DNA from: Candidatus Aphodousia faecigallinarum
GTDB taxonomy: Bacteria > Pseudomonadota > Gammaproteobacteria > Burkholderiales > Burkholderiaceae_F
Reading direction: 5' to 3'
NCBI GenBank assembly: GCA_018714755.1
Contig: DVMY01000085.1
Span: 12,222-76,221 of the forward strand
DNA length: 64,000 nucleotides
Shown: positions 1 to 64,000 of the stretch, piece after piece
Layout: the number at the start of each line of letters is the position of its first letter
Numbering within the stretch: position 1 is the first letter of the stretch
Notes under the pieces: model-generated
Seen by the model: only the letters and a program-made list of their open reading frames with translations
Told to the model about the DNA's origin: nothing
The model's database searches: none
Made by a program: the position numbers and the translations under genes

Positions 1-546
1 TAGCAAAATATTGACCGAAATATCCTGAACCTGAAGATAGTATGTGCCTGACGTGGCTACTAAGCCGAAGAATATAAAAACGACAATTTCTCCATAAGGG
101 GAGTAAGCGATTGGTTTAGGGCCACCCATGTATAGATAGGCCGCTGCAATAGAAAACAATGTGACTAAAAGGAAAAACCAGTGCGTTAAATAAATGAAAT
201 AAACCGTGATTCCGATCGCCAATAATGAGGCGACAAGTATGCCCTTTTCAACATCTTTGATACTTAATAACCCCAAAGAAGTGGCTCTAGGCAATCCTTT
301 TCGATTGGTACGTTCCGCTTTTCTTTTAGTGTAACCGGAGTCATTTTCCATATTTGTCACGGCTTGCATGACAATAGCCAGTAAAGCCGTTAAAAAGGCT
401 GTGAGCCAGTTAATGGAACCGGTATCGGAAAGACAAACAGCCAAAGAGGCTAAAACCGGAGCAACAGCAACTCCAAAAGTTTTCGGACGAATGGCTAGCA
501 ACCAGGCTCCCATGGAACGAGGAGCGACATCTGTAGGATTTGTCAT
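1..546 (-). CDS. menA: 1,4-dihydroxy-2-naphthoate octaprenyltransferase (UbiA superfamily), 3' end runs off the window
   Basis: Not in the ORF track; translated by hand from ATG at 546: MTNPTDVAPRSMGAWLLAIRPKTFGVAVAPVLAS...QAVTNMENDSG...YLYMGGPKPIAYSPYGEIVVFIFFG. MenA-type RPKT, NxxND and Y..GP.P.AY..GE motifs; start overlaps the ybeD stop (TAATG). Confidence 0.82.
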   Translation of the reverse strand, partial: MTNPTDVAPRSMGAWLLAIRPKTFGVAVAPVLASLAVCLSDTGSINWLTAFLTALLAIVMQAVTNMENDSGYTKRKAERTNRKGLPRATSLGLLSIKDVEKGILVASLLAIGITVYFIYLTHWFFLLVTLFSIAAAYLYMGGPKPIAYSPYGEIVVFIFFGLVATSGTYYLQVQDISVNILL

Positions 547-815
547 TAAAGTACAACCTTGACCATGGGGTGATGAGTAAGTGCCATGTAAATTGAGTCA
601 AGTTGCTCTCGGCTGGTTGCATGCACAACAACATGTAACGCCTCGTACCGACCTTGCTTGCTGGGACGTCTCGCAATAGTCTCAGGATTGAATAATGGAT
701 CAAATTCTTTGATGAGTTGCCCGATTGTTGAGGCAAATTCAGGAGCGGAAAATCCCATGACTTTAATGGGGAAATCACACGGAAATTGTAAAAGTTCTTT
801 TTCTTGCATTGTCAT
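546..815 (-). CDS. ybeD: YbeD/DUF493 family protein
   Basis: LLQFPCDFPIKVMG...PSKQGRY...Y.AL..HPMVKVVL signature; directly downstream of a dac gene, as is typical. Confidence 0.88.
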   Translation of the reverse strand: MTMQEKELLQFPCDFPIKVMGFSAPEFASTIGQLIKEFDPLFNPETIARRPSKQGRYEALHVVVHATSREQLDSIYMALTHHPMVKVVL

Positions 816-821
816 ATCCCA

Positions 822-2003
822 TCATTGTAATCCAAAGATTGCTTTTAAACGTTGCAGTTGTCGCAACCAAAAATTAGATTTCTGCACATCATGCAAAGCG
901 ATCAATTCAGTGTTGGCGATTACTTTTCCACTAAATGAAACGGTGATTTCACCGATTTTCTCTCCTTGTTTAATGGGGGCTACTAAAGGGTCAAGCCGGG
1001 TGACCGTAGCTGAAAACCCTTTTTCTCCTTTCTGCAAAATGGCATCTCGAGGTAAGGTGACATAGAGGTTTTCTTTAACACCCACACGCACTTTAGCGTC
1101 ATCTGTCAGTTCTACGGGGAGACGGTCAATGGTCTCGTTAGCAGGGTAAAGCAGGAGGGTTTTGTAGTTGTCCGCTCCCCAATTCACCAATTTCATTGTG
1201 TCTGTCGTATTTTCACGATCAGAATCGGCTCCCATGGTCACCGCCAATAGCTCCCGTGAAAAACGCGTATTCGCTTCGAGATAGTCGCGCGAGTAATAAA
1301 TTACGCTTTCCCACGACTGCATTTGGAAGTTTGAACGATGCAGGCCTTTTATAGAATCCGTTCGCCATAGAAAGCTATTGCTGTTATTGTGATTCAATAC
1401 ACCGTTGTTAATGCTTTTAATAGTCCAGAAATCACTTAATTCGGGACAATCATTCAACAATGCATTGGCCAAAATTAAAGTATCCCGAGCACTGGTGTAG
1501 TGTTGATTCGTGTTGGCTCCAATAATTGAACTGTAATGCGTATTTTTCATGCCGAGCGCTTTTGCATTGTCATTCATTTTCTCAATAAAACGCTCAACTG
1601 TTTTATAGACTCCTTCAGCCAATGCCACTGCCGCATCATTGGCCCCCATGACAGCCACCGCTTTTTCAAGATTAGAAACAGAAACTGTTTGATTGGGTTC
1701 TAAATAAAAACGAGCCGCATTTAACGGAGGAATCGATAAGGCGTCGTTGTTGATTGTCACAAGAGAGCTGCGGTTAATGACGTTCTCTTTAATTGCTTGT
1801 TCCGTCGTATACAGCACCATCAGTAAAACAGTATTGCCTGGATTGACGCGTTTATCGGCGTTTTTGTGAGCCAAAGTTGTATTGGTCAGTCGATCAATCA
1901 GAACCCAGGATTCAGACTGGAGTTGGGGAGGGGTGGTAGCAGCGTTAACTGTGCCTAAAAAGTGACACAGAATAAAAACCAGGAGAAAAAACTGTTTTAT
2001 CAT
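822..2003 (-). CDS. D-alanyl-D-alanine carboxypeptidase (PBP5/6, peptidase S11) homolog, catalytic motifs degenerate
   Basis: Signal peptide, NDAAVALAE, MN..AKALGMKNTHY, TSARD, PBP5_C domain (LVAPIKQGEKIG) and C-terminal amphipathic helix; SxxK, SxN and KTG are all substituted. Confidence 0.85.
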   Translation of the reverse strand: MIKQFFLLVFILCHFLGTVNAATTPPQLQSESWVLIDRLTNTTLAHKNADKRVNPGNTVLLMVLYTTEQAIKENVINRSSLVTINNDALSIPPLNAARFYLEPNQTVSVSNLEKAVAVMGANDAAVALAEGVYKTVERFIEKMNDNAKALGMKNTHYSSIIGANTNQHYTSARDTLILANALLNDCPELSDFWTIKSINNGVLNHNNSNSFLWRTDSIKGLHRSNFQMQSWESVIYYSRDYLEANTRFSRELLAVTMGADSDRENTTDTMKLVNWGADNYKTLLLYPANETIDRLPVELTDDAKVRVGVKENLYVTLPRDAILQKGEKGFSATVTRLDPLVAPIKQGEKIGEITVSFSGKVIANTELIALHDVQKSNFWLRQLQRLKAIFGLQ

Positions 2004-2142
2004 TCGAGAAATATTATTGACAAAGATCTTTGTAATGGTAGGTAATTTTAACGTAAGCGAATCATTTTAAAGGATTTTTATCGCTTTCCACTACCAATGA
2101 GGGCTTTATTGTTTCAATTTGTTCAACTTATAAAAATAGTTT

Positions 2143-2883
2143 ATGTCAAAGTACTCTTTAAATTCAGTCAGTTACGAAATTGTTGAGCAAACAGGTTCAA
2201 CTAACACGGATTTGTTAGAACGTATTAGAAAGCATGGATTAAAAACAATTGTTGCAAGACAGGCTCTCATTCAAACTCAAGGACGTGGAACTAGAGGGCG
2301 GGTTTGGGACAGTCATGGCGATTGCCTGATGTTTTCTGTTGCTCTACCTATCGGAAATGATCTTAGACGTATAAAAGGAGTTACGTTGGCCATCGGAGCA
2401 TTTATTGCTTTGGCTCTGAGAGAAAGATCGGTGCCGGCTCGAGTGAAATGGCCCAATGACATTTTGCTTTTTGATCAAAAATTGGCGGGAATCTTAGTTG
2501 AAACTGCGAAGGGACCCAATCGAGATTATGGTCTGGTGGTTGGAATAGGCTTAAATTTAAAAAAGCGAAATAGCGCCTATGCTGCTTTATCAGACAGTAT
2601 CCGAGAATCAGAGATAGAAAAGACAAATTGGATGGAGGTTTTCACTCAATGCATTATAGAGGCGGTATCTGAGGTTATGAACAACGGGTTGGGACGCATC
2701 CAATTGCTCTGGGATACAATAGCAGCATATAAAAATCAAAGGGTACGCATTACCGAAGAAAATCAACAACCATACGAAGCCGTTGTAGTTGGCATTGATG
2801 AAAATGGATCTTTATTAGTTCAATGTGACTCAGAGACTAAGACACTGGTTTCCGGTATGGTCAGAATACAATACAAGAAATGA
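2143..2883 (+). CDS. birA: biotin--[acetyl-CoA-carboxylase] ligase, no N-terminal HTH
   Basis: STN, QTQGRGTRGRVW, KWPNDI, KLAGILVE and GIGLNL motifs. Confidence 0.93.
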   Translation: MSKYSLNSVSYEIVEQTGSTNTDLLERIRKHGLKTIVARQALIQTQGRGTRGRVWDSHGDCLMFSVALPIGNDLRRIKGVTLAIGAFIALALRERSVPARVKWPNDILLFDQKLAGILVETAKGPNRDYGLVVGIGLNLKKRNSAYAALSDSIRESEIEKTNWMEVFTQCIIEAVSEVMNNGLGRIQLLWDTIAAYKNQRVRITEENQQPYEAVVVGIDENGSLLVQCDSETKTLVSGMVRIQYKK

Positions 2884-3641
2884 ATCTACTGATTGACTTA
2901 GGCAATACCGCTTTAAAGTGGGCCACTTCAGATGAGCCCGAGTCTCCTCATACTTTAGTGCATGGGGGATCTCATCATTTTTCAGAAAAGTTGCTTCAAG
3001 CGCTTCAAGGCCAGTCTTTTGAACATGTTTATGGTTGTTCAGTCGCTTCCAGGGATTTGACTTTATCTGTTTCACGTTTAGTGGAGTCTTTGGGGGTAAA
3101 AATCACTTGGCTAAAAGCTCAACAAAGGTATCAAGGTGAGTTTGTTTTACGCAACTCGTACAAAACACCTACCCAATTAGGGTCGGATCGATGGCATGCG
3201 GCTATTGGCGCGGTTAGTTTTCTTCCTCAACAGCCTTTATTGGTAGTGCACGTGGGAACAGCGACAACAGTTGATTGCGTGTTTCCTGAAGACGGGGAAA
3301 TGGTTTTTGCTGGAGGACGTATTGCACCAGGAGTCGTGTTAATGCGGGATAGTCTTGTGACGGGAACCGCCACGTTACCAAAAGCTGATGGTGAGTATGC
3401 AGATTTCCCGACTGATACGATGACGGGTATCGTGACGGGCATCGTGGATTCGCAATTGGGATTAATTGAAAGAGGAATGCGGGTGATGCAACAGCACCAT
3501 TTTGAACCGACTTTAGTTTTAGCCGGTGGTGCGGTTGCTCGTTTTGCGCCTTATCTTATGAAAGAATTTCCCGACAGTATTGTTAAGCATAATTTGGTCT
3601 TAAGAGGATTGGCGCTTCGCTCTAAGGGGGCGGTTTTATGA
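2880..3641 (+). CDS. coaX: type III pantothenate kinase
   Basis: LLIDLGNTALKW, LGSDRW, GTATTVD and GG.IAPG motifs; ATGA overlap with birA. Confidence 0.93.
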   Translation: MNLLIDLGNTALKWATSDEPESPHTLVHGGSHHFSEKLLQALQGQSFEHVYGCSVASRDLTLSVSRLVESLGVKITWLKAQQRYQGEFVLRNSYKTPTQLGSDRWHAAIGAVSFLPQQPLLVVHVGTATTVDCVFPEDGEMVFAGGRIAPGVVLMRDSLVTGTATLPKADGEYADFPTDTMTGIVTGIVDSQLGLIERGMRVMQQHHFEPTLVLAGGAVARFAPYLMKEFPDSIVKHNLVLRGLALRSKGAVL

Positions 3642-4435
3642 AAAAATTGGCGCTTGTTTTGTGCTTAGTTTGTTTTGGTTATTACGGTTGGGATGCTGCT
3701 AAAGATTGGCTTCTTCCTCCGTCAGAAAATGAACTGAGTGTAAACGACGCGGCTATGTCTCGGGCAGAGGTTTTTCCCTCTGCCATGCAAAACATTGTGC
3801 CTGTTCAAGATTTACCAGCTTATATTGATCAACAGCGAGAGTTAATGAAACAACAAAGCTCAATTGAGCGCGTTGAGTTAAAAACAGAAAACGAGCCGAT
3901 AGATCACTCTCCATTGCCTGATCCTTCACCTATTTTCAAACCGAGTAAAACAAGTGACGCCGCTTCTGTGAACGTAAGTACTTGTTTTCAAATGGGACCT
4001 TTGCCTCGAAGTGCCTTACCTTCCATTAATCGCTCCATTGAGTCAGCTGGTTTGCTAGAAGTGGTTCGTGTGGATTCGATCCTCAATCCGGATTCTTATG
4101 TTGTTTTTATTATTCCTACAACAACGGAAAAAGGGGCCCGTGCTCTAATGACTCAAGTTCGTAAACGGGGATATAAATCAGCGGTTGTTGTTACGGAGGG
4201 GCCGTTATTAAATGCCGTGCAATTGGGACGCTTTCAAGATCAAAACAAGGCGGAGCAATTTTTTGAAGATGCCAAACAACGATTGCACATGAACGATTTG
4301 CGCATGACAAGACTGATAGGCAAACCGAGCAATAGTGTCACCCTGACATTTAACGCTTTAACGGAAGCACAAGTTCAAGCTCTCCAAGGGCTTGCCAAGA
4401 AACACAAACAAGCCCTCAAAGAATGTGTTTACTAA
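3638..4435 (+). CDS. SPOR-domain membrane-anchored protein
   Basis: N-terminal hydrophobic segment, Pro-rich linker, C-terminal CFQMGP...AVQLGRF SPOR-like region; usual position after coaX in betaproteobacteria. Confidence 0.6.
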   Translation: MKKLALVLCLVCFGYYGWDAAKDWLLPPSENELSVNDAAMSRAEVFPSAMQNIVPVQDLPAYIDQQRELMKQQSSIERVELKTENEPIDHSPLPDPSPIFKPSKTSDAASVNVSTCFQMGPLPRSALPSINRSIESAGLLEVVRVDSILNPDSYVVFIIPTTTEKGARALMTQVRKRGYKSAVVVTEGPLLNAVQLGRFQDQNKAEQFFEDAKQRLHMNDLRMTRLIGKPSNSVTLTFNALTEAQVQALQGLAKKHKQALKECVY

Positions 4436-4857
4436 AATAGTTGTTTTAATTTTTCTCGAACTACCTCTGCGCAACGATCTGCACTTGTTTGCCACGCCGC
4501 CAATTGCTCGCTGTTAACTTCTCGTTGTTTTATTCCCCAAATCGATTCGGGGAAGTGAGAATCGTTTTTAAATCTCGCGATCACATGCCAATGTAAATGC
4601 GGCACCATGTTGCCGAATTGGGCCCAATTGACTTTATCCGGACGCATTTCAGAACGAATCACTTTTTCAACTTCAATCAGTATTTTTTCAAGCATTCGCC
4701 GATCTTCGTCATCCAAGTCAGACATCTCAGCTACATGATCATTCCAAATGACTCTGAAGTACCCTGGAAAGTTCACGTCCTCGACTTGAATAACGCGCAA
4801 CTTTTCATTTTTCCAAATGACTTTTTCAACATTCGGATGGCATAAAACACAATTCAT
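4432..4857 (-). CDS. HIT family hydrolase
   Basis: N-terminal CxxC and GNMVPHLHWHVIAR histidine triad. Confidence 0.9.
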   Translation of the reverse strand: MNCVLCHPNVEKVIWKNEKLRVIQVEDVNFPGYFRVIWNDHVAEMSDLDDEDRRMLEKILIEVEKVIRSEMRPDKVNWAQFGNMVPHLHWHVIARFKNDSHFPESIWGIKQREVNSEQLAAWQTSADRCAEVVREKLKQLF

Positions 4858-4882
4858 TTTTACTCCGAAATTTGATCACAAA

Positions 4883-5137
4883 TTAATGAATGGGGCGATA
4901 GTAAGTGTTGTTTTTGATAGGCTCTCCCTCAATCAACTCAACACCTCCAGTTCCATCATCCACCAAGTGGTAGTCCCATTTTTTTCTACCATTAGAGTCT
5001 TCCAACCAAACGGCCACCGGCCAATCAAGTTCATCAAGATTGCCATTAATGAAGTCTTTTGCTTCCAGAACTGTTGCAAAATTCTCCGCGAAGTCTCCAT
5101 AGTCGACTATCACTTCGGTCACAACGTCTCTTCTCAT
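4883..5137 (-). CDS. hypothetical small acidic protein (84 aa)
   Basis: Fills the gap between co-oriented genes, GAGG Shine-Dalgarno upstream, natural-looking composition; no recognised family. Confidence 0.7.
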   Translation of the reverse strand: MRRDVVTEVIVDYGDFAENFATVLEAKDFINGNLDELDWPVAVWLEDSNGRKKWDYHLVDDGTGGVELIEGEPIKNNTYYRPIH

Positions 5138-5146
5138 AATTTGCCT

Positions 5147-6541
5147 CTAGACACTACTGAGCACTTGTGCGACAACTGCTGTGAGTTTTTTGGTGTACTC
5201 AATATCTAAAGATTCATCTGGAGCATGGGCATTGGATTGAGGACCAAGAACACCAGTTAGAATGAAAGCGCTTTGAGGGAATAATTTTTCAAAAGTGTTG
5301 ATGATTGAAATAGACCCCCCTTGTCCGGTGAAAACAGCTTCTTTCCCAAAAACCTCTTGAGAGGCCTTGTTAAATAAATTTTCGATACAAGCCGACTGTT
5401 CTTTGGCGGACCAGCCTGGGTGATTTTCAGGGTATTGCCAGGTGACTTTACAACCGTAGGGGATATTGGTTGTCAAAGCATTCTCTATGTCTTGTTGAGC
5501 TGCTTTGAAATCAATATTAGGCGGAACTCTCATGGACAATCGAAAGGCGACGGCGCCTTGGACGACATTGCCAGCGTCCTCAATACGCGGCATTCCGTCC
5601 ACTCCAATGACCGTTAGGGCGGGGTTCCATGTTTGCTGAATCAAAATTTCATGATTGGTGCAGTGTTTGACTTGAACCCCTTCCAGCAAAGGAGCGTGAT
5701 TCCACACCAAATCTCCCAGCACATCACTTGCCCGTTTCAATTGTTCTACGCGTCTTGTTGGGATCGATGTGTGGCAGGAGGCAATTTTGACAAAGCCAGT
5801 AGCAGGATCATGTAGTCGGTTGATTAGTGCTTGCGCGACAGAGAAGGGATCCGGGACCATTCCGGAGTAACTACCGGAGTGCACCCCATAATGCATGCTC
5901 TGTACTCTTAACGTACCCGAGATAACGCCCCGAAGAGAGGTGCTAAGCCATACATGTTCATAATCACCGCAATGGTTATCCAAGACGATGAAGAATTTTG
6001 GCTCTCCTAATCGATCTTTTAATTGCTCAAGATAATAGGGTAAGTCAATGGAACCGGATTCTTCTTGGGTTTCAAAAATACCGATGATGCGAGGGTGAGT
6101 CAGATTAAGTTTTTTAAGAGCAAACACAGAGGTAATCATGGAAAAAAGGCTATAACCGTCATCGGCCGCGCCTCTTCCGAATAACTTTCCGTTTTCGATG
6201 ACAGGACTCCAAGCGGAGAGTCCCTTTCTCCATCCGCCAGCTTCCGGTTGCTTATCTAAGTGGCCGTAAAACACGATACTTTCTGTATTGGATGCCGCAT
6301 TGCTAGGGATATCAACCAATAAGCAAGGTGTTTTACCTTCCTGTTTAATGATTTCGGTTTGGGCCTGCGGCAGTACTTTGGAAATCCAACGCTGTCCTAG
6401 TTCACAGCATTGGAGTAAAAAACCGTGTTTTTCCCATTGGCTATCAAAAGCCGTTGACTTTGCGGGAATGCGTATGAAGTCCATCAATGCGGGTTGAGCT
6501 TCTTGTTCCCAAAACTCGTCAATAATTTTTTCCAAGGACAT
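5147..6541 (-). CDS. M20/M25/M40 family metallopeptidase (dipeptidase-like)
   Basis: YGHLDKQP, LFGRGAADDG, EESGS, HSG and NAHAPDE metal-binding motifs. Confidence 0.88.
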   Translation of the reverse strand: MSLEKIIDEFWEQEAQPALMDFIRIPAKSTAFDSQWEKHGFLLQCCELGQRWISKVLPQAQTEIIKQEGKTPCLLVDIPSNAASNTESIVFYGHLDKQPEAGGWRKGLSAWSPVIENGKLFGRGAADDGYSLFSMITSVFALKKLNLTHPRIIGIFETQEESGSIDLPYYLEQLKDRLGEPKFFIVLDNHCGDYEHVWLSTSLRGVISGTLRVQSMHYGVHSGSYSGMVPDPFSVAQALINRLHDPATGFVKIASCHTSIPTRRVEQLKRASDVLGDLVWNHAPLLEGVQVKHCTNHEILIQQTWNPALTVIGVDGMPRIEDAGNVVQGAVAFRLSMRVPPNIDFKAAQQDIENALTTNIPYGCKVTWQYPENHPGWSAKEQSACIENLFNKASQEVFGKEAVFTGQGGSISIINTFEKLFPQSAFILTGVLGPQSNAHAPDESLDIEYTKKLTAVVAQVLSSV

Positions 6542-6551
6542 ATATGAACCT

Positions 6552-7655
6552 CTAATGAATTTGTACAGGTACTAATTTTTTATTGAGCAGTTGACCGATG
6601 GCTTCGGCTTGTGCGGAGGCTTCTTCTTTAGAGGAGAATGCTCCTATCACCACTCGATATAAGTTGCCGTCTTTTTGCACCGTAGCCGGATAAGTGACCT
6701 GAGTTTGCACACTTCTAACATAATTTTGGGCATTGATTTCTGAACTGAAAGCGCCGACTTGAATGCTCCAATGAGAGGAGATATCAGTCGTGGCAGCCTG
6801 CAGATCTACCTCAGTGCTAACCATTTCATGCTTGGCGGCTTCGGTTAAATTAACGGCTCCTTGTAAATCTTCCGGTGCATCTTCAATACTAAAGGAGGTG
6901 GTGAGGGAAGTTTCCACCACAATGGTGTTGGGTTGAGTGATGGCCACATGAGAGCTTGGTTGGGCGGTTTTATTATCGGAGGCCACCTGCGCTAGTTTTG
7001 AGGCTCCTCCAATGACACTGGCGATCGCAGCTATGTCAGCACTGTTTTCCTGGACTTTGCTGTCATCAATCAGCTTAATTAGGCCGGAAGCAGAGGCAGG
7101 GAGTCTTCCGTTTTTGATATCAGCCATTCGAATTCGTTCAACTTTAACGGGGGCTGTGCCGTTTTTTACATATCCCAATTTACTGGCCGCAGCGTAGGAA
7201 AGATCAATAATTCTGTCATCAACAAAGGGGCCTCTGTCGTTGACTCTGACGATGACACTTCTGCCGTTTTTAAGATTGGTAACCTTGGCGTAACTCGGCA
7301 ATTCCATGGTCTTATGAGCCGCCGTCATGGTGTACATGTTATAAATTTCGCCGGTAGATGTTTTCCTGCCATGAAATTTTTTTCCATACCAGGATGCCGT
7401 TCCACGCTCAGTCATAGGCTTATCTCCGGTGACCGGCACGTATCGCTTCCCGCCGACGGAATAAGGTTTATTGGCGCCGCTATGTGGTTTTTCATATTTA
7501 GGCACTGCATCTGGCAGGTTGCTGTAGTCGGAATTCGCAAAGAAACCGGAAGGGGGACCATCGTCTTGAAAATAGCCGCCACCACCTGAACAGGCTGTCA
7601 ACAAAATAGCTGCCGCGGCAATGCATATGGCAGTGTTGGATGGATTTTTTTTCAT
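6552..7655 (-). CDS. rlpA: septal ring lytic transglycosylase RlpA family lipoprotein
   Basis: Lipobox LLTAC; DPBB domain (GTASWYG, TAAHKT, VRVNDRGPF, IIDLSYAAA); C-terminal SPOR (IQVGAFS). Start moved to MKKNPS (7655). Confidence 0.92.
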   Translation of the reverse strand: MKKNPSNTAICIAAAAILLTACSGGGGYFQDDGPPSGFFANSDYSNLPDAVPKYEKPHSGANKPYSVGGKRYVPVTGDKPMTERGTASWYGKKFHGRKTSTGEIYNMYTMTAAHKTMELPSYAKVTNLKNGRSVIVRVNDRGPFVDDRIIDLSYAAASKLGYVKNGTAPVKVERIRMADIKNGRLPASASGLIKLIDDSKVQENSADIAAIASVIGGASKLAQVASDNKTAQPSSHVAITQPNTIVVETSLTTSFSIEDAPEDLQGAVNLTEAAKHEMVSTEVDLQAATTDISSHWSIQVGAFSSEINAQNYVRSVQTQVTYPATVQKDGNLYRVVIGAFSSKEEASAQAEAIGQLLNKKLVPVQIH

Positions 7656-7909
7656 GGTTATTAGAAATATCAATGCTGAACTGATTATTGCCCAAGATGT
7701 TTTTAAAAGCAAAGACTGATACACAAAAACACTTTTGCCACGATTACCTTCGAAGCTCATTTCAAAAGAGGTTTAATCCCAAAGGAGAAGTAAAAGTAAT
7801 GGAAAATCATTAGAATTCACAGGTTAGCGGTAATGTTGGTTTAAAAAATTACCGGTCAGATTTTTTATCACAAAACGGGGGTTTCTTCCGTTTGTTATTG
7901 GAATAGTTT

Positions 7910-8197
7910 ATGACGCTGGCTCTTGAAGATATTCGCCGTATTGCCAACCTCAGTCATTTAGAGCTAAATGATGAAGAGGCGGTTCGCATGCAAGGCGAAT
8001 TGAACAATATTTTTCAAATGATTGAACGCATTCAGGCCGTGGATACCGAAGGGGTTGAACCGATGCCGCATCCTCATGATGGCTCACAGCGCCTGCGTGA
8101 GGATATTGTGCGAGAGGTCAACGATAGAGAAAGCAACATGAAGAACGCTCCTGAACAGGCAGAGGGTCATTTCTTGGTACCGCAGGTGATTGAATAA
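7910..8197 (+). CDS. gatC: Asp/Glu-tRNA amidotransferase subunit C
   Basis: IA.L..L...VDTEGVEP...LRED...NAPE...FLVPQVIE; first gene of gatCAB. Confidence 0.95.
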   Translation: MTLALEDIRRIANLSHLELNDEEAVRMQGELNNIFQMIERIQAVDTEGVEPMPHPHDGSQRLREDIVREVNDRESNMKNAPEQAEGHFLVPQVIE

Positions 8198-9657
8198 TGG
8201 CAAACGAACTTTTTCATGCTTCTGTGGTTGAGTTAAGTGAAAAACTCTCCCGCAAAGAAGTCTCGTCAGTTGAATTGGCCCAAATGTATTTGGACCGTAT
8301 TGAAAAAAACAAAGATTTGAATGCTTACCTGGACGTTAGGCCGGAGGCGACTCTGCAGCAAGCAGCTCTGGCCGACCAAAGAATCGCTCAGGGGCAAGCT
8401 ACTCGGTTGACCGGCATCCCCATTGCTCATAAAGATCTTTTTGTTACTAAAGAATGGGCAACGACCGCAGCCAGCAAAATGCTTGATGGATACATGAGCC
8501 CATTTAATGCAACCGTGGTTGAAAACCTAAATAAAGCCGGCATGGTTTGCTTAGGTAAGCTCAATTGCGATGAATTTGCCATGGGGGGCGGAAATGAAAA
8601 CTCTGCCTTCGGCAAAGTTCTCAATCCTTGGAATAAAGACTGTGTTCCCGGTGGATCCTCTGGGGGTTCGTCGAGCGCAGTGGCTGCCAGTTTGGCTCCT
8701 GTGGCTACCGGTACAGACACTGGCGGTTCTATTCGAGAACCGGCTGTTTTCACAGGGGTAACGGGGTTAAAGCCGACTTATGGCCGTCCCAGTCGCTGGG
8801 GTGTGATCGCGTTTGCTTCCAGCCTGGATACGCCGGGGGTGCTAGCTCGGTCAGCTGAAGACTGTGCTTGGGTCATGAACGAGATGATCGAATTTGATCC
8901 AAAAGACTCTACTTGTGTGGATCTTCCAAAGGAAGACTTTACTCGATATCTTGACATGAGCATGGACGGAGTCAAAATCGGAGTCCCCCGTAGTTGGTTT
9001 GCGAAGGGACTCGATGAAGAGTTATCGGTCAGCATCGAGAATGTAATCCGCACCTACGAAAAAATGGGAGCGAAAATTGTCGACATTGAGCTGCCGACCG
9101 TTGACTTGGGGGTTCCAGTTTATTACGTGGTGGCCTGTGCGGAAGCTTCTTCTAATCTGAGTCGTTACGATGGTGTGCGTTATGGTTATCGTGCCAAACA
9201 CTATACGGACATTCAGGACATGATCAAGCGCAGTCGCTCTGAAGCGCTAGGGGCGGAGCCGCAACGTCGAATCATGATCGGCACATACGTTCTTTCACAT
9301 GGCTACTATGACGCATACTACATTAAGGCGCAACGGGTTCGCCGCTTAATTGCCAATGAACTCAATAGTGTTTGCAAAGAAGTGGATGCCATTATCAGCC
9401 CTGCCGCTACCGGTCCAGCTTATCACTTCGGAGAAAAGAGTGATCCGGTTCAGGCTTATTTAAGTGATCTCTACACAGTGCCCGTGTCCTTGGCAGGTTT
9501 GCCAGGGATGGGGCTGCCTTGCGGTATCCATTCAAACGGGTTGCCGCTCGGATTCCAACTTGTGAGCGCTCGATTTAATGAAGCAAAGCTTTTAGGTCTG
9601 GCCCATCGATATCAATGTGAAACGGATTGGCACAAACGCATTCCGGCCGGATACTGA
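8197..9657 (+). CDS. gatA: Asp/Glu-tRNA amidotransferase subunit A
   Basis: Amidase signature GGSSGGS and GTDTGGSIR; SSNLSRYDG; RRIMIGT. Confidence 0.97.
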
Positions 9658-9671
9658 TAAAGGATAAAAAT

Positions 9672-11117
9672 ATGCAATGGGAAGTTGTGATTGGTCTAGA
9701 AACGCACGTTCAGCTTTCAACCAAAACGAAGATTTTCTCGGCTGCTTCAACTGATTTTGGAGCAGAACCTAACACACACGCTTGCGTCGTTGACTTAGCT
9801 TTACCCGGAACGTTGCCCGTTTTAAATAAAGGGGCGGTGGAAAAGGCCATGAAGTTCGGGTTGGCCATTGGTGCCCAAGTGGCTTCCAGGTCCATCTTTG
9901 ACCGTAAAAATTATTTTTATCCGGATTTGCCCAAGGGATACCAAATTAGTCAATTTGAGTGGCCAGTGGTTATTGGCGGACAAGTTTCTTTTATGGTCAC
10001 ACCCAAAAAGGGTGAGCCCTACATGAAGACTCTGAATTTGACACGAGCCCACCTTGAAGAAGACGCTGGCAAGAGTGTGCATGGTCTTGAAGTCGGACAA
10101 AGCGGCATTGACCTTAATCGAGCCGGGACGCCGTTACTTGAAATTGTGACAGAACCGGAATTGCGGTCGGCGGAAGAAGCGGTTGCGTACGCACGTACGT
10201 TGCATGCGTTGGTTGTCTGGCTGGGTATTAGCCACGGTGACATGCAAAACGGTAATTTCCGTTGTGACGCGAATGTCAGCGTTCGTCCGGTGGGGCAGAA
10301 GGAATTTGGAACCCGCTGCGAAATCAAGAATCTTAATTCGTTTCGGTTCCTCCAAGAAGCAATCGAATATGAGGTTCGCCGACAAATCGAACTAATTGAA
10401 GATGGGGGCAAAGTTGTCCAAGCAACACGCTTGTACAATCCTGACACGGGAGAAACCCGTGAAATGCGCTCCAAAGAAGATTCGATGGACTATCGTTATT
10501 TCCCGGATCCGGATTTGCTGCCGCTTGATATTTCAGATGAATGGCTGCAGCAGGTTCGTGCTGAGATGCCAGAATTGCCTGAGCAAATGCGAGCCCGTTT
10601 AACAAAGGATTTCGGTTTGTCAGACTATGATGCTTCCATCTTAACGTCTTCGAAACCGTTGGCGGACTACTACTTGGCGGTTGCTCAAAATGTGAGCGAC
10701 AAGAAGATTGCTGCCAATTGGGTAATGGGTGAAGTTTCTGCCGCTCTGAATCAAGAGGGCATGACGATCGAAACATTACCGGTTACCCCCGATAAGTTGT
10801 CTGCGTTAATTGGACGAGTATTAGATAACACGATCAATAATAAAGGCGCTAAGAAAATTTTCTCAGCAATAATGGAAGGTCGTTCTGAGAGTGTAGACGC
10901 CCTGATTGATCAACTGGGATTGAAGCAGATTTCAGACACTGGAGCGATTGAAAAAATTGTTGATGAAGTCATCGCTAACAATCCGAAGAATGTCGAAGAA
11001 TTCCGAGCGGGTAAAGAAAAAGCCCTCAACGGATTAGTCGGTCAAGTGATGAAAGCAAGCAAGGGGAAAGCCAACCCTGCTCAAGTCAATCAATTGTTGA
11101 GAAAGAAACTAGCTTAA
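9672..11117 (+). CDS. gatB: Asp/Glu-tRNA amidotransferase subunit B
   Basis: [37 protein letters not shown] and YRYFPDPDL motifs; start at MQWEVV. Confidence 0.97.
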
Positions 11118-11128
11118 TTAATAGGATT

Positions 11129-11160
11129 AATCCCTTGGCCGTTTGGTCAAGGGATTGTTT
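11129..11160. terminator. intrinsic terminator between convergent gatB and pyrE
   Basis: AATCCCTTGGCC-GTTT-GGTCAAGGGATT stem-loop followed by a T-rich run. Confidence 0.75.
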
Positions 11161-11164
11161 TAAG

Positions 11165-11839
11165 TTAAGCTCCGTAGCGATCGCGGTAGGCCTGCACGGC
11201 TTGTTTGTAGTTACGGGCTTGTTGCGCCATTGGGGTGTCCTCGTCCATGAATGCCAATAAATCTTTCAAATTAATGATGGAAATAACTGGCATGTGGAAT
11301 GTGTTGATAACGTCTTGTACAGCAGAGACTTCAGTCATTTGTTCGGCATTGCCGCCCTTTTCCATACGATCGAGCGCAATTAAAACTCCGCTAGCTTGGG
11401 CTCCGGCTGCTTGAATCAATTTAACTGATTCGCGAACAGAGGTGCCGGCTGAGATGACATCATCAATAACGATCACTTTACCTTGTAAAGGGGCGCCGAT
11501 GATCATTCCACCTTCACCATGATCCTTGGCCTCTTTTCGGTTAAAGGCGTAGGGAATGTCGCAACCCATTTCGGACAATTTGACAGCAACAGCGGCGGCC
11601 AAGGGAATGCCTTTATAGGCTGGTCCGAAGATCATATCGAACTCGATTTTACCTTCTTGTCGGGCAGTCAAAAGCGTCTGCGCATAAAACTCTGCTAATT
11701 TGCCAAGCGTTTTGCCAGTATTAAACAAACCCAAGTTAAAAAAGTACGGAGAGAGTCGTCCGGCTTTTGTTTTAAATTCTCCGAAACGAAGGACATTTGT
11801 ATTAAGAGCAAATTCAATAAATTGATGTTGTAAAGACAT
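11165..11839 (-). CDS. pyrE: orotate phosphoribosyltransferase
   Basis: FKTKAGRLSPYFFN, FGPAYKGIPL, NRKEAKDHGEGG and VIDDVISAGTS motifs. Confidence 0.97.
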   Translation of the reverse strand: MSLQHQFIEFALNTNVLRFGEFKTKAGRLSPYFFNLGLFNTGKTLGKLAEFYAQTLLTARQEGKIEFDMIFGPAYKGIPLAAAVAVKLSEMGCDIPYAFNRKEAKDHGEGGMIIGAPLQGKVIVIDDVISAGTSVRESVKLIQAAGAQASGVLIALDRMEKGGNAEQMTEVSAVQDVINTFHMPVISIINLKDLLAFMDEDTPMAQQARNYKQAVQAYRDRYGA

Positions 11840-11910
11840 GATAAGGGTCCAACAAAATTCTTGATGATTCAGGATAATTACCCAAGGAACAAATTTTAAC
11901 GAGAAAAGAA

Positions 11911-12678
11911 ATGTTGCGCATTATTACTTTTAATGCAAATGGTTTGCGTTCTGCGTCCCAGAAAAAGTTTTGGGATTGGTTTGATCAGCAAAATGCTGAT
12001 ATTTTGTGTGTTCAAGAATTAAAGGGGCAGGAAGCGGATTTTAGTGAAACTGTTTTGCACGCCGATCATTACCATCTTTATATGCACACTGCTGAAAAGC
12101 GGGGTTATTCAGGTGTGGCTCTTTACAGCAAAATAAAGCCCATTAATGTTCAAATAGGATTCGGTAACGAAGAGTTTGACGCAGAGGGACGTTGCGTTCA
12201 AGCAGAATTTGAGGATTTTATTGTTGTTTCCGTCTATTTCCCGTCCGGCACCAGTTCAGACGATAGGCAAGAGGCAAAGTATCGTTTCTTGGACGCTTTT
12301 GGAAAGTTTTTAAATCAACTGCGTGCCAGGGGTAAAGAAATAGTATTTTGTGGCGATGTCAATATTGCTCATAAGGAAATTGATTTAAAGAATTGGAAAG
12401 GAAATTTAACGCATTCTGGTTTTTTACCTAAGGAACGACAATGGTTGACTGATTTATTCAGCAGCGGTTGGGTAGATGTTTTTAGACTATTGGAACCCAC
12501 AAAAGAGCAATACACGTGGTGGAGTCAGCGAGGCCAGGCAAGAGCGAAAAACGTAGGTTGGCGTATAGACTATCAAATCGCCACCCCGGCTTTTGCGAAA
12601 AAAGCATTAAAGACATTCGTTTATAGTGATGAAAAATTTTCTGATCATGCTCCGCTCTTAATTGATTATGAGGAATAG
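11911..12678 (+). CDS. xth: exodeoxyribonuclease III (AP endonuclease)
   Basis: NANGLR, CVQELK, GYSGVA, GDVNIAH, WRIDY and SDHAP catalytic motifs all intact. Confidence 0.92.
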   Translation: MLRIITFNANGLRSASQKKFWDWFDQQNADILCVQELKGQEADFSETVLHADHYHLYMHTAEKRGYSGVALYSKIKPINVQIGFGNEEFDAEGRCVQAEFEDFIVVSVYFPSGTSSDDRQEAKYRFLDAFGKFLNQLRARGKEIVFCGDVNIAHKEIDLKNWKGNLTHSGFLPKERQWLTDLFSSGWVDVFRLLEPTKEQYTWWSQRGQARAKNVGWRIDYQIATPAFAKKALKTFVYSDEKFSDHAPLLIDYEE

Positions 12679-12680
12679 GG

Positions 12681-13370
12681 ATGCAACTCGAGCAAGTGCT
12701 TTTTACGCAGGGCTTTGGAACCCGCCATGAGTGCCGGGGGCTGATTGTTAACGGACGAGTTAGTGTAAACAATGAGATCCTGAGGGATCCCTATCAAGAG
12801 GTGCAGACCGCTGATTTAATTTTTTGCGTGGACGGCACGCCTTGGCCCTATTTAGAAAAAGCGATCGTGGCGTTAAATAAACCGGCCGGTTACGAGTGCT
12901 CGCGCAAGCCGATCCATCATCCTTCGGTTCTTTCTTTGTTACCGGCTCCTTTAAGGAATCGGGGAGTGCAGCCCGTTGGTCGTTTGGATGAGGATACAAC
13001 GGGGTTATTGATTTTGACTGACGATGGGGTGTTATTACATCGTTTGACTCATCCAAAAAGACATGTTTCTAAAACATATCGTGTTGGCGTGAAACACGTA
13101 ATGACTGAATCAATGCTGCAAAAGCTTCTTGAAGGAGTGTTTTTGGCTGGGGAAAACCAACCTGTTGCCGCGACACATGTTCAGTTAATTGAAGAACGAA
13201 TTTTTGAAATGAGCATTACCCAAGGGAAATACCATCAAGTCAAGCGCATGGTGGCCGCGGTTGGTAATCGGGTACACAGTTTGCATCGTGTGGCATTCGG
13301 AAAGTTTTCGTTGCCAGACACTTTGCCTAGTTCTCGCTGGTGTTTTATTAACAAAGAGGATTTGCTTTAA
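12681..13370 (+). CDS. rsuA: 16S rRNA pseudouridine(516) synthase, RsuA family
   Basis: S4 domain, NKPAGY, VGRLDEDTTGLLILTDDG, GKYHQVKRM. Confidence 0.88.
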   Translation: MQLEQVLFTQGFGTRHECRGLIVNGRVSVNNEILRDPYQEVQTADLIFCVDGTPWPYLEKAIVALNKPAGYECSRKPIHHPSVLSLLPAPLRNRGVQPVGRLDEDTTGLLILTDDGVLLHRLTHPKRHVSKTYRVGVKHVMTESMLQKLLEGVFLAGENQPVAATHVQLIEERIFEMSITQGKYHQVKRMVAAVGNRVHSLHRVAFGKFSLPDTLPSSRWCFINKEDLL

Positions 13371-13372
13371 AA

Positions 13373-14758
13373 ATGTCGCAACCCATTTCGAAGACCCAGT
13401 CTTGGTTGACGGCCTTGTCTGTTTATACAAGGCCTCAGGCTTTGCGCATGTTCTTCTTGGGTTTTTCTTCCGGTCTGCCTCTGCTTTTGGTGTTGGGGAC
13501 ACTTTCGTTTTGGTTGCGTGAAGCTCAAATTGAGCTCAGCACCATAGGAATGGTCACATGGGTTGGTTTGGCTTATGGGTTTAAGTGGGCTTGGGCCCCA
13601 TTGGTTGATCGGTTTGAATTGCCGCTATTGGGTAAACTCCTCGGGCGCCGTCGTTCTTGGTTGTTATTCTCACAATGTGTGGTGTTGATGAGCTTGATGG
13701 CCATGGGTTTTTGTGACCCACAAAAGAATTTCGGGGTGATGATTTGTTTTACCGCTCTGACCGCTTTTGCTTCCGCCACTCAAGATATCGCCTTGGATGC
13801 CTACCGTATTGAATGCGCAGAACTTTCGGAGCAGGCGGCATTGGCCGCCACTTATCAAACGGGTTATCGGTTGGCCATGATATGGGCAGGAGCGGGAGCC
13901 CTAGCCCTGGCAGCCTATTTTTCTGATAACTCATTGGCCTATGACCCTCAGGCCTGGCATCTGGCTTATTGTGTCATGGCCGCAACGATGTTGGTGGGGA
14001 TTTCCACAGTTTTGCTCTCTCCTGAACCCCAACAAGGTGCAAAACACGAAACCCAGCGGCAAACTATCGCACGAAGACAGCTTTGTCAGAAAAAACACCC
14101 ATTTTGGTCAGAAAAAAGAGTTCATTTATCGGTTTGGTTTTACGAGGCCGCGTGTTTGCCTTTTATCGATTTCTTCTCACGTTTTCGTTGGCATGCTTTA
14201 ATCATTCTTTTATTAATAGCAACTTACCGTATTTCCGATGTTGTCATGGGGGTGATGGCGAATCCTTTTTATCAGGACTTGGGTTTTACGAAGCAGGAAG
14301 TGGCGGCGGTTTCTAAAGTATTCGGTGTTGTGATGACTCTTTTAGGAGCCTTTATCGGTGGGATAATCAGCGCCAAATGGGGAGTGATGAAAACGCTTTT
14401 CTTGGGAGGTTTGCTATCGGCACTGACAAATTTATTATTTTCGTGGTTGGCTCTCCAGGGGCATCATTTACCCTATTTGGTTATGACGGTTAGCGCGGAT
14501 AATTTAGCTGCTGGGATTGCCTCAGTTGCTTTTTTGGCCTACCTTTCTGGTTTAACCAATGTGGCCTATACTGCGACACAGTATGCGTTGTTTAGCTCGG
14601 TTATGCTTCTGTTGCCTAAGTTTTTAGCGGGCTTCTCAGGCTTCATAGTTGAAAGCATTGGCTATAGCCTGTTCTTTGTCTCCACGGCTTTGATGGGAGT
14701 GCCGGTTTTAGTGTTAGTTGTTTGGGCAGCGCGCTTCAGAGAAAAAGTGAAAAGTTAG
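13373..14758 (+). CDS. ampG: muropeptide MFS transporter AmpG
   Basis: LGFSSGLP, KWAWAPLVD, GRRRSW, SATQDIALDAYRIE and TATQYALFSS motifs. Confidence 0.93.
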   Translation: MSQPISKTQSWLTALSVYTRPQALRMFFLGFSSGLPLLLVLGTLSFWLREAQIELSTIGMVTWVGLAYGFKWAWAPLVDRFELPLLGKLLGRRRSWLLFSQCVVLMSLMAMGFCDPQKNFGVMICFTALTAFASATQDIALDAYRIECAELSEQAALAATYQTGYRLAMIWAGAGALALAAYFSDNSLAYDPQAWHLAYCVMAATMLVGISTVLLSPEPQQGAKHETQRQTIARRQLCQKKHPFWSEKRVHLSVWFYEAACLPFIDFFSRFRWHALIILLLIATYRISDVVMGVMANPFYQDLGFTKQEVAAVSKVFGVVMTLLGAFIGGIISAKWGVMKTLFLGGLLSALTNLLFSWLALQGHHLPYLVMTVSADNLAAGIASVAFLAYLSGLTNVAYTATQYALFSSVMLLLPKFLAGFSGFIVESIGYSLFFVSTALMGVPVLVLVVWAARFREKVKS

Positions 14759-15423
14759 CGGTGCCGTCTTGTTTGTTTCTTTGGGTTGCTTGGTGTTTTT
14801 TTGTTTGCAAAACCTCTTGTAACGGCTGCGACTTGCTTAATACATAAAGCCATATCTTCAATTGCATCATCTAAATTTTCAAGCGGTGAATCGGATAGCA
14901 GTTCGTCTCGGACAGGGGCGAAATCGCCGATTTCATCATCAGGTAAATGCCGCCAAATGCCGATAAGTGACGAGGCGACGGCAGGTTCTTCCGAATCGAG
15001 CAAGCCTGGCCAAGTTTGCGCCGCCGTTAAAAAACCGGAGGCAAACGGTTTTAAAGCAACTAACTCTTCTTCACCGTGCAAGGGATTTCCGTTATCATCT
15101 TCAGGGTCATACACAATAGGATCGATCGGTTGTAGGTGAGCCAATCGGTAATTGATTTCCTTGTATCGCCTGTACAAAAGTTCTTCCAAAAGTGTTTGCT
15201 TTTGTTCTTCGAGCGATGAACTTGTCGCACCTGGAGCGCAGAAAATCAAGGGCATCCACTCCGACGGACTAATTTCCTGCGGCAGCAGGCAAAGGGCGGT
15301 TAAAAAACCATCGGCCTGAGAGGCATCCATGGCGAGGCTTTTTTCATCAATTTGACTGAGTAGCTCGTCAAGCAAAACAAATTCGTTTTCTTTTAATGCC
15401 GGATTGGAAGAAGTGTGCGTCAT
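14755..15423 (-). CDS. YecA/UPF0149 family protein
   Basis: MDASQADGFLTAL...PSEWMPLIF pattern; acidic; no SEC-C motif at the C-terminus. Confidence 0.75.
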   Translation of the reverse strand: MTHTSSNPALKENEFVLLDELLSQIDEKSLAMDASQADGFLTALCLLPQEISPSEWMPLIFCAPGATSSSLEEQKQTLLEELLYRRYKEINYRLAHLQPIDPIVYDPEDDNGNPLHGEEELVALKPFASGFLTAAQTWPGLLDSEEPAVASSLIGIWRHLPDDEIGDFAPVRDELLSDSPLENLDDAIEDMALCIKQVAAVTRGFANKKTPSNPKKQTRRHR

Positions 15424-15501
15424 GGGACTAAACAAAAGTGAAGGATGCCGAGATTATAAATCGGCGTCACTATCTAACGAAAATTTAAAAGGATCAAAAA
15501 T

Positions 15502-15828
15502 ATGGGAGTGATCGTTTTTCGTTCAAAGGCAAGCGGTGAAGTGATTATGATGAGAGGGCACGTTGAACCGGTATTTAAGGACGCCGGCATTATTTTTCAT
15601 GAAAAAGGTGCGTTTCTAGCAGAGGATTTGCCTGGCGTTATTGCTTCCTTAGAGACTGTGATTGAAAGGCTCGCGCAATGTGAAGTTCCTGAGGATGAGG
15701 ACGAGGCTAAGGAAAAACCGGCCATGTTGGCAAACGTGGCTATCAAAACTCGGTTTTATGCTTTGATGAAGCTATTGCGAAAAGCTTGCGACAAAAAAGT
15801 CAATGTACATTGGGAGCCGTTGAATTAG
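15502..15828 (+). CDS. DUF1840 family protein
   Basis: IVFRSKASGEVIM...G...AE...RFY.L..LL..A....V.W pattern recalled for betaproteobacterial DUF1840. Confidence 0.7.
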   Translation: MGVIVFRSKASGEVIMMRGHVEPVFKDAGIIFHEKGAFLAEDLPGVIASLETVIERLAQCEVPEDEDEAKEKPAMLANVAIKTRFYALMKLLRKACDKKVNVHWEPLN

Positions 15829-17297
15829 TTACTCCAGAATGATCGAGTAAAGATCACAAATACCGTAAACAGTTCAAGACGACCGACAAACATGCAGAAA
15901 GATCCGACCCAAAGATGCACAGGGTTGCAGGCCGCGTAGTTATGCGCGGGGCCAACCGAGCCCAAGCCTGGTCCGGTATTGGCTATGCAGGCAAGCACTG
16001 TCGAAAAGGCCTCAACGAGATTGACACCGGACATCATGATAATGAGCGTGCAAATAATGACAACGGAGACGTGAAGGGCGAAGAAAGCAGAAACAGTAGC
16101 GGCTAAATTTTCAGAAATGGTGTGTTTACCCAATCGAAGGGGTAAAAAATCGCGAGGTCTCAGTAACGTGTGAAGGCATAAAATGGCTCGCTTCATAAAG
16201 ATCAATAAGCGAATCATTTTTACACCCCCGCCGGTTGAACCAGAGCAAGAAGCAAACAAACTGCCGATTAAAAGCAAAAACCCTAGAGATGATGGCCAAA
16301 GTTCATAATTTTCGGTCGTGTAGCCGGTGGTTGAAAGCAACGAGGCAACATTAAAAAGAGAATGGCGCAAAGTTATTTGCCAGGTCGGGTAAACCTGATT
16401 AATTGTTAAAACGCCGAAAACGATCGCCACCGCTATCAATAGCGCGATGATCCAAGCTCTGGCTTCAATATCAGTGAAATAAGATGAGATTGAGCGTTGA
16501 CGCCAAGCGGTGAAGTGCAAAGAAAAATTAAATCCAGAAAAAACGATAAAGGCAACCGCAACCATCTCAATAGCCGCCGAATTGAAGTATCCGATACTTT
16601 GATCATAGGGGGTGATGCCGCTTAAACTCATTGTGGTAAACATAAACATGACGGCATCGTCCCAACTCATCCCGGCCCAATGGTAGGCCGCCGCACAGGC
16701 GATAGAAGCTAAAATGTAAATGCCGTAAAGCGCTTTGGCTGTATCTGCGATGCGAGGTGTTAAACGGTCATCCTTGAAGAGATTGGAATTTTCCACTTTA
16801 AACAGTTGAGCTCCACCCACTCCGAGTAGCGGAAGGATCGCAACGGCCAACACGATGATCCCCATGCCGCCCAACCAAGATAAAAGGCATCGCCAATAGT
16901 TTAGCGATAGGGGAAGCTCATCGAGATTGTTGATGGCAGTAGCACCCGTGGTTGTCAAGCAGGATACCGCTTCAAAAAATATACGGTAGTAGGGGATCTC
17001 AGGCAAAAGCAATGCCAATGGCAATGAACCGAATAAAACTGCGGAAAACCATGACAGAGTTACGAGCAAGAACCCGTCCCTAGGTTCCAACTCTCTTCGA
17101 AAGCGCCTTGTGGACAATAAGAAAAGCAAACCGCAAAATAGGCTGATAGCTGCGGATGTGAAGAACTCGTTTAAAACATTTTCTCCTTCACGAAAAGCGA
17201 TTCCAATAGGAACTAACTGAGCCAGGGCCAATATGATCAATAATGGTCCCAAGGCGTTCAGTACCGGGAAAAGCAATCGTTCCAGAGTGCGAAACAT
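15825..17297 (-). CDS. trkH: Trk system potassium uptake protein TrkH
   Basis: FFEAVSCLTTTGAT, WLGGMGIIVLAVAILP, GSTGGGVK and GRLE motifs. Confidence 0.95.
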   Translation of the reverse strand: MFRTLERLLFPVLNALGPLLIILALAQLVPIGIAFREGENVLNEFFTSAAISLFCGLLFLLSTRRFRRELEPRDGFLLVTLSWFSAVLFGSLPLALLLPEIPYYRIFFEAVSCLTTTGATAINNLDELPLSLNYWRCLLSWLGGMGIIVLAVAILPLLGVGGAQLFKVENSNLFKDDRLTPRIADTAKALYGIYILASIACAAAYHWAGMSWDDAVMFMFTTMSLSGITPYDQSIGYFNSAAIEMVAVAFIVFSGFNFSLHFTAWRQRSISSYFTDIEARAWIIALLIAVAIVFGVLTINQVYPTWQITLRHSLFNVASLLSTTGYTTENYELWPSSLGFLLLIGSLFASCSGSTGGGVKMIRLLIFMKRAILCLHTLLRPRDFLPLRLGKHTISENLAATVSAFFALHVSVVIICTLIIMMSGVNLVEAFSTVLACIANTGPGLGSVGPAHNYAACNPVHLWVGSFCMFVGRLELFTVFVIFTRSFWSN

Positions 17298-17308
17298 GAT
17301 CTTTACTC

Positions 17309-18706
17309 TTAGAAGAAGCCGACATCGACTTCAAAAAGATGTTCAATACGTTGGATAACTTTCTTGTTGGGAACAAATAAAATCAGGTGATCGTCATCCA
17401 TAACATTTAAATCGGGTTCGGCCATCAGCACCTCTGCCTCATCGCCTTCCCCCCGAACAATCGCACCGACAGACACTCCTTTCGGGAAGGCTATGTCTCG
17501 GAGAGCCTTGCCGACAACTTTTGAACTTTTTTTCGTTCCATGGGCGATGATTTCCAAAGCCTCGGCTTTATCTTGATAGAGTTCTTGAGCATTAACAACA
17601 TCGCCGTAACGAATGTGGCGCAGCAATTCACCCAAAGAGGCCTGGGTAGGTGAAACGGTCACGTCAACTTCTGTTCCCCTCACAAGATCAGAGTACACTT
17701 GATTTTCCAGCAGAACGATACTGCGTTTAGCTCCTAAACGCTTGGCTAAAAGTGCCGTCATGATGTTTGTTTCATCGTTGTTGGAAAGAGCAACCACGAC
17801 ATCAGCTTGATCGATCCCTTCCTGCATTAACGCCAAAGTATCGTCATGTTTAACTAGAGACACAGAAACCTTGCTGCTACTGAATCGTTTGGAGAGGTCG
17901 GCAGCTACCGCTTCTTTCCCTTCGAAAATCTTAATTCTTCGTTTTGAGCGTGTCGGCTCTAATTTATGAGTTAAAAGCCCTGACAATTCCCCTCCGTTTA
18001 GCAGGACAATTGTTTCGGCTTTTTCAAAGGGATGCAGTGCTTCGATGACCGTTTCGGCACAGTCGCTGGAGACTAAAACGGTGATCTCATCGTCAGTCTC
18101 AATGACGGTATCATTGCGGCACTCCAATCGACGATTGCGTCGATAAATGGAAATGAACCGCATTTTGACTTGAGGTAAAAGACGGAACGCCTCTTCAAGC
18201 GTTTTTCCTGTTAACGGGGCATCTTGCGTCGAATTGACTGTGAAAAGTGTGAGTTTGTCATCAGCAAAATTTAAAACCTGCTGAGCGGCGGGGAAGGCGA
18301 TTAATTTAGAAAATTGAGTGGCTAACGCTTGCTCAGGCCAAATAATACTCGTGGCCCGGAAACCTTCTTCTCCGAGAATTCGGGGGTAATGCCTGAGCTC
18401 TCCGTCGCGGACTCTGGCAATTCGCATGGGAATGTTAAAAATTTGAGCCGCCAGCGTACAGGCGACCAAATTAGTTTCGTCGTTGGCGGTAACAGCAATC
18501 AATAAGTCGGAATCCATGGCGCCCGCGCTGCTGAGTACGGATGGGGAACTGGCATTGCCGACAACCCCTCTCAGGTCAAATCGTTCCTGCAGCTGCGCGA
18601 TGCGATCGGCAGATTCGTCAACAACAGTGATATCGTTGGCGTCACTAACCAATGTCTCTGCTACCGATCGACCAACTCGGCCTGCTCCCAAAATTAAAAT
18701 TTTCAT
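17309..18706 (-). CDS. trkA: Trk system potassium transporter TrkA
   Basis: N-terminal GAGRVG Rossmann motif, two RCK repeats; adjacent to trkH. Confidence 0.93.
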   Translation of the reverse strand: MKILILGAGRVGRSVAETLVSDANDITVVDESADRIAQLQERFDLRGVVGNASSPSVLSSAGAMDSDLLIAVTANDETNLVACTLAAQIFNIPMRIARVRDGELRHYPRILGEEGFRATSIIWPEQALATQFSKLIAFPAAQQVLNFADDKLTLFTVNSTQDAPLTGKTLEEAFRLLPQVKMRFISIYRRNRRLECRNDTVIETDDEITVLVSSDCAETVIEALHPFEKAETIVLLNGGELSGLLTHKLEPTRSKRRIKIFEGKEAVAADLSKRFSSSKVSVSLVKHDDTLALMQEGIDQADVVVALSNNDETNIMTALLAKRLGAKRSIVLLENQVYSDLVRGTEVDVTVSPTQASLGELLRHIRYGDVVNAQELYQDKAEALEIIAHGTKKSSKVVGKALRDIAFPKGVSVGAIVRGEGDEAEVLMAEPDLNVMDDDHLILFVPNKKVIQRIEHLFEVDVGFF

Positions 18707-18754
18707 AGGCTATCGCGAAAGTCTTAAAAAACAGCGTGTCCCAAAGCGGAAAAT

Positions 18755-19402
18755 TTAGTGTTCATCCTTAGACCATTCGATTCCTAATTGTCGCAGTTTT
18801 CTATACAGGTGAGTGCGTTCAAGTTGCGCTTTGGTGGCCACTCGAGTCATGCTGTAATTTTCCTGTTCCAAGAGGTGGGAAAAATACGCGCGTTCAAATT
18901 GGTCTCGAGCTTCTCTTAATGGAAGCGAAAAATCTATCTGATCAACTAAAGAAGACGATGGATGGCTTGGCTGATTTTCCTTCTCAGTTGGAGCCGGAGC
19001 CGATTGTCTTGTGAGGACAACAGTTTGCTCCATATTTTGTTTGGCAGCTAAGGCGGCACGCAACGCTTCCGTTAATGTTTTTATGGAAGTGGGCTTTTCA
19101 AGGAAAGAGTAAGCTCCAAACTTTGTTGCCTCGACAGCCATGTCAATATTTGCATGTCCTGACATCATGATGACAGGACAAGGCAGAGGCCCCTGCGAGG
19201 CCCATTCTTTCAATAATGACATACCGTCTGTGTCGGGCATCCAAATGTCGAGCAGAATAACATCGGGCGAACACGAGCGCAAAGCCTGGCGGGCCTCTAC
19301 GCTATTGGCCGCAACGGTTACGGTATATCCTTCATCGGAAAGAATTTCGCTGAAAAGCTCGCGAATTCCGATTTCATCATCTACAACAAGAACGTTTGCC
19401 AT
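18755..19402 (-). CDS. NtrX/PlrR-type response regulator (REC + Fis HTH, no AAA+ domain)
   Basis: VLVVDDE, LLDIWMPDTDG, MMSGH, then LREARDQFERAY...ERTHLYRKLRQLGI. Confidence 0.88.
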   Translation of the reverse strand: MANVLVVDDEIGIRELFSEILSDEGYTVTVAANSVEARQALRSCSPDVILLDIWMPDTDGMSLLKEWASQGPLPCPVIMMSGHANIDMAVEATKFGAYSFLEKPTSIKTLTEALRAALAAKQNMEQTVVLTRQSAPAPTEKENQPSHPSSSLVDQIDFSLPLREARDQFERAYFSHLLEQENYSMTRVATKAQLERTHLYRKLRQLGIEWSKDEH

Positions 19403-19429
19403 GTAAAAAACTTGAGTCTGAGATCACGG

Positions 19430-21583
19430 TCAGGCCAAATTGACAAAACCAATTGTAACTATAGCACCATTTGATTGGGTGCCATTGAAGTGGCTTCGGT
19501 TGGCTATCTTAATCCAACCGCCATGTTCTTCAACAATTTTTTTAACCATCGGAAGACCTAATCCTGTTCCCGTTTCTTTTGTAGTGATATATGGTTCAAA
19601 GGCATGATCGAGAATTTGCTCACTAAATCCGGGACCGTCATCTTCTATGGTTAGAACGACTGTCTTATCCTTGCCTTCTCTTTCCACAGAGGTGGAGAGG
19701 TGGATATGGCAATCCGATTCGGCACCACATGCCTCTTTCGCATTTGAAAGTAAGTTATGGAGTACTTGTAATAATTGTGCGCGGTCAGCCAATATAGGAG
19801 GAAGATTGTTTTCTAAGGATAGCGTAACTGTCGCACCGGCTTGACGGTACAGAAGTGCCACATCGTCAAGTAACTCATTCAAATCCAATGTACGCAAGGT
19901 GGGTTTGGGTAACTTCGCATAGTCTCTAAAGTCGTTGACCATCTGTTTAATGGAAGAGACTTGTTCAACAATTGTTTTGGTGTAGCGATTTAATAGCTCT
20001 ACGTCTTCCTGTGGTAAATGCTTAGATAGTTTGATTTGCATTCGTTCGGCGGCTAATTGTATGGGGGTTAGTGGGTTTTTAATTTCATGGGCCATTCTTC
20101 TGGCGACTTCTCCCCAGGCAATCACTCTTTGCGCGGCCACAGCTTGTGTCATATCATCAATCACTATCAAGTATCCGGGGCCATCGTTTAGGGGAACGGA
20201 AGAGGTTCTAAGCATTAAGGTTAGGGGTTCTTTCTTTCCTTTTATGGAGAGCGAAGCGTTTTCTTGTTTTAATGAGCGTAAATTTTCACTCAGCATAGGT
20301 AAAACTAGTTCGGCGAGAGCAGGATCGGCTTCTTTTAATACCACACCAATTTGAAGCACGCTGTTACCTAGAATCTTCACAGCCCCCATGTTGGCTGAGC
20401 GAATGCGTTTTTGGTGATCCAAAACGATAATTCCAGTAGAAAGATTTTCAAGGATGCGCTCTCTGAAGATATTAGATTGTTCCAATTTTTCGCGTCTGCT
20501 CTCAAGCGTGTCCATGGCGTCGTTAACTTGTCTCACCATTACGTTGAACGCACGTGTTAATTCGTTAATTTCATCAGCCCCTGTGAATTCTTTAATTGGC
20601 TGATAGTGACCGCCAGTGACACGTCTAGTACCTTCGGCCAGTTGCCGGATGGGGGCTGTCATTCGACTTGCAAAAGAAAAAGCAGCCAGTACCGCGCATA
20701 ATATGGCCAACAATAAGCTTAAGACAAGAGACCAATGGTATATCGTTTGAAGGCCGCTACGGGAAAAAATGATTTGTTGGTAGTCTCTCAAACCGTTAGT
20801 GACTGCATTGATGTTGTGGGCTACAGATTCGGGAATTTCAATGCTGACCTGCAAAAAAAGATCATCGGACGAGGAATGATTATTGATGGGAACAATCGTC
20901 CGAACTCTCAATACACTACCGTCTTCGTTAGATTCTGAAGTTTCCTCTTCCAAGTCAGAAAAATATCCTTGTTGGCGAACAGTCTGTAAATCCCGTGTTG
21001 AAACGATCAGGTCGACGGAAGCCACTGGGGAGGTTTGTGTGAGGATTTGTCCCTGCTCATCAATTAGAAACAAAGTCGCCGAATTCGTCAGATCGCTCAT
21101 TCGAATTAATTCGTCACTCATTTCCGAAAATGAAATGCTACTTAACCTATCGGCGATGGTGCGGGTGGTCACTAATTGATCATTTTGGATGCGCAACAAC
21201 GAATTCTGCGCTAGAGCCACTCCGGAATCCAAAGCAGTTTCGACCCTGGAGTCCACCCCTGAGTCAAAAGCCTGAGAAATTAAATGAGTGGAGATTGTGT
21301 AGATCAATAATGACGGTAGCAAAGCAACAAATGAAATGGTGCACACAAGAGAGGCAAGCATGCGTGAACCAAATTGGTGTTGACGAAACCGTTTGACTAG
21401 TTTGGAAATTAAGGAAATAACTGTAATCAATAATCCCAAGGCGACCAGGGCGTTAATGATCAGCAAAAGGGGAAAATAAGGTTCTAATTTTTGAGAAACT
21501 GAACCAGCGGACGTGAGTAAAAACAACAAAATAACTACGACCGCTAAACCAATGCTCGCGCTGTATCGTAAGCGATATTTCAT
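19430..21583 (-). CDS. NtrY/PlrS-type sensor histidine kinase (HAMP, PAS, HisKA, HATPase)
   Basis: AWGEVARRMAHEIKNPLTPIQL H-box; NLLSNA, DDGPG and GTGLGL boxes. Confidence 0.92.
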   Translation of the reverse strand: MKYRLRYSASIGLAVVVILLFLLTSAGSVSQKLEPYFPLLLIINALVALGLLITVISLISKLVKRFRQHQFGSRMLASLVCTISFVALLPSLLIYTISTHLISQAFDSGVDSRVETALDSGVALAQNSLLRIQNDQLVTTRTIADRLSSISFSEMSDELIRMSDLTNSATLFLIDEQGQILTQTSPVASVDLIVSTRDLQTVRQQGYFSDLEEETSESNEDGSVLRVRTIVPINNHSSSDDLFLQVSIEIPESVAHNINAVTNGLRDYQQIIFSRSGLQTIYHWSLVLSLLLAILCAVLAAFSFASRMTAPIRQLAEGTRRVTGGHYQPIKEFTGADEINELTRAFNVMVRQVNDAMDTLESRREKLEQSNIFRERILENLSTGIIVLDHQKRIRSANMGAVKILGNSVLQIGVVLKEADPALAELVLPMLSENLRSLKQENASLSIKGKKEPLTLMLRTSSVPLNDGPGYLIVIDDMTQAVAAQRVIAWGEVARRMAHEIKNPLTPIQLAAERMQIKLSKHLPQEDVELLNRYTKTIVEQVSSIKQMVNDFRDYAKLPKPTLRTLDLNELLDDVALLYRQAGATVTLSLENNLPPILADRAQLLQVLHNLLSNAKEACGAESDCHIHLSTSVEREGKDKTVVLTIEDDGPGFSEQILDHAFEPYITTKETGTGLGLPMVKKIVEEHGGWIKIANRSHFNGTQSNGAIVTIGFVNLA

Positions 21584-22179
21584 TGCGCACTATCCTTAGG
21601 ATGAGTAATGCTGCGGTCAAAATTGACAGTCTGCCAGTCAGAAGTTAAATCCCAGTCATTTTCTCCTATAGTGACTTGCATGGGAAGGGGAAGCTGATCA
21701 ATATCCAATCGAACTCGTACCTCGGCTGTGCAGTCATCCGGTTTCTCAAGCACCGATTCATCTGAGACGCGCCATCCATGAAGCGACTTGAGGATAGCTA
21801 ACGCTTCAGATAGCGAATCAAAAGATAAGGACAATCCCCCGCGAGACACTCTGTATTGGCGGGTTAAGGGACTATACGACAAGCGTGTCATTAAAGAGGC
21901 CTCGATAATGGGTTTGTTTACCCAATACCAGCGCTCTTGCTCAACCGTGAATTCTGTGACGAAATAAAGAGGAATTCCCTTATTTAAAGCATCCTGGACG
22001 CTTCTTGGAAGGTCAAACTCGACATTAATATCTAAATAAAGTCCCTCTGAAGGCGTGGCTTTAGAAGAGAGTGTTGATGACATAACAATTATGTCATTTG
22101 CCCAGACCACAGCACTACTGACCAGTCCTGCGATGAGAACCAGCATCAAGTAGATGTAGTGTCGAGCGGCGCGAATCAC
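21580..22179 (-). CDS. DUF4390 domain periplasmic protein
   Basis: ALNKGIPLYF...RWYW...LSYSPLTRQY...LPLPMQ; conserved position between rsmB and the NtrY-type kinase. Confidence 0.85.
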   Translation of the reverse strand: MIRAARHYIYLMLVLIAGLVSSAVVWANDIIVMSSTLSSKATPSEGLYLDINVEFDLPRSVQDALNKGIPLYFVTEFTVEQERWYWVNKPIIEASLMTRLSYSPLTRQYRVSRGGLSLSFDSLSEALAILKSLHGWRVSDESVLEKPDDCTAEVRVRLDIDQLPLPMQVTIGENDWDLTSDWQTVNFDRSITHPKDSAQ

Positions 22180-23489
22180 TTAGTTTGTCCTTTTGTCAGT
22201 AAGGCGTAGAAAAAACCGTCATGGTTAAGCGGCAAATGTTCATCAACCTCATTGTCTGTAGGAATTAACCTCAACATTCCCTCGGAACAAAGCGAAGATC
22301 CCTTCAATCGAGCTTCCGGATGAGTTTTCAAGAAACTTTGGATCTGATCGGGGCCCTCTTCTGGGAAAAGAGAACATACAACGTATAGTAAATCTTTACC
22401 AAGAGGTAATTTTTCCCACAGTGACTCTAATAATTTTTTTTGTCTAGCGGCCAAAAGCGGGATATCCTCAGGTCTTCTAGACCAGACAATATCAGGGTGA
22501 CGGCGAACGATACCGGAAGCGGTACAAGGAGCATCCAGCAATATTGCGTCAAAATCTCCCAGCTGGTTCAACAAAGAAGTCTCGGAAGCATCTCCGACGA
22601 CTATTTTAGCCTCCAGACCTAAACGGGTAAGGGTTTCATCAATCCGAGTCGCTCTTGTCGGGTCAATTTCAAGAGCCGTGACTTTGACTTTGTAAGTTTC
22701 AAGCAGCTGTGCAGTTTTTCCGCCGGGTGCCGCACAAGCATCCAAGACGCGGTCCCCATCATGAAGTTGAAGAAAATCTCTGACCAACTGGCTGCCGGCA
22801 TCTTGTACTGAGCAAAGACCTTCGTGGAAGCCAGGAATTTGACTGACGGGACAAGCGGGTTCAATAACAACCGCCCACGGTCCAACTTGTTTACCTACTA
22901 AACCACTTTTGTTTAGTTTTTCTAAATAGTCTTTAACTGTTATTCGGGAGCAATTAATTCTCAATGTTAGCGGGGGGCGCTGATTCTGAACCCTGAGTAT
23001 GCTCTGCCAGTGTCTAGGATAATCTTGACGAATTTTTGAAATCCACCAAGCTGGGCAGTTATAACGAGTGACTAAGTTAGTTTTAAACGATGCCGTCAGC
23101 TGGGAACGATTCCTGAGAAAGTTTCTCAATACGGCGTTGATAAAACCGCTCGACCAGGCGCTTTCGGGATTTTCCTTGGCGGCTTCGACTGCTTGATTGA
23201 CAATAGTGAATGGTTTTTCTGTCCCCTCAAGAAGTAAGGCCAAAGCAATACTCAAAATGGCTTTAACTTTTTCATGGGGCTCTTTTTTTACGAGTTTCCC
23301 TAGCAGTGCTTCGACTTGGGCTTTATACCGGATACTGGTATAGAGCAGACTTTGAACCGCGCCTTTTATTTCAGGGGTTTGATTTTGAAGACAGAGAGAA
23401 AGCGCTTTCTCCAAGGAGGCAGACTCGCTAAAAAGTTTAGGCCAGCCTACGGTGCTCACAGAAATAGCTTTACTCAAAGAGACACTCAT
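22176..23489 (-). CDS. rsmB: 16S rRNA m5C967 methyltransferase
   Basis: NusB-like N-terminus (FINAVLRNF), SVQD, VLDACAAPGGKT, LLDAPCTASG and HDGFFYA motifs. Confidence 0.95.
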   Translation of the reverse strand: MSVSLSKAISVSTVGWPKLFSESASLEKALSLCLQNQTPEIKGAVQSLLYTSIRYKAQVEALLGKLVKKEPHEKVKAILSIALALLLEGTEKPFTIVNQAVEAAKENPESAWSSGFINAVLRNFLRNRSQLTASFKTNLVTRYNCPAWWISKIRQDYPRHWQSILRVQNQRPPLTLRINCSRITVKDYLEKLNKSGLVGKQVGPWAVVIEPACPVSQIPGFHEGLCSVQDAGSQLVRDFLQLHDGDRVLDACAAPGGKTAQLLETYKVKVTALEIDPTRATRIDETLTRLGLEAKIVVGDASETSLLNQLGDFDAILLDAPCTASGIVRRHPDIVWSRRPEDIPLLAARQKKLLESLWEKLPLGKDLLYVVCSLFPEEGPDQIQSFLKTHPEARLKGSSLCSEGMLRLIPTDNEVDEHLPLNHDGFFYALLTKGQTK

Positions 23490-24448
23490 TTCAAGTACTC
23501 TCCAACGACAATGTTGTAGCCCTGAAGAAAGCTTTGGGCAGACATCTTAGGTTTCCCAGGTCTTTGAAGGACCGTGGCTCGAATGGCCCCTCGGGCGCAA
23601 GCGATGACAACACCCTCTTTGTCAATCTGCAAAACTTCTCCGGGTTTACCTGACATATCTGGGCAAGGTTGGGCTTGCCAAATCTTAATGATCGTTCCGT
23701 TGTGTTCGGCAAAAGAAGAGGGGAAGGGGCTAAAAGCTCGAATTTTTCTTTCTACTTCTTCAAATGGGAGATCAAAATTTAAATGACCTTCTTCTTTGGT
23801 GACCTTATGGGCATAAGTGACCCCCTCTGATGGTTGAGGGGTAATTGTGATTTTTTCTGGAGCAGCTAAAAGTCGAACGAGCATTTCCGCGCCTAATTTG
23901 GCAACGGTTTCTGTCAAAGAGGCTGTCGTTTCCTTTCCTGTTAATGGGAACGATTCTTGTAAAAGCATGGGCCCGGTATCCAACCCGGCATCCATTTTCA
24001 TCAGGGTTACGCCAAAAGAGCGATCTCCAGACTCAATGGCTCGAGTAATAGGCGCCGCTCCACGCCACCTTGGCAATAGGCTGGCATGAATATTGATGCA
24101 CTTGACGCTATGGTCAGAGCCAATTCCTTGAGGGATTGCCAATACAGATTCAGGAAGTAGCATCCCGTAGGCGGCAACAACCATGACGTCGGCTCGAAGG
24201 GAACTTAGTAAATCTAGAGTTTCTTGAGCCGTTTGCGGATCTTTTTTGACCGATAATGTACTCGGTGTGCGCACGGGGATGTTATTTTGCAGTGCTATCG
24301 CTTTGACAGCCGACGGGGTCAGCTTCATCCCTCGACCACTTGGGCGATCTGGTTGAGACAGTACTAAGCAAATATCGTGGCCAGCCTCAATGAGCGCTTC
24401 GAGCGCACAGGCGGCAAACGGTGGTGTTCCAGCAAATATGATTTTCAT
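23486..24448 (-). CDS. fmt: methionyl-tRNA formyltransferase
   Basis: IFAGTPPFA, QPDRPSGRG, VVAAYG and NIHASLLPRWRGAAPI motifs. Confidence 0.97.
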   Translation of the reverse strand: MKIIFAGTPPFAACALEALIEAGHDICLVLSQPDRPSGRGMKLTPSAVKAIALQNNIPVRTPSTLSVKKDPQTAQETLDLLSSLRADVMVVAAYGMLLPESVLAIPQGIGSDHSVKCINIHASLLPRWRGAAPITRAIESGDRSFGVTLMKMDAGLDTGPMLLQESFPLTGKETTASLTETVAKLGAEMLVRLLAAPEKITITPQPSEGVTYAHKVTKEEGHLNFDLPFEEVERKIRAFSPFPSSFAEHNGTIIKIWQAQPCPDMSGKPGEVLQIDKEGVVIACARGAIRATVLQRPGKPKMSAQSFLQGYNIVVGEYLK

Positions 24449-24562
24449 GCCTTCAATTTTAGTGTGTTCATATTGTTAGGGTGGCTTAAAGACAAGGATT
24501 TTTGGTTACGTGTTCAAAAGTTGTTGGTAAAGCGATACACTTTTTGAAAAAAGAGGAATTGA

Positions 24563-25462
24563 ATGCGCGAAGTTAAAACAACGGACAACATAAACATAGC
24601 TTACGATATCTATGGGGATGACGCTTCTCCTGCTATTTTGTTGATTATGGGACTTGGAATGCCTTCTCAGGCCTGGCCGAAACATCTGATTGAGCAGTTA
24701 GTTCAACAAGGTCTGCGAGTGGTTGTTTTTGATAATCGTGATAGTGGTCACTCTTCAAAAATTGATCTTCCGGTAGGCATGTTTTCAGTTTACAGAGCAA
24801 TTTTTCAAACGCTTTTGCGCAAACCTGTGAAAGGATGCTATTCGCTTGAAGATATGGCCGCGGACGCAGTATCCATATTGGATGAGCTAAAAATCAAGCG
24901 CGCTCATGTTATGGGAATATCAATGGGAGCGATGATTGCGCAAGTTATTGCATATTTATATCCTCAAAGAGTGGCGTCGTTAATTTCCGTGATGGGCGCT
25001 TCAGGTAATCCCCGAACGGGTCTGGGGAAGTTCGGGGCCATTAAGTCATTACTCAATAAGCCGGCAAAAGATAATGATCTTGAAGCCATGCAAGTTTATT
25101 TAACAAAAATGTTCAAGGCCATCGGCACCAGTGGACAAAGTTATTCGAAGGAGCAAATAAGGGATGTGGCGCAAGCGATGGTACAAAGCGGTTATGAGCA
25201 GACATGGAGCTACAGGCAACTCTTAGCTATTTTATCTTCGGGCGATCGATCAAAATCTCTGAAAAGGATAATGGCTCCAACGTTGGTGATTCATGGGCGA
25301 AAAGATCCCCTTTTGCCGATCAGAGCGGGCGAAGAAGTGATGCGGTTAATTCCGAACTCAAAGATGCTCAGTGTCGATAAAATGGGACACGATTTGCCGG
25401 ATGTTGTTATTGACCAAATTATTCCGGCCATATCAAAACATTGTCATCGCTACAAAGGTTAG
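24563..25462 (+). CDS. alpha/beta fold hydrolase
   Basis: LIMGLG, FDNRDSGHS, nucleophile elbow GISMG, HGRKDPL and MGHDLP (Ser-Asp-His triad). Confidence 0.9.
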   Translation: MREVKTTDNINIAYDIYGDDASPAILLIMGLGMPSQAWPKHLIEQLVQQGLRVVVFDNRDSGHSSKIDLPVGMFSVYRAIFQTLLRKPVKGCYSLEDMAADAVSILDELKIKRAHVMGISMGAMIAQVIAYLYPQRVASLISVMGASGNPRTGLGKFGAIKSLLNKPAKDNDLEAMQVYLTKMFKAIGTSGQSYSKEQIRDVAQAMVQSGYEQTWSYRQLLAILSSGDRSKSLKRIMAPTLVIHGRKDPLLPIRAGEEVMRLIPNSKMLSVDKMGHDLPDVVIDQIIPAISKHCHRYKG

Positions 25463-25980
25463 TGCGTCTTTTCACGTTTTTCTTGTTGACGGCGTTTTTT
25501 TAGTTTGGCGCAAGCCCGATCGTATTTAAGTCGACTTAAATGATCAATGAAAACGGTTCCGTCCAAATGATCTAACTCGTGCTGGATGCAAATAGCCAGG
25601 AGGCCGTCGGCTTGCAGTGATTGCTGTAGGCCATCAAGATCCATATATTCAACGGTAATGGCGGTATTGCGAGTCACTTTTTCCCAAACGCCAGGCAAAG
25701 ATAAACAGCCTTCCTCGCCGGTTTCCTCTTCAGAACTTCGCTCAGTAATAACAGGGTTAATCAATGTCAATAAATGATTTTTCTCTTCGCTGACATCAAT
25801 GACAACCATCCTGATCGGGTCACCCACTTGAGGCGCCGCCAAGCCAACTCCAGGAGCCTTATACATTGTTTCAGCCATATCAGCGGCCAATTGCCGAATG
25901 TTATCGGTAATCTCAGTAACCGTTTGGCACTTCATTGCCAAAATGGGATTTGGAAACTGAACAATCGGTAAAATAGCCAC
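25459..25980 (-). CDS. def: peptide deformylase
   Basis: GVGLAAPQ, EGCLS and QHELDHL motifs; GTG start with GGAG SD. Confidence 0.97.
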   Translation of the reverse strand: MAILPIVQFPNPILAMKCQTVTEITDNIRQLAADMAETMYKAPGVGLAAPQVGDPIRMVVIDVSEEKNHLLTLINPVITERSSEEETGEEGCLSLPGVWEKVTRNTAITVEYMDLDGLQQSLQADGLLAICIQHELDHLDGTVFIDHLSRLKYDRACAKLKKRRQQEKREKTH

Positions 25981-26061
25981 GAGTTGACTCCATAAAGAGA
26001 TAATTTTTAGTTCGGGGAATTTTAGCGCAATTATCCTGCCTTTCGGGAAAAAGGGAAGTTT

Positions 26062-26925
26062 ATGCTTTTAGATGATCAGAAATATTGGCTGGAACTGGTT
26101 TTGACACCAGGAATGAATTTTAAGGATTGCTATGCGCTTTTAAAAGCTTTTGGCTTGCCGGAAAATATTTTTAACCAGTCACTTTCTTCATTGATGAGGG
26201 TCATTCCTCAGTCATTGGCTGTGGCTATCTATAGGCACGATGATTCAGAAGTACAAGAAAAGGTCTTTAAAGTGATGGATTTTCTTTCAAAAAATCCAAA
26301 GGCCAGGCTCATCGTTCCGAGTGATGAGGATTTCCCAAGAAAATTTTATGCATTGTCTGAGCCGCCGCTTTTGACTTTAGCAGTAGGAGATGTCTCCTTA
26401 TTGAATAATGAAACCTTGAGTTTGGTTGGAACTTCTCACCCAAGTTCTGACGGACAAAACATAACGCAAAATTGGACAAGGGCTCTTCTGAATAAAGATT
26501 TGACTTTGGTTCAATCCGATCAGGCAGGAGTAGAAAATATTGCCTTGAAAACGGCTGCGCAATTTGGGTCAAATCCTTTTGTTTTTGTATCTAACTTTCG
26601 AGAAATAGATGCTAATTTTGCACAACAGCTTCAATTTATGTCAGAAAGAGGACTTTTCTTAGGCGCTTTGGGTGATGCAAATCAAATTTGGTTAGGACGA
26701 CGTAAATTATTAATAGCGGCCGTTGAACATTTTGTAGTTATCGAAGCAGGAATTCGTTCTCGAACTTTATCACTAGTGAGAGAAGCGGCTGACGCAGGAA
26801 GAAATGTCATGGCGGTGCCTGGTTCCATCCATTCTCCTTTATCCAAAGGATGTCACAAGTTGATTAGGGAGGGAGCGCGCCTGGTTGAGTCTGTGGATGA
26901 TATTTTGGAAGAAGCAAAAAATTAG
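26062..26925 (+). CDS. dprA: DNA-processing protein DprA (divergent, truncated)
   Basis: C-terminal VIEAGIRS.TL...A..AGRNVMAVPGSIHSPLSKGCHKLIREGARLVES motif; located between def and topB; central motifs degenerate. Confidence 0.82.
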   Translation: MLLDDQKYWLELVLTPGMNFKDCYALLKAFGLPENIFNQSLSSLMRVIPQSLAVAIYRHDDSEVQEKVFKVMDFLSKNPKARLIVPSDEDFPRKFYALSEPPLLTLAVGDVSLLNNETLSLVGTSHPSSDGQNITQNWTRALLNKDLTLVQSDQAGVENIALKTAAQFGSNPFVFVSNFREIDANFAQQLQFMSERGLFLGALGDANQIWLGRRKLLIAAVEHFVVIEAGIRSRTLSLVREAADAGRNVMAVPGSIHSPLSKGCHKLIREGARLVESVDDILEEAKN

Positions 26926-27029
26926 AACTTTTTTCGGAAAAAGTTAGAAAAATTTTAATTTCTTTAGTGTTTAGTGCTACTCTAAAAAAGCAATTTTGGG
27001 AAAATCCTAAAAACCGAATTTAAGAAAAA

Positions 27030-29501
27030 ATGACTGAAAAAGTATTAGTTATCGCAGAAAAGCCCTCCGTAGCCTCGGATATTGCTAAGGTGCTTGGAGG
27101 CATGAAAAAAGAAAAAGATTATTTTGAGGGTGAGCACTATGTAGTCAGTTCCGCAGTAGGTCACCTATTGGAATTGGCGATCCCTGAAAAATATGAAGTT
27201 AAAAGAGGAAAGTGGACCTTCGCGCACTTGCCGGTTTTACCACCGGTTTTTGATTTAAAGCCTATCAAGAAAACAGAAGATCGTTTGAAATTATTAAAGC
27301 GTTTACTGAAGCGCTCCGACATATCAACGATTGTTAACGCTTGTGATGCTGGACGTGAAGGGGAATTGATCTTTCGCTACATCATTCAAGCTAGCAAGTG
27401 TAAGAAGACCATTAAGCGGCTATGGCTGCAGTCAATGACCCCCGCGGCCATTCGAGAGGCTTTTGATCATCTTAGAACAGATGAAGAAATGCAGCACTTG
27501 GCTGACGCGGCTCGCTCTCGTTCTGAGGCGGATTGGCTTGTGGGTATTAACGGAACGCGTGCTATGACGGCGTTCAATAGTAAAGATGGCGGCTTTTTCT
27601 TAACAACTGTGGGCCGAGTTCAAACGCCGACATTAGCGATTGTGGTTGAACGTGAAGAAAAAATAGACGCCTTTGTCAGTCAAAAATATTGGGAAGTTCA
27701 TACTCAGGTAAAGGCCAAAGCAGGGGAATACGAAGCGATTTGGTTTGATCCGCAATTTAAAAAACAAGACGACAAGCCTCATGCTAAAGCCGAGCGTATT
27801 TGGGAGAAAGAAAAGGCGCAAGAGCTGTGTAAAAAAATTAATCAGCAAAGTGCAGAAGTTCACGACTCCGCTAAACGAACCACTCAGCTTTCGCCTTTAC
27901 TGTTTGATTTGACGAGTTTACAGCGTGAAGCCAACAATCGGTTTGGTTTCTCCGCAAAAACTACACTGGCTTTAGCGCAGTCTCTGTATGAAAAGCACAA
28001 AGTGTTGACCTATCCAAGAACGGATGCGAGAGCGCTGCCTGAGGACTATGTCTCGACGGTCAAAGATACGTTAAAAGTGTTGTCTGAGTTGTCTCAATAC
28101 AGTGTGAATGCGGCTGAAATTCTTTCAAATAAGTGGGTTAAACCGACAAAAAGAATTTTTGATAACGCCAAGATATCGGATCACTTCGCCATTATTCCGA
28201 CTTTGCAGCTTCCCAAGAGGCTTTCAGAACCGGAGCAAAAGATTTATGACTTGGTAGTAAAGCGCTTTCTTTCCGTGTTTTTCCCGGCGGCTGAATACGA
28301 TGTGACAACTCGTATTACGACGGTGCAAAAAGAACAGTTGAAAACAGAAGGAAAGGTTTTGGTTAAAGCTGGTTGGCTTTCTGTATATGGACGTGACGCG
28401 GAACAGGCGGAAACCTTGCCGGTGATTGCTACCGGTGAAAAAGTCCTGATTCAGAATGCATTTACTGAGGAAAAATTAACTAAAGCTCCCGCTCGTTACA
28501 CAGAAGCAACATTGTTGTCGGCCATGGAAGGGGCCGGTAAGTTAGTGGAAGAGGATGAGTTAAGGGAGGCTATGGCCGGCAAAGGGTTAGGCACCCCTGC
28601 TACTCGCGCGGCTATTATCGAAGGGCTTTTACTTCAAAATTATTTGAGACGAGATGGCAGGGATTTAGTACCAACCTACAAGGCTAGGCAGCTTTTTGCA
28701 CTGTTGAAGGGACTTGGTGTTTCAGAGCTTTCTGAACCGGAATTGACCGGAGAATGGGAATATAAGTTAGCCCAAATTGAACAAGGCAAACTCTCACGCG
28801 ATATCTTCATGAAGGAGATTCGGGATATGACGGTGGAGATTGTTGATGCCGCCAAACGCTACGAGGGTGATACTGTACCTATTGAAAATCCGGCTCACCT
28901 AAAAAATCCTTGTCCAAAATGCGGAGCCGAAATAGTAGAAAATTATCGACGTTTCGCTTGTACAAAGTGTGATTTCAGTTTACCCAAACATCCTGGAGGT
29001 CGGACTTTCGAGGTCTCGGAAGTGGAAACACTACTAAAAGAGGGGGAAATAGGCCCATTGGATGGCTTTATCAGCAAAATGGGGCGTCCGTTTTCATCGA
29101 AGTTGCGCTTAAACGAAGACCATAAGCTGGAATTCGATTTTGGTAATGAGGATAAAGAGAAGGACGAGCCGTTGGATTTATCTGTTTTGCCGATAGTGGG
29201 TAAATGTCCGAAATGCGGTTCCAATGTCTACGACAGCCCTAAGGGTTACGTTTGCGAAAAAACTTTGCAAAAAGGGTGTGATTTCAGAATGGGGAAAACC
29301 ATTTTGCAGCAACCCATTTCAGTAGAAGAGGCAAAGAAGATTCTTTCTGAAGGTAAAAGCAGTGAATTAAATGGCTTTGTCTCTAATCGAACAAAGCGGA
29401 GCTTTTCGGCATTTTTAGTGCTAGGGAAAAATGGTTCCGTTGGGTTTGAGTTTGCTCAGCCAAAAACAAAAGCTACTAAGAAAAAGAGCGCAAAAAAATA
29501 A
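27030..29501 (+). CDS. topB: DNA topoisomerase III (type IA) with C-terminal zinc ribbons
   Basis: IAEKPSVA, NACDAGREGELIF, GRVQTPTL, catalytic LTYPRTD, GLGTPATRAAIIE; CPKCG repeats. Confidence 0.93.
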   Translation: MTEKVLVIAEKPSVASDIAKVLGGMKKEKDYFEGEHYVVSSAVGHLLELAIPEKYEVKRGKWTFAHLPVLPPVFDLKPIKKTEDRLKLLKRLLKRSDISTIVNACDAGREGELIFRYIIQASKCKKTIKRLWLQSMTPAAIREAFDHLRTDEEMQHLADAARSRSEADWLVGINGTRAMTAFNSKDGGFFLTTVGRVQTPTLAIVVEREEKIDAFVSQKYWEVHTQVKAKAGEYEAIWFDPQFKKQDDKPHAKAERIWEKEKAQELCKKINQQSAEVHDSAKRTTQLSPLLFDLTSLQREANNRFGFSAKTTLALAQSLYEKHKVLTYPRTDARALPEDYVSTVKDTLKVLSELSQYSVNAAEILSNKWVKPTKRIFDNAKISDHFAIIPTLQLPKRLSEPEQKIYDLVVKRFLSVFFPAAEYDVTTRITTVQKEQLKTEGKVLVKAGWLSVYGRDAEQAETLPVIATGEKVLIQNAFTEEKLTKAPARYTEATLLSAMEGAGKLVEEDELREAMAGKGLGTPATRAAIIEGLLLQNYLRRDGRDLVPTYKARQLFALLKGLGVSELSEPELTGEWEYKLAQIEQGKLSRDIFMKEIRDMTVEIVDAAKRYEGDTVPIENPAHLKNPCPKCGAEIVENYRRFACTKCDFSLPKHPGGRTFEVSEVETLLKEGEIGPLDGFISKMGRPFSSKLRLNEDHKLEFDFGNEDKEKDEPLDLSVLPIVGKCPKCGSNVYDSPKGYVCEKTLQKGCDFRMGKTILQQPISVEEAKKILSEGKSSELNGFVSNRTKRSFSAFLVLGKNGSVGFEFAQPKTKATKKKSAKK

Positions 29502-29508
29502 AAAGTCA

Positions 29509-29535
29509 TGAGACTGCCGGATGCCGGCAGTCTCA
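29509..29535. terminator. intrinsic terminator between convergent topB and paeA
   Basis: Perfect 12-bp stem TGAGACTGCCGG-ATG-CCGGCAGTCTCA with A-rich flanks. Confidence 0.78.
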
Positions 29536-29542
29536 AAAATAT

Positions 29543-30874
29543 TTATTTCTTGTTTTTTGTTTCAGAGGTTATTTTAGAAGGCTCTGGTTTAATGACGGAA
29601 ACAAGAACCTGGTCGACTTTGTTGTTATCGGTGTCGATAACTTCAAAACGATAACCACCATAGACGATTTTATCGGTTCGTTTCGGGATCTTTCTGAGCA
29701 TATACATCATGAAACCGGCAACAGTTTCGTATGTGGAATCTTCTGGCAGGCTGTCAACATTTAAAAGTCGTTCCAAATCATCCACAGGTGTGGATCCATC
29801 TACAAGCCAGGATCCATCTTCTCTTTCAAGAATTTGAGATTCTTCTTCCGTGGTTACCAAGTCTCCCATCACGGTACTCATGACGTCATTCAGGGTGATT
29901 ATCCCAACGACCAAAGCGTATTCGTTGATGATAACTGCAATATCGCTATTGGTTCTTTTGAATGTATCCAAGATCTCTGAAAGAGTTAGTGAGTCCGGAA
30001 CTAATTGCACGGGATGGACAAGGCCGTCGTCTTTAAGTGAAAGAGGGTGATCACTCATGATTCTGCCTAAAAGGGCTTTTGAATCAATCACACCGACCAC
30101 ATTGTCAAGATTTTCGTTGCAAACAATGTATTGATTGTGAGGACAGCCAACAACTTTCTTGCAGATTTCTTCTTCCGAGTCACTAAGCAAAAAGTAGACA
30201 ATGCTTTCACGCGGAGTCATAGAGCTGGGGACTGTGCGGCTTTCCAGCTCGAAAATATTTTCGATGGCGTTTTTCTCTTCACTGGCGATCACACCGGCGG
30301 CTGTTCCGGCGTCAACAGTGGCAATAATATCTTCAGAGGTAATTTTGTCTTTAGTGCGTTCTGGTAACCCGAAGCGGCGGATGATGATATTGGATAGGCC
30401 ATTAAAGAACCAAACGAAAGGTCTCAGAACTTTGATGAGAAAGCTCATCGGACTGATAACAGCCATGGCGATTGATTCGGGGGCAACCAGCGCTAAACGT
30501 TTGGGAATTAAGTCCGCAAACAAGATAAATAAAGTTGTGGAAGTGATAAAACCACACCAGAATCCGACATTATGAGCTAGCGCGGGCTCCTGAATGAAAA
30601 TGGAGACGAGGGCTGTGAAATTGGGAGTAAAAAGTCGTTCGCCTAAAATACCGCCAGCTAAAGACAAAGCGTTGACACAAATTTGAATGACCGTAAAAAA
30701 ATGCCCCGGATGTTCTTGGAGAGCTAAAACTCGGGAAGCTTTTTTATGGCCTTCGTCAGCTAAGGTGCGTAAACGGATTTTTTTTGCAGCTGCCAGTGAA
30801 ATTTCCGAGATGGAGAAAAAGCTGCTGGTGAAGATTAATGCAATTAAACAGAGGAATAATACGGTAAAAGACAT
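29543..30874 (-). CDS. paeA: HlyC/CorC (CNNM-CBS-CorC) family transporter, YtfL/PaeA-like
   Basis: SSFFSISEISLAA..KI.L..LADEG N-terminus as recalled for YtfL; CBS pair; CorC domain (DGSWLVDG). Confidence 0.75.
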   Translation of the reverse strand: MSFTVLFLCLIALIFTSSFFSISEISLAAAKKIRLRTLADEGHKKASRVLALQEHPGHFFTVIQICVNALSLAGGILGERLFTPNFTALVSIFIQEPALAHNVGFWCGFITSTTLFILFADLIPKRLALVAPESIAMAVISPMSFLIKVLRPFVWFFNGLSNIIIRRFGLPERTKDKITSEDIIATVDAGTAAGVIASEEKNAIENIFELESRTVPSSMTPRESIVYFLLSDSEEEICKKVVGCPHNQYIVCNENLDNVVGVIDSKALLGRIMSDHPLSLKDDGLVHPVQLVPDSLTLSEILDTFKRTNSDIAVIINEYALVVGIITLNDVMSTVMGDLVTTEEESQILEREDGSWLVDGSTPVDDLERLLNVDSLPEDSTYETVAGFMMYMLRKIPKRTDKIVYGGYRFEVIDTDNNKVDQVLVSVIKPEPSKITSETKNKK

Positions 30875-31096
30875 AAAAAACAGCGTAGATAAACGGAACG
30901 TAAGTATAGCAAAAATAAAGATTTTTTCCTAAAATTGAAAAAACTAGTCACTCTTTAATATTGTTGTTTTCTCTGTTTTAGGTAACAATATGAACAACGC
31001 TGAGGGATAAATTGTTTTTATCCCTTCGGAGGGATGTGTTTGTGAGACTTTCCCCTAGGCTGGTGGAGGGTGTCGCTAAAGTATAAGAGGATGAAT

Positions 31097-32122
31097 ATGA
31101 ATAAAACGATAATGGCCTTATCCGTTGCCAGTTTGGGCTTATTGATGAGTGCGCAGTCTTTAGCCGCATCGAGTACGCTGGAAACCGTAAAAGCCAGGGG
31201 ACAATTGATTTGCGGTGTCAACACTGCTGCTCCGGGTTTTGCCTCTGTTGACAGTAAGGGGAATTGGACAGGGTTGGATGTGGATGTTTGCCGAGCTGTG
31301 GCAGCGGCCACCTTGGGAGATGCCTATAAGGTCAAATTTGTTCCTTTGAGTTCTCCTCAACGTTTTACAGCGTTGCAGGCCGGTGAAATTGATTTGTTGG
31401 CCCGAAACACCTCCTGGACAATGAATCGCGACACAACTACAGGAGCTTTGTTTACCGCGGTGACGTACTATGATGGTCAAGGCTTTATGGTTCCAAAGCG
31501 CTTAAATGTTAAAAGCGCTAAGCAACTCAATGGCGCCACCATCTGTGTCCAGTCTGGAACGTCCAGCGAAAAGAGCTTGGCGGACTTCTTTACGACCAAT
31601 AACATGAAATTTAAGACGGTTGTTTTTGATACAACTGAAGCTACGCAAGCGGCCTTTTTCTCAGGTCGTTGCCAAGCATATACAACGGACATGAGCGATT
31701 TGGCCGGAGGACGTGCGAATGCGACTAATCCGGCCGATTATGACATTCTTCCGGAAGTCATTTCCAAGGAGCCCCTTGCACCGGCAGTTCGCCGTGGTGA
31801 TGATGAGTGGTACTCCATTGTTCGTTGGTCAATATTTGCCATGATTAATGCCGAGGAACTTGGTCTGACCAAGGCCAATATCGACGAAAAGAAGGCAACG
31901 GATATGCGGCCTGACGTGCAGCGTTTGGTCGGTGTTTCTGAAGATATGGGTAAAATGCTTGGTTTGGACAAAGATTGGAGTTATCGGATCATTAAACAAG
32001 TCGGTAACTACGGGGAGAGTTTCGAGGCAAACTTGGGGCCAAATTCCAAATTAGGCTTACCCAGAGGAAATAATAATCTTTGGACTCAAGGCGGTCTCCT
32101 GTACGCTCCGCCGATCCGTTAA
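31097..32122 (+). CDS. aapJ: general L-amino acid ABC transporter substrate-binding protein
   Basis: Signal peptide, GLDVDVCRAVAAA, RFTALQAGEIDLL, YYDGQGFMV, ISKEPL, VGNYGE and GGLLYAPPIR; start placed after the AGAGG SD. Confidence 0.9.
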   Translation: MNKTIMALSVASLGLLMSAQSLAASSTLETVKARGQLICGVNTAAPGFASVDSKGNWTGLDVDVCRAVAAATLGDAYKVKFVPLSSPQRFTALQAGEIDLLARNTSWTMNRDTTTGALFTAVTYYDGQGFMVPKRLNVKSAKQLNGATICVQSGTSSEKSLADFFTTNNMKFKTVVFDTTEATQAAFFSGRCQAYTTDMSDLAGGRANATNPADYDILPEVISKEPLAPAVRRGDDEWYSIVRWSIFAMINAEELGLTKANIDEKKATDMRPDVQRLVGVSEDMGKMLGLDKDWSYRIIKQVGNYGESFEANLGPNSKLGLPRGNNNLWTQGGLLYAPPIR

Positions 32123-32138
32123 TAATTGGTTTGAGATC

Positions 32139-32168
32139 AAATGGCGGTTGTCTCAACCGCCATTTTGA
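32139..32168 (+). terminator. intercistronic stem-loop after the SBP gene (partial terminator or mRNA stabiliser)
   Basis: AAATGGCGGTTG-TCT-CAACCGCCATTT followed by TGATT. Confidence 0.7.
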
Positions 32169-32180
32169 TTAGCGATGTAA

Positions 32181-33359
32181 ATGCAAAAGAAAGATAAGCC
32201 CCTAACTTCAGTTGGAGATTCCGCCTGGCGACGACGGGAGGCATACCGGCGTCGCAAGGAGTGGTTTTGGCAATTTGTTGTGTTTGCTTTGGTGTTAGGG
32301 ATTATCTATTTATTTGCTCAGAATATATTCAGCAATTTACAAGCCCGCGATATTCGCTCCGGTTTCGCTTTCTTAAGCGATCGGGCGAGTTTTGAGATTG
32401 GGGAGTCTTTGATTCCCGTGTCATCCAACGATAGCTTTGGTCGGATGTTTTTAGCCGGGCTTTTCAATACGATACGAGTTTCTGTTTTAGCCATTATTAC
32501 GGCAACAGTTCTTGGAGTGATCGTCGGGTTAATGCGTCTGTCCAAACATCCATTGGTGCGATTTTTAGGAATGGCTCATGTTGAGGTTTATAGAAATATT
32601 CCTCTCTTGATCCAGCTTTTTGCCATATATCTCGTCATCACAGAATTTTTGCCAGATTCATTCGATCCCATACATTTTGGCGCCTGGGCGATGCTTTCAA
32701 AGGCAGGGTTGCAGTTTAGTGTGCCGGAATTTTTGTGGCAGGCAAATGTCACGGCGCTCTTGTTGGCTATCGGCACATTTGTCACCTTAAAGCGTTATTT
32801 AAATAAAAAGCAAACTGCATTGATGGCGACATGCAATTCATTGATTGTTGCTTTTATTGTCGCTTGGGTGGTCTGGCTCACAGTAGGGATTGTTTTTGGT
32901 TGGAGTCAACCGCATCGAGATGGATTCTTGGTGACCGGTGGAGCGAGCGCGACGCCTGAATTCATTGCACTTTGGGTTGGATTGACGACATTTACCTCAG
33001 CTTCAATTGCCGAAATTGTTCGAGCGGGTATTTTGGCAGTGCCCGCCAATCAGTGGAGAGCATCAGCCGCCTTGGGGATGACTCGCTTACAAACCATTAG
33101 TTATGTCATTTTGCCTCAGTCACTTCGTCTAGTTGTGCCTCCGATGGCTAGCCAGTACATGAATCTAACTAAAAATTCATCTTTGGCGGTCATTATTGGT
33201 TATCCGGATATCGTTAGTGTGGGAAATACGTCGATTGTCATCATGGGACAGGCATTAGAGGCGATTGTGATCATCATGTTGGTTTATCTGTTACTCAATC
33301 TTGTTATCGCTGTAATCATGAATCGTGTTAATGCGAAAGTGGTTGCAGCACCGCGGTAA
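32181..33359 (+). CDS. aapQ: amino acid ABC transporter permease (AapQ/BztB)
   Basis: GFAFL...A.F.IGE, YRNIPLLIQL, IAEIVRAGI and NLTKNSSLAV.IGYPD motifs. Confidence 0.88.
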   Translation: MQKKDKPLTSVGDSAWRRREAYRRRKEWFWQFVVFALVLGIIYLFAQNIFSNLQARDIRSGFAFLSDRASFEIGESLIPVSSNDSFGRMFLAGLFNTIRVSVLAIITATVLGVIVGLMRLSKHPLVRFLGMAHVEVYRNIPLLIQLFAIYLVITEFLPDSFDPIHFGAWAMLSKAGLQFSVPEFLWQANVTALLLAIGTFVTLKRYLNKKQTALMATCNSLIVAFIVAWVVWLTVGIVFGWSQPHRDGFLVTGGASATPEFIALWVGLTTFTSASIAEIVRAGILAVPANQWRASAALGMTRLQTISYVILPQSLRLVVPPMASQYMNLTKNSSLAVIIGYPDIVSVGNTSIVIMGQALEAIVIIMLVYLLLNLVIAVIMNRVNAKVVAAPR

Positions 33360-33365
33360 AGGGAG

Positions 33366-34445
33366 ATGAGAATGGTCGCAATGAATGCTTCTCTCGTTCA
33401 AACCCTTCGCAAGGATTATTTTGGCTCTCCAGTGAGTTCTTTGCTCACGCTTTTGATCGCGGGCTGTTTATTTTGGTTTGCTGCGGAATTTATTGACTGG
33501 GGAGTCGTCAATGCGGTCGGTCAAGCTGATCTTTCTTTGTGCCGAGCTTCAGACGGAGCTTGTTGGGGGTTTATATCCGAGAAGTGGCGCCTCATTCTTT
33601 TCGGTCGTTACCCCTATGAAGAACAGTGGCGGGCGGGATTAGGCACGGCATTGATTGTTTTTATGTTGGTGGCAACAGCTGTGCCTCATTTTTGGACAAA
33701 GAGAGGATTCAAACTCCTTGTGACTGGCTGGCTGATCGCATTCGTCATGTTTTTTATCCTCATGGCGGGCGGCATTTTCGGTTTGTCTTCGGTAGATTCC
33801 GATGCGTGGGGCGGATTGCCGCTGACCGTCATTCTCACTTTGATTGGCATGACGTTTTCGGCGCCGATTGGTATTTTGTTGGCCATTGGGAGACGGTCAA
33901 ATCTACCGATTGTGCGGGTGCTATCGGCGAGTTATATCGAACTGGTTCGCGGTGTGCCGCTCATTACGGTCTTGTTTGTGGCAACTTATATTTTCCCGCT
34001 TTTGCTGCCGGCTGGATGGATGATAGATGGTTTTTGGCGAATAGCTTTAGGGATAGTGCTTTTCCAGGCAGCGTACATGGCCGAAACAGTCAGAGGCGGT
34101 CTTCAGACGATTAGCAGTGGTCAATATAATGCCGCGGCTTCTTTAGGATTTAAGCCGTGGCAGGTTTACTCGTATGTTATTTTGCCGCAAGCTTTGGTGG
34201 CGGTTATTCCTGCACTGGTCAATAGTTTGCTGTCAACCTTCATGGACACCTCTTTAGTGACGGTTGTGTCAATGTATGACCTAACTGGGGCTTTGCGTTT
34301 GGCTTTAGGCGACCCGCAGTGGCGGCAGTTCTTTATTGAAGGGTATTTATTTGTTGCCGCGATTTATTTTTTCTCCAGTCTGCTGATGTCTCGATACAGT
34401 ATTTGGCTGGAACGACGGGTCAAAGAGGGTGGCAATCATGATTAA
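33366..34445 (+). CDS. aapM: amino acid ABC transporter permease (AapM/BztC)
   Basis: GACW, FGRYPYEEQWR, WGGLPLT, ELVRGVPLITVLF and AYMAETVRGGLQ motifs. Confidence 0.88.
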   Translation: MRMVAMNASLVQTLRKDYFGSPVSSLLTLLIAGCLFWFAAEFIDWGVVNAVGQADLSLCRASDGACWGFISEKWRLILFGRYPYEEQWRAGLGTALIVFMLVATAVPHFWTKRGFKLLVTGWLIAFVMFFILMAGGIFGLSSVDSDAWGGLPLTVILTLIGMTFSAPIGILLAIGRRSNLPIVRVLSASYIELVRGVPLITVLFVATYIFPLLLPAGWMIDGFWRIALGIVLFQAAYMAETVRGGLQTISSGQYNAAASLGFKPWQVYSYVILPQALVAVIPALVNSLLSTFMDTSLVTVVSMYDLTGALRLALGDPQWRQFFIEGYLFVAAIYFFSSLLMSRYSIWLERRVKEGGNHD

Positions 34446-34923
34446 AGTGCATGAACATAGTATCGAAGTAACAAATCAAAACGATACTTTATTCAATTTG
34501 CTGACTGTTCCAAACTTGTTAAGACATTTAGAACATTACGCCAAGCATCCTCATGAATATTTTGAGCCGCTTGAGAATTCTGAAGTCACGGAAATGTTTG
34601 AGGATGGAAGACAGGTCTTTTACCGAGTGTTGCATTTTGGCTCAATGGATGTAAAAGACAAAGTGACTTTTATCAATGATCTGACAATGGTGATAGATAT
34701 AGAACGCACCGAGGACTATCCAGGGAGTCGCTTAACCATCAAGATTGAAACTTTTGAAGCTAATCAGACTATCCGATTGCATTTTATTTATGAAGAGGAT
34801 TCTACCGTTGCTCCAAAAGAAGATATTTTCCTATCGCTTCGTCGCAAAGCGTATGAGCAAAAAGACAAAGACATGGTTGAAAGAATCAGACAACGAGCTG
34901 ATCATTTGCCTGCATTGTCATAA
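34438..34923 (+). CDS. SRPBCC/DUF1857 (AtaL-like) family protein
   Basis: HEH.IEV...R.LHFG...VKDKV...GSRL.I.IE...AYEQKD.DMV..IR pattern; overlaps the aapM stop by 8 nt. Confidence 0.6.
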   Translation: MIKVHEHSIEVTNQNDTLFNLLTVPNLLRHLEHYAKHPHEYFEPLENSEVTEMFEDGRQVFYRVLHFGSMDVKDKVTFINDLTMVIDIERTEDYPGSRLTIKIETFEANQTIRLHFIYEEDSTVAPKEDIFLSLRRKAYEQKDKDMVERIRQRADHLPALS

Positions 34924-34953
34924 TTTTGAATTTTCCTATTGAAAGACTTACCA

Positions 34954-37239
34954 ATGACATTGACTCAAGAAGCCAATAATCGGATCGTTTTAACTTTATC
35001 GAATGAGATTCATGCCGCCGGACCGCAAGTGGAGGCGGCTGTGAATTTACTGGACGGCGGCGCTACGGTGCCTTTTATTGCACGATATCGCAAAGAAGTC
35101 ACAGGCGGCCTTGACGACACACAATTGCGTCTATTACAAGAAAGATTGATTTATTTGCGAGACATGGAGGCTCGCCGCGCAGCTGTGATTGAATCCATTG
35201 ATTCTCAGGGAAAGCTGACCGATGAATTGAAGAAAGCTTTGCTTGATGCCGATACAAAGCAGCGAATTGAAGATCTGTACTTGCCTTATAAGCCCAAACG
35301 TCGCACGAGAGCTCAAATTGCCAAAGAGGCCGGTTTAGAACCTTTGGCAGAGGAATTATTTAAGGATCCTCAATTGGATCCGGAACAAAGGGCTCAAACT
35401 TATCTCAATGCGGATAAAGGCGTTGTTACTGCGAAAGACGCCTTAAATGGCGCTCGGGATATTTTGGCTGAACGGTTTAGTGAAGACGCAGAGCTACTTT
35501 CAAATCTCCGCGCATTTTTGACGAAACATGGTTTTATTGTTTCCGAACTTGTGGAAGGCAAGGAAAACGAGGGAGCAAAATTCAAGGATTATTTTGACTT
35601 TGACGAAGAATTGACATCAATTCCTTCACATCGCGCATTGGCACTTTTCCGTGGTCGCCAGGAAGGAGTTCTCTCGATCAAAATTGCTCTAAGTGAGCAA
35701 GAGGAAGCGCAAAAACCTCATCCTTGTCAGAAAATTATTGCGGAGCATTTTGGTATTAAAGATCTAGGTAGAGCAGCAGATCAGTGGTTGATGGATGTTT
35801 GCCGTTGGACTTGGAGAGTGAAAGTTAATCTCAATCTCGAAACAGAACTTTTTGAGACTATCCGTGAGCGAGCGGAAGAAGAGGCCATTCGAGTTTTCGG
35901 AATCAATTTAAAAGACTTGCTTTTGGCGGCGCCGGCGGGTCAAAAAGGAGTCATCGGTTTAGATCCCGGATTGCGTACCGGCGTGAAGGTCGCAGTTATT
36001 TCCGCCACGGGAAGCGTGTTGGAAACGGGAGTTATTTATCCACATGAACCTAGAAAAGAATGGGATCGGTCAATTGAAATCTTGGCGGCATTGGCAAAGC
36101 GGCATGGCTCTAAATTAATCAGTATCGGTAACGGTACGGCAAGTCGTGAAACGGATCGTTTAGCTGCGGATCTTATTGCCCGTTATCCCTCTTTGGGGCT
36201 AACTAAAATCGTAGTGAGTGAAGCAGGAGCGAGCGTCTATTCTGCCAGTGAATTGGCGGCTAAAGAATTCCCGGATATGGACGTTAGTTATCGTGGTGCG
36301 GTATCAATTGCAAGGCGCCTTCAGGATCCATTGGCAGAGTTGGTGAAAATTGATCCGAAAGCAATTGGGGTGGGCCAGTATCAACATGATGTCAATCAAA
36401 TCCATCTAGCGCAAAAATTAGACGCCGTAGTGGAAGATTGTGTCAACGCCGTGGGAGTCGACCTTAATACTGCTAGTGTGCCGCTTTTGGCTCGCGTTTC
36501 TGGTTTAACGAAGTCGGTTGCCCAGTCTATCGTGACGTACAGGGATACGCACGGGGCATTTAAAAATCGTCGCGAACTTTTAAATGTACCTCGCTTGGGG
36601 GATAAAACCTTTGAGCAAGCGGCTGGATTTTTGCGAATCAACGGAGGTGAAAATCCCCTAGATGCGTCAGCTGTTCATCCTGAGGCTTATCCAGTCGTCG
36701 AGAAAATTGTGGCAAAAACAGGTTGTGATATACAAACGCTGATCGGAAATCAGGCTATTTTGAGAAATCTGAAAGCTTCAGAATTTACAGACGAACGTTT
36801 TGGGGTGCCAACAGTTAAAGATATCTTCTTGGAACTTGAAAAACCGGGACGCGATCCTCGACCGGAATTTAAGATGGCAACCTTCCGGGAAGGCGTGGAA
36901 ACTATCTCGGATTTAAAAGTGGACATGGAGTTGGAAGGGGTTGTGTCTAATGTTGCGGCCTTTGGAGCTTTTGTTGATATTGGTGTGCATCAAGACGGTT
37001 TAGTGCATGTGTCGGAGTTGGCTAATCACTTTGTCAAAGATCCCAGAGAAGTGGTAAAGGTGGGTCAGATTGTGCATGTCCGTGTCCTGGAAGTGGATGT
37101 GGCACGCAACAGAATTTCATTGTCTATGAAAAATCGCAATAACTCATCTAACAAAGTAGCTCGGTCCAATAAAGCGCAAATGGTTAGAGCTGCTCCGATG
37201 GGAGCGATGGCTAGCGCATTTGCCAAACTAAAACGTTGA
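34954..37239 (+). CDS. tex: Tex/YhgF RNA-binding transcription accessory protein
   Basis: [45 protein letters not shown], HhH and C-terminal S1 domain. Confidence 0.95.
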
Positions 37240-37278
37240 CGAAGGTCCAATAAATAAGTTATTTTACCTAGCCGAAAC

Positions 37279-37287
37279 TGCTAAAAT
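37279..37287 (+). promoter_or_regulatory. extended -10 promoter element upstream of the M20 peptidase
   Basis: TGCTAAAAT (TGn-TAAAAT), about 57 nt before the ATG, which has a strong GAGGAG SD. Confidence 0.45.
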
Positions 37288-37344
37288 CGTTCAGATGTGA
37301 AAACGAAAGTTTTCAGCTTTTTTAATGAAATTGAGGAGTTGAAT

Positions 37345-38628
37345 ATGGACAACCCTAAGGATGCAAAGCCCCTGGAAATGCCGCCGCTTTTGGATCATGT
37401 TCAGGCTGCTGTTGATAAGTTGGCTTCTTGTGAAACCATTAAGGCCGCAATTGAAGCAGTAAAGCGCGATGATGAAAAGACGCTTGCTGATCAAATTGCT
37501 ATCACTGAAGTTGAAGCCCCTCCTTTCCATGAAGAAGTTCGTGCCAAGGATTTCGTTCGTCGTTTGGAAGAATTAGGTTTAAAGGCTTCTATCGATGAAG
37601 AGGGCAATGTGGTTGCTCGCCGTGCCGGTAAAGGCAATGGTCCGACGTTGGTTTTGGCTGCTCACTTGGATACGGTTTTCCCGGCTGGCACAGATGTTAA
37701 GGTTCGTCGTGAAGGGAATCGTTATTTGGCTCCTGGCATCAGCGATGATGCGCGTGGTTTGGCTGCGATTTTGCAAGTTTTGCGTACATTGCAAGAATTC
37801 AAGATTGAAACAGTCGGCGACATTCTTTTCGTAGGTAGCGTTGGAGAAGAAGGCAACGGCGACCTTCGCGGTTCTAAGTACCTCTTCAATAAGAGTGGCA
37901 TTCATATCGATGGCTTTATTTCCGTTGATGGAGTGAACGTCAATCGCGTGTTGTGTGGTGCTACGGGTTCTAAGCGCTATCGTGTGCACTTTGATGGTCC
38001 TGGCGGACATTCTTGGAATGCTTTTGGTACGCCGAGCGCCATTCATGCTATCGGTCGCGCCATTGCCAAGATTGCTGATTTGCAAACGGTAAGCGACCCG
38101 AAGACGACGTTTACTTGCGGTACGATTAAGGGCGGCACGACGGTTAACTCCATTGCGGCTCATGTTGAAATGGAATTGGATATGCGTAGCGCCGGCGCCA
38201 ATGAGTTGGATGAATTGGAAGCTCGCATTCTCCCGATTTTTGAACAAGCCGCCAAGGATGAAAATGCTCGTTGGGGCTACAAGGACGAGGATGGTGTGAA
38301 GCTCACGCTTGAGCCGATCGGTCATCGCCCCGGTGGCGGACAAAAAGACGAAGTCAGCGTGTTGCAAGCTGCCCGCGGCGCAATGGCTGCTTTGGGCATT
38401 CCGCTTTATTCTTACGCCTTTGCATCAACGGACCACAACGTGGCCGTCAATAAGGGCGTTCCCGCAACAACTTTAGGTGGTGGCGGTAAAGAAGGCTTTA
38501 ACCACAACGTGAAGGAATGGTATGAGCCGGTGGATGCTTACCAAGGTCCGCAATTGGCTATGCTTACGAGCTTGGTGTTGGTTGGCGTTGACGGTGTCAG
38601 CGAACCCGTGCTTGAAAAGCGCGCTTAA
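37345..38628 (+). CDS. M20/M25/M40 family metallohydrolase (peptidase T-like)
   Basis: AHLDTVF, PGISDDARG, GEEGNGDLRG, GGHSW, STD and HNVKEW motifs; strong codon bias. Confidence 0.88.
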   Translation: MDNPKDAKPLEMPPLLDHVQAAVDKLASCETIKAAIEAVKRDDEKTLADQIAITEVEAPPFHEEVRAKDFVRRLEELGLKASIDEEGNVVARRAGKGNGPTLVLAAHLDTVFPAGTDVKVRREGNRYLAPGISDDARGLAAILQVLRTLQEFKIETVGDILFVGSVGEEGNGDLRGSKYLFNKSGIHIDGFISVDGVNVNRVLCGATGSKRYRVHFDGPGGHSWNAFGTPSAIHAIGRAIAKIADLQTVSDPKTTFTCGTIKGGTTVNSIAAHVEMELDMRSAGANELDELEARILPIFEQAAKDENARWGYKDEDGVKLTLEPIGHRPGGGQKDEVSVLQAARGAMAALGIPLYSYAFASTDHNVAVNKGVPATTLGGGGKEGFNHNVKEWYEPVDAYQGPQLAMLTSLVLVGVDGVSEPVLEKRA

Positions 38629-38639
38629 TTAGCAAAAAA

Positions 38640-38722
38640 AAGCACAAGGCTATCAATAGTCTTGTGCTTAATTTAGACAGATCCCGACAGGTTGGTGAAT
38701 TACTCCCGTCGGGATCTTTTTA
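38640..38722. terminator. two tandem stem-loops between convergent genes
   Basis: AAGCACAAGGCTAT-CA-ATAGTCTTGTGCTT preceded by an A-run (minus-strand terminator), and AGATCCCGAC...GTCGGGATCT followed by TTTT (plus-strand terminator). Confidence 0.75.
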
Positions 38723-38732
38723 ACCAAAATGT

Positions 38733-40037
38733 TTAGCGTTCAATAAGAGGTTCGCCGTCGTGCGAACTGCCTTGATTCATAAGAGCGTTTAGTAGTATTG
38801 CTCCGAATGTCGCAGTACCAATGCCGCCTAATGTGAAGCCGGCGATATTGATTGTAAAGTCACCGGCGCCCAGAATTAAGGTAACCGCTGCTACGATCAG
38901 ATTGCGATTGTTGCCGAAATCAACCTGATTGACCACCCAGATTCTGGCTCCTGCGATGGCGATGAGACCAAAGACCACAATGGAAACCCCACCCAGTAAG
39001 GGTTGTGGAATCGTTTGAATAATGGCTCCGAATTTAGGTGAAAAGCCTAGAACTATTGCAAAGCAGGCGGCGACCACAAAAATGAGTGTGGAGTAAACAC
39101 GAGTGGCAGCCATAACGCCGATATTTTCACCATACGTTGTAACACCTGTGCCGCCGAAGCTGGCAGCAAACATGGTGGCGATACCATCACCCAAGAAGGC
39201 TCGGCCCATGTATGGATCGAGGTTTCTGCCAGTCATGGCCGTAACAGCTTTGACGTGTCCTAAGTTTTCACCAATCAGAATGATGACTACAGGTGTAATC
39301 AATAGAACAGCATTGAAGTCAAAGGTTGGAGTGGAAAAGTGAGGTAAACCGAACCAGGCTGCTTTGGCGATGATAGAAAAATCAATGGCCGGTCCCATAT
39401 GTAAAATATTGGCCAATACAAAATAAATGACGTAGCTTAAAGCGATACCGACGAGAATCAGTAACTTTTGAATAAGGCCACGAGTGTAAACAGCAACTGC
39501 GCCGACACAAACCATGGTAATGATGGCGATACAAGCGTTAAACGTACCGGTTCCAACACTCTTACAAGCGGTCGGTGCTAAATTCAAACCGATAACCGCA
39601 ACAACGGCACCGGTGACAACAGGAGGCATCAATTTTTCGATCCATTTAACCCCTGTTGACATGACAATCAGACCTACCAGTGCGTAAATAAGGCCACAGG
39701 CAATAATGCCTCCCAACGCCACGCTGATGTTGGCGTTAAATCCGGATCCTGCTGAGTAACCCGTTGCAGCGATAACGACGCCGATAAAAGCAAAACTGGA
39801 GCCTAAGTAACTGGGAACGTGTCCTCCGACAATGAAAAAGAAAATGAGCGTACCGATACCGCTCATTAGAATGGCCACATTTGGATCGAACCCCATCAGC
39901 AGCGGGGCTAAAATGGTTGAGCCGAACATGGCGACTACGTGCTGAACCCCTAAGGCTAATGTTTGACCCGTGGGCAGACGTTCATCCGGCGCGATAATGC
40001 CGTCTTTTTTCAGTTTCCATTGAGGGAAATAACTCAT
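38733..40037 (-). CDS. NCS2 family pyrimidine/uracil permease (RutG/UraA-like)
   Basis: QHVVAMFG, PSYLGSSFAF, ENLGH and the NAT motif TTYGENIGVMAATRVYS. Confidence 0.9.
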   Translation of the reverse strand: MSYFPQWKLKKDGIIAPDERLPTGQTLALGVQHVVAMFGSTILAPLLMGFDPNVAILMSGIGTLIFFFIVGGHVPSYLGSSFAFIGVVIAATGYSAGSGFNANISVALGGIIACGLIYALVGLIVMSTGVKWIEKLMPPVVTGAVVAVIGLNLAPTACKSVGTGTFNACIAIITMVCVGAVAVYTRGLIQKLLILVGIALSYVIYFVLANILHMGPAIDFSIIAKAAWFGLPHFSTPTFDFNAVLLITPVVIILIGENLGHVKAVTAMTGRNLDPYMGRAFLGDGIATMFAASFGGTGVTTYGENIGVMAATRVYSTLIFVVAACFAIVLGFSPKFGAIIQTIPQPLLGGVSIVVFGLIAIAGARIWVVNQVDFGNNRNLIVAAVTLILGAGDFTINIAGFTLGGIGTATFGAILLNALMNQGSSHDGEPLIER

Positions 40038-40170
40038 TTTTATGCTCCAAAAATTATTTTGAGCATTTTAACGCCAGAAGATTTTAAGCAGGGGAATTTG
40101 ATGAAATTCGGTACAATAACCCCCTTAATTGTTGACTTTATGCCTTGAATTGTCGAAAGAAAATTAAAAA

Positions 40171-41775
40171 ATGGCCACTTTAGATACTCAATTGGCAAGG
40201 GATGTTAAAAAGCGCAGAACCTTTGCCATTATTGCTCACCCTGACGCGGGTAAAACGACATTAACGGAAAAATTGCTTCTTTTCGGTGGCGCCATCCAAA
40301 TGGCGGGAGCCGTTAAGGGAAGAAAGGCAGCTCGGCACGCAACGAGCGACTGGATGGAAGTCGAGCAGCAACGCGGTATTTCAGTGACCAGCTCGGTGAT
40401 GCAGTTCGAATACGATGGTCATGTCATCAACTTATTGGATACTCCTGGGCACGAAGACTTCTCTGAGGACACCTATCGTGTGCTTACGGCTGTTGATGCG
40501 GCGGTGATGGTCATTGACGCGGCCAAAGGTGTTGAAGCACAAACAATCAAACTGTTGGAAGTTTGCCGTTTACGCAACACGCCGATTATCACGTTCATCA
40601 ATAAAATGGACCGTGAAGTAAGGGATCCGATAGATCTTTTAAGTGAAATAGAAGAAATTCTCAAGCTCGAATGCGTTCCCATCACTTGGCCGATCGGCAT
40701 GGGGAAAACATTTCGAGGAGTCTTTTCATTAACAAAAGATCATTTGGTCCGTTTTGCCCCGGGAGAGGATCGACTTTCAGGCAATGAGGAGTTAATTGAG
40801 GGTTTGGATAATCCCCGATTAGACGAACTTTTTCCTATGGAAATGGGCTATGTGCGCGAGAGTATCGAACTGATTAAAGGTGTGAGCAATCCCTTTAACA
40901 TTCAAAAATTTTTAGCTGGGGAACAAAGTCCTGTATTTTTTGGTTCGGGCGTCAACAATTTTGGCGTTAAGGATGTTTTGGAAGCTTTGGTGCAATGGGC
41001 TCCTGAACCGCAACCGCGTGATGGCGGCGTTCGGATGGTGCAGCCGAATGAAAAACCGTTTACCGGATTTGTTTTCAAAATCCAGGCAAACATGGATCCA
41101 AAGCATCGGGATCGTATTGCTTTCTTCCGAGTATGCTCCGGCCGTTACACGCCGGGCATGAAGGTGAAGCATTTGCGCGAAGACCGCGAAATGAAAATTC
41201 CTAACGCGCTCACGTTCATGGCCAATGACCGGGTGACGATGACCGACGCTGTTGCTGGAGACATTATCGGTATTTATAACCACGGCCAGCTTCATATTGG
41301 CGATACGCTAACTGAAGGTGAAAAGCTAGGATTTACCGGTATCCCGTATTTTGCGCCGGAATTATTCCGATCGGCTCGCCCCAAAGATCCTTTTAAAGCT
41401 AAGCAACTTCATAAGGGTCTCAAGGAACTGGGAGAGGAAGGTGCTATTCAAGTTTTTGAAAATGATTTAGGGCATCTTTTCTTGGGTGCAGTCGGTTTCC
41501 TGCAGTTTGAAATCGTTGCTCAGCGATTGGCGACGGAATATAAAGTGGATGCGCTCTACGAGAATACAGATGTCTCAACTGCTCGTTGGTTGTCTTTCCC
41601 GGATGAGCTGACTCAGAAACAATTTATGGATGAGCAAGCTTCGAGACTGGCGCGTGACGCTGACGGCAATCTAGTGTACTTGGCGACATCCATTTACAAC
41701 TTGCAAACCACTCAAAAGCACTGGCCTCAGGTTCAATTCCATACGACTCGGGAAAAGAACCAATCTTTTGATTAA
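40171..41775 (+). CDS. prfC: peptide chain release factor 3
   Basis: [41 protein letters not shown] and [14 protein letters not shown] motifs. Confidence 0.97.
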
Positions 41776-41778
41776 ACG

Positions 41779-41804
41779 GTATCGGCCGCTTGAGCGGCCG
41801 ATAC
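41779..41804. terminator. intrinsic terminator between convergent prfC and hydE
   Basis: GTATCGGCCGC-TTGA-GCGGCCGATAC perfect stem. Confidence 0.78.
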
Positions 41805-41806
41805 TA

Positions 41807-42919
41807 TTAAAGACCGGTTCTGTTTTTCCAGTGTTTGGAGCTTCCCAGCACATTCAGTGCCACTTCTCTGCCGGTTTTTTGAATGCTTTGCTGAAGGTAG
41901 AGGTTGGTGTCACTCGGTTCTTGCTCGATAAAGGGCTTATTGGCGTAGAGTTGGTAATTTTTTCGAACCACTCTCGGAGTGATGTTGGGCATGATGACGT
42001 TGCAACCGTGCAGGATGCCTTTTTCACGACCGTTGTCTTCAAGAGCGTGTAGTGCGGTTGCGGCAGCAATGTTTATGTCTGGAAGGACCAGACGAGTAGT
42101 GGCAATCATGTTAAGCGCCAATCGCATAAGCGCGTTTTTCTCCATCATGCCTTCACCCAACATGTCACCGCCTTCGCTGGTGATATAGGGACCCATTCCA
42201 ATCATGTCCAAATCAAGCTTTTGGAATGTTCGAATATCTTGACAAAGATCTTCAAGCGTTTGTCCGGGGATGCCAATCATGACACCGGAACCCACTTGGT
42301 AGCCCGCCTTTCTTAAGTCGGCCAAAGCCTCATAACGGCGCTCTAACCCTTTTTCTCGTCCAGGGGCACAGTGCAGATGATCAAAAAGTTCGGGATTAGA
42401 GGTTTCAAATCTCAGCAAATAGCGTAAGCCCATGGGATTGCCGCTGGCTTCGGCCCATTGTTTATAGACTTCGAAAGTTTGCTCTCCCAGTGAAAGCGTA
42501 ATCCCAAGTCCATTTGGCAATGTCGGACTGACAGATTTTTGGTGGATGGTTTTTAGAATATCGGTGACAAAATCAATGAATTTGGGATCTCGTCTTTCCC
42601 CCGATTGCAAGCAGATGGATCCGTAATGATTTTCTGCAGCCCAGAGCGCGGCAGCAACAATCGTGTCTTTATCCAATTCATAACGAGGCACGTTGTGATT
42701 GGATTTGCGGATGCCACAGTAGCGGCAGTCTAAAGTGCAGATATTGGAAAACTCAATTAAACCACGATAATAAACATTATTGCCGACGGTTTTTGTTGTA
42801 CGGTCGTAGGCGGCCTGACGCAGTATCTCGGCTTCTTGAGAGTCAGTGACGCTTAGCAGCCGGATGATGTCATCATCACTAAACTGAGTTTGTTTGACAA
42901 TGTCTGAGATAGTTTTCAT
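41807..42919 (-). CDS. hydE: [FeFe]-hydrogenase H-cluster radical SAM maturase HydE
   Basis: RGLIEFSNICTLDCRYCGIR (CxxxCxxC), ITLSLGE, RYLLRFET, MIGMGPYI, GCNVIMPN and YQLY; start moved to MKTISD. Confidence 0.93.
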   Translation of the reverse strand: MKTISDIVKQTQFSDDDIIRLLSVTDSQEAEILRQAAYDRTTKTVGNNVYYRGLIEFSNICTLDCRYCGIRKSNHNVPRYELDKDTIVAAALWAAENHYGSICLQSGERRDPKFIDFVTDILKTIHQKSVSPTLPNGLGITLSLGEQTFEVYKQWAEASGNPMGLRYLLRFETSNPELFDHLHCAPGREKGLERRYEALADLRKAGYQVGSGVMIGIPGQTLEDLCQDIRTFQKLDLDMIGMGPYITSEGGDMLGEGMMEKNALMRLALNMIATTRLVLPDINIAAATALHALEDNGREKGILHGCNVIMPNITPRVVRKNYQLYANKPFIEQEPSDTNLYLQQSIQKTGREVALNVLGSSKHWKNRTGL

Positions 42920-42923
42920 TTTT

Positions 42924-44168
42924 TTAAAGAGTTTTAAGAGCTTCATCAAACGCGGCCTTAGCATCCGGATGGCAAGCTAAAACGCGAGGTAAAACGCCCT
43001 GCAGATAGGAAATTGTCACGCCGTAATTAGTCATTGGAACCCCTTGAGCTCGAGCCTGTCGCAAGCGAGCTAGCATATGGCGTCGCGTAACAATGCAACC
43101 GCCGCACTGAATAATGACCTTGTAGGGCGTGAGATCCGTGGGGAAATCCTTTCCAACGGTAATTTCTATATCTAGATCGCCGAAGGTCTTTTTGAGCCAA
43201 TTAGGTATCTTTATTCGGCCAATGTCGTCTTTTAATGGATGATGCGAGCATGTTTCCGCAATCAGCACTTTGTCGCCGGGTTTTAATTTTGTCAGTGCCG
43301 CAGCGCCAATTGCCATTTCCAGCAAATCGCTTTTTGAGTAAGCCATTTGGATCGAAAACGTCGTAATGGGAATCGGTTCGGGAACCTCTTTTACAACACG
43401 TAAAACAACCTGACTATCGGTTACCACTAGCTGCGGAGGTTCTTTGATTTCATTGAGCGTTTCAGTGATGCGGTCCTCCTTGATGACCATGCATTTTGCG
43501 CCTGCGTCCAATAATTCACGGATAGCCTGCACTTGAGGAAGGATCAGTCGTCCTTTCGGCGCACCTGTATCAATGGGAGTGACTAGGATAACAGTGTCCC
43601 CCGCTTTAGCCAAATCACCCATCAGGGGGCGATCCGGCTCCGTTTTCTCCAGGACTGTTTGAACAATGGCATCACGCAATTCGGAGATACCCTGCCGTTT
43701 CGCGGCGCTGGTTTGAATGACTCTGTAGCCGCGCAATCGAAGTGAATCCATTTGATCGGCCGCTGGTTCTTTCAGATCCGTTTTATTGAAAACAATAATG
43801 GTAGGGGTGCCGTTTAATTTTGTGGTTTTAAGGATTCCCTCCTCATGCTCTCCCCACGTTCCCGCTTCGCAAACAACGATGGCGATATCCATCCACTCTA
43901 GAACAGAAAGGCTTTTCTGGACGCGGGCTTGTCCTAGGTCGCCGATATCGTCAATGCCAGCCGTATCCATAAAAACGACAGGACCGATGGGTGAGAGTTC
44001 AAACGCCTTTTCAACAGGATCGGTTGTCGTTCCCGCGACACTGCTAACAATGGAAATATTTTGATTAGCTAACGCGTTGATCAGTGACGATTTCCCAGCA
44101 TTTCGTTTGCCGAACAAACCAAAATGAAGACGAAGTCCTTTAGGTGTTTCCATGCGGCTGGTTACCAT
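42924..44168 (-). CDS. hydF: [FeFe]-hydrogenase H-cluster maturation GTPase HydF
   Basis: GKRNAGKSS, GTTTDPV, DTAG, NKTD, APKGRLILPQVQ, CSHH...QCGGC and TNYG motifs. Confidence 0.95.
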   Translation of the reverse strand: MVTSRMETPKGLRLHFGLFGKRNAGKSSLINALANQNISIVSSVAGTTTDPVEKAFELSPIGPVVFMDTAGIDDIGDLGQARVQKSLSVLEWMDIAIVVCEAGTWGEHEEGILKTTKLNGTPTIIVFNKTDLKEPAADQMDSLRLRGYRVIQTSAAKRQGISELRDAIVQTVLEKTEPDRPLMGDLAKAGDTVILVTPIDTGAPKGRLILPQVQAIRELLDAGAKCMVIKEDRITETLNEIKEPPQLVVTDSQVVLRVVKEVPEPIPITTFSIQMAYSKSDLLEMAIGAAALTKLKPGDKVLIAETCSHHPLKDDIGRIKIPNWLKKTFGDLDIEITVGKDFPTDLTPYKVIIQCGGCIVTRRHMLARLRQARAQGVPMTNYGVTISYLQGVLPRVLACHPDAKAAFDEALKTL

Positions 44169-44190
44169 TTTGCTTCCTTCCTACCAAATG

Positions 44191-44222
44191 AAAAGGGACT
44201 CGCTAATAATAGCGAATCCCTT
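44191..44222 (-). terminator. intrinsic terminator between the hydrogenase structural genes and hydF
   Basis: Minus strand AAGGGATTCGCTA-TTAT-TAGCGAGTCCCTT followed by TTCATTT. Confidence 0.7.
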
Positions 44223-44260
44223 GTGATCAGACGTGTATCAGAAAGATACTTTTGTACAAA

Positions 44261-44926
44261 TTATTTTTCGAGGTTTGTACGGATAACGTCTTTTTCAAGC
44301 CACTTCGGAGAGTGGTGTTCAGCCGCTTCGTAAGAGATCGTGCCTTCACCCGGACCCCAGATGCCCTTGAAGTGTTCCCAAGAGAGCAGAGCCAACGGAA
44401 TGTGAGCGCAAACAACCATCAACGAGCAGATGATGGAGCCCCAAACATGGAAGATGTACATCCACCAGAAGGCGCCTTTCGGAATCGCCGGAGCGAAGTA
44501 AAAGAGCATCCAACCGGTGACGGCGAGGCCATACATCATGAAGAAGAAAATGAGATAACTCATCTTTTGACCGCCGTTATAACGACCTTGCGGCGGAACT
44601 TCTTCAGGGCCAAACGGGATCTTAAAGAAGCGACGCGGGTAGCCGCCAAAATTGCGGAACCACTTGATCGTGTCCATATCCCAAGTCAACAAGGCATTCA
44701 AGGTTGCCGCGAAACGATGCGGAGCGAACACCAAATAACCGATAAGGTTGAAGGTGTACACAACAGCAATCCAGATATGCCAAATCATCAAGTTGTTGGC
44801 CGTTTCATCGGAGAGGTTGCAGAAATAAACTGCAGCACCCGTGAACAGCAAAGCAAACCACGTCACCGCGTTGATTGCGTGGAAAATCTTATCAGCGGGG
44901 TGGAATCGTAAAATACGTTCAGCCAT
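44261..44926 (-). CDS. hydC: cytochrome b membrane anchor of the hydrogenase (FdnI/formate dehydrogenase gamma-like)
   Basis: Four TM helices with His residues (FHAIN, WHIW, FHVW, AHIP); PPQGRYNGGQK; AEHHSPKW; start overlaps the hydB stop. Confidence 0.85.
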   Translation of the reverse strand: MAERILRFHPADKIFHAINAVTWFALLFTGAAVYFCNLSDETANNLMIWHIWIAVVYTFNLIGYLVFAPHRFAATLNALLTWDMDTIKWFRNFGGYPRRFFKIPFGPEEVPPQGRYNGGQKMSYLIFFFMMYGLAVTGWMLFYFAPAIPKGAFWWMYIFHVWGSIICSLMVVCAHIPLALLSWEHFKGIWGPGEGTISYEAAEHHSPKWLEKDVIRTNLEK

Positions 44927-45273
44927 TAGTGTTTACCTCCCAAAACCGCTAATTGCGTACGCGGGTAGTAGCGGGTATGCAAAAGGTGATGAGCTAATTC
45001 ACCGGTGGCCGGTTGCGTGTGCATATCGGCATAGAAACGCAAAACAGACTTATTCTGGTGGGAACAAGTCAAGCCGTTTTCTTGGCAAATCTTGTCATCA
45101 CGATACAGGCCAGCTTGACGGGCTTTAATTACGTCGGAGCGACGTTGGATGAGGTCAACAACGGCGTAACCCGTAACGCCGATTGCCAAAGCGGTCACGC
45201 CAACGACTTTTAAGAAGCCGCGGCGACCGAGCATAGCAACGGTTTGTCGTTCGGTATATTCATACTTGCGCAT
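44926..45273 (-). CDS. hydB: [FeFe]-hydrogenase small subunit with Tat signal
   Basis: Twin-arginine GRRGFLK; R..GLY..D...SHQN..V..FY...AHHLLHTRY small-subunit signature. Confidence 0.92.
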   Translation of the reverse strand: MRKYEYTERQTVAMLGRRGFLKVVGVTALAIGVTGYAVVDLIQRRSDVIKARQAGLYRDDKICQENGLTCSHQNKSVLRFYADMHTQPATGELAHHLLHTRYYPRTQLAVLGGKH

Positions 45274-45290
45274 TTATTGTCTCCATCCAA

Positions 45291-46646
45291 TTAAATTTGC
45301 ACAGGAACCGGTAACGTGGGGTTGAGCCACGTGGCACTATCTGTGCGAACCGGTTGACCGCCACCGTTGACACAACCGCCGGGGCAGTTCATCACTTCGA
45401 TGAAGTGGTAACGGTTCTTGTCTTCTTTAATCCGACGCAACACACCTTCGAGGCCTTGAAGCGCGCCATTGACAACGCAAACACGAACCTCAAAAACCTT
45501 TCCGCCTAATTTCTTGATAGGCACAGGGATCGTTGCTTCAACCACGGCATTTGTGCGGCCACGGACAACCTTGATGTCCGGATCTTTCAATTCTTCTCCA
45601 GACAGAACGAAGTAAGCCGTACGCAAGGCAGCTTCCATCACACCACCGGAGGCACCGAAGATTGTGCCGGCGCCGGTGTAGATTTCCATCGTGCTGCGTT
45701 CACGGGTTTTGGGCATTTCCAACGGATTGATGCCCTTGCGGCGGAAAATTTCAGCGATTTCACGAGCCGTAATGACAGCGTCAACGTCTTGGAATGAAGG
45801 CGTATTGGCGGGAATCTTGCCTGTTTCAACAAGGTGCTGCCAAGCCGAATTCATTTCCGGACGGGCCGCTTCAAAAATCTTAGCGGTGCAAGGCGTCACG
45901 GCGACAACATAAATGTCGCGCGGGTCCTTCTTCCAAACAAACTCAGCCGCCCAGGTCTTCGCGATCGGGCCGCCCATTTGAATCGGGCTCTTAGCCGTAG
46001 ACAAATGAGGTAACAAACCGGGGTGGAAAGTTTCCACATTCTTCACCCAAGCCGGGCAGCAGCTGGTGAAGTGCGGGAAGGGGTGCTTAGCAGCTTCTTC
46101 CAATTCTGGGCCACGTTCGCCCAAAACCCAATAACGGATCTTATTAACGAACTCAAAGCCTTCTTCCATAATGGTTTGGTCGGCAGTTTGGTTCACGTCA
46201 TATGTGGTAAAACCAGCCTTTTCCAACGCGTTTACAAACTGTTCGGTGACCAATTCACCTGCTTTGGCTCCAAACTCTTCGCCGACGGAAACACGCACGG
46301 CGGGAGACGGATGAGCGACAACGAGCTTATTGGGGTCGTCGAGCATTTTCATGACTTCATCGACAAAGCTCATTTGTTCAATCGCGTTGAAGGGGCAAGC
46401 GATCAAGCATTGGCCGCAAGACAAGCAAGCGTCTTCACGGATAGAGTGGACAACGCCAAGTCCACCGGAGATGGCATGCACAGGGCAAACTTTACGGCAA
46501 GTATCACAACCAACACAGTTGTCCTTGTTGATCTTGATCACGCCACGCAATTCACCACGGCGAAGGTTGCCAACGTATTCAGGTCCATTTTCCCCGTGCG
46601 CGTTGGGCGGCGGGGTAAACGTATTGACCATAATCGTTTTGGACAT
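45291..46646 (-). CDS. hydA: [FeFe]-hydrogenase large subunit (group A type, 2x[4Fe-4S] + H-cluster)
   Basis: Two CxxCxxCxxxCP ferredoxin motifs; P1 FTSCCPAW, P2 TPCTAKIFE, P3 EVMNCPGGCVNGGGQP; GGVMEAALRT. Confidence 0.96.
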   Translation of the reverse strand: MSKTIMVNTFTPPPNAHGENGPEYVGNLRRGELRGVIKINKDNCVGCDTCRKVCPVHAISGGLGVVHSIREDACLSCGQCLIACPFNAIEQMSFVDEVMKMLDDPNKLVVAHPSPAVRVSVGEEFGAKAGELVTEQFVNALEKAGFTTYDVNQTADQTIMEEGFEFVNKIRYWVLGERGPELEEAAKHPFPHFTSCCPAWVKNVETFHPGLLPHLSTAKSPIQMGGPIAKTWAAEFVWKKDPRDIYVVAVTPCTAKIFEAARPEMNSAWQHLVETGKIPANTPSFQDVDAVITAREIAEIFRRKGINPLEMPKTRERSTMEIYTGAGTIFGASGGVMEAALRTAYFVLSGEELKDPDIKVVRGRTNAVVEATIPVPIKKLGGKVFEVRVCVVNGALQGLEGVLRRIKEDKNRYHFIEVMNCPGGCVNGGGQPVRTDSATWLNPTLPVPVQI

Positions 46647-46681
46647 GTTTAAATCTCTCCCAAGATTTATAAATATCGGAA

Positions 46682-46792
46682 CGGTTGGGCGACCATGCTT
46701 TTTTGGAGGTCTTCTTAAAACCCAACAGTTGTACGTACAGTTCTAGTCGTCAGGGGCACACCTTGGTCCTGGCGCACCCACTGCCAACGTAG
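46682..46792 (-). promoter_or_regulatory. candidate structured 5' leader of hydA
   Basis: Two hairpins in an otherwise AT-rich intergenic region, downstream of a TATAGT -10-like hexamer (46795-46800). Confidence 0.45.
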
Positions 46793-46834
46793 AAACTATA
46801 AAGAATTTTTATGAGAAATAAGCAATAAGTATGC

Positions 46835-46862
46835 GAAAAGAAGTTACCCCTTAAGGGGTAAC
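46835..46862 (-). terminator. intrinsic terminator of menK
   Basis: Perfect palindrome GTTACCCC-TTAA-GGGGTAAC followed on the minus strand by TTCTTTTC. Confidence 0.75.
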
Positions 46863-46869
46863 GTCTCTA

Positions 46870-48165
46870 TCACATATCTATGCTGGATAATGGCTTGCGT
46901 AACTCGGCTCGAACATTATCCATGCCAGAATAAAATGCCTTCATCATGACGAGTCCAAGGAATTTCCCCGCATCCGTCACGATGAGATTGTCTGGATCAC
47001 TCGGATTGTCTTTGATGGCTCCGGCTAATTTGAGTCCAAGCATTTCTTTGAAAAGAGCCTTATCTAAATCCACTCCATGCACGTCGCGGAAGTATTTCCT
47101 AGATAAACGAGCGGCGAAAAGACCCAACAGCAAACGGTACTGCAAGATGGCGTGTTTATCAAAACGTTTTCTTCTCTCGACCCCCATTTTGCCTTGAGAA
47201 ATTCTTTCGTTATAGCGGCGAAGGCTAAATGTGTTGACGTAAAGAGAGTCGCCCAAGAAACTGAATGCGCCTGAGCCAAGCCCTAAATACTCGTCATGGT
47301 CAACGACATATTCGTCAAAGCCTTCGTCATGGGATCGGCCGAAAGTCCAAGAGGTCAATTGGTTATAGTTTTTACCCAATGTATCCAGGATGATTCTGTA
47401 TTGAGCGGCTAGATCAGCAGTCGGAGCCGCGATGGTGTTTCTAACGTTGGCTTTGGTTTGCGTGGTTACCATCAAGGGGTAAGTTGTAATCTGACGGGGA
47501 TTCAGCTTCATTAATAAGTCAACATCGCGCTGAAGGATTTCTTCTGTTTGTCCGCGGAAACCAAAAATCATGTCGACATTCATGATCGGAAATAACTCTT
47601 GGGCGGCTTGGATGCGCTCAAAAATTTGCTCTCCATTTCCGAATTTTTCATATCGGTCAATCATCTTCAGGATGTTATCGTCGAAACTTTGTACTCCGAC
47701 AGACATCCGGTCAACCAGCCCTTTGAGATTTCTGAAGTTATCAGTTGCCAAGTGAGCAGGATCGGTTTCGCAGGATACTTCCTTCATCGAAGGAAAAAGC
47801 GTTCTGGCCAGTTCAATTGTCTTGATGAGCTCATCTTCGAGAATAGTGGTTGTGCCCCCACCGATATACATCGAGGTGAAGTCATAGCCCATGTCTTTCG
47901 CCATTTGCATTTCTTTGCGCAAGTTAACGAAATACTCACGGGCTTTATATTCTTTAAAGATAAAGCGGTGGAATGTGCAATAAGAACACAGCGTATGACA
48001 GAACGGGATGTGGGCATACATCATGTACTGATGACCTTCTTGGGGGGCCGGATGCCGATCCAAAATGATCGGTTCGACATTGAGCTCACGGTCAATGTAG
48101 TACTTCATGATGCGATCGGTTAGACCGATCATCCAGTTCGGTAATAACTTGTCGTGTTCTGCCAT
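46870..48165 (-). CDS. menK: class C radical SAM menaquinone methyltransferase (methylmenaquinone synthase), HemN-like
   Basis: YAHIPFCHTLCSYCTFHRF, YIGGGTTT, SVGVQSF, DEYVVDHDEYLGLGSG and C-terminal MMKAFYSGMDNVR closely resemble MenK/MqnK as I recall them; menA is present in the same window. Confidence 0.82.
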   Translation of the reverse strand: MAEHDKLLPNWMIGLTDRIMKYYIDRELNVEPIILDRHPAPQEGHQYMMYAHIPFCHTLCSYCTFHRFIFKEYKAREYFVNLRKEMQMAKDMGYDFTSMYIGGGTTTILEDELIKTIELARTLFPSMKEVSCETDPAHLATDNFRNLKGLVDRMSVGVQSFDDNILKMIDRYEKFGNGEQIFERIQAAQELFPIMNVDMIFGFRGQTEEILQRDVDLLMKLNPRQITTYPLMVTTQTKANVRNTIAAPTADLAAQYRIILDTLGKNYNQLTSWTFGRSHDEGFDEYVVDHDEYLGLGSGAFSFLGDSLYVNTFSLRRYNERISQGKMGVERRKRFDKHAILQYRLLLGLFAARLSRKYFRDVHGVDLDKALFKEMLGLKLAGAIKDNPSDPDNLIVTDAGKFLGLVMMKAFYSGMDNVRAELRKPLSSIDM

Positions 48166-48204
48166 GATATGTCTCTATTTATATTCAATTCAAAGGGTGC
48201 TATT

Positions 48205-50058
48205 TTAGCGGTGACCTGCGTAAAGTGTTTGAATTTGCGGCGCAAATTTCTCGTTCAAAGCTTTTCGCTTAAGTTTGAGCGTCGGGGTGATCAAACCATT
48301 TTCAATGGTCCAGGGTTCCAGCGTTAAATACACGTTCCTAGGAAGAGCATATTGAGGGAAGTCTTTCACCGCCGTCTTAATTCGTTTTAACACGGCGTTG
48401 CGTGTGACAGTGGCTAAAAGACTTTCTGGATCATTGGGGTCAAGATCAAGTGTAGACGCTAATTTGGACCACTCTTCCTTATTTAAGACCACTATGGTTG
48501 AAATGAAAGGACGGTTTTCTCCAATCACGAAGGCTTGATCAAAAAGAGGATCGATTTCAATCGCCAATTCCAAATCAGCGGGAGGAACTTTTTCGCCTGT
48601 ACTGGTGACGATGATTTCCTTAATGCGCCCGACAATTTTCAGGTACCCCTCGTGATCAAATTCTCCGACGTCACCCGTTTTAAGCCAACCGTCCTCCGTA
48701 AATACCTCTCTGGTAGCTTGGGGACGATTCCAATAGCCTTTCATCACCGACGGCGACTTCACTTGAATTTCATCATCGGCCCCTAAACGGACATTAGTTT
48801 GAGGCAGGGGCTTGCCGACGGTGTTGGGGTGATTATAGGTTAACGAATTTCCGGCTATGATCGGGCTAGACTCTGTCATCCCGTAACCTTGGATAATCGG
48901 CAAGCCTAAACCACAAAATGCTTTAGCCACTTTTGAATTTAAGGCGGCTCCGCCACTGATAGCGATACGAAGCTGTCCGCCAAACTGATTGAGCAACGTT
49001 TTAGAAACAAGCCGCTCAAGAATGGGCCAAACCACGGGATCCAAGATTGTCGCCCCGCCTCTTTGAGTGGGAAGGCCGTATTTTTTACTAAAACGCCTCC
49101 AGCCGACTTCAACCGCCCAATTAAACATAAACCGCACAAAACTTGATTCGCGGGCAAGCTTGGCTTGCACCTTTGCGAAAATACGTTCATAAATGCGGGG
49201 AACGGAAATAATCACATTGGGGCGAACGATGCGAAAGTCTTCGGCTAATTGTTGAATAGATCGAGTGTAAACGATGGTGCAACCCATGCCGAGAGCCAAG
49301 TAGTAGCCAGCCATACGTTCAAAAGTGTGGGAAACGGGTAAGAATGATAAAAACACATCGCCCGGTTTCGGACAAACGGTTTTCAATGTGTTTATGACAT
49401 TGCTGACAACGTTTTTGTGCGTGAGCATGACGCCTTTTGGCTTGCCTGTCGTGCCGGATGTGTAAACAATAGCAGCTAAATCATTTTCGTCGGGTGGGCT
49501 GGGCAATTCTGTTACCCCATGCCCAGTGGCTAGCCAAGATTCAAGATCCCAATGCTTGACGCCGTCTTGCCTGGATTGAGGCGAAGATTCTTCTGTGAAA
49601 ATGACATTTCTCAGATTGGGCATGACGGTGTGAGTAAGATAAATGGCATCCCAGCGACTTTGACGATTAGTGACAAGAACAGTAGCTTGGCTATCGGCAA
49701 TAATGAAGGCGCTGGAGCCTGCGGTATCGATGGCATGCAAAGGGACGGGAACATAGCCGTTAGCCAAAACAGCCTGGTCACAACAAACTGCATCGACGCC
49801 GTTGGGTAAAAGAATGGCAACTCGATCGCCACGCTTGAGGTTCATTTTGGCGAAAGCTCTGCGCCACTGTTGAACGCGTTCATTCAAATCTCTGTAGGAG
49901 ACTCGTTCCCATGTATTGGAGCGGCGATCAAATTGTCTGAGAGCTTCTGTGTGGGGTGCAATCTTTGCACGAGCAGGAACAAACTGATCTAAGGTTTTTA
50001 ACTGACTCAAAGCTTGGAAGCGGATTTCAGCAGAATCAATAGCCACGATCGACCTCAA
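48205..50058 (-). CDS. long-chain fatty acid--CoA ligase (AMP-dependent synthetase)
   Basis: YTSGTTGKPKG, QGYGMTES, GWLKTGD and LITPTLKLKR motifs; TTG start. Confidence 0.9.
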   Translation of the reverse strand: MRSIVAIDSAEIRFQALSQLKTLDQFVPARAKIAPHTEALRQFDRRSNTWERVSYRDLNERVQQWRRAFAKMNLKRGDRVAILLPNGVDAVCCDQAVLANGYVPVPLHAIDTAGSSAFIIADSQATVLVTNRQSRWDAIYLTHTVMPNLRNVIFTEESSPQSRQDGVKHWDLESWLATGHGVTELPSPPDENDLAAIVYTSGTTGKPKGVMLTHKNVVSNVINTLKTVCPKPGDVFLSFLPVSHTFERMAGYYLALGMGCTIVYTRSIQQLAEDFRIVRPNVIISVPRIYERIFAKVQAKLARESSFVRFMFNWAVEVGWRRFSKKYGLPTQRGGATILDPVVWPILERLVSKTLLNQFGGQLRIAISGGAALNSKVAKAFCGLGLPIIQGYGMTESSPIIAGNSLTYNHPNTVGKPLPQTNVRLGADDEIQVKSPSVMKGYWNRPQATREVFTEDGWLKTGDVGEFDHEGYLKIVGRIKEIIVTSTGEKVPPADLELAIEIDPLFDQAFVIGENRPFISTIVVLNKEEWSKLASTLDLDPNDPESLLATVTRNAVLKRIKTAVKDFPQYALPRNVYLTLEPWTIENGLITPTLKLKRKALNEKFAPQIQTLYAGHR

Positions 50059-50121
50059 AAAGAATAAAAGTGTTTCGATCCGCTTATTTTAAAACGAATG
50101 TTTTTTATTTAGGACGCAGTC

Positions 50122-50907
50122 TTAATTTTTAATTTTGTAGCCTTTTTTTAAAAACCAAACGCACGTGGAAAAAGCAAAGATACAGACCCCAAGTCCCCAT
50201 ATACAGGCAATAAAAGGATCGGTTTCGAAATAGCCTAAGAATCCTCCCCTGAATCCATCAATAAGGTAGTAAAGGGGGTTCAGTGTTGTTAATTCTCGCC
50301 AGGGGGACGGCAGCGTTTCACAGGAGTAAAAAATTCCGGATAAAAAAGTCATCGGCATAACAAAAAAAGTTTGAACAACCCCCATTTGTTCATAACGATC
50401 GGACCAAATGGCTGTTATGAGTCCTAATGAGGCCATAACAAAAGCACCCAATAGAGAAAAAATAAGAATCCAGGTCATGCAATTAAATGACGGAGTGACC
50501 CAAATAGTGGTTCCCAACCAAACACAAAACCCTACGATAAGTCCTCTTAATACCGAAGAAAGAATATAGGCGGTTGCAATCATGGAGTTGCTCAGTGGTG
50601 TTACCAATAGAAAAGTTAAGGTTCCAGATATTTTTGACTGCACGAAAGATGAAGAACTATTAGCAAAGGCATTTTGTAAAACGGCCATCATAACTAAACC
50701 GGGCACCAAAAAATTCGAGTATGGGATTGATGAAGTGGAGACAACTTGATTCTGAAGAGCTGCTCCAAAAATAATTAAATAAAGCAAAGAGGACAGAACA
50801 GGCGCGGCAATAGTGTGAAAAGCCACTTTTTTGAATCGAATGATTTCTTTTCTCAGTAAAGTGAAAAAAGCGTTTCGTGCGCAAAAGGTTTGGGTATGGC
50901 TAAACAT
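50122..50907 (-). CDS. ABC-2 type transporter permease (YadH-like)
   Basis: KEIIRF...TIAAPV...YLIIFG, FLVPGLVMM..LQNAFANSSSS, FLSGIFYS and NPLYYLIDGFR; start moved to MFSHTQ. Confidence 0.87.
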   Translation of the reverse strand: MFSHTQTFCARNAFFTLLRKEIIRFKKVAFHTIAAPVLSSLLYLIIFGAALQNQVVSTSSIPYSNFLVPGLVMMAVLQNAFANSSSSFVQSKISGTLTFLLVTPLSNSMIATAYILSSVLRGLIVGFCVWLGTTIWVTPSFNCMTWILIFSLLGAFVMASLGLITAIWSDRYEQMGVVQTFFVMPMTFLSGIFYSCETLPSPWRELTTLNPLYYLIDGFRGGFLGYFETDPFIACIWGLGVCIFAFSTCVWFLKKGYKIKN

Positions 50908-50915
50908 ATTCGTAC

Positions 50916-51815
50916 TTAATGGGTAACTTTTATGAAAAGATCTTCTAGGCTGGCACGGGAAGTTTGCAGATTTTCTAATTCGCATCGGCAGGCAAACAAC
51001 GTATTGAGAATGTTTGTCAGATCCTTCGCATCAGAGAATTCAAGAATGTATTTTTGAGCTTCAGAGCTAAGAACTCGGGAAAGTAGTCCGTCTGGGATTA
51101 TTCCACTGACTAGGCGAAAGCTCAGAGTATTTTGTTTCACAGAATTGAGCAAACTGTCCGTGGTTCCCGCGGCGACGATTTGGCCGTGATTAATGATGGC
51201 AATTTCTGAGCATAAATTTTGTGCTTCTTCCAAATAATGAGTGGTTAATACAATGGTGTGGCCATTTTGATGAAGTTTTTCAATGAAATTCCACAATTGA
51301 TTTCGAAGTTGAACATCAACGCCAGCGGTCGGTTCGTCAAGCACAATGATCGGAGGCTTATGCACTAGCGCCTGTGCGACCATGACTCTTCGTTTCATGC
51401 CGCCAGAAAGCAACCTGCAAGGAGTCTGCATTTTTTCACTCAATCCCAATCCATCAATAATTTCTTCAATCCAAGCATCATTATTTTTCAGCCCGTAATA
51501 ACCGCTTTGAAAGGCGAGCATTTCATAAACGGACAAAAAGGGGTCGCAGAGAATCTCTTGAGCGACTACACCGATACTCATAAGGGCATCGGAAGTGTCT
51601 CGGGCAATGTCAAATCCTGCAATGCGGATCCCGCCTGATGTTGGTTTGACCAGTCCAACCATAGAGTTAATGAGGGTGGATTTCCCGGCACCATTTGGAC
51701 CAAGAAGACCAAAAAAAGCCCCCTCCCGAATTTGAAGAGAAATGCCTTTGAGCGCTTCAAAACCGTTTGCATAGGTTTTGTGCAAATTTTCAATGTCAAT
51801 AATGTTCGAATTCAT
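50916..51815 (-). CDS. ABC transporter ATP-binding protein (YadG-like)
   Basis: GPNGAGKST, LSGGMKRR, LDEPTAGVD and LTTHYLEEA motifs; alternative TTG start at 51824. Confidence 0.9.
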   Translation of the reverse strand: MNSNIIDIENLHKTYANGFEALKGISLQIREGAFFGLLGPNGAGKSTLINSMVGLVKPTSGGIRIAGFDIARDTSDALMSIGVVAQEILCDPFLSVYEMLAFQSGYYGLKNNDAWIEEIIDGLGLSEKMQTPCRLLSGGMKRRVMVAQALVHKPPIIVLDEPTAGVDVQLRNQLWNFIEKLHQNGHTIVLTTHYLEEAQNLCSEIAIINHGQIVAAGTTDSLLNSVKQNTLSFRLVSGIIPDGLLSRVLSSEAQKYILEFSDAKDLTNILNTLFACRCELENLQTSRASLEDLFIKVTH

Positions 51816-51820
51816 ACCGA

Positions 51821-52546
51821 TCAATCAATTTCATATCGAACAGGAATTTCTAAAGTGGCCGCACGGCGTACCTGAGTTTTCAAGCCTTTCAAATGCTGAG
51901 CGGCCGACAGTGTTGCACGCCTAAAAAGTGCGTTCCCGCCTTCCTTGAGACGGTAATCGCTCACAGAACCCGAAGCATCAATGGAGACAATTAAAAGAGT
52001 TTCCCCTTCAAGCCCAATATCTCGGGCACGTTTTGGGTAACGTTTGTGTTGCTCAATGACTTGAACGATTTGTAAGAGTGCGTTGGATATTTCATTGTTA
52101 CTTTGACCAGCACCGTTTGTGCTAGGAGCTTGTTTGGCGCTTCCAACACTTTTTTTCGTCGCTTTTTGCGGCGGTGTAACCGCTTTCTTTTCTGATTCCG
52201 GTTTTGTCTTTAGTTGTCGTTCCAACGGTTTAGTCTCTTCTTTAACTTGTTTGACGATGGGCTTAGGCTCTTGCAAGTGTATTTCCCAGGCGCTTGAAGG
52301 GACGGTCATAATGATCCAGCGAGGTTCTTTTTTGAGTGGCATCGCAACGTTTTCGACCGGTTTGATCGGATTTTGATCAATGCTCGCTTTTTGGGGCATG
52401 GCCAGTGGATCGGATAATTGAAAAAACGCTAAAGCAAACAAGCTTGTTGCAACAACGCTCGTCAATAATCTCGCTGTAAAGGTTGCCTGACGGTCATCCG
52501 GTCTCGGCTTGAAGCTGTTATAAGCGATGTGTTTTACGGGTTTCAT
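51821..52546 (-). CDS. tonB: energy transducer TonB
   Basis: Single TM, Lys/Pro-rich linker, C-terminal YPKRARDIGLEG...IDASGSV TonB_C domain. Confidence 0.85.
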   Translation of the reverse strand: MKPVKHIAYNSFKPRPDDRQATFTARLLTSVVATSLFALAFFQLSDPLAMPQKASIDQNPIKPVENVAMPLKKEPRWIIMTVPSSAWEIHLQEPKPIVKQVKEETKPLERQLKTKPESEKKAVTPPQKATKKSVGSAKQAPSTNGAGQSNNEISNALLQIVQVIEQHKRYPKRARDIGLEGETLLIVSIDASGSVSDYRLKEGGNALFRRATLSAAQHLKGLKTQVRRAATLEIPVRYEID

Positions 52547-52947
52547 TGTTTGGCCTGAGTGCTGATTACAAAGCGCCCTTCATTTTTTTCTTTTGCTAAA
52601 TCCACAAGCGGAACAAACGAGCTAAAAGAGGCTTTCCCATCCATATGAATATTCAAAATTGTGTTTGGGGAGGCTATAAGAGCTCCTTCAACCTCAGTAA
52701 GAGTGGTCGGACGATTATTCATCCAGTATGAACCGTCAGCCCGTACATTGACGCTAATTTGCCGATCAGCCCGTTTTACTTCGGCAGTTTCACTTTCTGG
52801 CAGGATAATTTCCAAGACTGGTTTCGAGAAACTCATCGTGACAACAAAGAAAATGATCAGCATGAAAAGACAGTCGATAAGAGGTGTCAGATCAATTTGC
52901 GGATCATCATCAATTGGTGAGAGACCGGGCGGAATGAAAATACTCAT
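52543..52947 (-). CDS. exbD: biopolymer transporter ExbD
   Basis: IDLTPLIDCLFMLIIFFVVT motif. Confidence 0.92.
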   Translation of the reverse strand: MSIFIPPGLSPIDDDPQIDLTPLIDCLFMLIIFFVVTMSFSKPVLEIILPESETAEVKRADRQISVNVRADGSYWMNNRPTTLTEVEGALIASPNTILNIHMDGKASFSSFVPLVDLAKEKNEGRFVISTQAKQ

Positions 52948-52950
52948 TTT

Positions 52951-53595
52951 TTATTCCTTCTCCTCATCGTTAATCGCATGGGGATTATTTTTCCCACGAA
53001 GGCGATTCATAATTTCAAGTGCGCGATAGCTATGTTCTACGGCTTCAATATGAAAACCCCTGAATTTCAGCATTAAGCCGTAATAGACCATTAACACGGG
53101 AATGGCGATGCAAAGTCCCATGACAGTTGTGATTAATGCCTGCCAGATGCCGGCTGCTAAAAGTTCGGTCGATGGCACCTCAGTAAAAGACAATGTTTTG
53201 AAAACTTCCACCATGCCGAAAACAGTGCCTAGAAGTCCAAGTAAGGGAGAAATAACACTGATGAGTTTCAACCAAACCAGACCATTGCTGACACGTTTGA
53301 AATTACGATGGAAAAGGTAGGCTACTTCTGCCCGAATGTCATCGGAGTGAGAGCCGTGAGTCGCCACAATGTCGTAGATGATTCGTATGAGGGGATTGGC
53401 CGTTCCCGGATCAATATTTCTCAGGCAACGATCTTTACCGCTTTCAAGATCAAGAAAGTCACGTCGAAAGTTTTTCCACACACGGTTTAAATAGGCAACG
53501 AGCCAGACCGATACGTACAAGGCATAAAGGGCTACGAAGATAAGCGCAACACCGGCAGGTCCTATCAATGTATAAAGAGATTCTATGTTTTCCAT
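52951..53595 (-). CDS. exbB: MotA/TolQ/ExbB proton channel protein
   Basis: SPLLGLLGTVFGM and GIWQALITTVMGL motifs. Confidence 0.9.
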   Translation of the reverse strand: MENIESLYTLIGPAGVALIFVALYALYVSVWLVAYLNRVWKNFRRDFLDLESGKDRCLRNIDPGTANPLIRIIYDIVATHGSHSDDIRAEVAYLFHRNFKRVSNGLVWLKLISVISPLLGLLGTVFGMVEVFKTLSFTEVPSTELLAAGIWQALITTVMGLCIAIPVLMVYYGLMLKFRGFHIEAVEHSYRALEIMNRLRGKNNPHAINDEEKE

Positions 53596-53606
53596 AATGG
53601 TTGTCC

Positions 53607-54116
53607 TCAGGCTAAGAATTCACGGAAAGTTTCGGTAGCGGCTCGATAATCTTCCTCGTTGGGATGCTTTGCAGCTTCTTCTCTGCGGGCAACCGATTCC
53701 GGCGTTTCTTGATAGCCAGGCATTTTTTTCATTTGTTCAATCAACACTGGATTAATTTTTCCTTGGCACAGAAATGTGGCTGCTAAGAGATTGTTGCGAT
53801 CATTGCCAACAATCGTGCTGCACTGACGGCTAAACCAGTCTTTTGCTCGTTCACTTTGTGGATTGCCACCCATCGTTGCATAGATTGCCAGGGACTTCCC
53901 TCTGATATAGGGAACGAGTTGCGCCAAATCGGGAGGGAGACCGCCTTTGTCGCACCAGAAGCCGATAATGATGCGGCTATACTTGTCTAAAAGTTCGGAG
54001 CACTTCAGTACATCGGTTGTTCTTCTGAGAGCCGTTTGAGGATAAGCTTCGTTGAGGGCTTGTCCTACTTTCCAAGTGTTTCCTGTAATAGAGCTGACAA
54101 TAATGAGTGCGGACAT
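53607..54116 (-). CDS. flavodoxin family protein (Flavodoxin_3 type, HmuF-like)
   Basis: SSITGNT FMN loop, GFWCDKG, FLCQGKI and HPNEED; located inside the heme operon. Confidence 0.82.
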   Translation of the reverse strand: MSALIIVSSITGNTWKVGQALNEAYPQTALRRTTDVLKCSELLDKYSRIIIGFWCDKGGLPPDLAQLVPYIRGKSLAIYATMGGNPQSERAKDWFSRQCSTIVGNDRNNLLAATFLCQGKINPVLIEQMKKMPGYQETPESVARREEAAKHPNEEDYRAATETFREFLA

Positions 54117-54135
54117 AACAAAGATTCCTTATCGA

Positions 54136-54633
54136 TTAGCAGAATTGCGTTTTAGCTTTTAAGAAGCCTTCTTTAACAGATTCAATCAACCGATGATTTT
54201 CTCGTCCCACGTAAATACAAAAGTGAAGTTTTTGGTCTTTACCGAAAAAAGCGACGTAATGGGATTCACGTCCCATAAATGGCATTGAAATAAAAGCAAC
54301 AGTCTCTAAAGAATCCGGATTGATGTGGCCTCCGATCACAGCGTCTTTAGCCAAAATGTTGTAATAGCCCATGGCACGCTTGCCGGCCGAGAGCTTTGAT
54401 TGGATTTCAAAGACATGACCTTCATGGATAATAAAAAGAGTGACTTTCTCCCACTGACTCATAGTAAACCAAAGGTCGTCAAACATATTGATGTTTTTGA
54501 TAAATGAACAATTTTCAGTCGGTAAAGCCCGAGCTGCTTCTAAGTCAGAGCAACCAAGTTCTCGAGCCATCAACCCTAATGTAACAGGCTTTTTAGCGTT
54601 CATTAGTTCTGAGATTTTTTCTTGTCTATTCAT
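54136..54633 (-). CDS. hutX: cytosolic heme carrier HutX/ChuX
   Basis: W.KV..II...G.VFE...GYYNI...GHI...FMG.ES...F.IYVGR signature. Confidence 0.9.
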   Translation of the reverse strand: MNRQEKISELMNAKKPVTLGLMARELGCSDLEAARALPTENCSFIKNINMFDDLWFTMSQWEKVTLFIIHEGHVFEIQSKLSAGKRAMGYYNILAKDAVIGGHINPDSLETVAFISMPFMGRESHYVAFFGKDQKLHFCIYVGRENHRLIESVKEGFLKAKTQFC

Positions 54634-56116
54634 TGAGATTCTCCGTATCAGATAATTTTTTCAGAGTGTTCATGCGCAAGGCCTGATCAGCGCACAACGC
54701 TAAAAGTTCTAAATCGTGTGTAATCAGTAAAACGGCTTTGCCTAGGCTTGCTTGTTCTTTCAAAGCATTTGCCACGCGTTGCATGTTTTCCCCATCTAAA
54801 CCGCTTGTGGGCTCATCTAGGATCAAAATATTCGGGTTTTTCGCTAGTGCGCAGGCAATCACCAATCGTTGTTTTTGCCCGCCTGAGAGTGATTGAGGAT
54901 GACGATTGGCGAGTTCTTCAAGTGAAAAAGTCTTCAATAACCCATTAATAGTTTCTTCTGCAGACTGTTGCTGATTTGCAGCAAACAGGCAAGCGTTGAT
55001 TTCTTCACGGACACTTCGCATTTGCAATTGATGGTCTGCATTTTGAAGTACGAGTCCTGTATGTTTTAGTAGTTGATCAGCAGAGGTTTGTCGGCCATTG
55101 AGGTAGAGAATCCCAGTCCCGACATTAAGCCCTGTAATCAACCTAGCTAAGGTAGTTTTGCCGCTACCATTTTCTCCGATAAGTGCGGTTATACCGGGGC
55201 CCACTTCAAAATGAATATTTTTCAGCAGTATGTTGCTTGCGTCCTTTGCCGTACCTTTGAAGAGCGTTTTCAATTTAGCAAGTTTGGAATGATGGTTGGC
55301 CTTTTCATAGTCAAAGGTCAAATCGGCAGTTTTTAAAATTGGAGACGGCACATTGCTTTCAGGTAAGGTGTTACGTACGTCTTCAACGTGTGCTTCGCGT
55401 AATCCGTAGCGCTTTCTCAAATTTGCGTCTTCGAGAATTGAAAAAGCCCCCCTTTCTTTAATTTCTCCCTGCTGCATCACTATGACTTCATCGGCGACAT
55501 GATTTAACCAATGAAGTCGGTGATCAACAATTAAAACGGCAAAGCCTGCCTGTTTTAAACGAAGTAGTTCCTGGGCGAGCCGATCGGTAGCTTCCGGATC
55601 CAAGTTGGCCGACGGCTCGTCCAGGATTAAAGCCTGCGGTTCGGAGACTAAGATTTCCCCTAGTGCCACCCGTTGTTTTTGTCCTTCTGAAAGAGCGGAA
55701 ATCGAATGGGATAAAAGATTCTCGATTGATAATCTTTGCGCAACCTGTACTACACGTTCGTTGACGATGGTTGGGGTCATACCTGCAACCTTTAAAGCAA
55801 ACCCCATCTCATCTTTTACGTTTAGGGCAAAAAATTGATCTTCTGGATCCTGAAACAGCGTGCCGATCTTGTCTGAAATAGCTGAAACGGAACTCTTTTG
55901 CGTATCTTCTCCACAAATAGTTACTTGTCCGGATATTTCGCCTGCGTAGTAATGCGGACAAAGCCCATTGGCCAACCGCATTAAGGTTGTTTTGCCACAA
56001 CCGGAAACACCGGTAATCAATACAACCTGACCGGGAAGAACTTCCAAATTGATGTTCTTGACCGCCCATTTATCTTGAAACGGATAGCGATAAGATACTT
56101 TTTCGAATTGAATCAT
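54626..56116 (-). CDS. ECF transporter fused double ATPase (A-A')
   Basis: Two ABC domains (GVSGCGKTT...FQDPEDQFF...LSEGQKQR; GENGSGKTT...QNADHQL...LSGGQKQR); start after the CAGGAG SD. Confidence 0.88.
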   Translation of the reverse strand: MIQFEKVSYRYPFQDKWAVKNINLEVLPGQVVLITGVSGCGKTTLMRLANGLCPHYYAGEISGQVTICGEDTQKSSVSAISDKIGTLFQDPEDQFFALNVKDEMGFALKVAGMTPTIVNERVVQVAQRLSIENLLSHSISALSEGQKQRVALGEILVSEPQALILDEPSANLDPEATDRLAQELLRLKQAGFAVLIVDHRLHWLNHVADEVIVMQQGEIKERGAFSILEDANLRKRYGLREAHVEDVRNTLPESNVPSPILKTADLTFDYEKANHHSKLAKLKTLFKGTAKDASNILLKNIHFEVGPGITALIGENGSGKTTLARLITGLNVGTGILYLNGRQTSADQLLKHTGLVLQNADHQLQMRSVREEINACLFAANQQQSAEETINGLLKTFSLEELANRHPQSLSGGQKQRLVIACALAKNPNILILDEPTSGLDGENMQRVANALKEQASLGKAVLLITHDLELLALCADQALRMNTLKKLSDTENLNE

Positions 56117-56133
56117 TCCGATCGCTCCTGCTG

Positions 56134-56907
56134 TCAAGGCAATCTTGGGCTACCGGGGTTAATGCCCCAATCACCTAAATAAATTTCGGCCAACAAGGCA
56201 ACGGTCACGGTGCCGAGGCACAAAGTAAAGGCCAACCAATCCTTATGAGTGAAGCCTTGATCGGAAGAGAAAGCTTTCGCGGCGTGTTGTCCAAGTCCTC
56301 GATCAAGTCCTTTTAATTCAGCAGCAACGCCTAACGCTTCGCTGCTTTTCAAGGCTCTGAACAGAATCGGAGTAAAGACCAGTCTTGCGCACAACAGAGG
56401 GTGTGAGCACAGCATTTTGAAATTTAATTGCCAACCCCGGATTTTTAGGGTTTCCCAGACTTGAGAAACATCGTGCGCAAATGTTGGGATAAAACGGATC
56501 ATCACTGTTGAAGGCAGTGTGATGATAAATGGCAGTCGCAACTGTGAAAGAGCTGCCATGATGTTTTCAATCTTCGTTGAAAGCGCGAGCCCCATGACAA
56601 GATTCATCATGGTAAGGCCGCGTAGGAATGGAATGAGTAAATTTTGCACCGTCATCTCACCAAGGTCAGGAATAAAAAGCGTAATGATGGCCGTGCATCC
56701 GATAGCCAATCCCATCATGAGGGCCATCAACCCGTATAAAACAAGGACGAGAGTGACTCTTTTGATGAGCAGTGTCATGAGAAGGCTCATGACAAAGAGC
56801 ACTAATTGAGCGGCTAAACTCGAAAAGGCAACTGTTGTGATGGCACCAAGCAGCGTTAGCAGCAGCTTTGTGCGTGCATCAATTTGTGTCAGGACGGATG
56901 TACACAT
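56134..56907 (-). CDS. ECF transporter transmembrane (T) component, CbiQ/EcfT family
   Basis: DARTKL, AL..LRLP, IRFIPT, LKIRG and AAELKG coupling helices. Confidence 0.88.
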   Translation of the reverse strand: MCTSVLTQIDARTKLLLTLLGAITTVAFSSLAAQLVLFVMSLLMTLLIKRVTLVLVLYGLMALMMGLAIGCTAIITLFIPDLGEMTVQNLLIPFLRGLTMMNLVMGLALSTKIENIMAALSQLRLPFIITLPSTVMIRFIPTFAHDVSQVWETLKIRGWQLNFKMLCSHPLLCARLVFTPILFRALKSSEALGVAAELKGLDRGLGQHAAKAFSSDQGFTHKDWLAFTLCLGTVTVALLAEIYLGDWGINPGSPRLP

Positions 56908-56910
56908 GAT

Positions 56911-57453
56911 TTAACTCCTGACCATTCCAGCATGACGCAACTCTTGAAGCGTTCGGTAACCTGTGAAAAGTCCGAGCAAACAACCTGTATATCCGATGAA
57001 AATAATTGGCAAAACAGAGACCATCAAGGCTGGAGTTTCACGCATCATGAGGTAAGAGACGGCTATGGAAAAAATTTTGGTCCCTAGGTCGTAAACGGCA
57101 ACGCCGATGTATGTTGTCCAAGCGTGTTTAAAGCCACCAGTTAACAAAATGGCTAATTCCGCAGCGATCGCTCCGACGAGTGCCGCGGGCAACAGTGTGA
57201 TGCTTCCTCCCATTAAAAGAACGCTGACGATCATTGAGACGGCAGTAAATAACAGCAATGTTCCGCTTTTTTTTACCTTAGCTAGAAGGACAATTAAGAG
57301 TGTGGTGAATACAAGGTTTTTGAGCATGAGCGTGATCGGGTTCATGCCGCCGCCCGCCAAGGCTATTAGGAGAGAAGATAGCTTAATGGCGGCGGCAAAA
57401 ACACCGATCATGACGAGTTCTTGAGATTTCCAATAGGCCGTTTTAGCGGTCAT
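56911..57453 (-). CDS. ECF transporter S component, MptD/Trep_Strep family
   Basis: 180-aa hydrophobic protein with ELV.IGVFAA, LLAKVKKSG and C-terminal LRHAGMV; directly upstream of the T and ATPase genes. Confidence 0.8.
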   Translation of the reverse strand: MTAKTAYWKSQELVMIGVFAAAIKLSSLLIALAGGGMNPITLMLKNLVFTTLLIVLLAKVKKSGTLLLFTAVSMIVSVLLMGGSITLLPAALVGAIAAELAILLTGGFKHAWTTYIGVAVYDLGTKIFSIAVSYLMMRETPALMVSVLPIIFIGYTGCLLGLFTGYRTLQELRHAGMVRS

Positions 57454-57474
57454 TTTTATTACTCGTCAAAGTGG

Positions 57475-59532
57475 TTAGAACTTGGCATTCAACTTCACCG
57501 CAAAATGCCTGCCGGGTTCGTAAATAGATCCGTTATTTTGATATTTCTTGTCGGCAATGTTGTAAAAGCCAGCATCTAAGCTGTAAGCATTTTGAGGACC
57601 GAAGGACGCGCCGGCAGTAATATTGAATGTTGTCGCACCTCCATAGCTTGTGATCGTCGGTTTTTCAGCAACCATATCGTGGCTTTCAGTAGCGCTTTGA
57701 GAGATTGCGTACACATCGGCGCGCAGATTGGCGCCATCATATGAGGTGTTGTAGCGAACGCCGTAACGAGCGGTTACTTTGGGAGTGCCAGACTTGGTGG
57801 TTTTGATCCCGTTTTCCTGATACTCACGCCTCAAAAGCGTTAAGGTTGTGTACGGTTCGAAGTTACCTAATTTGACACTACCGTCCAATTCAAAACCAAT
57901 GGTTTTTGCTTTGCCAACATTGGTGTATTGCGAGATTTTATCGGTTATTGGAATCGTCGTAATATAGTCGTCAGCATCGCTATAAAAAAGAGCAGCATCT
58001 AATGTCAATGAACCATTTGAGTATCTCGAGCCGATTTCAAAGTTATTTGACGTTTCCGGCTTCAGATCGGGATTGGCTAAAGTTGAGCCGCCGCTCATCC
58101 CCATTGAAGTGTCAACATAAAGTTCTTGTAAGAGGGGGTAGCGGTAACCTTGGGACCAATTGGCGCGAAGCGATAGATTTTCAATTGGTTTCCAAGTGGC
58201 GCCCAAGTTGAAAACGACCTTTCCATCGCTGCCATCGTTTGAACTATCCTGACTAGATCCTTTTTTTACTTTGATGTCCATTTCGCTGTCAAACCATGTA
58301 TAGCGAAGACCATAATTCAAAGAAAGGGTGTCTAGAATGGAGCTATCCATGGTGGCAAAAACAGAATGACGTGTCATCTTTCCGTCAAAGTCTTTGCTTG
58401 ACATAGTGTCATTCATCAAACTGATATAGGTAGAACTATTGGCATCAAGATCGTCTAAACTGAATTCATAGCCGGTGATCAAATAATGATTTTCACCAAG
58501 TTGCCAATCTGTTTGAATAGACGCGCTCGTTGTATTAAGTTTGTTGTCAGCATTGTTTTCCACGTAATAAGGCACCACGATCTGTCCCGTTGGCATGGAA
58601 TCGGCAACATGGTTTGTCATGAGTTTATTGTTTTGTTCGTGGCCCACATCAATACGGACTCGCATTAAATTGTCTGTTAAGTTTTTGAATTCACCAAAAA
58701 TAGCTCCGCGAGTTCTTTTCCATTCCGGAACTTCTACCCAAAAATCATCCGGGTTGGCGTAGGTGATGCTTCCAGACGAAAAATCTAAATCATAGTGGCT
58801 TGCCGAAATACCAATTGTTTTATTGGCGTCAATATCATAGGAGAGGAAAAAGTCGGCTGATTTTGCGCTGAAATCTGTGTGTGGCATTTCACCGGCAGGC
58901 GTATCTAAATCATCGTGATCTTGAATGCCAGCCCCCAATCTATAATTCCAGCCCTCGTGAGATCCTGAAATAGAGAAGGAGGCGTCTTTGCCGTTTGATG
59001 AGGAGTTAAAGCCGGTGGAAACGGAGGCCTGCAGTGGTTTTTCGCCTCCTTTTTTCGTGATGATATTAATTGCGCCGCCAATGGCGTCCGAGCCATAAAG
59101 GACGGAGGCGGGACCACGAATAACTTCAATGCGCTCGACTTGAGAAGGATCTATCAGGAGAGGAACGCCGGACATTGATTTTTGTTCGGAAATTCTTTGC
59201 CCGTCTACCATTACAACAGTTCGGAAAGCATCTTCTCCACGGATTTTGATTCGATCAATGCCTTGTCCGCCATCATTGTTAACACGAATTCCGGGAACAT
59301 TGCTTTCTAGTAAATCGGCAATGGTTTGTGCGCCAGAACTCTGTTCAATATCTTCACTTGTGATGACGGAAACGCTCATGTTAACGTCAGCAAGTTGCTG
59401 CTCGACGCGAGAAGCGGTCACGACCACATCCTGAGCTTTGTAATTTTCAGCGGCTTGTGCGCTGACTAAGGGAAGAGACAGGGCCACTGCTACAGCAAGG
59501 CTTGTTTTCTTGAAAGAGAGACTTTTTGTCAT
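57475..59532 (-). CDS. TonB-dependent outer membrane receptor, probable heme/porphyrin
   Basis: Signal peptide, TonB box DVVVTA, plug RIEVIRGPASVLYGSDAIGGAINI, FRAP/NPNL-like YRYP...NPDLKPE, C-terminal Phe; hutW/hutX context. Confidence 0.88.
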   Translation of the reverse strand: MTKSLSFKKTSLAVAVALSLPLVSAQAAENYKAQDVVVTASRVEQQLADVNMSVSVITSEDIEQSSGAQTIADLLESNVPGIRVNNDGGQGIDRIKIRGEDAFRTVVMVDGQRISEQKSMSGVPLLIDPSQVERIEVIRGPASVLYGSDAIGGAINIITKKGGEKPLQASVSTGFNSSSNGKDASFSISGSHEGWNYRLGAGIQDHDDLDTPAGEMPHTDFSAKSADFFLSYDIDANKTIGISASHYDLDFSSGSITYANPDDFWVEVPEWKRTRGAIFGEFKNLTDNLMRVRIDVGHEQNNKLMTNHVADSMPTGQIVVPYYVENNADNKLNTTSASIQTDWQLGENHYLITGYEFSLDDLDANSSTYISLMNDTMSSKDFDGKMTRHSVFATMDSSILDTLSLNYGLRYTWFDSEMDIKVKKGSSQDSSNDGSDGKVVFNLGATWKPIENLSLRANWSQGYRYPLLQELYVDTSMGMSGGSTLANPDLKPETSNNFEIGSRYSNGSLTLDAALFYSDADDYITTIPITDKISQYTNVGKAKTIGFELDGSVKLGNFEPYTTLTLLRREYQENGIKTTKSGTPKVTARYGVRYNTSYDGANLRADVYAISQSATESHDMVAEKPTITSYGGATTFNITAGASFGPQNAYSLDAGFYNIADKKYQNNGSIYEPGRHFAVKLNAKF

Positions 59533-59584
59533 TTTAGTCGGTAGAGAAACAGTTATTAGCTTTTCTCTTTGGGTTAAAAAAACT

Positions 59585-60988
59585 TTACTTTGTTTGAGTC
59601 AGTCGTTTGCCTAACACATTGACCAACAATTGGGCCATCGTGGTGTGCCAGAATTGACCGGCAATGGTCTGTACCATCCAGTCTCCCACCGGAGTGATCA
59701 GCCCGGCTTGGGACCATTGATCAAAAACATCTTGGCTAAGCTTTTCAAGAGGTAGCGAATAAACGTCACTAAGGCTACGCATATTGATGCGCCCGAGTTC
59801 CATTTCAGAGGAGATCGTGCGTAGGGCATGCCAGTAGGCGCCGGGTGCACTGGCAAAAGCGATCGGCTTAATTCCAGCTTCAATCTTTTTGCTCCATTCG
59901 TCGTACTTTCGTTCGATCATGAAGCTATAGCCATTGAGTTTCCCTCCGGCTCCGCTACCAAATGCCAGGCAGTCTGCAGCGCTTTTGCCAAAGCGGTTGT
60001 AAATATTGCGTTCGCGGAAGGTTTGGCACCAGTGATTGTTGGACAAACGGCGCCACTGGGCTTTTGTTAAAAGGTCAACAGAAAGGGCAAACATCTCGCC
60101 TCGTTCTTCTTTATCAGCTCCTGCAGGCAGCTTGCCATTTGCGATGAATTTCCCAAGAGGGGACTTTTCGAAGACATTCAGTTGGTAACAGTCCACTCCG
60201 TCCAAAGGCAAAGAAATGGCGGTTTTGACGTCATCTTCCCAAACAGCCATATCTTGATAAGGAAAGCCATAGATTAAGTCACAAACAATGCTGGCTTGAT
60301 TGAACGAAGCGAGTTTTTCGATGGATCGAATCATGGAGTCTCGATCATCGACACGTCGCATGGTTTGACGCACTTGAGTGTTAAAAGTTTGTACGCCTAG
60401 GGAGACTCTGTTGACACCGGCTTTAAAGGCAGCCTCCATTTTTTCTTCGGGGAAATGGTGAATCCGTCCTTCAAGGGTGATTTCACAGTCGTTGGCTAGG
60501 GGAAGATAGGTTCTGACGGCTTTAATTAAACGATAAAGGTCATGGGGTTCAAGCGCAGTTGGTGTGCCGCCGCCAAAATAAACAGCATGGATTGGCTCAT
60601 GATTTTGAGCGGCCAAATCGCTCCAAAGTTGTAATTCTTTGATTAAAAGATCTGTGTAATGAAGGCTGGATTCTGGTTGTAGGGGATTTTGGTAAAAAAG
60701 GCAGTACAGACAACGCGTTTCGCAAAATGGGATATTGATATAAGCCAAACTTGTACCTTGTCGACTATTTCTGTATTGATTCTTAATTACAGGAATGGCC
60801 TCATCTCCAACGTAACTTTGTCCAGGAATATGAGTGTGAACGGTAGCTTTTCCACGGAAAGCGTTCTTTAGGGGATTATCAGTGATTTCTGCTTCAAAGT
60901 TAACCATGTCCTCAAGAGCAGAGACCTGGCTTCCCATCATGGAACGTTGGGAAGATTCAAAGGATTTATGAAGGCTTTTTAACTGCAT
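59585..60988 (-). CDS. hutW: anaerobic heme-degrading radical SAM methyltransferase ChuW/HutW
   Basis: IPFCETRCLYC, AVYFGGGTPTAL, LPLANDCEITLEGR, HW...RERNIYN and AGQFW motifs; with hutX and a TonB-dependent receptor. Confidence 0.9.
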   Translation of the reverse strand: MQLKSLHKSFESSQRSMMGSQVSALEDMVNFEAEITDNPLKNAFRGKATVHTHIPGQSYVGDEAIPVIKNQYRNSRQGTSLAYINIPFCETRCLYCLFYQNPLQPESSLHYTDLLIKELQLWSDLAAQNHEPIHAVYFGGGTPTALEPHDLYRLIKAVRTYLPLANDCEITLEGRIHHFPEEKMEAAFKAGVNRVSLGVQTFNTQVRQTMRRVDDRDSMIRSIEKLASFNQASIVCDLIYGFPYQDMAVWEDDVKTAISLPLDGVDCYQLNVFEKSPLGKFIANGKLPAGADKEERGEMFALSVDLLTKAQWRRLSNNHWCQTFRERNIYNRFGKSAADCLAFGSGAGGKLNGYSFMIERKYDEWSKKIEAGIKPIAFASAPGAYWHALRTISSEMELGRINMRSLSDVYSLPLEKLSQDVFDQWSQAGLITPVGDWMVQTIAGQFWHTTMAQLLVNVLGKRLTQTK

Positions 60989-61031
60989 TACCAGCCCTTA
61001 TCAAAAAGATTAGACTAATAAAATCATTATT

Positions 61032-61051
61032 AGAAATGATAATCATTATCA
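61032..61051. promoter_or_regulatory. Fur box
   Basis: TGATAAT-C-ATTATCA (61037-61051) is a perfect 7-1-7 Fur consensus; 16/19 match to GATAATGATAATCATTATC; about 50 nt upstream of hutW. Confidence 0.9.
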
Positions 61052-61077
61052 ATGGAAGTCGAATAATAAGGATCTAT

Positions 61078-61091
61078 TTGATAATTTTCAA
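61078..61091. promoter_or_regulatory. FNR-like binding site
   Basis: TTGAT-AATT-TTCAA is a 9/10 match to TTGAT-N4-ATCAA, upstream of the Fur box relative to hutW. Confidence 0.5.
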
Positions 61092-61165
61092 TAAATCCTA
61101 ATTATTTGATAGAGAAAAACTATCGAAAATTAAATCTTGATAGTTTTTATAAATGATATAGATTC

Positions 61166-62998
61166 TTATTTAGTGCTTTCGGCAAGGGCTCTTTTATTTT
61201 CTAGCTCTTCCCAACGTTGGTAGTCCTGATTAATTTGCGTTTCTAAGTTTTGAAGGAACTCCGTTTGTTCTTTGATCTCTTGAGCATTATGGCTCGTGTA
61301 ATAATCTGGAGCATTCATTGACGAAATTAACTCGTCTCGCTCGGCTTCCAACTGCATCAGGTGTTCAGGCAAGGTCTCCAATTCTTTATTTTCTTTGTAG
61401 CTTAATTTGATTTTGGTCTGTTTAGGCTTTTTTGGTACAACTTTGTCAGCGATCTCAGCCTTTTTAACAGCTGACTCTACTTTCGGTTTGTAGTGTTGCC
61501 AATCTGAGTAGCCGCCAACATATTCTCGCCAAAGGCCATTGCCTTCGGGAGCCAAAACTTCCGTTACAACATTGTCCAGAAATCTTCGATCATGACTGAC
61601 AAGAATCAGAGTGCCGGGATAGTTTTGGAGCGTTTGCTCAAGTAACTCCAAGGAATCAATATCCAGATCGTTAGTCGGTTCGTCTAACACAAGCAAATTG
61701 GCTGGCAGAGCGAATAATCGAGCAAGTAGCAGACGGTTACGTTCGCCTCCGGATAAATTGGAAACCGGAACATTGGCTCTTCTTGGCGGAAAGAGAAAAT
61801 CGCCAAGGTAGGCCATGATGTGTTTCTTTGAGCCGCCCACTTCAATCCACTCACTGCCCGGTGAAATGGTTTCAGCCACGGTTTTATTGGGATCTAATTG
61901 GGCTCGCAGTTGGTCAAAATAAGCGATTTGCAGGTTGGTTCCCAGTTTGATTGTTCCGCTATCAGGCTGGCGTTTCCCCAAAATAAGAGAAATCAAAGTG
62001 CTTTTACCAACACCGTTGTGACCGACTAAACCTAAACGGTCTCCTCTCAATAACCTGAAATTCAAATCTTTGACAATGATTTTATCGCCAAAAGCCAAGC
62101 TGACCTTTTCCAACTCAGCCACAATCTTGCCGCTTTTCATGCCAGCATCAATATTGAGATTGATTTGTCCCAAACGATCTCGTCTGGCCGCACGATCTTC
62201 ACGCAAGCGCTCCAGTCGCCTTACCCGACCTTCGTTTCTGGTTCTTCGCGCTTCAATTCCTTTTCGTATCCAGACTTCTTCCTGAGCCCAAAACTTATCA
62301 AATTTTCTGCGAGCAATATCTTCAGCCGCCAGTTCCTGCTCTTTTCGGTTTTCATACGCTTCGAAATTTCCGGGGTAACTTCTGAGAACCCCTCGATCCA
62401 ACTCAATAATGCGGGTGCTGACAGAGTCCAAGAACGCTCTGTCATGAGTGATCACCATCAAAGATTTAGAGCCTCGATATTCTGATTTAATTAACTCTTC
62501 CAGAATCAAAATGGCATCAATATCCAAATGATTGGTCGGTTCGTCCAAAAGAAGGAGATCTTTGTTTTGGGTAAAAGCGAGTGCTAAAGCGGCGCGTTTT
62601 TTCTCTCCTCCGCTGGCTCCCTGCAGAGGTCTGTCACCGTCGAGTTCAAAACGATGTAAGTACTCGTCAAGACGCGCGATTTGCCGCCACTTTACCTGTT
62701 CATCGTTTTCTTCGTTAAGTTTTCCACGCAAAATGAGTGATTCTCTGAGTGTATGGGCCTCAGGTAAAAAAGGTTCCTGCTCGACGTATGCAATGCCCAA
62801 TCCATCCATAACCGTTTTAGAACCGTCATCAAGTTTGTCTGCTCCGGCGATAATGCGTAAAAGAGAACTTTTCCCCGTGCCGTTACGTCCGATAACACCA
62901 ATCCTCTCACCGTCCATTACCGTGAGATTGGCGTGGTCCAAAAGAGGCTGATCGCCAAAAGCCAGCTCAGCATCCTGCAGAGTTAATAAAGTGGTCAT
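61166..62998 (-). CDS. uup: ABC-F family ATPase Uup
   Basis: Two ABC domains, linker EEVWIRKGIEARRTRNEGRVRRL, C-terminal KLSYKE..EL..LP coiled coil. Confidence 0.92.
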   Translation of the reverse strand: MTTLLTLQDAELAFGDQPLLDHANLTVMDGERIGVIGRNGTGKSSLLRIIAGADKLDDGSKTVMDGLGIAYVEQEPFLPEAHTLRESLILRGKLNEENDEQVKWRQIARLDEYLHRFELDGDRPLQGASGGEKKRAALALAFTQNKDLLLLDEPTNHLDIDAILILEELIKSEYRGSKSLMVITHDRAFLDSVSTRIIELDRGVLRSYPGNFEAYENRKEQELAAEDIARRKFDKFWAQEEVWIRKGIEARRTRNEGRVRRLERLREDRAARRDRLGQINLNIDAGMKSGKIVAELEKVSLAFGDKIIVKDLNFRLLRGDRLGLVGHNGVGKSTLISLILGKRQPDSGTIKLGTNLQIAYFDQLRAQLDPNKTVAETISPGSEWIEVGGSKKHIMAYLGDFLFPPRRANVPVSNLSGGERNRLLLARLFALPANLLVLDEPTNDLDIDSLELLEQTLQNYPGTLILVSHDRRFLDNVVTEVLAPEGNGLWREYVGGYSDWQHYKPKVESAVKKAEIADKVVPKKPKQTKIKLSYKENKELETLPEHLMQLEAERDELISSMNAPDYYTSHNAQEIKEQTEFLQNLETQINQDYQRWEELENKRALAESTK

Positions 62999-63005
62999 TA
63001 TTCGC

Positions 63006-64000
63006 TTACGGTCGTTGTAATGGTTGAGCTAATTGTTCCGCATCAAGTGATTCAATCGTGCCGTTAGAAATTAAAGCAGGTTGAGCAATACGCTCAACAT
63101 TGGCGGTTTGACTTTGTTTAAAGGATAAATTTCCAGTTGTTCCGCTCATCTGAATGTCAGATTGCCAGTTCATCCAAATGCGCGCGAGACGGTAGGCATC
63201 CACGCCGATTGCAAAGAGTCTGCGCTCCAAAAGAGAGGCGGGAGGGTTAACTCCAAAGCTGGCTCTAAAGTCAGCGTCGTTATAACGAACGATTAGTGGA
63301 GAATCAACAAAACCAGCGTTTTGAAGATCGTAGGCCAAAGAGGCGGTGAAGCTTTGCTCGGTATTGCCGGGATTAATCAGGCTAGTACCCCAAACTCTGG
63401 TTGTGCGGGGCAACCGGGGTTTAACCAAAGCAGCGGTTCTGGCATCCATAGCTAAAAAGGCGGCTTGATAGGGCGCTTCTTCAAATTCGATCTTTGCTCT
63501 GTATTGAGCCAATAATTTCTCGTTACGAAGTTTTACTCGTTGATAGCCATAAGGGTCTTCCGTCCGATCGGGTAACGTCTCTAAACGAGGTTTAGGGATG
63601 CTACTGTCTTCAAGGTTATAGAACTTCGGCTGTTCCATTAATTCTTTGGTTAATTGTTGGCGAGTAAATGGAATGTTGGCCGCTTGTAATTCTTTAGCAA
63701 AAGCGTCTGCAATACGATGCTCCAAAGGGGCAATGGATTCAAAGATGGCCACCGTTGGGGTAGAAGCATAGTTGCTGTTAGATAACGCTTTAACCGCAAT
63801 AGCCGTGATTTGTTTGACTTCCTCTTCTTGAGAAAGTGAGTAATTCATCATTAACTCAGGCGAGGAAACACCATCTTGGGGCAAATTAAGTGAAACAACC
63901 GGAAGAGGTAAGAAAGGTAATTTAGAGACCTCATTCACATCATCCCTGCTGATAGGGCCGATGGCCACCAGCGCCCCCATAAGGGCCGCATCTTGTAGGT
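63006..64000 (-). CDS. penicillin-binding protein activator LpoA/LppC family (5' end outside window)
   Basis: IGPISRDDV, RLFAIGVDAYRL and GTTGNLS motifs; reading frame stays open to the window edge. Confidence 0.7.
   Translation of the reverse strand, partial: LQDAALMGALVAIGPISRDDVNEVSKLPFLPLPVVSLNLPQDGVSSPELMMNYSLSQEEEVKQITAIAVKALSNSNYASTPTVAIFESIAPLEHRIADAFAKELQAANIPFTRQQLTKELMEQPKFYNLEDSSIPKPRLETLPDRTEDPYGYQRVKLRNEKLLAQYRAKIEFEEAPYQAAFLAMDARTAALVKPRLPRTTRVWGTSLINPGNTEQSFTASLAYDLQNAGFVDSPLIVRYNDADFRASFGVNPPASLLERRLFAIGVDAYRLARIWMNWQSDIQMSGTTGNLSFKQSQTANVERIAQPALISNGTIESLDAEQLAQPLQRP

What the first reader, a model, noticed from the sequence alone, without database searches (positions are those of the whole stretch)
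44261..48165. Periplasmic [FeFe]-hydrogenase-cytochrome b module next to methylmenaquinone synthase in a betaproteobacterium
Seen: hydA, Tat-signal hydB and a four-His cytochrome b, with menK immediately upstream; menA is also in the window. Known: quinone-coupled H2 uptake is usually done by group 1 [NiFe] enzymes; a hydAB + cytochrome b layout occurs in Shewanella oneidensis; methylmenaquinone has a lower potential than menaquinone. Inference: an H2 to cytochrome b to methylmenaquinone respiratory module built on an [FeFe] enzyme, making this organism a candidate gut H2 consumer.
Basis: partly seen in the sequence, partly recalled or inferred. Interest (0 to 1): 0.7.

Follow-up and report, generated by a model that had tools for sequence, protein, structure and literature searches.

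The report
Quinone-linked periplasmic [FeFe] hydrogenase beside menK
An uncultured gut Sutterella-like bacterium carries an exported iron-only hydrogenase wired to the membrane quinone pool through its own cytochrome b, an enzyme type already known from Shewanella oneidensis. Here it most likely lets the cell feed on hydrogen gas, and the neighbouring quinone-methylating gene is a conserved but separately transcribed neighbour.

Summary
On the minus strand lie a MenK-type radical-SAM methyltransferase (46870-48165), hydA (45291-46646), a Tat-signal hydB (44926-45273) and a four-histidine FdnI-fold cytochrome b, hydC (44261-44926), followed by hydF and hydE. Only the 5' end of menA is in the window (1-546).

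This is the HydAB-HydC enzyme known from Shewanella oneidensis. A 2026 preprint, citing Xiong 2020, reports that hydC and menaquinone are needed there for H2 production.

- The same genome also encodes a group-1 [NiFe] hydrogenase.
- The genus (24 genomes) has no molybdopterin enzyme, so no formate dehydrogenase, and no complex I.
- It does keep fumarate reductase, MenK and both periplasmic hydrogenases.

That favours H2 uptake over the Shewanella formate-to-H2 role, but direction is unproven.

menK-hyd adjacency is conserved across Sutterellaceae. However, a terminator-like hairpin separates the genes, their nearest relatives lie in different phyla, and four Sutterella loci keep menK without hydABC.

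HydC-linked enzymes do sit mostly in genomes with a MenK-type gene: 7 of 9 elsewhere and 31 of 31 in Shewanellaceae.

The scan noted similar cytochrome b-linked [FeFe] hydrogenases in other genomes. Verdict: a new member of a known kind.

The parts
46870..48165 (-). menK: class C radical-SAM menaquinone methyltransferase (MKMT family), 431 aa
   Evidence: NF006385 at 655 bits (cut-off 355), and the only hit over cut-off in the genome. All six MKMT motifs are present (against PMC10320005 Table 2). It is 66% identical to the Shewanella decolorationis orthologue.
46843..46862 (-). Terminator-like hairpin directly after the menK stop codon
   Evidence: An 8-bp stem with 5 G-C pairs, followed by a T-rich tail. 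This is a consensus scan only, and the number of such sites in the region is no higher than in shuffles.
46647..46869 (-). 223-bp menK-hydA intergenic region (hydA leader and promoter region)
   Evidence: Gap taken from the ORF coordinates. The equivalent gap is 230-640 bp in other Sutterellaceae. No Rfam family matched.
45291..46646 (-). hydA: [FeFe]-hydrogenase large subunit, M2(D) type, with no signal peptide
   Evidence: Fe_hyd_lg_C plus two Fer4 motifs. Best solved relative is the Desulfovibrio periplasmic HydA at 1e-90. It carries the extra loop shared with HydC-linked enzymes.
44926..45273 (-). hydB: small subunit with a twin-arginine signal
   Evidence: Fe_hyd_SSU. RRGFLKV aligns with the 1hfe_S signal. 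The n-region motif YEYTE and the fixed 33-residue spacing are shared by HydC-linked HydB.
44261..44926 (-). hydC: four-helix di-haem cytochrome b of the FdnI type; its start overlaps the hydB stop by one base
   Evidence: Ni_hydr_CYTB at 52 bits. Invariant H16, H50, H160, H175 and N117, G119, Q120, K121. AF2 model with pLDDT 86; best fold match is FdnI 1kqf_C at TM 0.72.
44193..44222 (-). Terminator-like hairpin between hydC and hydF
   Evidence: A 13-bp stem followed by a T-rich tail.
42924..44168 (-). hydF: H-cluster maturation GTPase
   Evidence: TIGR03918 at 521 bits (cut-off 326).
41807..42964 (-). hydE: H-cluster radical-SAM maturase
   Evidence: TIGR03956 at 287 bits (cut-off 255).
48205..50058 (-). 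Acyl-CoA-ligase-like AMP-binding gene, 39 bp upstream of menK (context, likely the same transcription unit as menK)
   Evidence: PF00501 at 246 bits. It is paired with menK in every Sutterellaceae locus examined.
1..546 (-). 5' part of the genome's only UbiA-family prenyltransferase (candidate menA), cut by the window edge
   Evidence: PF01040 hit at G000:C52:11964-12686, where the window begins at 12222.

Best explanation
It docks on its own FdnI-type di-haem cytochrome b (HydC), which connects it to the menaquinone/methylmenaquinone pool at a quinone site on the cytoplasmic side of the membrane. It is the same enzyme type as S. oneidensis HydAB-HydC.

In this genus the most likely working direction is H2 uptake:
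1. H2 is split in the periplasm.
2. Electrons cross the membrane through the two haems.
3. The quinone is reduced with cytoplasmic protons, which is a proton-motive redox-loop half.
4. The quinol is reoxidised by fumarate reductase or cytochrome bd.

The enzyme probably works in parallel with the group-1 [NiFe] hydrogenase. Because the span from H2 to methylmenaquinone is small at gut H2 levels, it is probably readily reversible.

The upstream menK makes methylmenaquinone for the whole quinone pool. It is a conserved but separately transcribed neighbour, not a dedicated part of the hydrogenase.

Shown here: gene content, motifs, fold, synteny and genome inventory. Inferred: quinone coupling (by homology to Shewanella genetics and FdnI), direction, and which quinone is used.
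For: **Enzyme identity**
- Domains and motifs.
- HydA and HydB are closest to the Desulfovibrio periplasmic enzyme, including RRGFLKV.
- HydC has four invariant His, the FdnI N-x-G-Q-K quinone-site motif and the FdnI fold at TM 0.72.
- The hydA-hydB-hydC triad is conserved in Sutterellaceae, Campylobacterota, Shewanella, Syntrophales, Bacteriovoracaceae and Selenomonadales.
- HydE, HydF and HydG are all present.

**Published genetics**
- For the Shewanella homologue, hydC and menaquinone are needed for HydAB activity. The enzyme is bidirectional in vitro, with a slight bias to H2 oxidation (bioRxiv 10.64898/2026.10.15.759383, citing Xiong 2020).

**Direction**
- Molybdopterin enzymes in 0 of 24 genus genomes and NuoH in 0 of 24.
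- Window-type HydA in 22 of 24, NiFe large subunit in 21 of 24, the Frd/Sdh flavoprotein in 22 of 24 and MKMT in 22 of 24, with 13, 12, 13 and 13 of the 13 high-quality genomes respectively.
- CydA is present in the window's own genome.
- H2 to MMK is exergonic by 175-205 mV at 0.001-0.01 atm H2 (MMK taken as -150 mV from PMC11707229).

**menK as a separate unit**
- Terminator-like hairpins flank hydABC.
- menK is retained without hydABC in L147, L148, L152 and L156.
- menK and hydA have different nearest relatives.
Against: - In S. oneidensis the homologous enzyme is reported only to evolve H2 in vivo (Meshulam-Simon 2007 and Xiong 2020, as cited in the preprint).
- The same genome has a canonical [NiFe] uptake hydrogenase that could do all the H2 oxidation.
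- No experiment exists for any Sutterellaceae enzyme.
- The terminator and promoter scans are consensus matches no more frequent than in shuffles.
- The window's own MAG is only 76% complete.
- Absences were tested with single Pfam families, so a divergent formate dehydrogenase or an alternative NADH dehydrogenase (Ndh-2, Nqr) was not excluded.
Confidence: 0.6

Rival explanations
1. The module is a quinol-oxidising, H2-evolving valve, as proposed for S. oneidensis. Reduced (methyl)menaquinol delivers electrons through HydC to HydAB, protons are reduced in the periplasm at the expense of proton-motive force, and excess reductant leaves as H2. The low potential of methylmenaquinone would make this less uphill.
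For: - The Shewanella homologue contributes to H2 production and was not seen to oxidise H2 in vivo; hydC deletion abolishes HydAB-dependent H2 production (bioRxiv 10.64898/2026.10.15.759383).
- Syntrophs are proposed to reoxidise MMKH2 at periplasmic formate dehydrogenases or hydrogenases through a reverse redox loop (PMC8805022).
- HydC-linked enzymes occur in Syntrophales.
- Co-occurrence with MenK-type genes.
- A separate [NiFe] uptake enzyme is present.
Against: - The Shewanella scheme needs a periplasmic formate dehydrogenase to reduce the pool, and no molybdopterin enzyme was found in 24 genus genomes.
- No complex I was found.
- A cytoplasmic NAD(P)H-linked group-A2-like [FeFe] hydrogenase is available for direct H2 release.
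- MMKH2 to H2 is uphill by 175-205 mV at 0.001-0.01 atm H2.
Confidence: 0.25
2. One reading: menK and hydABC form one functional module, in which HydC reacts specifically with methylmenaquinone and the adjacency reflects co-selection.
For: - Adjacency holds in about 60 species-level Sutterellaceae loci across Aphodousia, Sutterella, Duodenibacillus, Parasutterella and Turicimonas.
- MKMT is over cut-off in 7 of 9 HydC-bearing genomes outside the family, against 0 of 4 with HydAB but no HydC and 1 of 10 Desulfovibrio-type.
- All 31 of 31 HydA-positive Shewanellaceae are MKMT-positive.
- MKMT is retained in 13 of 13 high-quality genus genomes although no low-potential molybdoenzyme acceptor is present.
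Against: - The adjacency is one ancestral arrangement inside a wider conserved block that also holds prfC.
- A terminator-like hairpin lies between the genes.
- menK is kept where hydABC is lost.
- The genes are not adjacent in Shewanella, Campylobacterota or Syntrophales.
- Their nearest relatives differ.
- Selenomonadales and one Desulfobacterota genome have HydC but no MKMT over cut-off.
- The MKMT background is 87% in Shewanellaceae and 18% in Desulfobacterota, and the genomes are not independent.
Confidence: 0.2
3. The menK-like gene is not (only) a quinone methyltransferase but a haem chaperone of the CgdH2 type, serving haem insertion into cytochromes b such as HydC.
For: C. jejuni CgdH2 sits in the MKMT clade, has all six motifs and was reported to receive haem from ferrochelatase (PMC10320005). 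The gene lies next to a di-haem cytochrome b operon.
Against: - Sutterellaceae make MMK-6 (PMC11022602, PMC11707229), and this is the only MKMT-scoring gene in the genome.
- It is 66% identical to the Shewanella orthologue of a MenK family with shown methyltransferase activity (PMC10114718).
- It is kept where hydABC is absent.
Confidence: 0.05

Closest known systems
Shewanella oneidensis MR-1 HydAB-HydC (hydA-hydB-hydC(fdh)-hydGXEF operon); SoHydAB characterised in bioRxiv 10.64898/2026.10.15.759383
   Same: - M2(D) large subunit with two F-clusters, and a Tat small subunit.
- An FdnI-like cytochrome b encoded directly downstream.
- The same extra surface loop in HydA.
- The host also has a [NiFe] Hya-type enzyme and a MenK.
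- 50% HydA identity to S. decolorationis.
   Different: - HydC is only 26% identical.
- hydG is unlinked, and hydX was not sought.
- The host genus has no formate dehydrogenase and no complex I, so the formate-driven H2-evolution role proposed for Shewanella cannot apply as such.
- menK is adjacent here but not in Shewanella.
Desulfovibrio / Nitratidesulfovibrio periplasmic [FeFe] hydrogenase HydAB (PDB 1HFE)
   Same: The best solved relative for both subunits (1e-90 for HydA). It shares the H-cluster motifs, two F-clusters and the RRGFLKV hitch-hiker export signal.
   Different: The Desulfovibrio enzyme has no cytochrome b gene and, by textbook knowledge, uses soluble cytochrome c3. It lacks the two HydA insertions and the conserved long n-region of HydB. 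It forms a separate clade.
E. coli formate dehydrogenase-N gamma subunit FdnI (PDB 1KQF chain C)
   Same: Four-helix di-haem cytochrome b fold (TM 0.72). The four His ligands and the N-x-G-Q-K loop at the cytoplasmic quinone site align.
   Different: Sequence identity is only about 22%. There is no FdnH-like iron-sulfur subunit with a membrane helix; HydA's F-clusters must reach haem bP directly.
Group 1 membrane-bound [NiFe] uptake hydrogenases (Wolinella HydABC, E. coli Hya/Hyb)
   Same: The functional logic is shared: Tat export, a periplasmic active site, a di-haem cytochrome b anchor and quinone reduction. One is encoded in the same genome.
   Different: The catalytic subunits are unrelated ([FeFe] H-cluster). 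The cytochrome b is FdnI-type rather than HyaC-type (TM 0.46 to 4gd3_A).
MenK/MqnK/MenK2 menaquinone C-methyltransferases (Hein 2017/2018; Wilkens 2021)
   Same: All six signature motifs, NF006385 above cut-off, and 66% identity to the Shewanella orthologue.
   Different: The product (8- versus 7-methyl) is not determined here. The gene is always paired with an acyl-CoA-ligase-like gene in Sutterellaceae, which I did not see next to the homologues in other phyla.

Membership tests
M2(D)-type periplasmic heterodimeric [FeFe] hydrogenase ('group A5' in recent gut surveys) | Three H-cluster binding motifs in the large subunit | tested here: met
   FTSCCPAW, TPCTAKIFE (T in place of the usual M) and EVMNCPGGCVNGGGQP.
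M2(D)-type periplasmic heterodimeric [FeFe] hydrogenase ('group A5' in recent gut surveys) | Two ferredoxin-like [4Fe-4S] F-cluster motifs and no further N-terminal cluster domains | tested here: met
   Two Fer4 stretches at residues 37-94 in a 451-aa protein.
M2(D)-type periplasmic heterodimeric [FeFe] hydrogenase ('group A5' in recent gut surveys) | A separate small subunit (Fe_hyd_SSU) carrying the twin-arginine signal, with no signal on the large subunit | tested here: met
   PF02256 at 54 bits. RRGFLK at residues 17-22. The HydA N-terminus has no hydrophobic signal.
M2(D)-type periplasmic heterodimeric [FeFe] hydrogenase ('group A5' in recent gut surveys) | HydE, HydF and HydG maturases present | tested here: met
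   HydF and HydE are in the window. HydG is on contig C31 at 854 bits.
Shewanella-type HydAB-HydC (cytochrome b-linked [FeFe] hydrogenase) | A cytochrome b gene directly downstream of hydB in the same unit | tested here: met
   The hydC start overlaps the hydB stop by one base. The triad is conserved in six or more lineages.
Shewanella-type HydAB-HydC (cytochrome b-linked [FeFe] hydrogenase) | Di-haem, four-His, FdnI-like fold for HydC | tested here: met
   Invariant H16, H50, H160 and H175. Foldseek gives 1kqf_C at TM 0.72, E 1e-6.
Shewanella-type HydAB-HydC (cytochrome b-linked [FeFe] hydrogenase) | HydA groups with HydC-linked enzymes rather than with cytochrome c3-linked Desulfovibrio enzymes | tested here: met
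   The ML tree puts the window in a 100/100 clade with Campylobacterota HydC-linked enzymes, while the Desulfovibrio type is a separate 100/99 clade. The insertion loop is shared.
Shewanella-type HydAB-HydC (cytochrome b-linked [FeFe] hydrogenase) | Activity depends on menaquinone and on HydC | not testable with these tools
   Reported only for S. oneidensis (Xiong 2020, as cited in bioRxiv 10.64898/2026.10.15.759383).
MKMT (MenK/MqnK/MenK2) class C radical-SAM menaquinone methyltransferases | Six signature motifs of Wilkens 2021 (as listed in PMC10320005 Table 2) | tested here: met
   MYAHIPFCHTLCSYCTF (M in place of L), YFVNLRKE, GYDFTSMYIGGGT, RMSVGVQSFDDNIL, QITTYPLM and NTFSLRRY.
MKMT (MenK/MqnK/MenK2) class C radical-SAM menaquinone methyltransferases | Scores above the curated family cut-off and apart from HemN, HemW and ChuW | tested here: met
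   NF006385 at 655 bits against the next family at 163 bits. None of 14 control genomes is over cut-off.
MKMT (MenK/MqnK/MenK2) class C radical-SAM menaquinone methyltransferases | Host makes menaquinone and methylmenaquinone | tested here: inconclusive
   A single UbiA-family (MenA-like) gene was found; other men genes were not searched. MMK-6 is reported for cultured Sutterellaceae (PMC11022602, PMC11707229), not for this MAG.
MKMT (MenK/MqnK/MenK2) class C radical-SAM menaquinone methyltransferases | Catalyses C8 (MenK) or C7 (MenK2) methylation | not testable with these tools
   Supported only by 66% identity to the Shewanella MenK-type orthologue.
Group 1 [NiFe] uptake hydrogenase | NiFe large subunit and Oxidored_q6 small subunit | tested here: not met
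   The module in the finding is [FeFe]. A true group-1-type [NiFe] enzyme lies elsewhere, on contig C29. So it may work like one but is not a member.

The most novel reading that the evidence does not exclude
HydC-linked [FeFe] hydrogenases may be a distinct, membrane-anchored enzyme class tuned to the low-potential methylmenaquinone pool.

- The whole Tat signal region of HydB is conserved across phyla: a [YF]x[YF]xE motif in the n-region and an invariant 33-residue spacing. This suggests it is kept as an uncleaved signal anchor that packs against HydC, taking the place of FdnH's membrane helix.
- The enzyme class co-occurs with MenK-type genes in at least five separate lineages.
- In this genus, which has neither complex I nor formate dehydrogenase, the periplasmic hydrogenases together with a cytoplasmic NAD(P)H-linked [FeFe] hydrogenase could run hydrogen cycling as the main way to turn cytoplasmic reductant into proton-motive force.
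Probability: 0.25. Interest if true: 0.65.

Novelty: new member of a known kind. Interest (0 to 1): 0.45.

Why it matters
Sutterella and Parasutterella are already listed among the dominant predicted H2 consumers of the human gut. Knowing that they carry two different periplasmic, quinone-linked hydrogenases, one [NiFe] and one [FeFe], matters for models of gut gas balance.

The stripped-down respiratory chain of this genus has no formate dehydrogenase, no nitrate-type reductases and no complex I. That makes it a clean natural system for asking two questions:
- What does a cytochrome b-linked [FeFe] hydrogenase do in vivo?
- Which quinone does it use? This is still open even for the Shewanella enzyme.

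If the link with methylmenaquinone and the signal-anchor idea hold, they would define how an [FeFe] enzyme was recruited into a respiratory redox loop.

Tried and rejected
- **Rfam.** A scan of 44000-48400 at E up to 1 gave no family, so the hydA leader hairpin noted by another reader matches nothing known.
- **Quinone genes next to hydABC elsewhere.** I looked for menaquinone-biosynthesis genes next to hydABC in Selenomonadales (L080). I found flagellar, MreB, lactate dehydrogenase and succinyl-CoA ligase genes only.
- **The acyl-CoA-ligase-like partner of menK in other phyla.** None was found within 1.5 kb.
- **menA in the window by motif.** There is no full UbiA-type ORF; only the truncated 5' end at 1-546.
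- **Wilkens 2021.** The paper is not held, so the motifs were taken from the table in PMC10320005.
- **The T-for-M change in the P2 H-cluster motif as a marker of catalytic bias.** Rejected as a clade trait, because a same-genus MAG has M there.
- **A co-transferred menK-hyd module.** Rejected, because the nearest relatives differ: Shewanella for MenK and Campylobacterota for HydA.
- **Literature searches.** Searches pairing Sutterellaceae or methylmenaquinone with hydrogenase found no paper describing this locus.

Full report
**Observation.** The minus strand between 41.8 and 50.1 kb carries, in order:
- an AMP-binding acyl-CoA-ligase-like gene (50058..48205);
- a HemN-like radical-SAM gene (48165..46870);
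- hydA (46646..45291), hydB (45273..44926) and a cytochrome b gene (44926..44261);
- hydF (44168..42924) and hydE (42964..41807).

prfC converges on the plus strand.

HydA has Fe_hyd_lg_C, two Fer4 motifs and the three H-cluster motifs. HydB has Fe_hyd_SSU and LGRRGFLKV. The cytochrome b matches Ni_hydr_CYTB and, below cut-off, formate dehydrogenase gamma. The finding's coordinates and gene calls are therefore right.

The claim that menA is in the window is only half right. The one UbiA-family gene of the genome straddles the window start, so only window 1-546 is inside.

**Organism.** The window is part of a 1.5-Mb MAG of 108 contigs, 76% complete. HydA is 96-98% identical to 'Candidatus Aphodousia' and uncultured Sutterella gut MAGs.

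**What the hydrogenase is.**
- Among solved structures, HydA and HydB are closest to the Desulfovibrio periplasmic [FeFe] hydrogenase (1e-90), down to the RRGFLKV export signal.
- The cytochrome b aligns with E. coli FdnI.
- In 21 homologues from at least seven lineages, four histidines (H16, H50, H160, H175) and an N117-x-G119-Q120-K121 loop are invariant. That loop aligns with FdnI N110/G112/Q113. From my memory of Jormakka et al. 2002, those residues line the cytoplasmic-side menaquinone site next to haem bC.
- An AlphaFold2 model (pLDDT 86, pTM 0.80) matches FdnI over its full length (TM 0.72-0.74, E 1e-6). It matches the Hyd-1 cytochrome b only weakly, at TM 0.46.
- The hydA-hydB-hydC triad recurs in Sutterellaceae, Campylobacterota, Shewanella, Syntrophales, Bacteriovoracaceae and Selenomonadales.
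- In an ML tree these enzymes are separate from the Desulfovibrio type. The Sutterellaceae enzymes nest with those of Campylobacterota at 100/100 support.
- HydC-linked HydA proteins share two insertions. One is the exposed His/Tyr loop described for the Shewanella enzyme (bioRxiv 10.64898/2026.10.15.759383).

**What is already known.** The S. oneidensis operon hydA-hydB-hydC-hydGXEF is this enzyme type. The 2026 preprint reports the following:
- SoHydAB is bidirectional in vitro, with a slight bias to H2 oxidation.
- Citing Xiong 2020, hydC and menaquinone are required for HydAB-dependent H2 production.
- Citing Meshulam-Simon 2007, no in vivo H2 oxidation by HydAB was seen.
- The proposed path is formate to FDH to MK to HydC to HydAB to H2.

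A gut survey preprint already names Parasutterella and Sutterella as dominant predicted H2 consumers, and it uses the label 'group A5' for [FeFe] enzymes with a small subunit. Methylmenaquinone is known in Sutterellaceae, Shewanellaceae and Ferrimonadaceae.

**Genome context that bears on direction.**
- The genome has all three maturases; HydG is on C31.
- It has a group-1-type [NiFe] hydrogenase. The small subunit carries SRRSFLQF and a C-terminal membrane helix, and HybE and Hyp genes sit alongside. In a same-genus genome the operon continues with a HyaC-type cytochrome b and a protease.
- It has a cytoplasmic M3-type [FeFe] hydrogenase next to a GltD-like subunit, and a HydA-rubrerythrin fusion.
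- It has one Frd/Sdh flavoprotein and CydA.
- I found no molybdopterin oxidoreductase, NuoH or NrfA.

Across 24 genomes of the genus, 13 of them at least 90% complete:

| Feature | Genomes | High-quality |
|---|---|---|
| Molybdopterin enzymes | 0/24 | 0/13 |
| NuoH | 0/24 | 0/13 |
| Window-type HydA | 22/24 | 13/13 |
| NiFe large subunit | 21/24 | 12/13 |
| Frd/Sdh flavoprotein | 22/24 | 13/13 |
| MKMT | 22/24 | 13/13 |

The Shewanella scheme needs a periplasmic formate dehydrogenase, which this genus appears to lack. By contrast, the chain from H2 to quinone to fumarate reductase or cytochrome bd is complete.

Taking MMK as -150 mV and MK as -74 mV, H2 oxidation at 0.001-0.01 atm gives 175-205 mV to MMK and 251-281 mV to MK. 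The MMK couple is thus close to a typical proton-motive force and would reverse easily. I therefore favour uptake at about 0.6, with a reversible or evolving role as the main rival.

**The menK neighbour.**
- The 431-aa protein scores 655 bits against NF006385 (cut-off 355). It is the only such gene in the genome, and none of 14 control genomes reaches the cut-off.
- It has all six MKMT motifs.
- It is 66% identical to the Shewanella decolorationis orthologue, but only 36-48% identical to Campylobacterota and Syntrophales homologues.
- One caveat: C. jejuni CgdH2, from the same clade, was described as a haem chaperone.

**Is the adjacency meaningful?** The block AcsL-MenK-HydA-HydB-HydC-HydF-(HydE)-prfC is conserved in roughly 60 species-level loci of Aphodousia, Sutterella, Duodenibacillus, Parasutterella and Turicimonas. 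Several points nonetheless weaken a functional reading:
1. It is one ancestral arrangement within a larger syntenic block.
2. A terminator-like hairpin follows the menK stop and another follows hydC, so hydABC looks like its own unit, while menK sits 39 bp after AcsL.
3. Four Sutterella loci keep AcsL-MenK-(HydF)-HydE-prfC without hydABC, and second hydABC copies elsewhere lack menK.
4. In Shewanella, Campylobacterota and Syntrophales the genes are not within 8 kb of each other.
5. MenK and HydA have different nearest relatives.

**A different kind of link: co-occurrence.**

| Genome set | MKMT over cut-off |
|---|---|
| HydC-bearing, outside Sutterellaceae | 7 of 9 (Shewanella, Wolinella, Campylobacter, three Syntrophales, Bacteriovoracaceae); not in a Selenomonadales genome or in Desulfobacterota G064 |
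| HydAB without HydC (Thermodesulfovibrio type) | 0 of 4 |
| Desulfovibrio-type HydAB | 1 of 10 |
| Desulfobacterota sample (background) | 55 of 301 |
| Shewanellaceae sample (background) | 131 of 151 |
| Shewanellaceae with HydA | 31 of 31 (hypergeometric 0.007) |

Fisher tests give 0.02 and 0.001. The genomes are related, so these numbers overstate the case, and two exceptions show MMK is not obligatory. I rate a specific MMK coupling at about 0.2-0.25.

**An unplanned observation on HydB.** In HydC-linked enzymes the Tat signal region of HydB is conserved across phyla.
- The n-region is 13-20 residues long and carries [YF]x[YF]x[ED] in 17 of 20 sequences.
- The distance from RR to the R..G.Y motif is exactly 33 residues in 20 of 20.
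- HydC-less HydB have 5-7-residue n-regions, no motif and variable spacing.

Disposable signal peptides are not usually conserved like this. I suggest the segment stays on as a signal anchor beside HydC. This is inference only.

**Verdict.** This is a new member of the known HydAB-HydC enzyme type, in a host whose gene inventory argues for H2 uptake. menK is a conserved but independent neighbour. The scan had noted similar cytochrome b-linked [FeFe] hydrogenases in other genomes.

Noticed in passing
window 45170-45273 (HydB residues 1-35), and HydB of L022-L083: The Tat signal region of HydC-linked HydB is conserved across phyla. The n-region carries [YF]x[YF]x[ED] in 17 of 20 sequences, and RR lies exactly 33 residues before the R..G.Y motif in 20 of 20. 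HydC-less HydB lack both features. This suggests an uncleaved signal anchor or a chaperone-binding site.
   Followed up: partly
window 48205-50058 (minus strand): A 617-aa FadD11-like AMP-binding enzyme lies directly upstream of menK (39 bp here) in every Sutterellaceae locus examined, including those that lost hydABC. It was not seen next to MenK homologues in other phyla. Its function is unknown.
   Followed up: partly
L147, L148, L152, L156: Four Sutterella loci keep AcsL-MenK-(HydF)-HydE-prfC but lack hydA-hydB-hydC. The structural genes behave as a cassette that can be lost from, or moved out of, a stable frame. Other Sutterella carry a second hydABC copy elsewhere (L042, L046, L048, L053).
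   Followed up: partly
G000 and 23 genomes of the same genus: No molybdopterin oxidoreductase and no NuoH were found in any of 24 genomes (13 of them at least 90% complete). Two periplasmic hydrogenases, one Frd/Sdh flavoprotein and MenK are nearly universal. This is a very reduced, H2-centred respiratory chain.
   Followed up: yes
G000:C13:5354-7477 (L169): A 707-aa [FeFe] hydrogenase fused to rubrerythrin and rubredoxin-like domains. It may be an H2-dependent peroxide or oxygen defence enzyme.
   Followed up: no
G000:C14:6499-10368 (L170): An M3-type [FeFe] hydrogenase (614 aa) next to a GltD-like NAD(P)H/FAD subunit (670 aa). This is a group-A2-like cytoplasmic enzyme that could feed hydrogen cycling.
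   Followed up: no
window 45880-45910 (HydA P2 motif): The usual MPC of the H-cluster P2 motif reads TPC here and in Sutterella, Wolinella and Campylobacter. A same-genus cattle MAG, Shewanella and Syntrophales have MPC, so the change is not fixed even within the genus.
   Followed up: partly
L142, L143, L162: Contigs titled Acutalibacteraceae, Oscillospiraceae and Hallella faecis carry the complete Sutterellaceae AcsL-MenK-HydABC-HydF-prfC block at 68-81% identity. They are probably mis-binned Sutterellaceae contigs in those assemblies.
   Followed up: no
window 46682-46800: The hydA leader region, which another reader flagged as a possible RNA element, has no Rfam match at E up to 1. The equivalent gap is 230-640 bp in other Sutterellaceae.
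   Followed up: partly

Follow-up and report, generated by a model that had tools for sequence, protein, structure and literature searches.

Heme uptake by Gram-negative bacteria is usually described as involving an outer membrane receptor, from which the ligand proceeds to a periplasmic binding protein and a type-II ABC permease. The window analyzed here, a 64,000-nucleotide stretch of DNA from a Sutterella-like gut bacterium, contains a heme-type TonB-dependent receptor gene followed by the genes of an ECF transporter. This arrangement raises the question of how heme may cross the inner membrane of this organism, and of what becomes of it in the cytoplasm.

Gene content and control of the operon

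Ten closely spaced genes of the minus strand (51821-60988) encode HutW, a TonB-dependent receptor, an ECF S component, EcfT, a fused EcfAA' ATPase, HutX, a flavodoxin, ExbB, ExbD, and TonB, with intergenic spacing ranging from -8 to +52 nt. The first-pass annotation had delineated this operon; all ten genes were found at the coordinates listed below, and their products were assigned to families by profile search.

61015..61091, minus strand: promoter region with Fur box (sequence inspection, promoter-like sites, consensus match)
59585..60988, minus strand: hutW/chuW, anaerobilin synthase (radical SAM methyltransferase that opens the heme ring anaerobically; TIGR04107)
57475..59532, minus strand: heme-type TonB-dependent outer-membrane receptor (plug and barrel domains)
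56911..57453, minus strand: ECF S component, putative heme-binding membrane subunit (PF09605 and predicted fold)
56134..56907, minus strand: EcfT transmembrane coupling subunit (PF02361 CbiQ, 46 bits, passing the cutoff of 25)
54626..56137, minus strand: fused EcfA-EcfA' ATPase (two ABC_tran domains)
54136..54633, minus strand: HutX/ChuX cytoplasmic heme carrier (TIGR04108)
53607..54116, minus strand: HmuF/FldH-like flavodoxin (Flavodoxin_3, 105 bits)
52951..53595, minus strand: ExbB (MotA_ExbB, 82 bits)
52543..52947, minus strand: ExbD (ExbD, 81.8 bits)
51821..52546, minus strand: TonB (TonB_C, 37.5 bits, passing the cutoff of 24.6)
50916..51815, minus strand: DrrA-like ABC ATPase, probable eleventh gene of the operon (ABC_tran and DrrA C-terminal domain)
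50122..50985, minus strand: ABC-2 permease (YadH/DrrB-like), probable twelfth gene (ABC2_membrane, 117 bits)

Domain searches of the operon detected no Peripla_BP_2, FecCD, HemS/ChuS, ChuY, or HutZ domain, in agreement with the earlier claim that it lacks a binding protein, a HemUV/ChuUV permease, and ChuY, HutZ, or ChuS. The 3' limit had been placed at tonB, but two further genes for an ABC-2 exporter (50122-51815) probably belong to the operon. The likely ATG codon of the DrrA-like ATPase gene is located 5 nt past the tonB stop codon, and the ABC-2 permease scored 196 bits against PRK15066, under the cutoff of 225. Linkage of the DrrA-like ATPase gene to the cassette was found in none of the Desulfovibrionaceae loci and in many of the Sutterellaceae loci.

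Two promoter-like sites (61091-61063 and 61052-61023) were detected upstream from hutW. The Fur box GATAATGATTATCATTTCT (61050-61032) lies just downstream of the former site, overlaps the latter, and is followed by additional AT-rich Fur-like hexamers. This box had been reported as perfect; it is strong but not perfect because 16 of the 19 consensus positions are matched. Fur-like boxes with at most four mismatches were present upstream from hutW in 26 of 70 orthologous loci, as compared to 10 of 2000 random segments (0.5%). Control of the cassette therefore looks Fur-type at the sequence level, pointing to iron.

Acquisition of iron may not be the main purpose of the cassette if intact heme is chiefly used as a cofactor, HutW then serving to detoxify the surplus. 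Two congeneric genomes, G008 and G033, are 99% complete and carry the cassette, and searches of both for ALAD and ferrochelatase detected neither gene, which favors such a role. However, the source genome encodes ferrochelatase, its closest congener encodes both ALAD and ferrochelatase, and the Fur-type boxes suggest control by iron. We consider cofactor supply as a possible but doubtful chief role. It bears on the purpose of the system rather than on the mechanism of transport, and is compatible with entry of heme through the ECF module.

The ECF module and its genomic company

The S component had been described as MptD-type, a label that proved to be generous. The protein narrowly passed the Pfam model of MptD/Trep_Strep, a family of putative ECF S components (PF09605, 32.7 bits for a cutoff of 28.7), with which it shares length class and six-helix fold, but it did not match the NCBIfam model (TIGR02185), against which its relatives scored 23-29 bits for a cutoff of 76.45. 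Judging from these profile scores, the S component is a distant relative of MptD only.

An AF2 model of the S component (pLDDT of 90.7) displayed six transmembrane helices. Comparison of this model to 48,161 PDB representatives returned ECF S components for all of the top 14 matches, with Z scores of 7.8-11.8 over 148-169 aligned residues (up to 11.8 over 167 residues). The matches included YkoE, ThiT, RibU, PanT, BioY, CbiM, NikM, and FolT. The predicted structure thus indicates that the protein has the fold of an ECF S component. No significant sequence match was detected among characterized S components. The subfamily is small (96 clusters among 1.84 billion representatives) and forms a compact group of its own, with the motifs ELRHAG and GGGMNP, the latter being conserved in the first periplasmic loop, where its methionine is invariant. 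Each genomic context examined for this subfamily carries a receptor gene or heme genes.

The gene for the S component is separated from that for EcfT by 3 nt, and the EcfT and EcfAA' genes overlap by 4 nt. A dedicated T subunit and a double ABC ATPase directly follow the S component in all loci that were long enough, indicating a group I organization. The KIRG and ELKG motifs of EcfT stand at positions that we take to be those of the two Ala-Arg-Gly coupling motifs. The fused ATPase contains Walker A motifs at residues 43 and 321 and Walker B motifs at residues 169 and 437; its scores with ECF_ATPase_1 (305 bits) and ECF_ATPase_2 (295 bits) were both slightly below the cutoffs.

A co-occurrence survey was based on 80 related loci belonging to Sutterellaceae, Desulfovibrionaceae, and Deferribacterota. 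In about 70 of these loci, the genes were arranged as HutW, receptor, S, T, AA', HutX, and flavodoxin, in three phyla, corresponding to essentially every locus of sufficient length, and this order usually continued into ExbB, ExbD, and TonB. The hybrid architecture combining a TonB-dependent receptor, an ECF module, and HutW, as recognized in the first-pass annotation, is thus real and strongly conserved. More distant relatives of the S component (34-35% identity) still adjoin a TonB-dependent receptor and HutX. Furthermore, S, T, and AA' remain next to the receptor and HutX where HutW and the flavodoxin are missing, which speaks for a common substrate of receptor and ECF module.

From this context, we infer that heme is the substrate of the ECF module. 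Since the ligand of the S component is assigned from context, an alternative deserves consideration, in which heme enters through an unlinked ABC importer composed of a binding protein and a FecCD permease, and the ECF module imports another compound required by the pathway, such as a flavin for the flavodoxin or a metal. One or two Peripla_BP_2/FecCD systems are encoded by each of the congeners G052, G008, and G033 and by five other carriers of the cassette. The near-complete congeners each hold one unlinked set of binding protein, FecCD permease, and ATPase that could carry heme, and the best model for this ATPase is that of a heme ABC ATPase (171 bits, below the cutoff of 261). However, this importer is set among the housekeeping genes rsmB, ispH, tsaD, and dnaG, away from any receptor or heme gene, whereas the ECF genes are flanked by those for the heme receptor and HutX in the 70 or so order-conserving loci, with gaps of at most 21 nt in the present operon, and keep the company of these two genes in the shorter cassettes. 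We therefore regard an unlinked route for heme as unlikely and favor import of heme by the ECF module. The source genome itself yielded no Peripla_BP_2 or FecCD match, which is weak evidence because this genome is only 76% complete.

The outer membrane receptor and the cytoplasmic heme proteins

In addition to its signal peptide, the receptor bears the TonB box DVVVTAS. Its best NCBIfam model is that of TonB-hemin receptors (TIGR01785), which scored 242.9 bits, below the cutoff of 316.85, and outscored the models of siderophore and B12 receptors. The plug domain was also matched by BtuB models. In the heme receptors HemR and ShuA, a conserved histidine is located between the FRAP and NPNL boxes and a second one in the plug. 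YRYP and NPDL occupy the places of these boxes in the present receptor, and there is no histidine between them. The residue found there is Met477, which is invariant in 74 orthologues, and 73 of the 74 share Met120 of the plug. Based on a motif-derived correspondence with ShuA, both axial-histidine positions of the receptor appear to carry methionine.

HutW passed the TIGR04107 equivalog cutoff (490 bits for a cutoff of 400) and contains the radical SAM CX3CX2C motif as CETRCLYC (residues 89-96). HutX passed that of TIGR04108 (122.5 bits for a cutoff of 110), and its GH motif (His103) is invariant across 18 orthologues. The only significant PDB relative of the flavodoxin detected by phmmer is 8G64, the heme-bound FldH of F. 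nucleatum (E value of 7e-9, residues 1-158). The TGNT loop of the flavodoxin, which we read from the sequence as the FMN-phosphate loop, is invariant. The phmmer alignment places the stretch of FldH containing the heme ligand His134 opposite a gap, so that this ligand has no aligned residue in the present flavodoxin; according to the HmuF paper, some HmuF homologues lack the FldH-type heme-ligating His134 (PMC10404700). HutX and the flavodoxin are fused in other lineages in both orders, HutX-flavodoxin and flavodoxin-HutX, corresponding to two independent fusions.

These features also bear on the nature of the ligand. Instead of heme b, the cassette might handle a different tetrapyrrole, for instance a corrinoid or some other metalloporphyrin, on which a HutW-like enzyme would act. 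The receptor is compatible with such a substrate, as it falls under the heme-receptor cutoff, lacks the axial histidines, and has a plug recognized by BtuB models, and diverse substrates are described for class C radical SAM methyltransferases (PMC10114669). The cytoplasmic proteins argue against this possibility, since HutW and HutX both exceed their equivalog cutoffs, and the one PDB relative of the flavodoxin binds heme. The apparent Fur-type regulation, implying iron, argues in the same direction, and no B12 riboswitch came to notice in the sequence. A substrate other than heme b is therefore, in our estimate, very unlikely.

With heme retained as the ligand, the replacement of the axial histidines leads us to propose, tentatively, that methionine rather than histidine might ligate the heme iron at each membrane step of this binding-protein-independent diderm route, involving Met120 and Met477 of the receptor and the GGGMNP lid loop of the S component. 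Methionine ligation would fit ferrous heme in the anoxic gut.

A proposed heme route and its relation to known systems

The cassette probably mediates iron-repressed acquisition of heme and its degradation without oxygen, heme passing from the receptor to the ECF importer, then to HutX and the flavodoxin, and finally to HutW. At low iron concentration, Fur would depart from the promoter. Heme would be taken up by the outer membrane receptor, entry into the periplasm being powered by the operon-encoded ExbB-ExbD-TonB complex, and would be captured at the periplasmic face by the membrane-embedded S component, without a soluble binding protein. Docking of the S component onto EcfT and the activity of the fused EcfAA' ATPase would drive release of heme into the cytoplasm. 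The released heme may be received by HutX and the HmuF/FldH-like flavodoxin, acting as a unit, in keeping with their fusion in some lineages, and passed to HutW, which would free the iron by radical SAM ring opening. The flavodoxin would provide electrons and probably reduce anaerobilin, thereby standing in for ChuY or HutZ. The absence of a periplasmic carrier and the order of the cytoplasmic hand-off are inferred.

The chuA-chuTWXYUV genes of E. coli O157:H7 and the hutWXZ genes of Vibrio cholerae, together with hutBCD, are close Gram-negative counterparts of the cassette. As here, ChuW or HutW and ChuX or HutX are encoded next to an iron-controlled heme receptor. In contrast, these systems rely on a periplasmic binding protein, a FecCD-type permease, and ChuY or HutZ, none of which is present in the operon.

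A close parallel in an anaerobic diderm host is the hmuTRUVWF operon of F. nucleatum for heme uptake and utilization, which encodes the anaerobilin synthase HmuW and, in HmuF, a member of the HmuF/FldH flavodoxins (PMC10404700, PDB 8G64); ChuX, ChuS, and HutX are mentioned in the same paper as belonging to the chu and hut operons. Like the present operon, that of F. nucleatum pairs a TonB-dependent receptor with a radical SAM anaerobilin synthase and has an HmuF/FldH-family flavodoxin replacing ChuY or HutZ. The two operons differ at the inner membrane, where the binding protein HmuT and the type-II ABC importer HmuUV of F. nucleatum have ECF S-T-AA' in their position, and by the addition of HutX and a dedicated ExbB-ExbD-TonB set in the present operon.

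ECF importers of heme have been described in Gram-positive bacteria, namely LhaSTA of S. lugdunensis (PMC7299338), SiaFGH of S. pyogenes, and a system of Lactobacillus sakei (bioRxiv 10.1101/864751). Judging from genes and context, the present module resembles them as a group I ECF transporter with dedicated S, T, and A components in an iron-regulated heme locus. Their S components take up heme without a soluble binding protein and share little sequence similarity with each other (eLife, PMC7299338). However, the bacteria that possess these importers are monoderm, their S components receiving heme from surface or host hemoproteins, whereas the present module would operate behind a TonB-dependent receptor of the outer membrane, and the A subunits are fused in the present module, unlike those of the Gram-positive importers. 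In the literature searched, ECF heme importers were exclusively Gram-positive and no paper reported a diderm version, in agreement with the earlier suggestion that the system is a candidate for an undescribed one.

The cassette suggests that common gut anaerobes substitute an ECF transporter for the binding protein and type-II permease. If the proposed route is correct, both the known substrates of ECF transporters and the cell-envelope settings in which they operate would be broadened. Should the more tentative reading with methionine ligation hold as well, no ECF importer would have been shown before to follow a TonB-dependent heme receptor, and the S component would represent a fourth independent family of heme-specific S components. 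The route also raises the mechanistic question of how a membrane-embedded S component collects a hydrophobic and toxic ligand let into the periplasm. The cassette is a candidate means for poorly studied, disease-associated gut bacteria to compete for host and dietary heme. Its carriers, several of which have been cultured, are found in Sutterella and in Parasutterella, where P. excrementihominis is one of them, and comprise Bilophila wadsworthia and Mucispirillum schaedleri as well.

Gene content of the putative heme cassette

Ten ORFs on the minus strand, with intergenic distances of -8 to +52 nt, occupy positions 51821-60988. Family assignment with Pfam and NCBIfam models recovered all of the genes of the operon described in the first-pass annotation, from hutW to tonB.

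Genes of the cassette and of the pair located 3' of tonB
59585-60988, minus strand, HutW/ChuW (TIGR04107, 490 bits for a cutoff of 400; radical SAM motif CETRCLYC)
57475-59532, minus strand, TonB-dependent receptor (best model, TIGR01785 of the heme family, with 243 bits, under the cutoff of 317)
56911-57453, minus strand, S component, 180 residues (PF09605, 32.7 bits for a cutoff of 28.7)
56134-56907, minus strand, EcfT (CbiQ family)
54626-56137, minus strand, EcfAA', a double ABC ATPase (Walker A and Walker B motifs, two of each)
54136-54633, minus strand, HutX (TIGR04108, 122 bits for a cutoff of 110)
53607-54116, minus strand, flavodoxin (Flavodoxin_3)
51821-53595, minus strand, ExbB, ExbD, and TonB (Pfam domains over cutoff)
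50122-51815, minus strand, DrrA-like ABC ATPase and YadH/DrrB-like ABC-2 permease

Peripla_BP_2, FecCD, HemS/ChuS, and PNPOx-type domains were detected in none of the 12 ORFs in or adjoining the operon, in agreement with the earlier claim that it encodes no periplasmic binding protein, HemUV/ChuUV permease, or ChuS. An in-frame ATG of the DrrA-like ATPase gene is located 5 nucleotides past the tonB stop codon and the ABC-2 permease gene follows, the operon probably extending beyond tonB into these genes. A hairpin at 51741-51719 was rejected as a terminator since it falls within the Walker A coding region of the ATPase gene. The flanking genes, encoding an ABC-F type ATPase upstream (61166-62998) and an AMP-binding, acyl-CoA synthetase-like enzyme downstream (48205-50058), are apparently unrelated to the heme system.

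The host assembly is a metagenome-assembled genome of 1.5 Mb in 108 contigs (completeness of 76%). Its closest named relatives are uncultured Sutterella bins and Candidatus Aphodousia faecavium, whose S components share 90-94% identity with that of the window, indicating that the host is a gut bacterium of the Sutterellaceae with a small genome.

The S component and the receptor

The S component was modeled with AlphaFold2 using 27 homologues (mean pLDDT of 90.7), revealing six predicted helices. A sequence search of the PDB returned nothing meaningful, and Foldseek provided a single marginal match (5edl, E value of 9e-3). An exhaustive structural comparison with 48,161 PDB representatives was therefore required to reveal the fold. 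Fourteen ECF S components ranked highest in this comparison, the top matches comprising YkoE, ThiT, RibU, PanT, BioY, CbiM, NikM, and FolT (Z scores of 7.8-11.8 over 148-169 of the 180 residues). The modeled fold thus identifies the protein as a genuine ECF S component. Its designation as MptD-type in the first-pass annotation was only partly retained: the PF09605 cutoff was narrowly passed, but TIGR02185 gave no hit and relatives of the protein reached no more than 23-29 bits, for a cutoff of 76. Sequence comparison therefore suggests a distant kinship to MptD only.

Application of the positive-inside rule assigned loops 33-39, 82-87, and 137-140 of the S component to the periplasm. Loop 33-39, which in S components of known structure forms a lid that covers the binding pocket, bears a nearly invariant GGGMNP motif, and loop 137-140 bears a conserved Arg-Glu pair. 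The methionine of the loop could act as an iron ligand and the arginine could meet a propionate, an arrangement that would be compatible with heme binding.

The receptor contains a signal peptide and a TonB box. Its YRYP and NPDL motifs occupy the places of the FRAP and NPNL boxes of heme receptors. None of 74 receptor orthologues contains a histidine between the two boxes. Met477, located in this interval, is invariant in the 74 sequences, and all but one of the 74 retain Met120 of the plug. We assume that these two positions correspond to the usual sites of the axial histidines in heme receptors. The methionines may accordingly ligate heme or, alternatively, the receptor may bind a somewhat different ligand.

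Distribution of the cassette and of other importers

The S subfamily is compact: of 1.84 billion representatives, it accounts for only 96 clusters at 50% identity. Species-representative genomes were scanned with an 11-sequence alignment, which identified 206 relatives of the S component, and the best 80 of these loci, with 10-kb flanks, were compared by tblastn to the proteins of the window. The order HutW, receptor, S, EcfT, EcfAA', HutX, and flavodoxin was found in essentially all of these 80 loci that were sufficiently long, usually followed by ExbB, ExbD, and TonB. The hosts belong to three lineages: the Sutterellaceae (Aphodousia, Sutterella, Parasutterella, Duodenibacillus, Turicimonas, Dakarella, and Mesosutterella), the Desulfovibrionaceae (Bilophila wadsworthia, Desulfovibrio, and Mailhella), and the Deferribacterota (Mucispirillum schaedleri). 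The ten-gene order of Desulfovibrio intestinalis is identical to that of the window. The S component was present in 22 of 100 sampled genomes of the GTDB family of the window, all carriers having small genomes (1.6-2.9 Mb).

Many Sutterellaceae loci, but none of the Desulfovibrionaceae loci examined, show linkage of the ABC-2 pair to the cassette; the pair then lies downstream in the same orientation or upstream in divergent orientation. Its role may be the export of surplus heme or of a product of heme breakdown.

A tree based on concatenated HutW, receptor, and EcfAA' sequences separated a Sutterellaceae side from a side comprising the Desulfovibrionaceae and the Deferribacterota. This split points to mostly vertical inheritance within families, with a few old transfers between phyla. 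Rampant cross-phylum transfer was rejected since the tree largely tracks host families. The existence of carriers in the Firmicutes was also rejected. Three bins labeled as Acutalibacteraceae, Oscillospiraceae, and Rhodocyclaceae (L029, L030, and L038) harbor the full cassette, including the TonB-dependent receptor, and nest deep inside the Sutterella clade, indicating that they are probably misbinned or mislabeled contigs.

Two distant loci, with S components of 34-35% identity, had a different composition. One encodes an AraC-type regulator, the receptor, S, EcfT, EcfAA', HutX, ExbB, and ExbD, without HutW and flavodoxin, and the other the receptor, a radical SAM enzyme, S, EcfAA', and a flavodoxin-HutX fusion. 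The contigs of four further distant relatives were shorter than 2 kb, too short for analysis of gene context. Persistence of the association at this level of identity defines a constant core consisting of the receptor, the ECF module, and HutX, which is the strongest indication that receptor and ECF module would act on a common substrate, namely heme.

The main alternative is that heme is imported by a separate, unlinked ABC importer relying on a binding protein. Each of three congeners (97-99% complete) contains exactly one FecCD locus, and five further carriers each encode one or two Peripla_BP_2-type binding proteins devoid of specificity assignment. These FecCD-type sets keep a separate heme importer in play. 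In the closest congener (G052), the binding protein, permease, and ATPase genes lie amid rsmB, ispH, tsaD, and dnaG. Neither a receptor gene nor a heme gene is located in the vicinity, and the family models all scored below their cutoffs for this set. Neither Peripla_BP_2 nor FecCD genes were found in the genome of the window, which is 76% complete. Our preferred reading remains that the S component is a putative heme binder operating without the need for a binding protein.

Genes for ALAD (PF00490) and ferrochelatase (PF00762) were not found in the congeners G008 and G033, which are both 99% complete and both harbor the cassette. Ferrochelatase is encoded by the genome of the window, and both enzymes by G052. 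Some carriers may therefore be heme auxotrophs, and in these hosts the cassette may also supply heme as a cofactor.

As far as comparative genomics and fold prediction reach, they support the hybrid diderm pathway initially proposed, in which a putative ECF heme importer would follow a TonB-dependent receptor and be coupled to degradation of the HutW type. The system would be a new arrangement of known kinds of components. Comparative genomics has tied TonB-dependent receptors to ECF systems that import nickel or cobalt (NikMNQO or CbiMNQO). If this link is right, a receptor feeding an ECF importer is not without precedent. In open-access papers and preprints, we found heme-specific ECF transporters in Gram-positive bacteria only (LhaSTA, SiaFGH, and that of Lactobacillus sakei). 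The known heme S components display little sequence similarity among themselves, and Gram-negative homologues are not discussed in the LhaSTA report (PMC7299338).

Cytoplasmic partners and regulation

The sole significant relative of the flavodoxin in the PDB is heme-bound FldH of Fusobacterium nucleatum (8G64, E value of 7e-9). FldH is a paralogue of HmuF, which is reported to deliver heme to HmuW, the anaerobilin synthase, and to reduce anaerobilin (PMC10404700). The operons described in that study contain HmuTUV-type importers, with no mention of ECF transporters. The TGNT motif, read as the FMN-phosphate loop, is invariant among orthologues of the flavodoxin, but no residue aligns with His134, which ligates heme in FldH. 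HutX is fused to the flavodoxin in Mucispirillum and other Deferribacterales, and the two modules occur in the reverse order, flavodoxin-HutX, in an environmental contig (fusion proteins at L069:12752-13966, L041:12708-13772, and L094:8152-9192). Fusions in opposite orders look like independent events, which argues that HutX and the flavodoxin act together.

Upstream from hutW, 16 of the 19 positions of the sequence GATAATGATTATCATTTCT (61050-61032) agree with the 19-bp Fur consensus; the box, initially described as perfect, is thus strong but imperfect. It overlaps one promoter-like site, and a second such site is located just upstream from it. Fur-like 19-mers (at most 4 mismatches, within 260 nt upstream from hutW) were detected in 26 of 70 orthologous loci versus 10 of 2000 segments drawn at random from these loci. 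Control by iron thus seems to be conserved. Three runs labeled as RNA-Seq were rejected as evidence for expression since they probably consist of DNA. A metatranscriptome was also rejected as proof of transcription, its short contigs covering only parts of the operon of a relative with 90-97% identity. In some Desulfovibrio loci, a DtxR-type repressor adjoins the cassette instead. In D. intestinalis, a divergent gene for such a regulator (Fe_dep_repress) is located after the cassette (L002:16391-16918), and in L092, a distant variant, a PocR/AraC regulator precedes it. The cassette is thus apparently wired to different regulators depending on the lineage.

Follow-up and report, generated by a model that had tools for sequence, protein, structure and literature searches.

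Conserved methionines at or beside the canonical axial-histidine positions of a heme-type TonB-dependent receptor from a gut Sutterellaceae bacterium

A heme-type TonB-dependent receptor encoded by an uncultured Sutterellaceae gut bacterium was found to carry conserved methionines at or beside the two positions through which canonical receptors bind the heme iron, namely one histidine of the plug and one histidine of extracellular loop 7. Both residues, M120 in the plug and M477 in loop 7, were invariant in 121 of 121 orthologs (identity down to 61%), which upheld the proposal of the preliminary description that methionines replace the two axial histidines. The sequence pattern suggests a putative receptor variant suited to heme in its reduced, ferrous form where oxygen is absent. 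All coordinates refer to the window, that is, the whole stretch of 64,000 nucleotides of DNA that was analysed, and all the features located below are on its minus strand.

The receptor gene and its heme cassette

The receptor gene (P0001) extends over positions 57475..59532, exactly as first delimited, with ATG as the start codon and a product of 685 amino acids. All the elements that define a TonB-dependent transporter, i.e., plug, 22-strand barrel, signal peptide and TonB box, were found in it. The Pfam search revealed an N-terminal plug domain (PF07715; E 3.9e-27, 95 bits against a cut-off of 23.9) and the barrel domain PF00593 (TonB_dep_Rec_b-barrel; E 1.3e-47), and the AF2 model (pLDDT 91) contained 22 barrel strands and short extracellular loops, with low pLDDT values for residues 1-34. 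The putative signal peptide was read in residues 1-27 (59452..59532), a hydrophobic segment that lies within this low-pLDDT region and ends in A-Q-A; cleavage after these residues would make M120 and M477 residues 93 and 450, respectively, of the mature protein. The TonB box region, QDVVVTA at residues 34-40 (59413..59433), aligned with the segment that contains the TonB box near the N-terminus of ShuA and CirA.

The best NCBIfam model for the protein was TIGR01785 (TonB-hemin), at 242.9 bits and below the curated cut-off of 316.85. PhuR was its best PDB profile match (279 bits) and also the top Foldseek hit, while ShuA scored 203 bits over its full length. The fold was matched with Z values of about 40 to many solved TonB-dependent transporters, ChuA/ShuA among them (Z about 40, rmsd 2.5-2.7 Å over about 590 residues; for ChuA, Z 40.5 and rmsd 2.5-2.6 Å).

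The gene belongs to a ten-gene cassette. It comprises hutW/chuW (59585..60988), which encodes a radical SAM protein of anaerobic heme degradation (TIGR04107, 490 bits against a cut-off of 400); the receptor; an ECF transporter S component of the Trep_Strep family (56911..57453; PF09605), which adjoins the receptor in other phyla too; an ECF T component of the CbiQ family (56134..56907; PF02361); a fused ECF A-A' ATPase with two ABC_tran domains (54626..56137), whose best NCBIfam matches were ECF ATPase models, slightly below their cut-offs; hutX/chuX, for a cytosolic heme carrier (54136..54633; TIGR04108, 122.5 bits against a cut-off of 110); a Flavodoxin_3 protein (53607..54116; PF12641); and the cassette's own exbB, exbD and tonB (51821..53595; PF01618, PF02472 and PF03544). 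In addition, a Fur-box-like site upstream of hutW (61032..61050) matched 15 of the 19 positions of what we take to be the Fur consensus. The ten genes are kept together in Sutterella, Mailhella, Succinivibrionaceae and Deferribacteraceae. The gene order is rearranged in the cassette of Opitutales, in which neither hutX nor tonB was detected. The early identification of the protein as a heme receptor is confirmed insofar as it is a heme-type TonB-dependent receptor inside a heme-utilisation operon whose hutW and hutX products exceed the equivalog cut-offs. Given the conserved cassette (hutW, receptor, ECF importer, hutX, flavodoxin and exbBD-tonB) and the Fur-box-like site, heme is the likely substrate.

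Methionines of the plug and of loop 7

The apical loop of the plug (residues 110-131, DGQRISEQKSMSG...; 59140..59205) was unstructured in the AF2 model, between strands 105-109 and 132-139, and aligned with the loop that bears His86 in ShuA/ChuA. It contains neither His nor Tyr nor Cys. Extracellular loop 7 (residues 465-492; 58057..58140), placed between barrel strands 13 and 14 by the strand count in the AF2 model and by motif alignment with ChuA/ShuA, is flanked by variants of the FRAP and NPNL boxes, YRYP and NPDL, respectively, which aligned with their ChuA/ShuA counterparts. M120, M477 and M479 were located in the translation at the positions and in the contexts given for them in the preliminary description, and a residue check of the protein likewise verified that segments 110-131 and 465-492 are free of His; Cys is absent from all 685 residues. 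The receptor therefore lacks both histidines that canonical receptors share, the one in the plug loop and the one between FRAP and NPNL, with Met477 in place of the latter.

M477 (58102..58104; codon checked) fell in the His420 column both by BLASTP against ChuA of E. coli CFT073 and by a HMMER profile searched against ShuA (3FHH). Counted from the conserved E-[LM]-Y, the ligand position was always the fifth residue past this motif, whether in ChuA, in L105 and L113, which are canonical receptors, in the relatives with plug Met and loop-7 His or in the receptor itself. M120 (59173..59175; codon checked) lies at the canonical plug-histidine position or one residue off. An ungapped count from the DG anchor made it equivalent to His86 of ChuA, and it aligned without gaps with the plug histidine of L105, a canonical TonB-hemin receptor of equal loop length (464 bits, exceeding the cut-off), whereas the loop of ChuA/ShuA is longer by one residue ahead of its histidine, so that BLASTP against ChuA and HMMER against ShuA placed M120 at His86+1. 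The claim that Met falls exactly at both histidine positions thus stands for loop 7, and for the plug it agrees with the ungapped count and with L105 but not with BLASTP and HMMER. It must be noted that the placement of the ChuA histidines by MAFFT varied with the sequence set, from 1-3 columns off to the Met column itself; given this inconsistency, the ligand columns were assigned from BLASTP, HMMER and motif-anchored counting.

M479 (58096..58098) had also been put forward as a ligand-site methionine, and this did not hold, since Met is kept there in just 5 of the 121 orthologs, the remainder having Ser or a gap. It was therefore ruled out as a second loop-7 ligand and left outside the feature.

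Only 196 of the 685 columns were invariant among the 121 orthologs, and this number dropped to 92 of 685 among eight cassette receptors from different phyla. M120 and M477 were the only ones of the 16 methionines of the receptor that were invariant in these eight, and both are kept across four phyla at receptor identities of 33-48%. Column conservation revealed no conserved His or Cys anywhere in the protein that might substitute for the lost pair within the Met/Met class, whose members so far come mainly from animal-gut lineages. The plug Met was found in 55 of 134 cluster representatives and hence characterises a large family; judged by these alignments, the step specific to the receptor is the replacement of the loop-7 His by Met.

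The loop-7 column of the 55 plug-Met relatives was occupied by His in 24 and by Met in 18 (42/55 combined), with Leu, Ile and Phe being rare. In a tree of the relatives built without the ligand columns, loop 7 switched between His and Met at least three times, with more than one origin of the loop-7 Met. Receptors of both kinds occur in the ECF/hutW cassette, and such repeated interchange within one cassette type is the behaviour of a metal-ligand position. Some relatives inside the Met/Met clade have lost Met: P0160 and P0141 lie outside any heme cassette, the case of P0142 is ambiguous, and a cassette does surround P0133, which has a loop-7 His and lacks the plug Met. The relation between these losses and cassette membership is suggestive, the cases being too few for counting. 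Similarly, a survey of 151 genomes of the same class with TIGR01785 yielded ten other receptors, two of them above the cut-off, which are too few for residue frequencies.

Proposed iron ligation and its alternatives

We consider it moderately probable, from the sequence data, that M120 and M477 ligate the heme iron. In the pathway that we consider likely, heme would cross the outer membrane through the receptor and would be carried over the inner membrane by the ECF transporter, after which HutX would take it over and HutW would open the ring with the assistance of the flavodoxin. The thioethers of M120 and M477 would serve as iron ligands either jointly, as a bis-Met pair resembling, in mechanism only, those of Shp, bacterioferritin and Tfo-type hemophores, or sequentially as heme moves from loop 7 to the plug. 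Such ligation would adapt the receptor to ferrous heme in the gut lumen, where the redox potential is low.

The counterpart residues of known receptors advise some caution. In the crystal structure of ChuA, His420 is on the heme iron, and His86 and His420 matter for the extraction of heme from hemoglobin while being conditionally dispensable for the uptake of free hemin (PMC12241658). The receptor may thus do without axial ligands, and the loss of the histidines could simply mean that it is no longer required to extract heme from hemoglobin. In addition, cryo-EM of PhuR placed Y529 on the iron and not the pair Y519/H124 proposed from biochemistry (PMC10418163), a case in which ligand assignment by alignment failed. 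The TonB-hemin score under the curated cut-off, the absence of the plug Met from the cassette receptor P0133 and the shifting MAFFT placement of the ChuA histidines also speak against ligation by the two methionines.

The strongest alternative is a heme receptor in which the methionines are not ligands, although we regard it as rather unlikely. The histidine pair would have been lost because heme in the gut lumen needs no extraction from hemoglobin; free heme would be taken up through hydrophobic and propionate contacts, and the methionines would provide hydrophobic packing against the porphyrin. The conditional dispensability of His86 and His420 of ChuA for free hemin (PMC12241658) is in line with this, as are the short loops of the model and the operon itself, in which Pfam and annotation of the genes revealed no hemophore or hemoglobin-binding partner. 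Furthermore, three other residues are conserved specifically in the Met/Met and Met/His classes: K118 (59179..59181; conservation of 0.94 and 0.92 in these classes, respectively, and 0.45 overall), W271 in upper strand 6 (58720..58722; 1.00, 0.92 and 0.47) and K303 in strand 7 (58624..58626; 1.00, 0.92 and 0.48). The two lysines are possible candidates for propionate contacts and W271 is a possible porphyrin contact. However, His and Met are both classical ligands of heme iron, and a steric role leaves unexplained their near-exclusive alternation at loop 7 (42/55, with at least three switches) as well as the fact that M120 and M477 are the only methionines invariant across phyla.

A substrate other than iron protoporphyrin IX is improbable, be it another tetrapyrrole, such as a corrinoid or a metalloporphyrin without iron, or a soft metal, such as the copper of the Met-using transporter OprC. 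In favour of such a substrate, BtuB (Z 41) was level with ChuA (40.5) as top fold match, OprC was second in the Foldseek ranking and the receptor scored under the TonB-hemin cut-off; moreover, ECF transporters for cobalamin and cobalt are known. Nevertheless, the fold similarity to BtuB is generic to the superfamily, and the receptor reached only 140 bits with TIGR01779 (BtuB, TonB-B12; cut-off 599.7) and 91 bits with TIGR01778 (TonB-copper/OprC; cut-off 472). It carries a FRAP/NPNL-type box, and the heme-specific hutW and hutX, which pass equivalog cut-offs, border the transporter genes in all the cassettes that were examined. A copper site of Cys, His and Met as in OprC is impossible here, because the protein lacks Cys and its class lacks any conserved His. 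Copper (OprC-like) and cobalamin (BtuB-like) were thus rejected as substrates on scores, residues and operon context. Finally, neutral and functionally meaningless drift of both methionines within a lineage is very improbable and close to refuted by the conservation data, as all 121 orthologs keep M120 and M477 although they share only 196 of 685 columns, as both residues are kept in four phyla at 33-48% identity and as the loop-7 Met has more than one origin.

Returning to ligation by methionine, a broader proposal can be made more tentatively, namely that a widespread and so far undescribed family of TonB-dependent heme receptors in anaerobes combines a plug Met with a loop-7 His or Met for thioether ligation and capture of ferrous heme, and that the loop-7 switches represent tuning to the redox conditions of the niche. 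Current models of heme piracy in Gram-negative bacteria derive from aerobic or facultative pathogens, in which His (or Tyr) ligands bind ferric hemin. Should Met ligands be used instead by gut anaerobes, the receptor would select ferrous heme, and this would account for the ability of commensals to obtain heme from the diet and the host where the redox potential is low. Receptors of this type, which currently score under the curated TonB-hemin cut-off, could then be annotated in metagenomes by a simple sequence marker that combines EQKSM of the plug with E-[LM]-Y-x4-M. The bis-Met theme would extend from the hemophores of Bacteroidota to the transporter itself, and among outer-membrane transporters the family would offer the first example of axial ligation of the bis-Met (or Met/His) type.

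Comparison with known heme uptake systems

The receptor resembles ChuA/ShuA of E. coli and Shigella dysenteriae (PDB 3FHH, 9DHE) in its fold, in the full-length profile alignment, in the equivalent plug loop and in the FRAP/NPNL-type box of loop 7 with the ligand five positions past E-[LM]-Y, and both systems are linked to hutW/chuW and hutX/chuX. It differs in having Met for His86 and His420 and shorter loops, and BLASTP identity to ChuA is about 28%, in local segments only. An ECF importer is present here, in contrast to the binding-protein ABC system ChuT/ChuU/ChuV, and a flavodoxin stands in place of ChuY.

PhuR of P. aeruginosa (PDB 8THE) is likewise a heme receptor in which the FRAP/NPNL loop acts as a lid. 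Its iron ligand Tyr529 is on a conserved extracellular loop between strands 13 and 14 (PMC10418163), whereas in the receptor Gly and Ser align with that stretch and no conserved Tyr corresponds to it. HasR of Serratia marcescens (PDB 3CSL; fold Z 38-40) carries its axial ligands on the plug (H189) and on the corresponding extracellular loop (H603), respectively (PMC10418163). Unlike the receptor, it is much larger, His/His-ligated and hemophore-dependent, and the cassette contains no hemophore gene.

Bis-Met coordination had been described as not known in TonB-dependent receptors. The literature searched, with most subscription journals outside its scope, yielded no characterised Met-ligated TonB-dependent heme receptor, and to that extent the statement stands. 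However, Tanf_RS09475, the receptor of the hmu-like operon of Tannerella forsythia, also lacks both heme-coordinating histidines, with Tyr and Met in these positions or close to them, as remarked in one alignment-based sentence on this uncharacterised receptor (PMC6200708, 2018). In its partner, the hemophore Tfo, the heme pocket is of the bis-Met type, and under reducing conditions the ferrous form of heme is preferred (PMC6200708), which provides a precedent in anaerobes for the chemistry proposed here. T. forsythia is also an anaerobe of a low-redox niche, and the likeness of its system to the receptor is drawn from the published description only; it differs in belonging to Bacteroidota, in having an HmuY-type hemophore and in lacking both an ECF importer and HutW.

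With respect to the inner membrane, LhaSTA of Staphylococcus lugdunensis is an ECF-type heme importer and provides a precedent for ECF heme import in iron acquisition (PMC7299338). It belongs to a Gram-positive bacterium without an outer-membrane receptor. Finally, the hmu operon of Fusobacterium nucleatum similarly combines anaerobic heme uptake and degradation with a TonB-dependent receptor, the ChuW-type anaerobilin synthase HmuW and the flavodoxin-like HmuF of the flavodoxin family (PMC10404700). HmuF is encoded by the last gene of the F. nucleatum operon, and the Flavodoxin_3 gene of the cassette occupies the corresponding operon position.

The receptor gene and its heme cassette

The receptor P0001, a 685-aa TonB-dependent protein, is encoded by a single minus-strand ORF of 685 codons with an ATG start at 57475-59532, exactly where the preliminary description had placed it. 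The domain search revealed a Plug domain and a TonB-dependent barrel. TonB-hemin was the best-scoring model, yet it reached only 243 bits against a cut-off of 317.

The gene lies in a cassette at 51821-61050 of the window, flanked on one side by hutW (490 bits; threshold, 400) and on the other by the ECF genes for an S component (Trep_Strep), a T component (CbiQ) and a fused A-A' ATPase. Next come hutX (122.5 bits; threshold, 110), the gene for a Flavodoxin_3 protein, exbB, exbD and tonB. Upstream of hutW, a site matched 15 of the 19 positions of the Fur-box consensus. Passage across the inner membrane thus falls to an ECF transporter, although the organism is Gram-negative, and the heme cassette encodes no periplasmic binding protein. 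Directly past tonB and on the same strand there is an ABC-2 type exporter pair (50122-51824; ATPase of 302 aa, permease of 287 aa), which may belong to the operon and perhaps effluxes heme or a breakdown product.

All ten genes were found in identical order in MAGs named Sutterella and Mailhella, and nine of them, with no tonB match, in MAGs named Succinivibrionaceae and Deferribacteraceae; in an Opitutales MAG the cassette was rearranged and neither hutX nor tonB was detected. The shared gene order spans Pseudomonadota, Desulfovibrionaceae and Deferribacteraceae. The receptors of these five MAGs are all Met/Met, that is, with Met at both the plug and the loop-7 columns. In addition, the cassettes of a Desulfovibrio MAG and of a 3.6-Mb metagenomic contig include a Met/His receptor, and P0175, an independent Met/Met receptor, likewise lies within one. 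Given this hutW/hutX/ECF context, conserved across MAGs, heme is by a wide margin the likeliest substrate. The genome that carries P0001 is likewise a MAG, 1.5 Mb in size and 76% complete, and one homolog (66% identity) came from Candidatus Aphodousia, a Sutterellaceae genus.

Methionines at the canonical histidine positions

The preliminary description had reported Met at residues 120, 477 and 479 and no His around them. All three were present in the contexts quoted (M120 codon, 59173-59175; M477 codon, 58102-58104; both minus strand), and His was absent from the plug loop (110-131) and from the segment between the YRYP and NPDL boxes. The receptor lacks both defining His features of heme receptors, and it has no Cys in its 685 aa.

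As reference we used ChuA of E. coli CFT073, annotated ChuA/ShuA, whose aligned sequence agrees with ShuA at nearly all positions. M477 was opposite the His of the ChuA segment YNDSKH (BLASTP) and, in a HMMER profile of 100 relatives, on the same His in ShuA chain 3FHH, which is His420 after subtracting the 8-residue tag insert of the construct. This position is the fifth residue past a conserved E-[LM]-Y in ChuA, two more canonical-type receptors, the Met/His relatives and P0001. In the plug, M120 was paired with Leu87 (His86+1) by both BLAST and HMMER because the ChuA/ShuA loop has one residue more ahead of its His; an ungapped count from the DG anchor sets M120 on His86. The canonical-type receptor L105, which passes the TonB-hemin cut-off with 464 bits, has a plug loop equal in length to that of P0001, and in an ungapped alignment its plug His falls on M120. 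Therefore, the proposal of Met at both His positions holds for loop 7 and also for the plug, there with a one-residue ambiguity relative to ChuA itself.

With an alignment of 100 sequences as input, AlphaFold2 gave a confident model (mean pLDDT 91, pTM 0.88) that has 22 barrel strands. It places M477 between strands 13 and 14, in extracellular loop 7, and M120 in an unstructured plug loop flanked by strands 105-109 and 132-139. ChuA His420 also sits in extracellular loop 7 (PMC12241658). The best fold matches were tied between BtuB (Z 41) and ChuA (Z 40.5, rmsd 2.5-2.6 Å, about 590 residues) and Foldseek ranked PhuR first, so the fold does not decide the substrate.

Conservation and His/Met switching

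The expected ortholog conservation was borne out for M120 and M477, invariant in 121 of 121 sequences (identity down to 61%), and failed for M479, which is Met in only five of them. Eight receptors from the same cassette, which span different orders and phyla at 33-58% identity, share 92 invariant columns out of 685, and exactly two of the 16 Met of P0001 were among them, M120 and M477. No conserved His or Cys was found anywhere in the Met/Met class. The class-specific conserved residues, taking Met/Met and Met/His together, were K118, M120, W271, K303 and M477.

An exhaustive homolog search gave 150 cluster representatives, of which 133 of at least 590 aa were aligned with P0001. The plug column was Met in 55 aligned sequences; among these, the loop-7 residue was His in 24 and Met in 18. 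A FastTree tree that excluded the two trait regions requires a minimum of three switches from one of the states Met/Met and Met/His to the other, an approximate count given the method and some long branches; a Met/Met trio was nested among Met/His sequences, and one Met/Met and Met/His sister pair had 100% support. On this alignment, the plug Met is a trait of the family and the step specific to the clade of P0001 is the loop-7 change from His to Met. A near-exclusive alternation of His and Met at this column would be expected of a heme-iron ligand site.

P0133 (L118:8001-10064), with Pro at the plug column, loop-7 His and a cassette of ECF, hutX, flavodoxin and exbBD genes, breaks the rule of a plug Met. 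P0160 (L115:6387-8528) represents a subclade that nests next to the Met/Met sequences, with Lys at the plug column and Thr/Ser in loop 7; it adjoins tonB-exbD-exbB, cytochrome bd oxidase and cydDC-like genes, with no hutW cassette there. Receptors of marine aerobes with 30-33% identity (L030:9953-12013, Billgrantia; L078:9941-12058, Terasakiella; L031; L032) have TDH..Y as their plug motif, while the loop-7 column reads Ala-Gly or Phe-Gly, and hutW and hutX adjoin two of them; this group may have a third ligand solution, with His and Tyr both on the plug. Same-genus genomes encode a further Met/Met receptor with a BLASTP identity of 52-53% (L011:1501-3681, L014:1459-3738, L015:1462-3732), which adjoins exbB in two of the three loci, L011 also matching exbD and tonB; ECF genes were not found within the 4-5 kb examined. 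The pattern points to two lineages of Met/Met receptors in each genus.

Interpretation and comparison with characterised receptors

Judged from its sequence, P0001 is a receptor that would work like a heme receptor yet forms a distinct variant. We lean towards M477 and M120 being thioether ligands of the iron, jointly or sequentially, an arrangement suited to ferrous heme in an anoxic gut. The crystal structure of ChuA shows hemin coordinated by His420; His86 is required as well, and for free hemin both are conditionally dispensable (PMC12241658). In this regard, the main alternative, possible although less probable, is that free heme needs no ligation and that the Met merely pack against the porphyrin. 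A substrate other than heme is unlikely: the family scores and the presence of hutW and hutX in the cassette speak against it, as does the absence of Cys and of conserved His.

The literature searched contained no TonB-dependent heme receptor characterised as Met-ligated. The interest of this Met variant is that it is widespread, sharply defined and easily tested. For PhuR, cryo-EM overturned the ligand pair proposed from biochemistry (PMC10418163). Tfo, a hemophore of an anaerobe, has a bis-Met pocket and prefers ferrous heme under reducing conditions; the neighbouring T. forsythia receptor, in a one-sentence remark, is described as being without both His and having Tyr/Met instead (PMC6200708), and is a partial precedent for the receptor studied here.
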